Position numbers and translations under genes: made by a program. A stretch of 28,588 nt of DNA from the NCBI GenBank assembly GCA_964534625.1, contig CAZHRF010000041.1, forward strand, positions 1 through 28,588, written 5' to 3'. Origin of the DNA: an uncultured archaeon (lineage in GTDB: Archaea; Asgardarchaeota; Heimdallarchaeia; Heimdallarchaeales; Heimdallarchaeaceae). This document shows, piece by piece, positions 1 to 28,588 of this stretch. Under the pieces are notes generated by a model, which searched no databases, was not told where the DNA came from, and worked only from the letters and a program-made list of their open reading frames with translations. Positions within the stretch are counted from its first letter, which is position 1, and the number at the start of each line of letters is the position of its first letter.

Positions 1-456
1 AATAGGTTCAGTAAAGATTCTGTTGTCTCTATACTTGAACCATAGCTTAATTTTTGGTACTTTAATCTTCTTTTTCTTAAAATCTATCTTTACGTTGTTG
101 TTAACATTGTAGGTCGTAAAACTTTGACGAGGGTGTTTCTTGGACTTAAAATTGGGGTATCCCCGTGTTCCTTTGAAAAACTCTTTGAACGCCCGTTCTA
201 GGTGTATTCGTTCTTCTTGTAACGCCCTACTCCCCACGTCTTTCAGGAACGTATACGCTTGTTTATACTCCTTTTCTGTTTTATAGGTGTACTCGTACAG
301 TTCTTCTTTGTTGTCTTTTAGTTTTTCGTATATCTCTTTTCGTTCCGCTAGCATGTTATTCCATAGGAACCTACAACACCCGAAGGTCTTTATGAGCCTC
401 TGTTCTTGTTCTTTAGTGGGGTATATTCTCACCTTATATGCTCTGTTGACCTTCAT
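1..456 (-). CDS. tnpB: IS200/IS605-family RNA-guided endonuclease TnpB, N-terminal part (runs off the window edge)
   Basis: Not in the ORF track. Manual translation from ATG at 456 is open to position 1: MKVNRAYKVRIYPTKEQEQRLIKTFGCCRFLWNNMLAERKEIY...ALQEERIHLERAFKEFFKGTRGYPNFKSKKHPRQSFTT. This has the typical TnpB N-terminal HTH (YKxRIYPTxEQ, FGCxRFxWN) and GYPxFKSKK motifs. Confidence 0.95.
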   Translation of the reverse strand, partial: MKVNRAYKVRIYPTKEQEQRLIKTFGCCRFLWNNMLAERKEIYEKLKDNKEELYEYTYKTEKEYKQAYTFLKDVGSRALQEERIHLERAFKEFFKGTRGYPNFKSKKHPRQSFTTYNVNNNVKIDFKKKKIKVPKIKLWFKYRDNRIFTEPI

Positions 457-486
457 CTCATCCTTCTCTTAGTTTTTTTTCTTCAA

Positions 487-568
487 AAATGTTTGTATGC
501 TAAAACGTGTATTGTTTTTTCTTCTTTTCATCCCCACCCTCAAGGACGGGGTTTTCAAGAAGACGTTC
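487..568 (-). mobile_element. IS200/IS605 left end (subterminal hairpin plus promoter region); no tnpA between it and tnpB
   Basis: Minus strand reads GAACGTCTTCTTGAAAACCCCGTCCTTGAGGGTGGGGATGAAAAGAAG, an imperfect GC-rich hairpin upstream of tnpB. Positions 521-568 match 11228-11275 at 44/48 nt. Confidence 0.85.
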
Positions 569-648
569 AAATAAAAAAATTAATTAGTGTATATTTTGTC
601 ACTTCAAGTAACATTATCTATTTACATAAGAACATTGGAGTTGAAAAT

Positions 649-2760
649 GTGAGAAAGAGTATAAAAGTAATTTCGATTGCATTAATTGTTGGTATTGGTA
701 TAGTTGGTATTGGTATAGGTGTATTTTTTATACAGAAAATTAAGACGAGAGATGTTAACCCATTTAATATTGAGGATGCACCTCAGTATATAATAAAAGC
801 TAGGGATAATATAAAAGACAAATTAGATAATGGAACATTTTCATGGGCGGATATGGGTACGTTTATTACTTTTTCTCAGTATTTGGCAGATAACAGTCCA
901 ACTATTTTAGGATTGGTAAAGGGATGGACTGATTTGATCCTTTTTAATATCACAGGTATTGGGGATAACAAAGATATGTGGTTTATTACTGGCAATGATT
1001 CTCTTCTTGTAGAGGCAGGACAATATCCGTTTGATTCTTATGATATCTTAATATTACTTAGTTTTGATACATTTACTTCTATATTAAGACAAGATGCAAC
1101 CCCACTTTCAGCTTTTCAAGCAGGTAATTTGGATTTTGAAGGTAATTTCGATAAAGTGTTGAATGTAGCACAAATAGCTGAAATTGCAAGTGCCACAATT
1201 AACGATCAAACTATTGGTGCTGATACATCTGGTCCTTCATTTAATATAACAGAAAGCATATTGGGGTCGTATAAACCCGGTTTAACCATTGTTCCTAGTT
1301 TTGAAATAGGAATTGTACCCGACAGAATAGGGGAACACCACCAATCTATCATAAGATATGGCGAAACTTTTATTTTTGACCATCAAGGAAAAGTGATAGC
1401 CTCATTAGATGCTGCATCACACTCTGCATTTAAAGTGATAAACTCATCTACAATAGTTATGGGGGGTCAAGGGGGATATTTAGAGTTATGGAATTATAAA
1501 ACGGGAGTAATTGAACAATTAAGTGTTCCAGGTGGGCATCATGATTTTGACTATAATCCTGAAACTGACACATTTATGATTTTAGAATATCAATATACTG
1601 ATGAGACATGGAATGGGCAAGATGTAATCTATGACAAGATTGTTGAATATAGTCGTGATGGACAAATAATTTGGGAGTGGAAGGGTCAAACATATTATCC
1701 ATTCAACGAAACCAGATATATTAGGCTTGGTGTAAATCATACTTTTAGAGGGGGGATAGATTGGATGCATAGTAATAGTTTTGTCTGGGATAAAGCAAAC
1801 AATCATATTTATCTTAGTGTAAGAAACCTAAATAGCATTTTAAAAATTGATTATAATACAAAAGAAATTATGTATGAAGCAGGAGAATTTGGCAATTTTG
1901 CTTTATATGATAAAGATGGGAATGAAAAAGATACACATTGGAATTTTCCACATGGATTAAGAATGATAGATGAAAATACATTTTTGCTTTTTGATAATGA
2001 TCTCTATAATCGCTCCAATCCAGACACTATGAATCTTTCATTTTCTCAAGGACATTCGAGGTTTGTTGAATTTACTATTGATGAAGATTATAAAACAATG
2101 AATGAAACATGGTCATGGACACCTGATGATCCTGACTATTACTTCCCAGAATCTGGAGGTAATGCTATAAGATTACCTGGGGGTAATACTTTGGGTATCT
2201 TTAAAAATAAAGCTTTGGTGCTAAACATACCTGAACCTACATTATTAACTGAAGTTACCCCCACAGGAGAAATAGCTTGGGAATTTGAGATTGATGGAGA
2301 AAATGTTACTTATTATTGGAGTCAAAATATCGAAAGACTCTATGAAAGACCTATTATACAAATCAATAAACAAACACTAGATCTCGAAAGCGGTACTCTC
2401 TATGTTAATCTCTCTACTTGGAATAATTATCTTGAAGATGTTCCGTCAGATGCAACAGTAAAGGTAGTTACAGAAAGTGAAACAATTTATGAGTATGACT
2501 TTACTTTTGCTAAGAACTGGCAAGAAACACATCTGATCATAAATATAACAAGCCTGCCTACATTTGATAAGCTTAGTATTATTGTTGAAAACAAAGATGG
2601 TGTTGAAGGCGTTTTTGTGTTATATTCAAGCCCAAATACTGGTAAAGTGGGTTCAAGTAACATAGTAGTTAGTACAGCAAGCATATTGATTTCTCTTTCT
2701 ATGGTAACTATGGTCATGTTAAGAAAGAGAAAAAAACAAAAAAAACTCATAATAATATAA
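649..2760 (+). CDS. Membrane-anchored SCP2 lipid/sterol-binding domain + aryl-sulfate sulfotransferase (ASST-like beta-propeller) fusion
   Basis: Start is probably GTG at 649 (GGAG RBS upstream); the ORF extension to 406 overlaps tnpB and the IS end. N-terminal TM (IALIVGIGIVGIGIGVFFI); SCP2-like DILILLSFDTFTSILRQDATPLSAFQAGNLDFEGN; ASST His motifs GHHDF, DWMHSNS, FPHG, plus LLFDND and GNAIRLPGGNTL; C-terminal TM with a basic tail. Confidence 0.8.
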   Translation: MRKSIKVISIALIVGIGIVGIGIGVFFIQKIKTRDVNPFNIEDAPQYIIKARDNIKDKLDNGTFSWADMGTFITFSQYLADNSPTILGLVKGWTDLILFNITGIGDNKDMWFITGNDSLLVEAGQYPFDSYDILILLSFDTFTSILRQDATPLSAFQAGNLDFEGNFDKVLNVAQIAEIASATINDQTIGADTSGPSFNITESILGSYKPGLTIVPSFEIGIVPDRIGEHHQSIIRYGETFIFDHQGKVIASLDAASHSAFKVINSSTIVMGGQGGYLELWNYKTGVIEQLSVPGGHHDFDYNPETDTFMILEYQYTDETWNGQDVIYDKIVEYSRDGQIIWEWKGQTYYPFNETRYIRLGVNHTFRGGIDWMHSNSFVWDKANNHIYLSVRNLNSILKIDYNTKEIMYEAGEFGNFALYDKDGNEKDTHWNFPHGLRMIDENTFLLFDNDLYNRSNPDTMNLSFSQGHSRFVEFTIDEDYKTMNETWSWTPDDPDYYFPESGGNAIRLPGGNTLGIFKNKALVLNIPEPTLLTEVTPTGEIAWEFEIDGENVTYYWSQNIERLYERPIIQINKQTLDLESGTLYVNLSTWNNYLEDVPSDATVKVVTESETIYEYDFTFAKNWQETHLIINITSLPTFDKLSIIVENKDGVEGVFVLYSSPNTGKVGSSNIVVSTASILISLSMVTMVMLRKRKKQKKLIII

Positions 2761-2765
2761 CATTC

Positions 2766-2813
2766 TGAACGGAATAAGAGGAAATATGAACGGAATAAGA
2801 GGAAATATGAACG
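2766..2813 (+). repeat. 21-bp tandem repeat, about 2.3 copies (TGAACGGAATAAGAGGAAATA)
   Basis: Exact copies at 2766-2786 and 2787-2807, plus partial TGAACG. It duplicates the RBS and start region of the sulfotransferase. Confidence 0.95.
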
Positions 2814-3955
2814 CTCATAAACATTATAAAAGGTTGAAACGTTCCAAAAACAAACCATTTAAATTTCCCCTAGAAATGTATTATGTAGCAAAGTTTTTTG
2901 AAAATAATAAAGGATCCGCTTTAAAATTACATGAAATAGAAAATATCATTCTTAGAAACAAAATCAATAAAATAAAAATTGATCGCCCGATTTATGTAAC
3001 GGGACTTGCAAGGTCAGGAACAACTATAACAACAGAAATGTTAATGAAGCATTGTACTGTAGCTACTCACAAATACCTACACATGGTTATGCCTTATGTA
3101 CCATTTATCATTCAAAAACTGGCAAATATCGTACCCCTATTTGAAGATAAACTAGAACGACTACATCAAGATAGGATTGTAGTAGATAAAGAGAGCCCTG
3201 AAGCAGTAGAAGAATGGTTTTGGAAAGATTGGTTTAGTTCGATTTTTAGGGAAGAAAAAAGTAATATTTTCGATAACAAAGATACAAATAAGTCATTTGA
3301 AAGATTCTATAGGTATCATATTCGCAAGTTAATAATTAGTCAAAATGCTTCTAGATATGTTGTAAAAAACAATTACAATATAGCCAGAACGGAATATTTG
3401 CAAAAACTATTTCCAGATGCAAAATTTATCTTTCTAGTGCGAAATCCTATTAATCACATAGCATCATTAATAAAACAAGATTATCTGTTTTTAGAAATGC
3501 AAAGAAAGAATCCTAGGCTATTAGATTGGACAAAAATTATAGGACATAGAGAGTTTGGATCAGCAAAAGTAAGCATAAATTTGAATGACTATGAAACAAC
3601 AAAAAAAATTAGAGAAATGTGGGACAAGAAAGAAACCTACATTACTGGATGGGCTATCTATTGGAATTCAATATATTCGTATTTACACAAAAAGCTAGAT
3701 TCTAATAAACAACTTGCTCAATCATCTATCATAATTAAATACGAAGATATGTGCGGTAGATCAAAAGAAATTATAGAAAAAATTATTTCCCATACAGAAT
3801 TAAGTACAGATAAATATCAACATATAATGAAAGAGTACGCAAATAAGCTAAATAGACCCAAATATTACAAACACACTTTTACTGAAAAAGAGATTAACAC
3901 TATAAACAACTTAACAAAAGAAACAGCTAAAAAATTTGGATATATTTTATTTTAA
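2786..3955 (+). CDS. PAPS-dependent sulfotransferase (Sulfotransfer_3-like)
   Basis: PIYVTGLARSGTT (5'-PSB loop), FLVRNPINHIAS (3'-PB motif), IKYEDM, SPEAVEEWFW. Alternative in-frame ATG at 2807. Confidence 0.9.
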   Translation: MNGIRGNMNAHKHYKRLKRSKNKPFKFPLEMYYVAKFFENNKGSALKLHEIENIILRNKINKIKIDRPIYVTGLARSGTTITTEMLMKHCTVATHKYLHMVMPYVPFIIQKLANIVPLFEDKLERLHQDRIVVDKESPEAVEEWFWKDWFSSIFREEKSNIFDNKDTNKSFERFYRYHIRKLIISQNASRYVVKNNYNIARTEYLQKLFPDAKFIFLVRNPINHIASLIKQDYLFLEMQRKNPRLLDWTKIIGHREFGSAKVSINLNDYETTKKIREMWDKKETYITGWAIYWNSIYSYLHKKLDSNKQLAQSSIIIKYEDMCGRSKEIIEKIISHTELSTDKYQHIMKEYANKLNRPKYYKHTFTEKEINTINNLTKETAKKFGYILF

Positions 3956-4103
3956 AAATGGAGTAAAGGAGATAGCAAGTCAGTATTTGTGTTGATTTTT
4001 GATTAAGTTTACTTGTTGTACTATGTATTTTATCCTACGGGGATTATGGAAGTATTGGTTTTTCAGAAGAGAAGACAAGAGAAAAGGAAGAGATTACGCA
4101 TTC

Positions 4104-4781
4104 TTAGAGTAAAGCAATAGCCCTAATTAAATCTGCACAATCTTCAATTAAGTCGCTTGATCCTTCAATGTCTTTTATAGCATGATCTAGGATAATAAGA
4201 GCTCCAGCTGAATTATTTTCTGTCTTATTAATCATGTCATACTTAAGTTGTTTATAGATCCCATCTATGTCAGATTCTATTTTATCAACAAGTTTGATTT
4301 TTTTTCTGATTTTTTCCAACTCTGCATTAAGTACCAAATCAAAACTTTCAATAAAGGCTTGTGCTTGCTCAGAGAGGAGTGAAAAGATCTTTTTCATTTT
4401 AGCTTTGATGTCTATATGAAAGTCTTGATCAATTAGCAGGAGTAGATTGTCTGTCCCGCGTTTAATAGAACCTGCTGCTGTATCAGCGAGTTTGATGAAA
4501 GATAGCAAGTCATTACGTATGTATTTGGGCGTTTCTCCCGATGATAATTGATCAATAATTTCTGCTTCAATTTCATCAGCTATATCTTCTTCTTCTTTAA
4601 TTAAATTGAAAGAATTTTGTGCTGCTTCTTTATCTACTTCCAGCCAAAAATCAAAAAATATTTCTGCATTGTTAATGATGTGAACAATGTGAACTATATG
4701 TTCTCGAATACGTTCTAGAATCCTTGATTCTCTTCTCTTTTTTAACCATTCTCTTAAATTTCTTGTGCTCATTTTTTTCAC
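4104..4781 (-). CDS. DUF47 / PhoU-like transport regulator
   Basis: Two helical repeats with ExxAD...RxDL...AD and ExxxD...ExxSDxxEDxAD motifs. Overlaps the stop codon of the upstream ABC ATPase. Start is 4781 (GTG) or 4772 (ATG). Confidence 0.8.
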   Translation of the reverse strand: MKKMSTRNLREWLKKRRESRILERIREHIVHIVHIINNAEIFFDFWLEVDKEAAQNSFNLIKEEEDIADEIEAEIIDQLSSGETPKYIRNDLLSFIKLADTAAGSIKRGTDNLLLLIDQDFHIDIKAKMKKIFSLLSEQAQAFIESFDLVLNAELEKIRKKIKLVDKIESDIDGIYKQLKYDMINKTENNSAGALIILDHAIKDIEGSSDLIEDCADLIRAIALL

Positions 4782-5893
4782 TCTTGTTTTATTATTTTAT
4801 TTAATTCTGATTGATTGTGCAAAAACAACCTGTAATCATCTTTATCAGTAGCAAAAAGTACCTGATCCCCTATTTTTTTAGGGAAGTTTTTGCCTATTAA
4901 TTCTCTCCCCTTAATAATTATTCCATTGACATCTACATGAAATTCATAGAAATCTCCTATACACTTAATATCCATAAGTTTTGCTGATAAAACATTATCA
5001 TAACTTATTTTTTCTTTTTCTGTAATAGCATAAATATCTACCAGTTCAGCAGGGAGAAGTGAAATAACTTTTGTACTTTGATCATATTCTGTTTCTACTG
5101 CAATTTTTGTCCCATTATCTAGTTCAAGATATTTTTTCCTCGTGTTTTTTTCCATACTAATTACCCCTTCTAAAACTGTTGATTCGGTAAGGAAATTAGC
5201 TATATACAATGATTTAGGATTATTATATACTTCTTTTGGCGTCCCAATTTGTACAATTTGTCCTTCATTAAAAACAGCTATTTTATCTGCAACTCTCATT
5301 GCTTCTCTGGTGTCATGGGTGGCATGGATACATGTTATACCTAAATCTTTGACTAGTTTTCGTAATTCGATTTGCAATTTTTCTCTTATTTTCGCATCTA
5401 ATGCTCTAAGAGGATCGTCCATGATTAATACTCTGGGATTAGCATTAATAGCCCTTGCAAGTGCAACACGTTGTTTTTGTCCTCCACTAATCTCTGAAGG
5501 GAAACTCTCTTCTTTACCATCAATATTTAGTAGATGTAGAAGTTCATTACTAATAGCTTTTGAATCGTCTATATCTAACTGTTTGACCATTGGTCCAAAT
5601 AACAGATTTGATTCAACATTTAGATGTGGAAAAAGATTGTATTCTTCGAAGACAAAGCCTATCTCTCGATCCTCAGCAGGAATACTAGTTACATCTTGAG
5701 AATCAAAGTAAATTTTACCTGCAGTAGGAGAAATTAAACCCGCAAGTAAATACATGGTAGTTGTTTTACCCGCTCCTGTTGGTCCTAAAACAGCCAAATA
5801 TTCTCCATCACCTATTTCAAGAGAAATATTATCTATAGCTTTAATTTCTCCTCCATAAACCTTTGTTAAATTTTCTAATGTTATATATACCAT
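4778..5893 (-). CDS. ABC importer ATP-binding subunit (PotA/CysA/MalK class), degenerate Walker B and Q-loop
   Basis: Walker A GPTGAGKT, Q-loop GFVFEEY (E for Q), signature ISGGQKQR, Walker B LIMDDP (D for E), H-loop ATHD, TOBE-like C-terminus. Confidence 0.93.
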   Translation of the reverse strand: MVYITLENLTKVYGGEIKAIDNISLEIGDGEYLAVLGPTGAGKTTTMYLLAGLISPTAGKIYFDSQDVTSIPAEDREIGFVFEEYNLFPHLNVESNLLFGPMVKQLDIDDSKAISNELLHLLNIDGKEESFPSEISGGQKQRVALARAINANPRVLIMDDPLRALDAKIREKLQIELRKLVKDLGITCIHATHDTREAMRVADKIAVFNEGQIVQIGTPKEVYNNPKSLYIANFLTESTVLEGVISMEKNTRKKYLELDNGTKIAVETEYDQSTKVISLLPAELVDIYAITEKEKISYDNVLSAKLMDIKCIGDFYEFHVDVNGIIIKGRELIGKNFPKKIGDQVLFATDKDDYRLFLHNQSELNKIIKQE

Positions 5894-5898
5894 ATAGA

Positions 5899-7017
5899 TT
5901 ACATCTCCAAAGCAGATTGAAGGCCTTCTTCAGGAAAGTGATAACAACGTGTGTAATATGGATTGATTTTAACGTTGATTTTTTCACCAATTGAAAATTG
6001 CAAAGGATTCTTCGAATGAATTTTGGCCTCAATTATTTGTTGATTCTCTAATTTAACTTGAATTCTTCGATACAAACCTAAAAATCTGTCTGAAAGAATT
6101 GTACCTTGAATAGAGTTATTACTATCTTCTAAATTGGTTTGCTGATTACTAATTTTCTTTACATCAAAAAACTCTCTTCTGATTGCGATTAAGATTCTTC
6201 TCCCTTTTTCAATACCCGCATTATGGGCTTGGATAGTAGACAGTCCCACTCTTATCTTTGCAAATCTTTTACTGTCATCTAAGACAACACCTGTAATAAA
6301 ATCTGATTCTCCAACAAAAAATGAACTAAAAACATGAGTAGGATAGTAGACCAAATCTTCTGGGGTTCCTATTTGGATTAGTTTGCCTTTATTCATAACT
6401 ATTACTCGATCACTAATTGACAGAGCCTCCGCTTGGTCATGAGTTACATGTATAGCTGTTAACCCTTCTTTTTTCACTAAATCTCGGAGGAAATTTTGAA
6501 ATTCTTCACGAACTTTCTGATCAAGAGCACCAATAGGTTCATCGAGGAGTAAAATTTTTGATTGAGACGCAAGAACTCTGGCTAAAGCTGCCTTTTGCAG
6601 CTCAGGTGCAGACAAATCTTTAGAAAAATTCTCTGCACGATTAGTTAAATTCACCCGTTTAAGTGCATCTTCAACAAGTGATTCTACTTCATTCTCAGAT
6701 TTTCCTCGCACTCGGGGACCATAGGCTACATTATCCCATATAGGCATGTGTGGGAAAATAGCGAAGTGTTGAAAAACAAATCCAACATGTCGATCTTGTA
6801 TCGTGATATCGTGCATAGGTTGATTATCAAAGAAGATTTTCCCATGCGTGGGTAAAATTATTCCCGCTATTAAACGTAACGTACTGGTTTTTCCGCATCC
6901 AGAAGGACCAATAAAAGTGACATATTCCCCATCTTCAATAATGCAACTAAAATCATCTACTGCTCGTACTTTATTATCATATATTTTTGTAACATGGTCT
7001 AAACGTATTTCTGGCAT
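5899..7017 (-). CDS. ABC importer ATP-binding subunit (PotA/CysA/MalK class), degenerate signature motif
   Basis: Start is likely ATG 7017 (MPEIRLDHV), just after the permease stop. Walker A GPSGCGKT, Q-loop VFQH, signature LSAPE (instead of LSGGQ), Walker B LLLDEP, H-loop VTHD. Confidence 0.93.
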   Translation of the reverse strand: MPEIRLDHVTKIYDNKVRAVDDFSCIIEDGEYVTFIGPSGCGKTSTLRLIAGIILPTHGKIFFDNQPMHDITIQDRHVGFVFQHFAIFPHMPIWDNVAYGPRVRGKSENEVESLVEDALKRVNLTNRAENFSKDLSAPELQKAALARVLASQSKILLLDEPIGALDQKVREEFQNFLRDLVKKEGLTAIHVTHDQAEALSISDRVIVMNKGKLIQIGTPEDLVYYPTHVFSSFFVGESDFITGVVLDDSKRFAKIRVGLSTIQAHNAGIEKGRRILIAIRREFFDVKKISNQQTNLEDSNNSIQGTILSDRFLGLYRRIQVKLENQQIIEAKIHSKNPLQFSIGEKINVKINPYYTRCYHFPEEGLQSALEM

Positions 7018-7018
7018 G

Positions 7019-8767
7019 TCAATCATCTGAACGTGAAGAGAGTAAACGAAGGGCAACAAGTAACAAGAATGAAATCACAATAAGTATCATTGCAGAGAAA
7101 GCTGCAGCAGGGAATATTGAAGATTCAAAAAAATCTACAATCAGCACAGGAATAGTTCTTTCCATGCCCATACAAATAATCGTAGCACCTGTTTCACTCA
7201 TTGAACGTGTAAAGGTCATTATCGAAGCTGCGATGAGTCCATTAAATAAAAATGGTAAAGTAATTTTCCTAAATGTTGATACTTTTGATGCGCCGAAAGC
7301 AAAGGACGCCTCGTCATACATTTTTGGAATGGATTCGAATGCACCTACTAAAGGTTTGACGCAGAAGGGATACGTAAAAGACAGATGTGCCATAATAATC
7401 ATCCAAAACCCTGGAGACATAAGATTGAGACCATTTGAGCCCCAAAGGAAAAAGATACTAAAACCTAAAGCAGAACTAGGAATAACTAAAGGGACATCAA
7501 CCAGCGCTTCAAGCGTATTGCGTATTTTTTCGTTTTTTGATTTGACAATATACAGTGCCATGGGTGTAGCAATAATGAGATTTAATATTGTAACTATTAG
7601 TGCTATTTCGGTTGAGGTAACAAGAGCATGAATAATTTCATCTAATTTTTTATCTGGGGCATGGAAAACTTGATAGATCATCCCTTGTTCGAATTCGCCT
7701 GTGAAGGGAGATTTTCCCCACCATTGAAAAAGAAAAATGATCACAAATAAAGCAGGTATAAAAACAAAAAGTAAAAATAACCCCATAGCAATGACATTTC
7801 GGCTAATAACCACTTTTTTTGAACTGAGCTTACGCTCAAATTGGGGGAAAATTTTCTTCCATGGCAGTCCTACTTTTCTTGCAAAAAGTCTAACAGAGGT
7901 TAGCAAAGTTAAACTAATTAAAATAAGTATTAAAGCTAAGAAAGCTGTAGTTGGGATCTTAAGGCTCTTCATCCAGCTAACAATAACAACAGGAGCAGTT
8001 TGATATACTCCAGCAACAATTAATGTGGCACCTGTTTCACCTAACGATCGCGTGAAAGCTAAAACCGTACCTGCCAATAAGCTTTCTTTTACAAGAGGTA
8101 GAGAAATCAATTTAAATATAGTAAAAGGTGGAGCACCTAAAGTCTGAGCTGCTTTTTCAAGATTAACATCAAGATCATCAATTATGGCTTTAACTGAGCG
8201 AGTTACATAAGGGAAACTAAAAGCTATATGTGTTAATATAATCAGTATAGGACCTTGACTGATTAAACCGACCTCTGAGTTAATTAAACGGCTGATGCCA
8301 TTGTTTGTTCCCCAAAATAAATAGATGCTAAAACCTAATGCAGAAGTTGGAACTGCCATCGGAAGATCAACTAATGTGTCAAGGAGATTTTTACCTTTAA
8401 AGTTATATCTGGCCAAAATCCACGCAATTGGGACTCCAACAAGAAGATCAAAAATTGTTACTATGGCAGCAATTTGAAGCGATAACAGAATAGACCTCAT
8501 CATTATCTTAAAAGCTTGATTGCCTAAAATAGGATCGTTGAAAACTTCTGTCATAATTTCTGACCAATTGAGGAGAATTGTAGATAATAAATATAAAATA
8601 GGTCCTAAAACTATAAGAATAAACATACCTACCGTAATTATTTTTCCTGCTTTTACAACTGTGTCAGTAGAAAGAAATCGCTCTATTGAAAGAATAGTTG
8701 TTCTTATTCGTTGCTCTACTTGATCAAATCTGTTTAGAGGATGGTCTTTTTCTGTCTTAGTAGTCAT
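7019..8767 (-). CDS. ABC permease with two fused BPD_transp_1 domains (CysT/CysW/ModB/FbpB-like)
   Basis: Duplicated motifs DLPMAVPTSALG / DVPLVIPSSALG, EAA loops LEKAAQTLGA / YDEASFAFGA, RSLGETGAT / RSMSETGAT. AGGAG RBS precedes ATG 8767. Confidence 0.9.
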   Translation of the reverse strand: MTTKTEKDHPLNRFDQVEQRIRTTILSIERFLSTDTVVKAGKIITVGMFILIVLGPILYLLSTILLNWSEIMTEVFNDPILGNQAFKIMMRSILLSLQIAAIVTIFDLLVGVPIAWILARYNFKGKNLLDTLVDLPMAVPTSALGFSIYLFWGTNNGISRLINSEVGLISQGPILIILTHIAFSFPYVTRSVKAIIDDLDVNLEKAAQTLGAPPFTIFKLISLPLVKESLLAGTVLAFTRSLGETGATLIVAGVYQTAPVVIVSWMKSLKIPTTAFLALILILISLTLLTSVRLFARKVGLPWKKIFPQFERKLSSKKVVISRNVIAMGLFLLFVFIPALFVIIFLFQWWGKSPFTGEFEQGMIYQVFHAPDKKLDEIIHALVTSTEIALIVTILNLIIATPMALYIVKSKNEKIRNTLEALVDVPLVIPSSALGFSIFFLWGSNGLNLMSPGFWMIIMAHLSFTYPFCVKPLVGAFESIPKMYDEASFAFGASKVSTFRKITLPFLFNGLIAASIMTFTRSMSETGATIICMGMERTIPVLIVDFFESSIFPAAAFSAMILIVISFLLLVALRLLSSRSDD

Positions 8768-10019
8768 GTTTATCTCTCCTTTTCTTGTATACACTAGTTA
8801 GAATAATTAAACTACTAATAACTAATAATGGTGAATAATTATAGTTTACTTGAAAATAATCTGAATCTTTTTGACTATCTAATGTTTCAGCCCTTGTTTT
8901 AACCCAAACATCTGGGATCCTATCTAAAACTTCTCCACTAGAGGGTACACCAAATCTGGGAACGGTAATATTGATTGAAACCCCAAGGTCTGAATCAAAT
9001 ACTTCATTCATTTTTAATTGGATATCATGATCATTAAGAAGCGTTTCATTTCCCGGACGAAAACCATAATCCATAGCTTGTAATTGTCTTTCTTTAGAAA
9101 GCAAGAATTCTTTGAATTCTCTAGCTGCTAATAATTGTTTCTCTGATACCCAAGTAGCATCAAAAATAACCAATGGATGATCGGACCAAAGAGTACCTTC
9201 ATCTGGATACACAGCAACTATTTTCTCTCCCCATTTTGCTTCAGCTTCACCATCTTTGGCTGTTTCCATAATTAGACTTTCATAGACAATAATAACATTT
9301 AAACCCGAAGGACCTAAATTTGCAGCCTGTTTAGCCAAAAAACCTGTAGAACTCCCATAGAGAACAGCAGCAGATTCTACTTGTCTCACCCATTCTTGGA
9401 CAGTTTGATTCTCTAAATCGTCCATAATAATATCTTGAGGTTTTTTGTTAGCTGCAGCAGCAATTTTTAATAATACTGCCATATAACCAGAATTTGATTC
9501 TTGTGCTGAAGTATGAGCAAGTCTTAAATCTGTTTTGGATAACTCATAAAGATCTTGCCATGAAGATAAGTTGTGGTCTTGAATGTAGCTCTCCCATGTT
9601 CCAATAACTATGGGAGAAGAAACTAAGGTTGAAGATGCATTAATATCAATTATAGTTGTATCAAATTTTTGTTTCCAAGCATAATCAAAAAGAGGAAGCC
9701 AAACACTTGATGCTGGACTCCAAATAACTGGTTTCGATTCGCCACTCAAAATAGAAATCATAGATGTGCGCGTACCTGTAACTTCAAACCGCAATCGTAC
9801 ATCTAAACCAGGATTGCGAGATTGAAACCAAGGAGAAAAATCATTAGCAATAGAATTAATCCATCCACGCTTTTCACTTGTGTAAAGAATGTGAAGATCA
9901 ATTCTGTCTTCTTGTCTGGTAAAAACATCTCGCCTAATACAATCTAAAGTGATAATTGTAAGAATTAGAAAGGATACAAGTAATATACCACGAAGTCTTT
10001 TGAACAAACTTTTCTTCAT
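8757..10019 (-). CDS. Extracellular solute-binding protein with N- and C-terminal TM anchors
   Basis: SEKRGW, PVIWSPASSVW, SPIVI, HTSAQESNSG, SSTGFL, VYPDEGTLWSDHP, GFRPG. These resemble the SBP family often fused to vWA domains. First gene of the ABC operon. Confidence 0.85.
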   Translation of the reverse strand: MKKSLFKRLRGILLVSFLILTIITLDCIRRDVFTRQEDRIDLHILYTSEKRGWINSIANDFSPWFQSRNPGLDVRLRFEVTGTRTSMISILSGESKPVIWSPASSVWLPLFDYAWKQKFDTTIIDINASSTLVSSPIVIGTWESYIQDHNLSSWQDLYELSKTDLRLAHTSAQESNSGYMAVLLKIAAAANKKPQDIIMDDLENQTVQEWVRQVESAAVLYGSSTGFLAKQAANLGPSGLNVIIVYESLIMETAKDGEAEAKWGEKIVAVYPDEGTLWSDHPLVIFDATWVSEKQLLAAREFKEFLLSKERQLQAMDYGFRPGNETLLNDHDIQLKMNEVFDSDLGVSINITVPRFGVPSSGEVLDRIPDVWVKTRAETLDSQKDSDYFQVNYNYSPLLVISSLIILTSVYKKRRDKHDY

Positions 10020-10093
10020 TATGCGGTAAAAAGAAAGCACCTATATAAAATCTAAGGTGAAATAAAAAATAGCTCCATAAAGACTATATATAA

Positions 10094-10160
10094 ATGAACT
10101 AGCCCCCCCTCAAGAAGTGGATTTTCTGGCTAGGTAAGATAAAAGAAGAAAATGAAGATA
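10094..10160 (-). mobile_element. Short IS605-type right-end remnant, family B copy 1
   Basis: Minus strand CCTAGCCAGAAAATCCACTTCTTGAGGGGGGGCTAGTTCAT: a hairpin followed by TAGTTCA. Shares ATGAACTA...TTCTGGCTAGG with 22879-22918. Confidence 0.6.
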
Positions 10161-10194
10161 AGAAGTTCTTATAGCGCAATTATAGCTAATAGAA

Positions 10195-11043
10195 TCATTT
10201 CAAATACTCAAGCATTGCTTTTGCACCTTGAGCAGCTGATACCAATAATTGAAAGGTTTTATACGCTTCTACCATACTTTCTGCCATATATTCAATTGTT
10301 AAACCATCTAAACGAATAGAATTAGGTAGAAATTCTGCAATGTCAGCTAAATGGCTGGATTGAAAAGTTATAGTCATCTTGATAGGTTTATCAACGACTA
10401 AGGCTTTAACTTCATGATTATGAAAATTTTTAATTGCATTACGTGTTCCTTGTTGTAGTTTTTCTTTTATTAACTGCATACTCGGGCTTATAGCAGAAAG
10501 GCGACTAAATGAATGTTTAAAAGAAACTCGTTCAGCCCACGGAGCAAAAGGTTCTACATCGTCTATAAGGAGTCTTTCATCACCAGCGACAAGAATAACA
10601 GGAATATCATATTCACCAGCTGTATAAGCATTGAGAAGAAACTCACTAACAGGAACACCATTAACTAAAACTTGATGGATGGTTCCACCACTATACGTGT
10701 GATCAAATGTAGATCTGGCTGTACCAAATTTGGCATGATAACCTAAAAACAATGCAGCATCACAGTTTTCTATACCCGCTACCATGCTAATAGGGCGGGG
10801 ATTCCCTCTTACAATCTGACAATACTTGGGTAAGTTGTCGATTTCAATATTGACCATCGGTCCATGACTATCAGCAATTATAATTTCATCAAAACCATTA
10901 TCATGTAATGTTTCTGCAGTAAGATAGGTAACTTGAGTTGCAATTTTTCGTGCTTCTTTGTATAAAGAACCCTTCAAACTTAAATGAGCTGGTACAACAA
11001 CGTGAGGTAAACCTTCAAGATCCACAGATATAAATGCTTTCAA
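10195..11043 (-). CDS. dppA: D-aminopeptidase, peptidase family M55
   Basis: FISVDLEG, ADSHG, FLGYHA, DHTYS, VILVAGD motifs. TTG start with GGTGA RBS. Confidence 0.93.
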   Translation of the reverse strand: MKAFISVDLEGLPHVVVPAHLSLKGSLYKEARKIATQVTYLTAETLHDNGFDEIIIADSHGPMVNIEIDNLPKYCQIVRGNPRPISMVAGIENCDAALFLGYHAKFGTARSTFDHTYSGGTIHQVLVNGVPVSEFLLNAYTAGEYDIPVILVAGDERLLIDDVEPFAPWAERVSFKHSFSRLSAISPSMQLIKEKLQQGTRNAIKNFHNHEVKALVVDKPIKMTITFQSSHLADIAEFLPNSIRLDGLTIEYMAESMVEAYKTFQLLVSAAQGAKAMLEYLK

Positions 11044-11093
11044 TATTTTTCACCATAAAGAAATATTCTAGAAGAAATTTAAGTGTATCCCAA

Positions 11094-11275
11094 TTAAATA
11101 CCATTGCTGACAGGTAGATGGTTTCTTGTTTCATGGAAGGAGCCCCACCATCAGAGATTTTACACTTCTAAACCCGCGTCGTCTATTAGTAGAAAACGTT
11201 TTGTATATTTAAAGTTGGTATATTTTACTTCTTTTCATCCCTACCTTGAAGGACGGGGTTTTCAAGAAGAAGTTC
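11094..11275 (-). mobile_element. Non-autonomous IS605 miniature (left end + omegaRNA-like 3' segment + degenerate right end), no ORF
   Basis: Left end is 44/48 identical to 521-568, with weaker similarity continuing about 35 nt inward. The minus strand then reads ...CTCCTTCCATGAAACAAGAAACCATCTACCTGTCAGCAATGGTATTTAA, resembling tnpB 3'-end/right-end sequences. Confidence 0.7.
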
Positions 11276-11402
11276 TGGTAAAACGAAAAAAAATTGAAAT
11301 GAACATAAAGAAAAATTAGTTCGGGTAACATAATAGCTTTGTTTTTTTTACTTTAGTTGAGTAAATAAATATATTAAAAAGAAATTTCTTTTGTGAATAA
11401 TT

Positions 11403-14381
11403 ATGAAATCATTCTATTTGAAGAAAAAATCAAATATTATTATGGGATTGGTGATTGTAATTTTAATTACAGTTATCAGTTTTCGAACTCTGTTTGCTTT
11501 TCCCAATGCTACAGACTCTATTACTATTAAAAATGCCACAGATATTCCAATTATTGGTATTCCCACTACTTCACCTGGCTCTCCAAGTACAAATGAAACC
11601 ACTATAATTTCGTGCCCAATTAATGATCCTGATGGTGTCAAGAATGCTACATTATTTTGGCAATATTCATCAATCAATTCGACCATATTTAATACTTCAA
11701 TGGTTGAAAGTGATATACTAATTCTTGATACGACAGAGTTTAATCGTACTGGATATATTACTTCAACGGGAGTAGAGACAACTGATAGTACCGAAAGAAA
11801 ATTTGGCGAATTTATGTATACATCTGCTGGCGAATCAGCACTTAATAAGATTGATACAAGTATTAATCGACCAGGTCCAACAAGTCTGATCTATGTGAGA
11901 ATTGAAGGAAAAAATATATCAACCAATGAATGGGAAATACTAGTTGAAGAAGGTTCATATGCCTCAACTACCGATTTAAGTGCAGTTAATTATGTTAATG
12001 ATGTAGATCTATTTCTTGGCTACAAAATTTATGCAGTAACTTACAGATCGGAACCTCAAGACCCATTACAACCAAATATCGACAAATTAGAACTATACCA
12101 ACAAGTATATTCTGCTGATATTCCTGGTGCTTCAGGTCCTTCAAAAATTGATTATTATGTAACTAGTTATAATAATTTAAACGAGTCAACAACGAGCGAG
12201 ACCTATTCATTTCTTATGGATTATCAACCAATAGTACAAATTCATAATCCCCCTTCTGTATTGGCAGGAGATGGCAATATACACACGTTAAATGTGTCTG
12301 TAACAGATTTAGATGGAGTTTACTATATTAACAATAATAGCGTGATCCTATATTATAGGATCGAAGAAAAAGAAACATGGTCCAGTATAACCTTAATAAA
12401 ACAAGAGGATGGATCTCATAATCTAACGACGGTCTATTTCGAAGGCAATATTTCTGGTAATCTTGAAGATTCTGTAACCACTACGTTATATCTTCAAGTA
12501 AATGCCACAAACTTGCTCTATGATTATACTACTGGAAGAACAGGTTATTCAGCTATCGAAGAAGTTATACTTGATAGTTTACATCCGCAAGTAGCTAAAA
12601 TAGAATTAGATGGGGATTATTCAGCTATTGGTTTAGAAAACATTACAACAATAGATACTAATATTACTGTAATAGCTAATTTTACCGATCCAAGTGGTAT
12701 AAAAGAAGCAAATATCTACTATGCTATGCCAAACACAACAGAATTTATTAAACTAGCAATGGTTAATACAACAAATATTTTACCTGAAGAAATTTCGTTA
12801 ATTTTTAATGCGACTCTACCTTACACTAATGAAACAATGTTTGTTGAGTATTTCTTTGAGACCGAAGATTTCCTTGGGAATAGAGGAAACACAAGTGTAA
12901 ATTGGTACTATGCTGATGGAGAAGCCCCCGTTATATCTGCTCTACGTATTTATCCTGATTATATTGCTAACTTTACAGAAGTTGCTATTTTATTTAATGC
13001 TACTGACTTTTCTGAATTTCAAGATGGGTTACTCTGGTATTCATTTGACGAAGAGACGTGGATGAACAAGGTAGTTGAGGCTATTGATTATGATCTGTTC
13101 GTAGACTACAATGAAATATTCGCTGCTGCTAATTTGCCTTATCTAATCGAAGATAATACGACGCGTTCAGTTTATTTATATGTGGCAAGGAATGGTAAGG
13201 TTGACACAGCAGTATTAAATGTTGACATAACACATGAAAACCCAACTGATTTAAGAATCTGGTTAAAAACTCAAGATGGAAGAGAATTTCTGATTTATGA
13301 TCGTTCACCTAATACTAATAGTTTTAACATAGAAGTTGATATGATCAAACTAGGATTAACACAGAAGGATTTTACTTCGATGAACTTCACCCTACGAATG
13401 ACCGATTATTCAGAGTACTATTCTGGGATGTTAACAGCGTTTAATATTCAGCTAAAACATCATAGTATCCCCCTAGGCTATCAATTTTTAGAAACCATTC
13501 CCCAGTCAGTAAATGATACTGATGTTCAATTCTATTTGACTTTAACAGACCAACTAGGAAACGTAGCCAATTCAAGCATATACACGTATTATGCAGATGG
13601 CATGGTTCCTAATATCACCCTTTCTAATATTAGTTCTCCATTAAATGTTGAAGGTGCTAGATATGTTACAATTACAGCTGAAATAATTGATCGTTCTGGC
13701 ATAAATGGAGCTGAATTATATTACAAGTATAAAGAGAAAGACAATTGGATTATTCTTTCTATGAATTATAATTCTAGTTTAGGGCAATATTATGCCAATG
13801 TTCCTCTTATTAATGAATCCGGAACGATTTACTATAAAGTACGTGCATTTGACATGGTTGGTTTTGTAGCTGAAACTAATATGACGAGTTTTGAGCATGA
13901 AAGAGGACTTGCCCCGATAATTGAACTAGTTGATGTGCCTTATCCTTCACCTTATGATCTAGAAGGAAATAAGACTATAACTATACGAGCCAATATTACA
14001 GATAATAGTAATTTTACAGCTACACTATACTACAGATTTGAAGAAAAAGAAGGATGGACTCAAATCCTTATGAAACTTGATCCAGAAACAGGATTATATT
14101 ATGCTATAGTTGAGATAGAACAAAGTGAAGGAATTCTATACTTCAAAATATCTGCAATTGATGAATCTGATTTGGAAACGGAAACTGATCTGATTGTTAT
14201 TGAATATATTAATGGAGGGAAGACTGTTAATCCCCTAGTATATATTATTGGGGGCGCTATCGGAGGCACACTCGCCCTAACTGGTTTAATCGTAGTTCTA
14301 ATTAAGAAAGGTATGTTCAAAAAATTAAAAGGCAATCCTTCTACTAAATCTAAATCCAGCTTTAAATCAAAAACACCTTAA
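11403..14381 (+). CDS. Large cell-surface glycoprotein: about six Ig/Fn3-like modules, an inserted proprotein-convertase P-domain, C-terminal TM
   Basis: Signal/TM at the N-terminus. Recurring (I/V/F)xDxxG(V/I)xxAxLYY ... Y(Y/F)xxxxDxxGN modules. P-domain pattern VDITHENPTDLRIWL...FTLRMTD...GMLTAFNIQL. Many N-x-S/T sequons. C-terminal TM followed by a Lys-rich tail. Confidence 0.75.
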   Translation: MKSFYLKKKSNIIMGLVIVILITVISFRTLFAFPNATDSITIKNATDIPIIGIPTTSPGSPSTNETTIISCPINDPDGVKNATLFWQYSSINSTIFNTSMVESDILILDTTEFNRTGYITSTGVETTDSTERKFGEFMYTSAGESALNKIDTSINRPGPTSLIYVRIEGKNISTNEWEILVEEGSYASTTDLSAVNYVNDVDLFLGYKIYAVTYRSEPQDPLQPNIDKLELYQQVYSADIPGASGPSKIDYYVTSYNNLNESTTSETYSFLMDYQPIVQIHNPPSVLAGDGNIHTLNVSVTDLDGVYYINNNSVILYYRIEEKETWSSITLIKQEDGSHNLTTVYFEGNISGNLEDSVTTTLYLQVNATNLLYDYTTGRTGYSAIEEVILDSLHPQVAKIELDGDYSAIGLENITTIDTNITVIANFTDPSGIKEANIYYAMPNTTEFIKLAMVNTTNILPEEISLIFNATLPYTNETMFVEYFFETEDFLGNRGNTSVNWYYADGEAPVISALRIYPDYIANFTEVAILFNATDFSEFQDGLLWYSFDEETWMNKVVEAIDYDLFVDYNEIFAAANLPYLIEDNTTRSVYLYVARNGKVDTAVLNVDITHENPTDLRIWLKTQDGREFLIYDRSPNTNSFNIEVDMIKLGLTQKDFTSMNFTLRMTDYSEYYSGMLTAFNIQLKHHSIPLGYQFLETIPQSVNDTDVQFYLTLTDQLGNVANSSIYTYYADGMVPNITLSNISSPLNVEGARYVTITAEIIDRSGINGAELYYKYKEKDNWIILSMNYNSSLGQYYANVPLINESGTIYYKVRAFDMVGFVAETNMTSFEHERGLAPIIELVDVPYPSPYDLEGNKTITIRANITDNSNFTATLYYRFEEKEGWTQILMKLDPETGLYYAIVEIEQSEGILYFKISAIDESDLETETDLIVIEYINGGKTVNPLVYIIGGAIGGTLALTGLIVVLIKKGMFKKLKGNPSTKSKSSFKSKTP

Positions 14382-14409
14382 TCTTTTTCTTTCCTTCACT
14401 TTTTTTTTA
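14382..14409 (+). terminator. Oligo-T tract, likely archaeal intrinsic terminator
   Basis: Pyrimidine/T-rich run immediately after the stop codon, between convergent genes. Confidence 0.45.
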
Positions 14410-14464
14410 TCATTGCTTAGCCAGAAGATCCAAATATAGATATTCAACTCTAAATAAAAAAAAA

Positions 14465-16051
14465 TTAATGGTAAATATTTTCCTCTTCATATATCTCTGT
14501 TTTATATTTGTGTTTTGTAATTAAAATGAAGGGTAAAACAAAAAGGAGGGTAAATCCTACGCTAAAAAATAGCATCCAAAAATAGTTGGGTCCTCCATCA
14601 TAGTAATAGATAACCCCTAGAAAATCCAAAAATGAAAAGACACCTAAACCAGAAAAGATAAGCCCAAAGAAAGAAAATATTACCGACCACCGAATCAATG
14701 GTAGTTTTTTATTCCACCCTTCATATCCTCCTAAAATTATCCCTCGTGTGGCTGCAATCACCATGAAAGGGGATATTAGTCCTGCAAAAATCAAGAAAAA
14801 TGGTGCATGCCATAGTTTGAGAGGGAAGAAATGGCTCTGTTTAAAATAGATTGTAGTAGCTGTAAATCCTAATAAATACACTGTGAAAATGATTGTTGGA
14901 AGTAAAATAATTGCAAGATGATCCAAACCTGCCGCTCTAAATACTTTCATCTTAAATCCGTACATAAATGCATATATTATACTTAGAAAATAAAAAGAAG
15001 TTAATCCCAGAATTAAGGTGGCTGAAAAAAACAAATCGAGTGCTTGTCGTATTCTCATTTTACTAGTTGTGCCTTCTTTTACATGGTAGCTGAACACGCT
15101 TGTATGTCCAGTCGTCCAACGAAATGTCTGAGATATTTGATGTTCAATTGTATCTGGTAAAAGAGACATTGAAGCTATTTCGTCTAGATAATACCCTTGC
15201 TTTCCTTTTGAAATTAAATTTATTGTATGTGCAAAATCTTCAATTAGATGCCCTTCCGGAAGTTTTTGGATAAATTCTTGCCTGAAACAAGCTGATGACC
15301 CTTGAAATAGAACAGTACCCAAAGTATCTGTGCGACGGGCATTTTGGCTACAGAATAGTTGAGAAACGAACATAGCACTATAAACATGTAATAGATTATT
15401 GTTATTCCTGAATCCATATTTAGCTTGAACGAAAGCATATTCAGGGTGTTGATCTAAAATTGCCACGAATTTCTTAAGAATTAAGTTAGTAGGAACATGA
15501 TCAACATCAAAAAAGGCTATGTATGGGGAATCAATTTTAGGTAAAACTAAATTAATCATTCCAGCTTTGAGTTTTTTATTATCTTCATAATAATAGGTAA
15601 ATCCATACTTGAGAGTTAATTCTTTAGCTTTTTCTCTTAATCTCTCATTTGTGCTGTCGTCTGCTACCCATACTTCAAAATTGGGATACTCTTGCTCGCT
15701 TAATCCTTGCAAGGTTGCCTCTAAGATATCCGGAACAACATTATGGATAGGAACAATCACGGAGATTTTTTTCTCACCTGTAACTTGAGATAGGTCATAA
15801 GATACTTCGCCTACACCTAACATGCCATCAACAAGCTGAACAAGAAAATAAATTGAATAAATAGGACCAATCATTTCAATTAATAATCCCAAAATATTTA
15901 GAATAAAGCCTCCCATATCGAACCATGTAACATGGATAACTAGTGAATAAAAAGAACTAATAAAATATGCGATTATGATTGTAAACAAAAAATAGCCAAA
16001 AATGTGATTAATCTTACTCCACATTTCTTTTTTCTTTTTTTTAATCTCCAT
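14465..16051 (-). CDS. Family 2 processive glycosyltransferase (cellulose-synthase-like, BcsA/NdvC type)
   Basis: VADDS, KAG, FDVDH (DxD), IED, QTFRW (QxxRW); 2 N-terminal and about 5-6 C-terminal TM helices. Confidence 0.88.
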   Translation of the reverse strand: MEIKKKKKEMWSKINHIFGYFLFTIIIAYFISSFYSLVIHVTWFDMGGFILNILGLLIEMIGPIYSIYFLVQLVDGMLGVGEVSYDLSQVTGEKKISVIVPIHNVVPDILEATLQGLSEQEYPNFEVWVADDSTNERLREKAKELTLKYGFTYYYEDNKKLKAGMINLVLPKIDSPYIAFFDVDHVPTNLILKKFVAILDQHPEYAFVQAKYGFRNNNNLLHVYSAMFVSQLFCSQNARRTDTLGTVLFQGSSACFRQEFIQKLPEGHLIEDFAHTINLISKGKQGYYLDEIASMSLLPDTIEHQISQTFRWTTGHTSVFSYHVKEGTTSKMRIRQALDLFFSATLILGLTSFYFLSIIYAFMYGFKMKVFRAAGLDHLAIILLPTIIFTVYLLGFTATTIYFKQSHFFPLKLWHAPFFLIFAGLISPFMVIAATRGIILGGYEGWNKKLPLIRWSVIFSFFGLIFSGLGVFSFLDFLGVIYYYDGGPNYFWMLFFSVGFTLLFVLPFILITKHKYKTEIYEEENIYH

Positions 16052-16101
16052 TGCACTCAAATGAAATCTTCAGAAGGTTATTATAAACTTTATTTAATGA
16101 A

Positions 16102-16362
16102 TAGTACTTCCGAATTAACCCTTATTTCCCACCTCCTTGCTGAATGAGCAGACATAAACGCGTTCTAAAAACATAAAGCGTGAGTGAAGATTCTGATTGG
16201 ACAAACACCACCAAGGTTTCGTGTAGTGGTAAACAAGGAGGAAAAACGCCAAGGCGTAAGCCAATGCATCCCCAAACTTTTTTCCTGTAGGGTAAAACGT
16301 GCAAGAACGTTACAGATGGTGACTTGGTAGTTGGTCTGGTTAACTCCCGACAAAAAGACTAG
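16102..16362 (-). mobile_element. Probable degenerate IS remnant (ISH3/IS4-like transposase C-terminus plus terminal sequence)
   Basis: GC-richer than its flanks. Frames give ELTRPTTKSPSVTFLH, then a hydrophobic ALAYALAFFLLVY and TLYVFRTRLCLLIQ, reminiscent of the ISH3 transposase RxxTxSxxxxxRL..hydrophobic tail. Ends in GGGTTAATTCGGAAGTACTA. Confidence 0.35.
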
Positions 16363-19300
16363 TACCGAAAAATAGAGAAGGGAGAAAGATGTAACGGAGT
16401 CATGAAAGTAATTACTAAAATAGACAATACAAAACAAGGTGAACCTGAACAAGCAAAAGAGTATAAAGACAAAGTAAAGGAATTAGTTAAAACATTTAAA
16501 AGTATCACCAAGGAGATGAAAACGGAAGGAATATATGGTTCAAAGATATATCAACAATTTGAGAACATAATAAAGGCGGAGGGGGATGGAAAAAGATTAT
16601 CAAAGATATAGAAGATGCTAATCCTGGTCTTGGAAATTTCTTTAGAGATATACAAGTAAAGATGTTTCAACAAATGGATCTTGCACCTAAGAATCTTGGT
16701 CCTAAATATGCAGAACATGAACAAAAAGTAATAGAATTTATTCATGCCATGTTAATTCTAAACAATGATCCAGTTAAAGATGGATTAATAGAGAATGCTC
16801 AAAGAGAAGTAAATAACCAATTTGATGCGAATGGCAGAGTTTTAACTACTTTATCTTCATGGTTAAAAATGGTTATTGATGAACAAGGGAAGGTTACAGA
16901 TATAGTTTTTAGAGATGGAAACGAAAAGAACTTTGACGGAGAAAATGCTGATTCAGTAAAAGTTGAGGATTTATTTAGAAATTATGATAAAGTAAGAGAA
17001 GAAAGTAGTGTGACAGGAGCAGATGCAGTTACCATAGGTGAAATGGTATATAGATATGTAGATGCAGATGGAGCGATTAAATATGCTTCTTTCAAATGTT
17101 TTGTACAAGAAGAAATGAAACATTATTGGTCAAAATACCAACCAACAATTAAAACATCTAATTTGATAACAGAAGATAGAATAGCAGATACAAAATCTAT
17201 TGAGGTTTTAAGAGATATAGGCCTGTTTAGTGACCAAACTATAAAACGTTACAATGGAATAACAGATGACGTAATAGAGAAAAAATATGAAGTGGTTAAA
17301 ACGTATCAAACACCTGGAGGAGGAGTAATAAATGTCCGTAATGTTATTGAAACATTCCAGAAAGCATATAATATTTATCCCGATGACGAAGGAACATATC
17401 TAACCGCGAGTGAATTTCTTAACAAACTAACTATTCGTGGGAATGAATTAGGGGTTGATCTTGTAACAACTTTTAAAAAAGCAATAATGGAAGCTAACAT
17501 AAAAGCCATGTGGCAAGGTGAGGTGGCTCTAAAAACAGATGAAAATGGATTGGTGATTATTGACGGTACGTTGTTTAGTATAAAATCAGAAAAGGATTCA
17601 CTTGGAAATTTCGATAAAAGAACAATAGATTTAGATACACCTACAAATACCAAGGCAGAAGAGTATGTTGCATATACCCAAATATTTGGAGGGTTGAAAA
17701 ATAAAGATGGCCAAACGATAGATATAGATGATGATAGTGTAAAATTATCTCAATATTCTATGTTTTACAAAGAAAAAATGAATGGAGAAAATGCAGAAAT
17801 AACAACATCTAATGTTATTACTTTAAAAATAGGAGACGAAACATATTATGCAAGTCCTGCAATATTTTATAATGAAAAACACAAGAATTTCTATACTCTT
17901 ACTCCCGATGGAAGTGTCATTGAAGCAGATAACTTTAAAGAACTAAAAGAAGCGATAGAAAACTATCTTACAAATGAAAATATTTTAACTATAGAAGATT
18001 TCTATACTAAAGGGTTGTTACTTAGTTCTTTAGTATGCGAAGAAGCTGGTTTTACTCTGAAAGGACATGTCAATTTGGCTTTATATCGGTTACAACAATT
18101 AGTACTTCATGGAGGTGAACTAAATACATTTGGAGAAAAAAATTCTAGGATAACTATTCATAATAGTATAAAAAACGCAAACCAACATCTTCCACTTGAT
18201 ATAGCTTATCTAAATTCGTTTTTGGTAAATAGAAATACATATAGAGATCTTAGAACTACTGTCAAGAAGTATACTGATGGATGTACAGAACATTATATGA
18301 AATATAAACGATTACAAACGGGATTATTGAAGACAGAAGAATGGGACAGTATAAAAATTGGCGATGAGGAATGGAGAGCATTGATGGGAGGAGTGGATAT
18401 GGTACACATGAATGCAGGATTAGGGTTGTTAACACCAGAAGGGTTATCCGAAACAGAACATAGATTTTCTCCATGGGGAGCCGAGTATAGGAAGAGTTTA
18501 AATGACATCATGAACGATAAAAACACTAATTGGAAAAATTTAGGTATAGCAGAGCAAGCATCGAATAGGTTAATAGATCTTATGGCCAGATATGTGACAG
18601 ACGGAACGATGAAAAGAAGAATAATAGGTATAACAAGTGGCAAAGAAAGTCTAGTTGATAAGAAATTTGTAGAAGTGGGAAAAAGTAAAAAGATAGATTT
18701 AGGTAATGATGAAACAATAAATATATATGATATAGCTAACTTAAAAGAGGTTTTCCCCAAAATAGATAATGGGAAGTTGAAATATGAAACAAGAATAGAT
18801 GGGTATTATATGTATATTACTGCTGAGCACGATGGAAATGTTTTATATCTAAAAGGGAGTGAACTAAAACATGTACAATTTATTGAAACGTATATAGACA
18901 AATATAAAGAAGTTAAAGAGGGGAATGTAGAGGACTTTAAAACTTGGTTAAATGAACCATGTGGATTCAATCAAGAGCATACCAATAAAGATTATGTCTT
19001 GCTTATAGATGAAGCAATAAGAAGAGCAACAGGTGAGGATAAAGTGCAAACGGGAGTAGTTATAAAAGATGAAAGAGGTCTTCCTAGGGCACCTTATCTA
19101 CCAATAGGAATGTTAAAATACGGTGATATGACCTATTTGAAGCTAAAAAGTAATGCTAAAAGTTTGTTAGACCAGATGTTTATTAAAGATATAGATGTCT
19201 TTTACACGCAGTCATCGAGTAATATGAAAGGGGAATTACGGGCTAATGTCTTGAAAAAATATACGGGAATAATAATTGATCCACAAGATAGTGGGACAAA

Positions 19301-20285
19301 GTATAAAGAAGATTTAGAAGAAGCGTTTACTAAACATATTAAAAATAATCCTATGACAGTGATAAACCAAGAACCTGGGTTGAAAATGATTTTAGAACAA
19401 AAATATCCTAACAAGCAGACTTTTACTTGGGAAGATGTGATAAAAGTTACTGAAGAAATAAGCGGTCAATCATCAACAAGTCATGGAAGGTTTGATTTCA
19501 ATTTGATAAATAACTATGACCGCCATGAAACCTTCAGTGGTACTTTTGACAATACAGTTGCACGAATAATCATTGCAGATTTTACTATGCGAATGTACGA
19601 ACTGTTTACAGATTATGGGAGATATCAACCAATAACAGAAGAAGCAGATAGGTTCAACGCAAAAAGAAATAAGGATTATTCTTGGGTTTTAACCGACAGT
19701 ACGAAATATAAAGATTATAAACAAGTGTTTGATGAAGTAAGACTTTGGAAACACAAACAAACTCAAGAAAAAATAGATAAGGGACAAAAGATCGACCAGC
19801 AAGATGTCTTACAAGCGAGTGATATTGATACATATATAAAGGAAATGGGGTATACGGACAAGAATATACAGTACGATATTTTAATAGGTATTCAAGATAT
19901 TTTAAACAATGAAAAAATGAGTTCGCTTAAAGGTCAAGGTGATGATAGATACGAGAGATCAGAGTCTGAAAAAGTTCAACGTGCTCTTTATCAATATGTA
20001 AAAGCACAAATAGCTATTGATGAAATAGGGTTAATAGGTAAGAAAGAGTTGGCTAAGTTTTTAAGTGCGTATATGGTAGGAAGAGCATGGCAAACAGTAA
20101 TGGAAATAGGGAAACAAGCCCATAGGGTAAGTTTTGGTTCGGATATAGGGAAACTTTTACGTGCCCAGTTAAAGCATATAATATCGACTGATAGTGAGGC
20201 TAAATATATTGATTCACTCACTGCACAACATTTCTGGCATGCATTTAATATAGAAAGTTATACAAATGCAAGGAGAAAAGATTAA
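16363..20285 (+). pseudogene. 5'-truncated, frameshifted giant hypothetical protein (ORFs 16402-16611 and 16662-20285 probably one gene)
   Basis: The first frame is open from 16363, directly at the IS-like junction. The second frame is open from about 16562 (GGGWKKIIKDIEDANPGLGNFFRDIQVKM). Adding one base in the G5/A5 runs at 16581-16594 joins them. No recognisable domain. Confidence 0.6.
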
Positions 20286-20310
20286 TTACTAGAAAATATC
20301 GCCAATAATC

Positions 20311-20337
20311 TCCTTTTTTTCTCTCTCCCTTTTTTGT
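20311..20337 (+). terminator. Oligo-T terminator-like tract
   Basis: T-runs just after the giant ORF stop codon. Confidence 0.4.
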
Positions 20338-20583
20338 TCACAGGGGAAAAAATAATTGCATTATCACACGTTTATATTAAAAATATAACAACCCGTATCC
20401 TAATTTATCCTATCGTCTACTATGTGACTATATGGTAGGTACAAAAGATAACATACCCCTAAAAAAAGTAAACAAGAAGGAGGAGAGAACTATTGCTCTA
20501 CTTTTAGGGTAGGGTGGGGAAGATAAAAATTTAGCAGTTGCTAGGTTTATATAGATATTCCTAATACGTATACGAGAGAAAAA

Positions 20584-21615
20584 ATGACCGATAAGAAAAT
20601 GTTGGAAGAATGGGAGAAAGAAAAGCGAGAATTCGAAAAAGAAAAATATATGTTACTGGCACTAGCATGGTATGAAATGATAGGGAGTAAGTTACCATCG
20701 TTTTATAGGTATCGAGACAATTATCCTGATTTGGATACGATAGTACAACTAACAAAGTGGTTGTCTGGAGAAGAGGAAGACAAAAATAAACATAAGAAAC
20801 GGAACCCAAAAAAGAAAAAGCAAGGAGAAGTATCGATGGAAGGTGTCTATTATTTTCCTGATTTAATAGAAGAAACAGATGAAGAAAAAAAACAAAGAAT
20901 AATCACGACAAAGTTTACAGATTGTTTTCACGGAATAGTTGTTGATCATAATAATCGGGTAGTAAAATTAACGATAGATATGCGGGAAATAGATCGATTG
21001 TATACACTCGAACCTTTACAACTAAAACAAACGCTTCACACTATGATAAAGATCATTTCTAACTTGACTCATCTGAAAGTATTAAATATCTCTTTTCTAA
21101 AATTAGCAGAACTCCCACCAGACATAGGGCGCTTAACTAGACTCGAAAAATTAAACTTAAGGTATAGTCGTCTTAATTGTTTACCTGCCACGTTTGCCAA
21201 TTTACAGGAACTTAAGGATTTAAATTTACATCACAATTGTTTTTCAACCTTTCCTATGGTCATTCTACAGTTACAGAACTTGGAACACCTTGCTTTCTCG
21301 AATGATGAATTGAGTAAAACCTATCCTGGTAATACTATTGACCATTTACCTGATATGAGCCAATTAACAACGTTAAAGAGTTTATATGCCTACAATATTG
21401 ATTTGCGTTCTTTTCACCCTTCGTTATACTTTCTTCCTAATTTAGAGAAACTAGTGGTGCATGGTAATAGTTCACTCGTTATTCCCGATATTCCTGCTAA
21501 TTCTCCCCAGTCTTTTTCTCTTAAACACCTGGTGATAAAATATGTACGGAACACACAGAATTTGCATAAATTAAAGCAATTGGGATGTAAAATTGAATAC
21601 TCTAGATTTTCGTAA
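20584..21615 (+). CDS. Leucine-rich repeat protein with charged N-terminal extension
   Basis: LxxLxxLxLxxxxLxxLP repeats (LTHLKVLNISFLKLAELPPDIGRLTRLEKLNLRYSRLNCLP...) preceded by a cap GIVVDHNNRVVKLTI. Confidence 0.88.
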   Translation: MTDKKMLEEWEKEKREFEKEKYMLLALAWYEMIGSKLPSFYRYRDNYPDLDTIVQLTKWLSGEEEDKNKHKKRNPKKKKQGEVSMEGVYYFPDLIEETDEEKKQRIITTKFTDCFHGIVVDHNNRVVKLTIDMREIDRLYTLEPLQLKQTLHTMIKIISNLTHLKVLNISFLKLAELPPDIGRLTRLEKLNLRYSRLNCLPATFANLQELKDLNLHHNCFSTFPMVILQLQNLEHLAFSNDELSKTYPGNTIDHLPDMSQLTTLKSLYAYNIDLRSFHPSLYFLPNLEKLVVHGNSSLVIPDIPANSPQSFSLKHLVIKYVRNTQNLHKLKQLGCKIEYSRFS

Positions 21616-21722
21616 CTGTTTCTCTTTCTTTTTTGACTCACTTTTCTCGTCATTTTCACTGTGTTTATAAAGGAATACGTTCACATCAATAAATTCTAAA
21701 ATAGGACAAGAATTTAATTACA

Positions 21723-22874
21723 ATGGGTAGTGCAGATATAGATTCTGTTATTAAAGAACTTGAAACAATACTTGCTGATGATTGTTCTTACTATAGTGGA
21801 AAAGTCTTTGGTTCAATGAGTTCATACCCTGTTCCAGAAGCTAAGAAAATTTATGCGCAGTTTATTGAGAAAAACGCTGGAGATCGTAATATTTTCAGTG
21901 CTACAGGAAGAATAGAGCAAGAAATTATCAAAACATTAGCCAAACTGTTTAATGGTGATCCTACAAAAGTTGATGGTAATATCATTTCAGGGGGGTCTGA
22001 AGGGAATGTAATAGCTCTTTGGGCAGCACGTAATTATATGCGAAAATTAAAAAAAGTATCTTCTCGTTTGAATATTATTATACCGGAAACAGCCCATACA
22101 AGTATAAAGAAAGCAGCAGATCTATTAGATATTGAGCAAAGAATAATCCCGACTAACGAATATTATCAGATAGACATAGAAAAAATAGAAGAGGAAATTG
22201 ATGTTAATACTTTTGCAATAGTAGGTGTAGCGGGTAATACCGTTTATGGTGCTATCGATGACATAAATTCTCTTTCTCAGATCGCACAAGATCATACTCT
22301 CTGGTTACATGTTGATGCAGCATTTGGAGGATTTATTTTACCTTTTCTTGAACAACCATATCAGTTTGATTTTAGCTGTAAAGGAGTACATTCTCTAGTT
22401 GCTGATCCCCATAAGATGCTTGGTGCACCTATCCCTTGTGGTAGTGTACTGTTCAAGGAAAATAATCTTTCAGCTGAGATTGTTCATCATTTACCTTACT
22501 TTAGTGGAAATCAAACAGAAAATAGAACAATTGTTGGAACAAAACCCGGGGCTTCAATAATAGCCTTATACTACATCCTTGAGTATAAAGGAAAAGATTG
22601 GATAAAAGATAGAGTAAAAAAAACCTTAGAAAATGCTAATTATCTAAGAAATAGTTTGCGGAAAAGAAATTTTCAAATAAAAGGAAAATCCGAGCTCAAT
22701 GTAATTGCGACCAAACCACCTGTTGAATATATAAATAAATGGAATGCACTACATAGTGAAAAATGGCGGATAGGAAAATTTCATGATGTTTGGCGTTTTG
22801 TTGTTATGCCAACAATAAGCAAAAAAGATATAGATAAATTGTTAAAGGAATTAGATGAAAATAAAGAAGGATAG
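21723..22874 (+). CDS. mfnA: PLP-dependent L-tyrosine/L-aspartate decarboxylase (group II)
   Basis: GKVFGSMSS, SGGSEGN, AHTS, GNTVYGAIDDI, LHVDAAFGGF, DPHK (PLP lysine), GTKPG. Confidence 0.9.
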   Translation: MGSADIDSVIKELETILADDCSYYSGKVFGSMSSYPVPEAKKIYAQFIEKNAGDRNIFSATGRIEQEIIKTLAKLFNGDPTKVDGNIISGGSEGNVIALWAARNYMRKLKKVSSRLNIIIPETAHTSIKKAADLLDIEQRIIPTNEYYQIDIEKIEEEIDVNTFAIVGVAGNTVYGAIDDINSLSQIAQDHTLWLHVDAAFGGFILPFLEQPYQFDFSCKGVHSLVADPHKMLGAPIPCGSVLFKENNLSAEIVHHLPYFSGNQTENRTIVGTKPGASIIALYYILEYKGKDWIKDRVKKTLENANYLRNSLRKRNFQIKGKSELNVIATKPPVEYINKWNALHSEKWRIGKFHDVWRFVVMPTISKKDIDKLLKELDENKEG

Positions 22875-22878
22875 ATAT

Positions 22879-22945
22879 ATGAACTACTCCACCCAAGTGA
22901 GTGGGCGTTCTGGCTAGGATAGGTAAAGAAAATCAAGCATTAGTG
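22879..22945 (-). mobile_element. Short IS605-type right-end remnant, family B copy 2
   Basis: Minus strand CCTAGCCAGAACGCCCACTCACTTGGGTGGAGTAGTTCAT: hairpin CCACTC/GGGTGG followed by TAGTTCA. Homologous to 10094-10134. Confidence 0.65.
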
Positions 22946-23008
22946 TTTATCTTGGATCCATTTGTGTCAGCAAGGAGCTATATCAACAAATGGTACAGCC
23001 AAAGTGCA

Positions 23009-23163
23009 TTTATAGGGAACCAAATGTTGGTAAATCAAATATTTTGGAGAGTTTATCTCTTATTTCATCAATATTTTATCATCATAATAATGATAAAAGC
23101 TTAATTATATCTAATGATTTTGTTAGAAACTGAGAGATCTTCTATCAGAGTATTATCCAATGA
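23009..23163 (+). pseudogene. Decayed N-terminal fragment of an AAA_15/AAA_21-type (OLD/AbiEii-like) ATPase
   Basis: Restoring one G at 23015-23017 gives FIGEPNVGKSNILESLSLIS...DFVRN*EIFYQ, a Walker A in the characteristic GxPNxGKSNILExL context. There is an in-frame stop at 23131. Confidence 0.65.
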
Positions 23164-23418
23164 AATAATTTGTGGTATAAAACAAACTGAAAAGCATTGA
23201 AAAAAATTCTGTATTCGTTCACTTTTTGTGTAATATCTTGGTTAATTACCAGATTCAATGGTAGTTTTTTTTATCTTTGGCATTTTCTAGAAAAATGCAA
23301 AAACATCCGCCACCACTAGATTTGGATAGAGTGTTCTAATTTTTGGCTTTTTGGCTTTGTATTTTCACATAGATTTAAAAAAACTGTTGAGAAACTTCTA
23401 GATGCAATAGTGATATCT

Positions 23419-24342
23419 ATGGCAAAAAGACAAACTAGACCCGCTGATGCAAAATCAGGTATTAAAGGAAAAATAAAAGGTAAAAATATAAAAGGCGACG
23501 CTGTCACATTTGAGGGAGAAAAAAAAGATGCTAATATTCTAGGAGGTTTTAGTGAAAAATTTAGCAAAGCAGCTGATATGGTTAGATTGGTGAATAATGA
23601 TTTGATTAAGGTCGATCTGGAACCAGCCAAAAAAATGGATAATCTATCTACTTTGTCGTTAGCAAAGAATAATTTCGAAGAAATAGATTTAACCCCTTTG
23701 CTACATGCAATAAATTTAGAAGTTTTTAGTATAAGCGAAAATAGTCTGAAAGAGATTGATTTATCACCCCTGGCTTCGACAGTTAAGCTCAGGGAACTAT
23801 ACCTTGATCACAATGAATTAACAGAAATAGATTTAACTCCATTAAAGAATTGCAAAAGGTTAGAAAGATTATATATTGATAGTAATAAACTTGAAGCCAT
23901 AAAGTTGGATCCTATAATGGACTGCAAAAAAATAGAACGAATAAGATTGGATCTTAACAATCTTGAGTCATTTGATATAGACAAGCTTAAACCATTGACT
24001 AACTTGAAATCGCTAAATCTTAGGGCTAACAAAATCTCAGAAATAGATTTAGAAGGACTAAAAAATCATAAAGACTTACTATATCTCAGTTTAGGGGACA
24101 ATCCTATAACTGAAATAGATTTAACGGCTTTACACAATTGTAAAAAAATGGAGTTCTTGCATCTTCTAGGAACAGAACTAGAAGAAGTTGATATTAGTCC
24201 ATTGAAGGATATGCAAGAGATGACCGAGTTGTATATAAACTCGACAACAAAAATTTTGTGGGATGATGAAGAACCTGATTATGACACCTTGCCTAAAGCT
24301 CTTCAAGAATATGAAGACAGAATAAAAGAAAATTTCGAATAA
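23419..24342 (+). CDS. Leucine-rich repeat protein (22-aa IDLxPL repeats)
   Basis: About 9-10 repeats of LxxLxLxxNxLxEIDLxPL. Basic N-terminus and acidic C-terminus. Start is ATG 23419 or GTG 23410. Confidence 0.92.
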   Translation: MAKRQTRPADAKSGIKGKIKGKNIKGDAVTFEGEKKDANILGGFSEKFSKAADMVRLVNNDLIKVDLEPAKKMDNLSTLSLAKNNFEEIDLTPLLHAINLEVFSISENSLKEIDLSPLASTVKLRELYLDHNELTEIDLTPLKNCKRLERLYIDSNKLEAIKLDPIMDCKKIERIRLDLNNLESFDIDKLKPLTNLKSLNLRANKISEIDLEGLKNHKDLLYLSLGDNPITEIDLTALHNCKKMEFLHLLGTELEEVDISPLKDMQEMTELYINSTTKILWDDEEPDYDTLPKALQEYEDRIKENFE

Positions 24343-24443
24343 CTCTATCGATATTTTTCTTAATATTTTTCTAATAGAGAAAAAGAGTGCCATCTCTTTT
24401 TAATTTAGCTTTTTAATGGATAGAGCCCTTAATATTTCCCTTA

Positions 24444-24473
24444 GGAAGTACTAGTTTAAAGGAGTACGTTCAC
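24444..24473 (+). repeat. Short hairpin ending in GTTCAC, with a partial copy at 21669-21684 (IS605 right-end-like, family C)
   Basis: GTACT-AGTTTAAAGG-AGTAC-GTTCAC. AAAGGAGTACGTTCAC matches AAAGGAATACGTTCAC at 15/16 nt. Both copies are intergenic. Confidence 0.4.
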
Positions 24474-24535
24474 CTAAATAATTCAAGCTGTTAAAAGGTA
24501 AAAAGAATTAAAAAATAATACATATTAACGTTATT

Positions 24536-25966
24536 TCAGGCTTTATAACCATATTCTTTCAGTATTTTTTCTTCTCGTTTTTTGTGTTTAATAGCCATCT
24601 CATTTTTAGTTTTTGTCCATGCTTTACCTGCAAGAGGGTAAAAGAACATGGTAATAAAACATATAAGGAGGAGTATAGTTGGTATCAAAACCCACCCAAT
24701 GATGATCCCCGTTTCAGTATGCTCGGTTTGCTGTCCAAATGGTAAATTGTCGTCATAATCATATGCTGCAATTATCCATAGAAAAACAGCTTGAGCTACA
24801 CTTATGGCTGGTTTTGTAATGAAGGCATTTATACCTGCATACATTCCCTCACGTCTTTTTCCTGTTTTCACCTCATCGAAGTCCATAACATCTCCAAACA
24901 TCAATTGAAGGGTATAATAGCCGCCTGCAACACCAAATCCCATGAAAAGAAAACCAATTGTTGTTACAATGGTTGTTTTACCCCCAATGAGAACAAAAAA
25001 ACAACCTAGACTAAAACTACCCATTATGGCTTGCATGGAGTTTTTCACTCCCCATTGATCTGTATTTTTGATTAACAACACAAGACCTATAATTATACCT
25101 AAAGCCAAAGCAAGATATGGATATAAAATATTCACTTTGTCTTCTAATTCAGCAGGATAATATTGCATACCTTGCATTAAATTAGTTTGTACATAAACGA
25201 TCGTAAAAGAGATTATTTCAAAAATTATAAACGACTTGTTTGTTAAAGTAAATTTGAACGAGTCAATTAATGAAGGTTGTTCTTCTTTTTGGGCAGAATA
25301 TCTCTCTTTGTAAAAGAAGGTACTTGTATAGGCAATTATAGCTACAAAGATACCTAATGCTATATGAAAAATCTGATAAAAAAGAGTGCTCTCGCCTATG
25401 TCTGGGTTGATCTGGGGCATCAATACCAGAGGAACGGTTATTCCTATTACACTAAAGATTATTTTCCAGACAAGAATTGTTCCTCTTGCTTTATTAGATA
25501 TAGCCATCTCGAAAGGCATAACATATAGCGCAGAAGCAACTGCAGTGTAGAAAGTGTCATAGAAGAATAGAAAGATTAACAATTGTGCAAAAAGCATACC
25601 TTGAGAATGCTGTCCTGACCAATCTATCCAACACAATATGTATGAAATGGATAATAAGGGCGCTCCATATCGTATGTAGGGAATTCTTCGACCAAGTTTT
25701 GATTTTGTTTTATCAGAAATGTAACCATATAAAGGATCATTAATGGCGTTCCAGACGCCAAATAAGATCCAAACAATAGCAGCTAATTCTTTTTCAAGTC
25801 CTCTTATTTTGGTAAAATAATAGGTTAAGACTCCTCCTCCTACAATCCCTTGTAGAAGATTTACAAATCCATCTGCGGCTGAAACCCAAATTCTGCTCTT
25901 ATAAGGAACATATTCTTCCCTGAGCCCAGTATTTACATTAGATTGGTCTAGTGTTTTGTTATCCAT
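24536..25966 (-). CDS. MFS glycoside-pentoside-hexuronide (MelB/GPH) symporter
   Basis: WNAINDPLYGYISDKTKSKLGRRIPY, DVMDFDEVKTGKRREGMY, about 12 TM helices. Confidence 0.92.
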   Translation of the reverse strand: MDNKTLDQSNVNTGLREEYVPYKSRIWVSAADGFVNLLQGIVGGGVLTYYFTKIRGLEKELAAIVWILFGVWNAINDPLYGYISDKTKSKLGRRIPYIRYGAPLLSISYILCWIDWSGQHSQGMLFAQLLIFLFFYDTFYTAVASALYVMPFEMAISNKARGTILVWKIIFSVIGITVPLVLMPQINPDIGESTLFYQIFHIALGIFVAIIAYTSTFFYKERYSAQKEEQPSLIDSFKFTLTNKSFIIFEIISFTIVYVQTNLMQGMQYYPAELEDKVNILYPYLALALGIIIGLVLLIKNTDQWGVKNSMQAIMGSFSLGCFFVLIGGKTTIVTTIGFLFMGFGVAGGYYTLQLMFGDVMDFDEVKTGKRREGMYAGINAFITKPAISVAQAVFLWIIAAYDYDDNLPFGQQTEHTETGIIIGWVLIPTILLLICFITMFFYPLAGKAWTKTKNEMAIKHKKREEKILKEYGYKA

Positions 25967-26290
25967 GAATCTCACTTACATTAGTATGTACCAGAGAATA
26001 AGTTTTGGATTTTTAAATAATTTGGACAATTTTAACAAGTGTTTAATTAAAAATATTTCAAGAAACGCTTTTTAATAACTAAGATGGTCAGAACCTCCAG
26101 CAAATATTTAAAGAATATTTATGATGTTAATAGGAAGTATCTCTCGAAAAACCTTTTCCAATTAATCTTTCTTGTAGAATAATATGAATAAGATTCTAAT
26201 ATGTCATTCTTTGTTCTTGGACCATTTTATTAATTGATGCCCTTTTGCACTTTCGGAAGTTTAAAATAACTTTAGTTATATGGATATGTT

Positions 26291-28279
26291 ATGGGGCAAT
26301 CTATCGCTAGTCCAAAGATGTTTACTACATTTAAAAATATCCCACATAAGTTGAAGCAAGAATTATTAGAAGAGAAGGTTCTCACCGCTACTGAACAAGA
26401 ATTATATCATCCGGCATATATTTTTTCAAAAAATGTTTTAAGATTATTTCCTGTGCTCCCAGAGACAAAAAAAAGGAAAATTCTCCCGCTATTTTTAGAA
26501 GTATGCTTAGCAAATAATTGGAATTCAGAATGTAAAAAGCATGTAAAACGAGATATGATTGACGAAAAACTATTACCTCTTTATACAGTTGTATGTTATA
26601 AGAATGATAAAGAAGCATTAGAATCAATTATTAAAGAATCAGAAGAGATCAAAGTCTATTATTATAGAAAAAGAGCCAAATTAACCGCTGAAATTTTATT
26701 ATTAACTCTTTTAAAACAGTTAGGAGATCTAAACGAGAAATATAATGAGTATGAAAGTCTCGTAGTGCAATCATTGGAAATTGATGATTATACTCGCGAC
26801 ATCGTGCATATACTTAACACACGTGTTCATTGTCTTGCACATACGGGTCAAATGACCAGTTATGAGCAGGAACTGGAGAGGATTAGAAAAATAGCAGAAG
26901 AAAAAGAGGATCCCTATTTGTTTAACTCCTATAATAATGCTCTAGGATTAAAAAACATACGTTCTGGGAATTACAAAGAAGCGAAAGAGCATTTTCAAAA
27001 AGGATTACAGATATCCGAGAGTGTCAATTACAAACTTGGTGTTTTCTCCATGTATCACAATTTGGCAATAGTAGAATATTCTTTAGGTAATTACAAAGCT
27101 TCTAAAGAAGCCCTAGCACAAACATTGACCTTGACTGATAATCCAACGTATAAATATCAGATATTTTCCAATTTGGGCGAAATGTGCCTTTTTAATGGTG
27201 ATTATACTGAGTCTGAAGAATACTTTTTGGATGCTTTAAAAATAAGCGAGGAAACAGGTGTAACTTTTAATGATACAATCAGCCTTGTTGCGTTATTGTA
27301 TGTTTTTAAGAAAGACGAAGAAAAAGCTCAAAAATATTTAGAAATGAGCAGAGAAATGTTACAAAAATCTTCAATGAAACAATCATCAGCTATTTTTCAT
27401 TATGTTGAAGGGTTGTTTCAACAACAAATAGCTGAAGACTTACCTGCTGCCAAAAAATCATTTGAAAAATGCTTAAAGACCGCTTTCGATGGTAATTTAT
27501 TTGAGTATATCATTAAATCTGAGATCCAGTTAACCAATCTTGCGCTTGAACAATTGTCAAAGAATCAAGAGATAGGAAGATATGCAGAGATATTGTATCA
27601 TCTCGAAAACTTACAACGATTATCTAAAGAACAAGATTTACCAACAATTGAAATAGAGGTTTTGTTACTCCTATTTGTAACTCATTCTCTCTTTAATCGT
27701 CACGAAACCGCCTTAAAGAGTCTGAAAGAAGCTAAAAGAATAGCACTAGAAGAGAACCTTGATCATTATTCAAAAATCCTTGAACAAGTTGAAGATGAAG
27801 AAAGTATTATAGAAACTTCTCTAGCACGAATCAATAGAATAAAAGTTATTAAGCAACCTAAACCGGTTAAAACAAAGATTTATGCTATCATCCTTTTTGA
27901 TATCACAACAGGTATTGTTCATTATGATCGCATGGTTGATGATGAGATTAGTTTTGCTATTATCATTTCAGGACTAGTTAGTGCCATTAATATCCAAGAA
28001 AAAGCGATCTTAGGCGGGGAAACATTTGTAGATTCAGTTACAATTGAAGAAAAGAAAGTACTAATGGAGCATATTGGCCAATATACCTTAGCTGTAATTG
28101 CAGAAAATGAAAGCTATAAGCTACGCACACGATTACACAATTTGGCTAATGAGATAAAAGAGAAAGTCAATCTTGAAAATTATAAAGAATATTACATGAA
28201 GAAACAAGAAATGAGAAATCAGCTAGATCAAATAGTATTGGAGCATTTTGAAGAGTTAAAAGAAGAAGAAATGTTCTAA
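26291..28279 (+). CDS. TPR-repeat protein with C-terminal longin-like domain
   Basis: TPRs (YNNALGLKNIRSGNYKEAKEHFQKGL, YHNLAIVEYSLGNYKAS, FSNLGEMCLFNGDYTESEEYFLDAL). C-terminus IYAIILFDITTGIVHY...IISGLVSAI...VLMEHIGQYTLAVIA...LRTRLHNLANEIKEK fits a longin beta-beta-alpha-beta-beta-beta-alpha pattern. Confidence 0.8.
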   Translation: MGQSIASPKMFTTFKNIPHKLKQELLEEKVLTATEQELYHPAYIFSKNVLRLFPVLPETKKRKILPLFLEVCLANNWNSECKKHVKRDMIDEKLLPLYTVVCYKNDKEALESIIKESEEIKVYYYRKRAKLTAEILLLTLLKQLGDLNEKYNEYESLVVQSLEIDDYTRDIVHILNTRVHCLAHTGQMTSYEQELERIRKIAEEKEDPYLFNSYNNALGLKNIRSGNYKEAKEHFQKGLQISESVNYKLGVFSMYHNLAIVEYSLGNYKASKEALAQTLTLTDNPTYKYQIFSNLGEMCLFNGDYTESEEYFLDALKISEETGVTFNDTISLVALLYVFKKDEEKAQKYLEMSREMLQKSSMKQSSAIFHYVEGLFQQQIAEDLPAAKKSFEKCLKTAFDGNLFEYIIKSEIQLTNLALEQLSKNQEIGRYAEILYHLENLQRLSKEQDLPTIEIEVLLLLFVTHSLFNRHETALKSLKEAKRIALEENLDHYSKILEQVEDEESIIETSLARINRIKVIKQPKPVKTKIYAIILFDITTGIVHYDRMVDDEISFAIIISGLVSAINIQEKAILGGETFVDSVTIEEKKVLMEHIGQYTLAVIAENESYKLRTRLHNLANEIKEKVNLENYKEYYMKKQEMRNQLDQIVLEHFEELKEEEMF

Positions 28280-28416
28280 AATCATGTTTTATTTGTCTTT
28301 TCTTATTTCGTTTTTTTATAATACAAAAACATTATCAAACATGAAAAACATAAGAAAATCTTTTAAAGATGTTAGAAAGTGCAAAACGTAGAAATTCAAG
28401 TAATGAGAGAAAATAG

Positions 28417-28588
28417 ATGAAACTGACTAAGGAAGAGATTGATGGGTATTTAACCAGTTATATGTTTAAACAAAAAACAACTAATACTCTAAACATTGAC
28501 AAACATAAGTCTACAAAAGTTGATACGATAACCATGTTCGAATATCGGGTAAACAGTCAGGTATTCCATGTACTCGGGCAATGCTCGC
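28417..28588 (+). CDS. Possible hypothetical protein, truncated by the window end
   Basis: Open frame from ATG 28417 to the edge (MKLTKEEIDGYLTSYMFKQKTT...). No motif recognised. Confidence 0.35.
   Translation, partial: MKLTKEEIDGYLTSYMFKQKTTNTLNIDKHKSTKVDTITMFEYRVNSQVFHVLGQCS

Follow-up and report, generated by a model that had tools for sequence, protein, structure and literature searches.

An SCP2-arylsulfotransferase fusion and its PAPS-type sulfotransferase neighbour in Asgard archaea: a candidate two-step, membrane-spanning sulfation module

A Heimdallarchaeaceae archaeon (assembly GCA_964534625.1) encodes, side by side, a surface protein in which an SCP2 domain is fused to an arylsulfotransferase (ASST) propeller (gene A) and a cytoplasmic sulfotransferase of the PAPS type (gene B, hereafter ST). 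We propose, with a probability that we put at roughly 45%, that the two form a two-step sulfation module spanning the membrane, in which sulfate would be relayed across the membrane much as in caprazamycin (Cpz) biosynthesis, with the SCP2 domain holding a lipophilic donor. Features are collected in Table 1, whose coordinates are positions in the window, that is, the whole stretch of 28,588 nt that was analysed (contig CAZHRF010000041.1).

Table 1. Position of genes A and B, their domains and their motifs in the window
Feature	Position	Residues	Strand	Evidence or remark
Gene A, SCP2-ASST surface protein, 703 aa	649..2760		+	GTG start, TAA stop; ORF and translation, Pfam
N-terminal TM helix (signal anchor or uncleaved signal)	667..732	7-28	+	Hydrophobic window; model helix 3-29
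SCP2-fold domain, predicted lipid-binding	766..1218	40-190	+	PF02036, family profile, domain model, Foldseek
ASST beta-propeller	1237..2343	197-565	+	PF05935, Foldseek, conserved catalytic residues
Motif GGHHD	1531-1545	295-299		Contains H298
Motif DWMHSN	1759-1776	371-376		Contains H374 and N376
R392	1819-1830	392		
Motif FPHG	1945-1956	433-436		Contains H435
S502	2149-2163	502		Part of catalytic set
C-terminal all-beta (Ig-like) sandwich	2353..2628	569-660	+	Eight strands, pLDDT above 90 in model
C-terminal TM helix and basic cytoplasmic tail RKRKKQKK	2650..2757	668-691 (helix)	+	Hydrophobic window
Spacer between A and B, 25 nt	2761..2785		+	GAGG Shine-Dalgarno-like motif; sequence
Gene B, cytoplasmic PAPS-type sulfotransferase, 389 aa	2786..3955		+	Pfam, motifs, no TM segment
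Gene B 5'-PSB loop GLARSGTT	3002-3025		+	Motif
Gene B 3'-PB motif VRNPINHIAS	3437-3466		+	Motif

The GTG start of gene A lies about 9 nt after a GGAG and fits the N-termini of 26 homologues, whereas the longer 406 and 493 frames do not fit the alignment. The frame, its translation and the alignment bore out both the coordinates and the overall observation of an earlier note on this DNA. About 57 full-length homologues of gene A were found, all from Asgard archaea (40-51% identity), and each of the two genes belongs to an Asgard-only family. From the N-terminus, the protein runs from a TM helix through the SCP2 domain, the propeller and the Ig-like sandwich to a second TM helix and a basic tail (AF2 model, mean pLDDT 83.5, pTM 0.80). 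A single-sequence search against PDB sequences gave no match, structures being reached only by the family profile, and NCBIfam held no model matching gene A. Likewise, the C-terminal sandwich was without Pfam family match.

The propeller was recognized by PF05935 (Arylsulfotrans) at residues 238-510, with 102.7 bits against a cut-off of 24.2. The histidine motifs HHD, WMHSN and PH, reported in the earlier note, are present within GGHHD, DWMHSN and FPHG. Among 27 sequences of the gene A family, H298, H374, R392 and H435 were invariant, N376 nearly invariant, and S502 invariant or nearly so. The catalytic residues align to those of Cpz4, the ASST-type enzyme of caprazamycin biosynthesis, and to those of E. 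coli AssT, H435 facing His436 and H374/N376/R392 facing His356/Asn358/Arg374; the equivalence of H298 with E. coli His252 comes from the Cpz4 alignment only. In the E. coli enzyme, His436 is the catalytic sulfo-histidine, and His252, His356, Asn358 and Arg374 bind the sulfuryl group (PMC13426309). With the gene A model as query, Foldseek returned Cpz4 first (9kf4, E 3.6e-21) and then E. coli AssT (3elq, 3ett and 4p04, about 1e-14), and these two proteins filled ranks 1-11 (E 3.6e-21 to 9e-14; TM on the target 0.47-0.58). By family profile too, no solved structure came closer to the propeller than Cpz4, which had an E value of 9e-9 as compared with 2e-4 for E. coli AssT. Motifs, profile and predicted fold together identify gene A as an ASST-family propeller with a complete sulfo-histidine catalytic set, for which PAPS-independent ping-pong transfer is predicted. 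The E. coli CFT073 enzyme (3elq, 3ets, 3ett, 4p04) is of the same Pfam family and, like gene A, is an extracytoplasmic six-bladed propeller. It differs in having an N-terminal beta-sandwich where gene A has SCP2, in being a soluble dimer while gene A is membrane-tethered, and in needing a disulfide made by DsbL/DsbI, whereas gene A has no cysteine at all.

The SCP2 assignment was supported by PF02036 (29.9 bits, cut-off 21.3, residues 77-177), a match precomputed in about half of the homologues, and by the family profile, which reached the SCP2 structures 4jgx (E 1.4e-5) and 4uei (E 1.8e-4). The domain was modelled with a pLDDT of 90.3, and its top 46 Foldseek matches in the PDB were all SCP2 proteins or domains (TM on the target 0.55-0.71), the SCP2 domain of the alkylsulfatase SdsA1 being among them. 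The fusion claimed in the earlier note is therefore real, both Pfam families scoring above cut-off, and its N-terminal domain does model as SCP2; the note had located it at about 900-1200, and the model gives a somewhat larger extent. No other protein with the SCP2-ASST architecture appeared among the best 150 matches when 1.84 billion representatives were searched, the nearest other SCP2 fusion partners there being acyl-CoA and fatty-acid (acyl-lipid) enzymes, and none of the papers listed by a literature search on SCP2 and ASST combined both. In the alkylsulfatases SdsA1, Pisa1 and SdsAP (2cfu, 2yhe, 4nur), an SCP2 fold also sits on an extracytoplasmic enzyme for hydrophobic sulfate esters, and their domains matched that of gene A with a Foldseek E of about 1e-5 and an rmsd of 3.0-3.5 Å over about 120 residues. 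Unlike in gene A, however, the catalytic partner is a metallo-beta-lactamase-fold hydrolase instead of an ASST propeller, the SCP2 domain is C-terminal, and there is no PAPS enzyme partner.

Hydrophobic segments were present at both termini in 26/26 full-length members of the gene A family, in agreement with the double anchoring put forward earlier; the 27th aligned sequence, P0037, is N-terminally truncated and lacks the N-terminal hydrophobic window. In all 27, a basic tail came after the C-terminal window, and the C-terminus of gene A bore no more than a sub-threshold resemblance to an LPXTG anchor model (E 0.32). The ectodomain carries 13 N-glycosylation sequons where 6.5 +/- 2.2 were expected. 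In gene B, a hydrophobic or TM segment was sought and none was found. These features place gene A, by prediction, outside the cell as an ASST tethered at both ends and gene B in the cytoplasm, so that the view of two enzymes on opposite sides of the membrane was upheld.

The 25-nt gap separating the two genes in the earlier note was confirmed in the sequence, no terminator-like site was found anywhere within 400-4200, and genes A and B are probably co-transcribed. Gene B matched Sulfotransfer_3 (PF13469) with 72.1 bits (cut-off 27) and PF00685 with 23.7 bits, and its residues R76, G78, T79, T80, R219 and S227 were invariant in 27 sequences. NCBIfam gave only NoeE, far below threshold. The best solved match of the family profile was to the tyrosylprotein sulfotransferases TPST1/2 (5wrj, 3ap1; E 3e-9) and spanned both PAPS motifs, 5'-PSB and 3'-PB, to which the similarity is confined, as the acceptor-binding regions fail to align. 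TPSTs yield an aryl sulfate (Tyr-O-sulfate), but they are lumenal, and a peptide substrate is not indicated for gene B. Taken together, the motifs and the profile assign gene B to the cytoplasmic PAPS-type sulfotransferases. As to the supply of PAPS, a single 586-aa frame on another contig of the same genome (C45) matched both ATP sulfurylase, with 325 bits, and APS kinase, with 208 bits, and this fused Sat-CysC provides for PAPS synthesis. No NIR_SIR sulfite reductase was found in this genome. In relatives, SCP2-ASST has a Sat gene, a CysC gene or both at a distance of a few kb at 4 loci (L012, L023, L024, L029).

The ST adjoined SCP2-ASST in 20/42 related loci and, within the orthologue group that includes the window protein, in 18/19 assessable loci; the genomes behind these and all other co-occurrence counts are related, and the counts overstate independence. 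Three gene orders were seen, with the ST upstream on the same strand, divergent, or downstream as in the window, and the co-conservation expected in the earlier note thus holds across three arrangements. The pair was found in Heimdall-, Hod-, Hermod- and Thor-type Asgard archaea and is co-inherited across these four types. ST and ASST trees grouped the loci alike, the ASST tree being a quick IQ-TREE run in which row L026_3755, a long branch without homology to the rest, is to be disregarded. Clustering of all ORFs from the 42 loci showed the ST to be the sole widely conserved neighbour of SCP2-ASST, with no third one such as a flippase, an exporter or a carrier synthase. Other neighbour clusters occurred in at most 7 loci and were lineage-specific (TPR, Hsp90, PadR with FAD monooxygenase, PALP with phosphodiesterase). 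In a paralogous SCP2-ASST clade, a PadR regulator and an aromatic-type FAD monooxygenase follow the gene, an arrangement compatible with phenolic substrates. A literature search on Asgard and sulfotransferase found nothing relevant.

ASSTs require aryl-type sulfate donors, and an extracellular ASST must therefore be supplied with one. Natural donors and roles are unknown for nearly all ASSTs (PMC13426309). A precedent is the two-step sulfation of caprazamycin in Streptomyces sp. MK730-62F2, which, in the account of Tang et al. (2013, doi 10.1038/nchembio.1310) cited in PMC4257720, involves a type III PKS, Cpz6, a PAPS-dependent enzyme, Cpz8, and the ASST-type Cpz4. There, Cpz4 takes sulfate from phenolic esters that Cpz8 forms on type III PKS products (PMC4257720) and transfers it to a sugar hydroxyl (PMC13426309). 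As in the window, a PAPS-dependent ST is encoded beside a PAPS-independent ASST, and Cpz4 (9kf4/9kf6) is the solved structure that best matches our propeller, in profile as well as in fold, its His/His/Arg/His set aligning with that of gene A. Yet Cpz4 is a soluble protein of 472 aa from a secondary-metabolite cluster, with only about 15% identity, whereas gene A is extracellular, double-anchored, endowed with SCP2 and a C-terminal sandwich, and would need its donor delivered across the membrane.

The Cpz cluster contains a type III PKS, and there is none in the window. This genome has one, on contig C70, divergent from a second ASST of 1058 aa. ST, SCP2-ASST, PKS and second ASST were all adjacent at two related loci only (L011 and L006), and in 15 further genomes examined the PKS was not adjacent to ASST or ST. 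Small matches to the C-terminus of the large ASST (L070; L051, L054, L055, L060) were discarded as merely a shared C-terminal domain. Over 400 Asgard genomes, 21 had a type III PKS: 17-18 of the 38 with SCP2-ASST and 3-4 of the 362 without, the count of 18 including an SCP2-ASST copy cut by a contig end. Another sample gave 17/34, which means that the PKS is missing from about half of the pair-bearing genomes; in one family (f5) it was found in 0/22 genomes, some of them 93-99% complete.

On the relay reading, gene B would transfer sulfate from PAPS to a lipophilic carrier of the phenolic or pyrone type, which in this organism would most likely be the product of the sole type III PKS. The sulfated carrier would reach the outer leaflet, where SCP2 may take its alkyl tail and offer the aryl-sulfate head to the propeller. 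His435 would be transiently sulfated, as in a ping-pong mechanism, and the sulfo group would then pass to an extracellular acceptor, probably a hydroxyl of a surface glycan or glycoprotein. The wider proposal, that in some Asgard archaea activated sulfate leaves the cell on a lipophilic aryl-sulfate carrier of their own making and that SCP2-ASST extracts this carrier from the membrane for envelope sulfation, is one that we advance more tentatively.

A different possibility was that the two enzymes act in parallel, the ST sulfating a cytoplasmic glycan or lipid-linked glycan precursor and SCP2-ASST sulfating membrane-proximal lipids or glycans outside with environmental aryl sulfates, their linkage reflecting the same envelope component. 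As a matter of fact, ST orthologues with 42-49% identity occur in 53/135 genomes of another family (f20) and also in family f17, as a separate clade with 98% support. In 12/12 loci examined, they had no ASST within 8 kb, and several lay among glycan genes (GT2, polysaccharide deacetylase, UDP-galactopyranose mutase, B12-radical SAM enzymes). Hence the ancestral acceptor of the ST family may have been a glycan rather than a carrier, and the coupling of ST to ASST is not universal. The relay of two sulfotransferases imagined in the earlier note accordingly stands in part: a PAPS-dependent to PAPS-independent relay has its precedent in Cpz8 and Cpz4, the latter being the nearest relative of the propeller with a solved structure, but the coupling does not extend to all ST loci. 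Parallel action would also agree with the PKS-less half of the pair-bearing genomes, with the 7 Sulfotransfer_3 matches in this genome, and with the expansion of ASSTs, which were found in 104/400 Asgard genomes, often with at least 4 matches and mostly away from an ST. Nevertheless, we regard it as rather unlikely. Only beside the SCP2-bearing type of ASST has the ST stayed in place despite three rearrangements; at the 4 loci mentioned above, genes for PAPS synthesis accompany this PAPS-independent enzyme; the PKS co-occurs and is sometimes adjacent; and a dependence on environmental aryl sulfates is hard to square with so conserved an operon.

Catabolism or detoxification of organosulfates appeared a good deal less probable still. 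Here SCP2-ASST would capture sulfated or phenolic sediment lipids and move or release their sulfate, an oxyanion ABC system would import the sulfate, and the ST would detoxify imported phenols. ASSTs do act to some extent as aryl sulfatases when water is the acceptor (PMC13426309), the SCP2 domain of SdsA1, which the gene A domain matched along with those of Pisa1 and SdsAP, recruits alkyl sulfates, and the PadR and aromatic monooxygenase genes beside the paralogous clade would fit. However, the catalytic residues are those of a family of transferases, a sulfatase is not linked, and the genomic ties with PAPS synthesis and with a biosynthetic PKS speak for anabolism. A CysT/ModB-type ABC operon does lie directly downstream of the pair (4104-10040), but it adjoins the pair in 0/42 related loci, and we rejected it as a sulfate-uptake partner.

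We also rejected, as highly improbable, the earlier note's suggestion that sterol-like or isoprenoid lipids are what the module sulfates or desulfates, with a bearing on how sterol handling arose. The domain does have the sterol carrier protein 2 fold, and an isoprenoid ligand is conceivable given the isoprenoid membranes of archaea. But SCP2 is a general lipid-binding fold whose ligands include many lipids, the nearest fusions found for it are with acyl-lipid enzymes, the candidate carrier gene that is linked encodes a type III PKS, no sterol or isoprenoid gene is linked in any of the loci examined, and there is no specific similarity. The patchy spread of SCP2-ASST (38/400 Asgard genomes, 0 in the largest family) gives no hint of an ancestral trait that eukaryotes inherited, so that the claim about the origin of sterol handling is unfounded.

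Prokaryotes have no PAPS outside the cytoplasm, and how they could sulfate molecules there is an open problem. If the membrane-spanning relay is correct, it would be a membrane-crossing version of the two-step sulfation of caprazamycin, would open a route to surface sulfation for a cell that lacks a PAPS transporter of the Golgi type, and would account for the way in which a sulfated surface is made in these relatives of eukaryotes. On the wider and more tentative proposal, the module would be a carrier-based equivalent, in a prokaryote, of the transport of PAPS into the Golgi, and the first physiological role of an ASST beyond antibiotic biosynthesis. Kept in several Asgard lineages, the module offers a concrete hypothesis that may be addressed with three proteins, the PKS, the ST and the ASST ectodomain.

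The earlier note, made from the sequence alone, had claimed a fusion of an SCP2 lipid-binding domain to an arylsulfotransferase (ASST) propeller, followed by a PAPS-type sulfotransferase (ST). Profile searches and inspection of the 649-3955 region bore this out: SCP2-ASST matched Arylsulfotrans (PF05935, 102.7 bits) and SCP2 (PF02036, 29.9 bits), both over the curated cut-offs, and 25 nt separate it from an ST with a Sulfotransfer_3 match. A GGAG lies about 9 nt 5' of the GTG start of SCP2-ASST, and the alignments of 26 relatives begin at residue 1-2 of the protein read from 649; homologue support for longer frames, from 406 or 493, was not found among the aligned relatives.

The structure of SCP2-ASST was predicted with AlphaFold2 from a 27-sequence family alignment (mean pLDDT 83.5, pTM 0.80). 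Modelled separately, the N-terminal alpha/beta domain reached a pLDDT of 90.3, and its best 46 Foldseek matches in the PDB were, without exception, SCP2 proteins or SCP2 domains. These included yeast and human SCP2, MFE-2 SCP-2L, UbiJ and the SCP2 domains of the alkylsulfatases SdsA1, Pisa1 and SdsAP. The domain thus does model as SCP2, and the refuting condition that the earlier note had set on this point did not come about. SCP2 structures were also found by sequence with the family profile (4jgx at E 1.4e-5). With the whole model, Foldseek ranked first Cpz4, the ASST of caprazamycin biosynthesis (9kf4, E 3.6e-21), and next E. coli AssT; the family profile ranked the solved structures likewise (E 9e-9 and 2e-4, respectively). 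The three histidine motifs named in the earlier note are present, at residues 295-299, 371-376 and 433-436. H298, H374, R392 and H435 do not vary within the family and N376 hardly does, and these catalytic residues align with Cpz4 and with His356, Asn358, Arg374 and the sulfo-histidine His436 of E. coli AssT, whose roles have been described (PMC13426309).

Members of the family share hydrophobic segments at both termini and a basic tail at the C-terminus, in line with the proposed anchoring at both ends; P0037, an N-terminally truncated member, lacks the first segment. The ectodomain carries 13 N-X-S/T sequons, where shuffled sequences lead one to expect 6.5 +/- 2.2. The window protein has no cysteine. 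An extracellular location is thus predicted for both the propeller and the SCP2 domain, with a membrane tether at each end.

Features of the window and of the SCP2-ASST model
Feature	Position	Strand	Remarks
IS605-type OrfB/TnpB, N-terminal part	1-456	-	HTH_OrfB_IS605 79.7 bits; runs off contig start
SCP2-ASST	649-2760	+	single open frame, 703 codons, GTG start
SCP2-ASST, N-terminal TM helix	residues 3-29		AlphaFold2 model
SCP2-ASST, alpha/beta domain	residues 40-190		AlphaFold2 model
SCP2-ASST, beta-propeller	residues 197-565		AlphaFold2 model
SCP2-ASST, eight-stranded sandwich	residues 569-660		AlphaFold2 model
SCP2-ASST, second TM helix, then RKRKKQKK	C-terminal		AlphaFold2 model
ST	2786-3955	+	Sulfotransfer_3 72.1 bits
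Five-gene ABC operon	4104-10040	-	SBP_bac_11-type binding protein, fused permease, two ATPases, DUF47/PhoU-like protein
Large ORF, 992 aa	11403-14381	+	no Pfam or NCBIfam match
Large ORF, 1207 aa	16662-20285	+	no Pfam or NCBIfam match

The spacer between the two genes contains a GAGG motif, and no terminator-like site was found in it. The ST, in which we looked for a hydrophobic segment and found none, possesses the 5'-phosphosulfate loop GLARSGTT and the 3'-phosphate motif RNPxxHxxS; R76, G78, T79, T80, R219 and S227 are invariant in its family. Against solved structures, the best matches of its family profile were tyrosylprotein sulfotransferases (E 3e-9), but since the match was restricted to the PAPS motifs, the acceptor is not readable from sequence. 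The 21-nt unit AACGGAATAAGAGGAAATATG is tandemly duplicated at 2768-2810, which gives the ST two in-frame ATGs, at 2786 and 2807, each preceded by a GAGG motif. Alignments with homologues begin only at about residue 13-15, which leaves both ATGs as candidates for the real start. As for PAPS supply, a single 586-aa frame of the window genome holds both ATP sulfurylase and APS kinase. NIR_SIR sulfite reductase was not found in the assembly, which is roughly 90% complete, and this fits PAPS production for sulfation.

SCP2-ASST has about 57 full-length relatives (40-51% identity), around half of them with a precomputed SCP2 match; the named ones all come from Asgard MAGs (Heimdall, Hod, Hermod, Odin, Thor and 'Promethearchaeota'). 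For the ST, more than 120 relatives were found, with identities of about 50%, and the named ones are again all Asgard. An ST orthologue adjoins the SCP2-ASST relative in 20 of 42 genomic loci. In a quick maximum-likelihood tree, the loci without ST fell mostly into two derived Thor-type paralogue clades with different neighbours, namely a PadR regulator and an aromatic-type FAD monooxygenase in one, and a PALP enzyme and a phosphodiesterase in the other. Outside those two clades, in the group that includes the window's gene, the ST was present in 18 of the 19 loci with enough flank, which supported the suspected co-conservation of the pair. The ST lies upstream on the same strand, divergent or, as in the window, downstream, and this variable order indicates that adjacency outlived rearrangement. 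The ST and ASST trees gave the same grouping of loci. No other widely conserved partner emerged on clustering all neighbouring ORFs. Sat and/or CysC genes lie a few kb from SCP2-ASST in four loci, which is notable as the ASST itself does not use PAPS.

Among the ST-less paralogues, a PadR-family regulator and a FAD_binding_3 (aromatic hydroxylase-type) monooxygenase follow SCP2-ASST in L025, L027, L030, L035, L040 and L041, a context that hints at phenolic substrates for this clade. At L036, on a complete Heimdall chromosome (CP070695.1), the ST-adjacent SCP2-ASST is cut down to a frame of 538 aa that matches query residues 1-479 and may be a pseudogene in that genome. In the window, the OrfB/TnpB fragment sits directly upstream of SCP2-ASST, and the unusual gene order, with the ST downstream of the ASST, may reflect local rearrangement. 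The permease of the ABC operon is a fused double protein of 591 aa; it scores above the ModB/Mo_ABC_porter cut-offs and is similar to CysT/CysW. The operon may serve to import sulfate or molybdate, but its conservation beside the pair was not found in relatives. The 1207-aa ORF lies in a region, at 16-21 kb, where GC skew and AT skew are both strongly positive.

The window genome has exactly one type III polyketide synthase (PKS), on another contig, C70, at 6458-7564 (-), divergent from a 1058-aa ASST paralogue without SCP2 (whole region 6458-10979). The last ~230 residues of that paralogue share homology with a separately encoded membrane protein of 290 aa that has no Pfam family and comes after SCP2-ASST in L017, L019, L022 and L034. 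In two genomes these genes are contiguous: the order is ST, SCP2-ASST, PKS and second ASST in L011, whose PKS is 74% identical to that of the window genome, and PKS, ST, large ASST and SCP2-ASST in L006. Adjacency was not seen in 15 other genomes, wherein the PKS sits elsewhere. In a census of 400 Asgard species genomes, SCP2-ASST (domain profile at least 100 bits, frames of ~700 aa) occurred in 38, from four families only. The PKS occurred in 21, of which 17 also had SCP2-ASST (18 including a copy cut by a contig end), and only 3-4 of the 362 genomes without SCP2-ASST had it; as the genomes are related, these counts are descriptive. About half of all pair-bearing genomes have no PKS, and in family f5, which includes 93-99% complete genomes, the pair is present and the PKS absent.

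To our knowledge, caprazamycin biosynthesis is the one characterised system that combines genes for a PAPS enzyme and an ASST. There, the PAPS-dependent Cpz8 sulfates type III PKS pyrones (PMC4257720) and Cpz4 transfers the sulfate onward to a sugar hydroxyl (PMC4257720; PMC13426309). ASSTs work by a ping-pong mechanism via a sulfo-histidine and require aryl-type sulfate donors (PMC13426309), so that an extracellular ASST needs a supplied donor. The SCP2-ASST of the window is closest to Cpz4, is linked to a PAPS enzyme and, in some genomes, to PAPS synthesis and a type III PKS, and bears a membrane-proximal lipid-binding domain. The Cpz4 likeness, the linkages and the lipid-binding domain fit a Cpz-like sulfation that, unlike caprazamycin sulfation, would cross the membrane. 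The domains, catalytic residues, predicted topology, PAPS supply and conserved linkage are shown by the analysis, and from there we infer which carrier is used, its passage across the membrane, the part played by SCP2 and the acceptor: the ST would sulfate a lipophilic carrier inside the cell, and SCP2-ASST, its SCP2 domain holding the alkyl tail of the sulfated carrier, would pass the sulfate to a surface acceptor. We tentatively give this scheme a probability of about 0.45. Alternatively, the ST and SCP2-ASST might decorate the same envelope component in parallel, which we consider rather unlikely, and a role of the pair in organosulfate scavenging or detoxification seems improbable. The sterol-specific version advanced in the earlier note has very little chance of being correct.

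Every component, and the relay principle, is already known. What is new is the doubly anchored SCP2-ASST, predicted to be extracellular, and the combination of this protein with a PAPS enzyme in the cytoplasm. When the SCP2-domain profile was run against 1.84 billion representative proteins, the only ASST fusion among the best 150 matches was the SCP2-ASST family itself (P0198); the other long matches among them were fusions of SCP2 to acyl-CoA ligase, SDR/MaoC, enoate reductase, 2-hydroxyacid dehydrogenase and aldolase. Among the papers listed in a literature search, none combined SCP2 with ASST and nothing relevant tied Asgard archaea to sulfotransferases.

At least one ASST is encoded in 104 of the 400 Asgard genomes, among them 26 of the 30 from the family to which the window belongs, and many of these genomes have four or more matches, in three size classes of ~530, 700 and 1050 aa, pointing to a strong expansion in some families. 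Of the 400 genomes, 86 encode an ST orthologue (42-49% identity); in family f20, 53 of 135 genomes have one and none has SCP2-ASST. At 12 ST loci without SCP2-ASST (L081-L092, families f20 and f17), no ASST was found within 8 kb, and most of these genomes have no ASST anywhere. There, the ST is placed among paired B12-binding radical SAM enzymes, in several cases also with GT2, polysaccharide deacetylase, UDP-galactopyranose mutase, hexapeptide transferase, LuxE-like and SDR genes. STs of this type form a separate clade (98% support). These ASST-free loci and genomes indicate that the ST family as a whole is not tied to ASSTs. Its ancestral acceptor may be a glycan, and we propose that carrier sulfation would belong to the ASST-linked ST clade.
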